Source: Escherichia coli (lineage in GTDB: Bacteria; Pseudomonadota; Gammaproteobacteria; Enterobacterales; Enterobacteriaceae). Taken from it: a stretch of DNA of 800 nucleotides. The stretch's first letter is position 1; each line of letters opens with the position of its first letter. Of the stretch, positions 1 through 800 are shown in pieces. Location of the stretch: assembly GCF_003334765.1 (NCBI RefSeq), contig NZ_QOWT01000097.1. The stretch is one strand, 5' to 3'. The notes under the pieces are model-generated. The model ran no database searches and was not told the origin of the DNA. It saw only the letters and a list, made by a program, of their open reading frames with translations. The translations under genes and the position numbers were made by a program.

Positions 1-711
1 AGTATCAATGATCTTATGTAAACTGGAACGATTGAACTTACTGGAATCGGTGACCACGATGATCCGTTCCGCAACTTCGCACATCCGACGGTTTAAACGA
101 GCTTCATCTTCATTATGTGTGCTGACGCCGCGCTCCAGATCGATCGCATCTACACCAAGAAACAGCATATCGAAGTGGTAATTTTGCAGCGATTGCTCAG
201 CCTGATCGCCGTAAAAAGATTGCGACTGACGGCGCAAATGCCCGCCGGTCATCAGCAGCTCAACGCCTTCCGCTTCCAGCAACGCATTAGCCACGTTCAT
301 ACCGTTGGTCATCGCAATTACGTCAGTGTGCTTGCGCATCAGACGAGCAATCTCAAAAGTGGTGGTCCCGGAATCGAGGAGCACCCGATGACCTGGCTGA
401 ATCAACTCAACGGCAGCTTTCGCAACGCTGCGTTTCATCGCGGTGTTCAGTGCGCTTTTGTCTTCCACTGATGGCTCGACTGACGGCGTCGTGCTATCGC
501 AGATCAACGCGCCACCATAGGCACGCACAGCGATCCTCTGCTTTTCCAGAAACGCCAGATCGTTGCGGATCGTCACAGTAGATACGCCATACAATGCCGA
601 CAGATCGTTAACCTGCACACTCCCTTGCTGTCGCAGACGCTGAATGATCTGTTCTCGTCGCTCGCTGGTGCCAGTCACTCGCTTCTCACCTGAAGCGTCG
701 GTATTACTCAT
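1..711 (-). CDS. agaR: DeoR-family transcriptional repressor AgaR of the N-acetylgalactosamine/galactosamine utilisation regulon; 5' end complete (ATG at 711..709), 3' end truncated by the window edge (237 codons visible)
   Basis: Manual translation of the reverse complement from ATG 711..709 gives an uninterrupted frame to position 1: [237 protein letters not shown]... It has an N-terminal DeoR-type helix-turn-helix and a C-terminal sugar-phosphate-binding-type region typical of DeoR/GlpR repressors. The N-terminal sequence matches my recollection of E. coli AgaR; no search was run. A good SD sits 6 nt upstream of the ATG. Confidence 0.9.
538..666 (-). other. agaR: DeoR-type helix-turn-helix DNA-binding domain of AgaR (approx. 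residues 16-58); probable recognition helix around residues 43-52 ([10 protein letters not shown], 556..585)
   Basis: Residue pattern [43 protein letters not shown] is typical of DeoR-family N-terminal HTH domains (established family architecture); boundaries are approximate and inferred by eye, not by profile search. Confidence 0.65.
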
Positions 712-716
712 AGTAA

Positions 717-722
717 GTCCTT
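717..722 (-). promoter_or_regulatory. agaR: Shine-Dalgarno / ribosome-binding site for agaR (AAGGAC on the minus strand)
   Basis: Plus-strand gtcctt at 717..722 is AAGGAC on the coding strand; the AGGA core ends 6 nt upstream of the ATG at 711..709, a canonical spacing. Confidence 0.65.
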
Positions 723-750
723 TCGTAAAACTTTCGTTTCATTTCGTTTT
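721..750. repeat. Three direct TTTCGT(TT) repeats with about 10-11 bp phasing (starts at 721, 732, 742)
   Basis: Seen directly: tttcgt at 721..726, tttcgttt at 732..739, tttcgtttt at 742..750. The spacing of roughly one helical turn places the repeats on one face of the DNA, typical of multimeric repressor operators. Confidence 0.7.
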
Positions 751-751
751 G
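728..751. promoter_or_regulatory. Putative AgaR operator in the agaR leader/promoter region (autoregulatory site)
   Basis: Plus-strand aaactttcgtttcatttcgttttg (728..751) fits at all 24 positions the AgaR binding consensus as I recall it from the literature (WRMMTTTCRTTTYRTTTYNYTTKK). It lies 17-40 bp upstream of the agaR start codon. The consensus is recalled from memory and the match has not been computed against a curated matrix. Confidence 0.5.
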
Positions 752-752
752 C

Positions 753-783
753 CTATTAACGCCTTTCTATTAAGCAAATGCAA
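753..783 (-). promoter_or_regulatory. agaR: Candidate sigma70 promoter for agaR (-35 TTGCAT = plus 778..783; weak -10 candidates TAATAG/TTAATA = plus 753..759)
   Basis: Minus strand reads ...CTTGCATTTGCTTAATAGAAAGGCGTTAATAGGCAAAACGAAATG... TTGCAT is a 5/6 match to the -35 consensus. The -10 candidates 18-19 bp downstream are poor matches to TATAAT, so the assignment is tentative. If correct, the transcription start would fall inside the operator repeats. Confidence 0.25.
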
Positions 784-800
784 GCCCACCTTGCCCATTG

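Follow-up and report, generated by a model that had tools for sequence, protein, structure and literature searches.

TTTCGT repeats and the known AgaR operator at the agaR promoter of Escherichia coli

To examine the repeats found ahead of agaR, we analysed a stretch of E. coli DNA of 800 nucleotides (hereafter the window; positions are counted from its first letter). We conclude that the 24-mer at positions 728–751, with its core at 731–750, is very probably the operator at which AgaR acts on the agaR promoter, and that agaR is negatively autoregulated, probably by a steric mechanism. The assignment rests on the identity of the sequence, the fit of the motif and its regulon-specific occurrence, together with deep conservation and the place of the site with respect to the published transcription start. 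The binding of AgaR to the agaR promoter and the autoregulation themselves are taken second-hand from the literature. Both the operator and the autoregulation are already known, having been described in 2004. An earlier note, drawn up from the letters of the window, had described the repeats as a clear signal that is not novel, and this judgement was sound, the signal being an AgaR operator already documented for this promoter.

The agaR locus and the AgaR motif

The window is 99.5% identical to K-12 MG1655 and 99.8% identical to strain SCU-104, and is carried by 5,319 of the 5,426 complete E. coli genomes. It differs from K-12 at about 4 positions, every one of them inside agaR. The gene in the window is agaR of E. 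coli, and its product is the DeoR-family repressor of the aga regulon. RefSeq labels it 'aga operon transcriptional regulator AgaR', and the full-length protein scores 465 bits against the NCBIfam AgaR equivalog NF040755 (cut-off 260) and also matches the DeoR-family model PRK09802. According to the RefSeq annotation, kbaZ is divergent from agaR and begins 248 bp past the agaR start; positions 712–800 are the first 89 bp of the agaR–kbaZ intergenic region. For E. coli C, a length of 227 amino acids is stated for agaR in PMC3668189, versus 269 for the gene here. A 227-residue AgaR would miss the first 42 residues, which are most of the N-terminal helix-turn-helix region, and the discrepancy is probably an annotation difference. 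PMC10101011 concerns agaR loss-of-function mutants only and holds no operator data. Elsewhere in the cluster, a known deletion in K-12 has left agaW and agaA truncated and fused (K-12 locus 5747–6671); SCU-104, the strain nearest to the window, has an intact kbaZ-agaVWEF-agaA operon (SCU-104 region 22747–25976).

The window holds exactly three copies of TTTCGT, always on the plus strand (721–726, 732–737 and 742–747) and with spacings of 11 then 10 bp, against 0.64 copies expected from whole-window shuffles. Dinucleotide-preserving shuffling, repeated 20,000 times, never placed three copies on one strand within 24 bp, whether the whole window or 712–800 alone was shuffled. Tandem Repeats Finder, run at a score of at least 30, reported no array; the repeats here are neither long nor regular enough for that program.

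The 24-nt AgaR consensus of Ray & Larson 2004 reportedly reads WRMMTTTCRTTTYRTTTYNYTTKK. A literature search for this string found nothing, and we therefore also tested the site against the rest of the aga regulon. The 24-mer at 728–751, AAACTTTCGTTTCATTTCGTTTTG, lies 17–40 nt upstream of the agaR ATG, in the agaR–kbaZ intergenic region, and shows 0 mismatches to the consensus, in line with the earlier claim of a fit at every position. At up to 3 mismatches it is the sole match in the window, with 0.00 expected. The same threshold applied to the 10.6-kb K-12 aga cluster returned 6 matches against 0.04 expected: 3 in the agaR–kbaZ region, 3 upstream of agaS and 0 elsewhere in the cluster. In 40.8 kb around agaR of strain SCU-104, 4 matches were found at up to 2 mismatches (0.00 expected), again confined to the agaR–kbaZ and agaS upstream regions.

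We also scanned the window with an AgaR position weight matrix, a check that the earlier note had proposed. The matrix was built from six aga sites, all outside the window, and its background was taken from 300 shuffles. The top score in the window fell on 728–751 (29.1 bits), above the largest of the shuffle maxima (20.5 bits; mean 4.5, sd 3.4). The 24-mer register that takes in the ATG-proximal repeat, 717–740, scored 5.0 bits, no more than expected by chance. In Mendoza-Vargas 2009, the printed matches to the AgaR matrix of RegulonDB are 12-mers of the form CTTTCnTTTTnT, and window 731–742, CTTTCGTTTCAT, agrees with this form.

The conserved periodicity of the site is a 5-bp NTTTC unit, equivalent to two 10-bp direct repeats, and not three units of 10.5 bp. 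The earlier description of three TTTCGT repeats about 10.5 bp apart upstream of agaR was thus correct as to the copies, their place and their 11- and 10-bp spacing, but the period that is conserved is 5 bp and two of the copies, not three, are conserved.

Promoter architecture and conservation

Mendoza-Vargas 2009 (Table S1) reports an agaR start at −39 from the gene start, obtained by 454 5′-end sequencing (3 reads), lying 1 nt from the RegulonDB agaRp and labelled 'Known sigma 70'. The PATSER sigma-70 −35 call for agaRp in that study is 'ggtgGGCTTGCATttgc', and the agaRp −35 is given as GGCTTGCAT beside the mapped start. A start at about 750 in the window rests on these 3 reads and one database entry; the Kim 2012 supplements, searched for an agaR start, hold no agaR entry. 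We place a putative −10 at 754–760 from its conservation and the mapped start. It is a weak match, separated from the −35 by a spacer of 17 nt if read as GTTAAT or 18 nt if read as TTAATA, and a simple sigma-70 scan does not call this promoter. The scan proposed two other minus-strand promoters further upstream, on the kbaZ side of the intergenic region; a simple scan of the same strand proposed a terminator-like hairpin at 780–794. These calls were treated as consensus noise, since the flank of the hairpin is unconserved. An inverted repeat, GCAAG-N5-CTTGC, underlies the hairpin (780–794); it shares bases with the −35 of agaRp, and its distal arm is unconserved outside Escherichia. A genomic SELEX study of the constitutive promoters of two minor sigma factors (PMC5493296) lists an agaR–kbaZ spacer peak in both of its tables, in the heat-shock and the extracytoplasmic sections.

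Table 1. Features of the agaR 5′ end and the agaR–kbaZ intergenic region. Positions are those of the window unless marked K-12 (K-12 locus coordinates = window + 3000); signed positions are relative to the agaR transcription start.
Feature	Position	Strand	Remarks
agaR coding sequence, first 237 codons	1..711	−	ATG at 711..709; frame leaves the window at its left end
Shine-Dalgarno AAGGA	718–722	−	About +29 to +33 of the transcript; conserved 96–99% at 718–720 and 722, 88% at 721
ATG-proximal TTTCGT (CTTTCGT at 720–726)	721..726	+	About +25 to +30; lineage-specific
AgaR operator of the agaR promoter, 24-mer	728..751	+	−1 to +23; consensus, matrix, conservation
AgaR operator, core (CTTTC GTTTC ATTTC GTTTT)	731–750	+	+1 to +20
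Operator core, conserved block	731–749	−	AAACGAAATGAAACGAAAG on the agaR strand; near-invariant
agaR transcription start (agaRp)	749..751, about 750	−	From our coordinate conversion, good to about 1 nt
Putative −10 of agaRp, GTTAAT/TTAATA	754..760	−	−10 to −4; TTAATA (754–759) invariant, G760 86% (77 sequences)
AgaR-unit-like element in the promoter spacer	762..771	+	CCTTTCTATT in E. coli, CCTTTCTTTT in most genera; about −12 to −21; near-invariant, AA(A/T)AGAAAGG on the agaR strand
−35-containing block	777–784	−	CTTGCATT on the agaR strand; near-invariant; holds the −35-like TTGCAT at 783–778
−35 of agaRp, TTGCAT	778..783	−	About −33 to −28; 77–100% conserved per position
Further conserved AgaR-like block	K-12 3826–3846		agaR–kbaZ region
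CRP-like TGTGA-N6-TCAGA, TGTGAATCAGATCAGA	K-12 3844–3859		Outside the window; conserved across genera
Further conserved AgaR-like block	K-12 3868–3886		agaR–kbaZ region
Further conserved AgaR-like block, inverted	K-12 3910–3927		agaR–kbaZ region

Relative to this start, the operator core adjoins the −10 and lies inside the stretch that RNA polymerase covers (about −55 to +20), and steric autorepression is therefore the best-supported mechanism. The earlier note had deduced negative autoregulation by occlusion of the gene's own promoter or leader, and this deduction is supported by the site at the mapped start and by the citing literature. Open papers that cite Ray & Larson 2004 state that AgaR binds the agaR, kbaZ and agaS promoters and autoregulates; PMC4694137 likewise describes AgaR 'as an autoregulator' that also represses agaZ and agaS. 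In addition, Table S3 of Guharajan 2021 (PMC8667592) gives CTTTCGTTTCATTTTCGTTT as the AgaR binding sequence, labelled 'from PkbaZ'. This 20-mer is absent from the K-12 locus, where the only similar sequence is window 731–750, CTTTCGTTTCATTTCGTTTT; the two are offset by a one-base shift over the last six positions, a mismatch explained either by a misprint or by the use of a modified site. When the 20-mer was set at +1 in a synthetic promoter, it led to AgaR-dependent repression, which was comparatively weak at this position, the fold-change never falling below about 0.1 (PMC8667592).

The mechanism that we propose is as follows. AgaR would bind the tandem NTTTC direct repeats as two 10-bp units, CTTTCGTTTC and ATTTCGTTTT, that start at the agaR transcription start and reach about +20. 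A further conserved unit in the promoter spacer, at −12 to −21, would probably be occupied as well. Bound AgaR would block RNA polymerase binding, DNA opening or promoter escape; AgaR would thereby repress its own gene, and growth on N-acetylgalactosamine or galactosamine would lift the repression. The 728–751 site would be one of at least 4 AgaR sites in the 248-bp agaR–kbaZ region and may cooperate with the kbaZ-proximal ones.

We analysed the conservation of the region by a protein-guided scan with one genome per species, which yielded 80 loci whose AgaR orthologues are 81–99% identical. The genera sampled include Escherichia, Salmonella, Citrobacter, Klebsiella, Enterobacter and Kluyvera, as well as Raoultella, Yersinia, Serratia, Buttiauxella, Cedecea and Mixta. 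The aligned 89 bp upstream of the ATG gave 77 distinct sequences from about 80 Enterobacterales species. Besides the conserved blocks of Table 1, this alignment revealed two poorly conserved segments, 723–730 and 785–800. Strong constraint acts on the TTTCGT copies at 732 and 742 but not on the one at 721. Within the species, 5,299 of 5,322 E. coli records match segment 700–800 with an identity of 99% or more. When used as a 101-bp query, this segment matched 5,828 places in the 5,322 records (at most 4 per genome; 3 on plasmids), which implies some 500 additional copies of this 5′ end of agaR with its operator; a second matching place in SCU-104 was not found within 20 kb on either side of agaR.

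The copy at 721–726 overlaps the AAGGA Shine-Dalgarno (722..718) by 2 nt, an overlap that the earlier note had rightly pointed out. Among 78 orthologous loci, the full ACGAAAG stands beside the Shine-Dalgarno in E. coli and E. albertii only; 12 loci have ATGAAAG, 9 have nnGAAAG and 55 have the Shine-Dalgarno alone. From these sequences, the ATG-proximal repeat appears essentially Escherichia-specific and would be an auxiliary half-site at most. Its overlap with the ribosome-binding site is a coincidence at the DNA level, CTTTCGT meeting the complement of AAGGA, and no translational control is implied, because AgaR binds DNA, the folding of the leader is ordinary and the repeat is unconserved.

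The element at 762–771, in the promoter spacer, is conserved at 86–100% per position in the 77 sequences and was counted in 71 of 78 loci by a regular-expression tally. It resembles the 10-bp unit CTTTCGTTTY and is a putative AgaR binding unit; this resemblance suggests that AgaR may contact the DNA on both sides of the −10. In the agaR–kbaZ region as a whole, the consensus matches three times with no more than 3 mismatches and once with 4, each time in a conserved block. Upstream of kbaZ, the CRP-like site abuts or overlaps the first of the further AgaR-like blocks (K-12 locus 3826–3846). The intergenic length is 245–252 bp in 75 of the 80 species, and about 40 bp in the middle of the region (window 785–822) are unconserved in sequence despite this near-fixed total length. 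This suggests that the spacing between operator clusters is constrained and, by analogy with other DeoR/GlpR-family repressors, would be compatible with a multi-operator complex of fixed geometry.

Alternative readings of the repeats

The site at 728–751 could serve mainly as a distal auxiliary operator of the divergent kbaZ promoter, in cooperation with the AgaR sites close to kbaZ, for instance if an AgaR oligomer held the DNA in a loop, the autoregulation of agaR being a side effect. We regard this as rather unlikely, although it is compatible with the autoregulatory reading. DeoR/GlpR-family repressors are known for cooperative binding to multiple operators. At least 3 more conserved AgaR-like blocks lie 85–190 bp away in the same intergenic region, whose near-fixed length is as expected if operator spacing matters, and Guharajan 2021 assigns the near-identical 20-mer to PkbaZ. 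However, the site abuts the conserved −10 and starts at the mapped agaR start, which is enough for direct repression, and the literature explicitly names agaR among the bound and autoregulated promoters. Species in which agaR is not divergent from kbaZ were sought among the 80 loci and none was found. Since the two genes are divergent in 80 of 80 species, the synteny test is powerless, and conservation does not tell whether the site acts at the agaR promoter or at that of kbaZ. The one role does not preclude the other.

Binding by another regulator, either a paralogous DeoR-family repressor or a nucleoid protein, in place of AgaR is very improbable. E. coli does have many DeoR-family paralogues, and the weaker profile matches include SrlR, GlpR, YgbI, YciT, UlaR, DeoR and FucR, but the motif is limited to aga regulatory regions in the DNA examined. 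Moreover, the literature credits AgaR with binding these promoters, and the repression obtained with the 20-mer in the synthetic promoter depended on AgaR (PMC8667592). An action at the RNA level, in which the repeats in the 39-nt agaR leader would form a structure or a protein site controlling access to the Shine-Dalgarno, is just as improbable. The core is transcribed and the third repeat overlaps the Shine-Dalgarno, but the folding energy of the leader, −5.3 kcal/mol (z = −0.9), was matched by 38 of 200 shuffles. We rejected this reading as the leader folds no better than shuffles; in addition, the segment from the core to the Shine-Dalgarno, which would have to pair, is unconserved, and AgaR is a DNA-binding helix-turn-helix repressor. 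Finally, the notion that the three TTTCGT copies arose by chance in T-rich DNA, or form an intrinsic bend or an UP-like element devoid of a specific protein partner, draws on the T-rich strand, the blank from Tandem Repeats Finder and the one unconserved copy, but is effectively refuted by the shuffles that never reproduce the cluster, by a core that is near-invariant in about 80 species while its flanks vary, by the recurrence of the motif only in aga regulatory regions of the DNA scanned and, for an UP element, by the wrong place of the site, downstream of the −10.

Comparison with known operators and meaning

Compared with the AgaR operators of the E. coli aga/gam regulon (PR, PZ and PS; Ray & Larson 2004, Mol Microbiol 51:813), the site is the same sequence at the same locus. 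It fits the 24-nt consensus perfectly, agrees with the matrix and shows no difference of substance from the known AgaR operators. It resembles the GlpR/DeoR operators in that the repressors belong to the same family, several operators occur per region and short units lie about 10 bp apart. The GlpR and DeoR operators, however, are generally regarded as palindromes or as tandem 10-bp half-sites of another sequence; the window site is made of direct NTTTC pentamers. Like LexA at lexA and TetR at tetR, the repressor gene has its own operator in the polymerase footprint, here at +1 to +20. As a point of difference, AgaR acting at +1 was reported to repress comparatively weakly, and the natural promoter may use a second unit upstream of the −10.

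The reading made from sequence only had therefore correctly recognised a documented operator and its logic, and there is no new biology in it. Our additions are minor: of the repeats, two are conserved and one is lineage-specific; the unit is 5 bp long; the operator begins at the mapped start; and the spacer contains a candidate further unit. Together with the near-fixed intergenic length, they are useful for the curators of RegulonDB and RegPrecise or for engineers of AgaR-based circuits.

We tentatively raise one further possibility, that the agaR promoter is clamped by AgaR on both sides of the −10, at CCTTTCTTTT (−12 to −21) and at the core, within a fixed-geometry complex that includes the kbaZ-proximal sites. 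This proposal is absent from the accessible literature, and Ray & Larson 2004 may already cover part of it. If true, it would explain why the intergenic region measures about 250 bp in nearly all of the species sampled, and the Escherichia-specific third TTTCGT would be a recent gain that tightens autoregulation.
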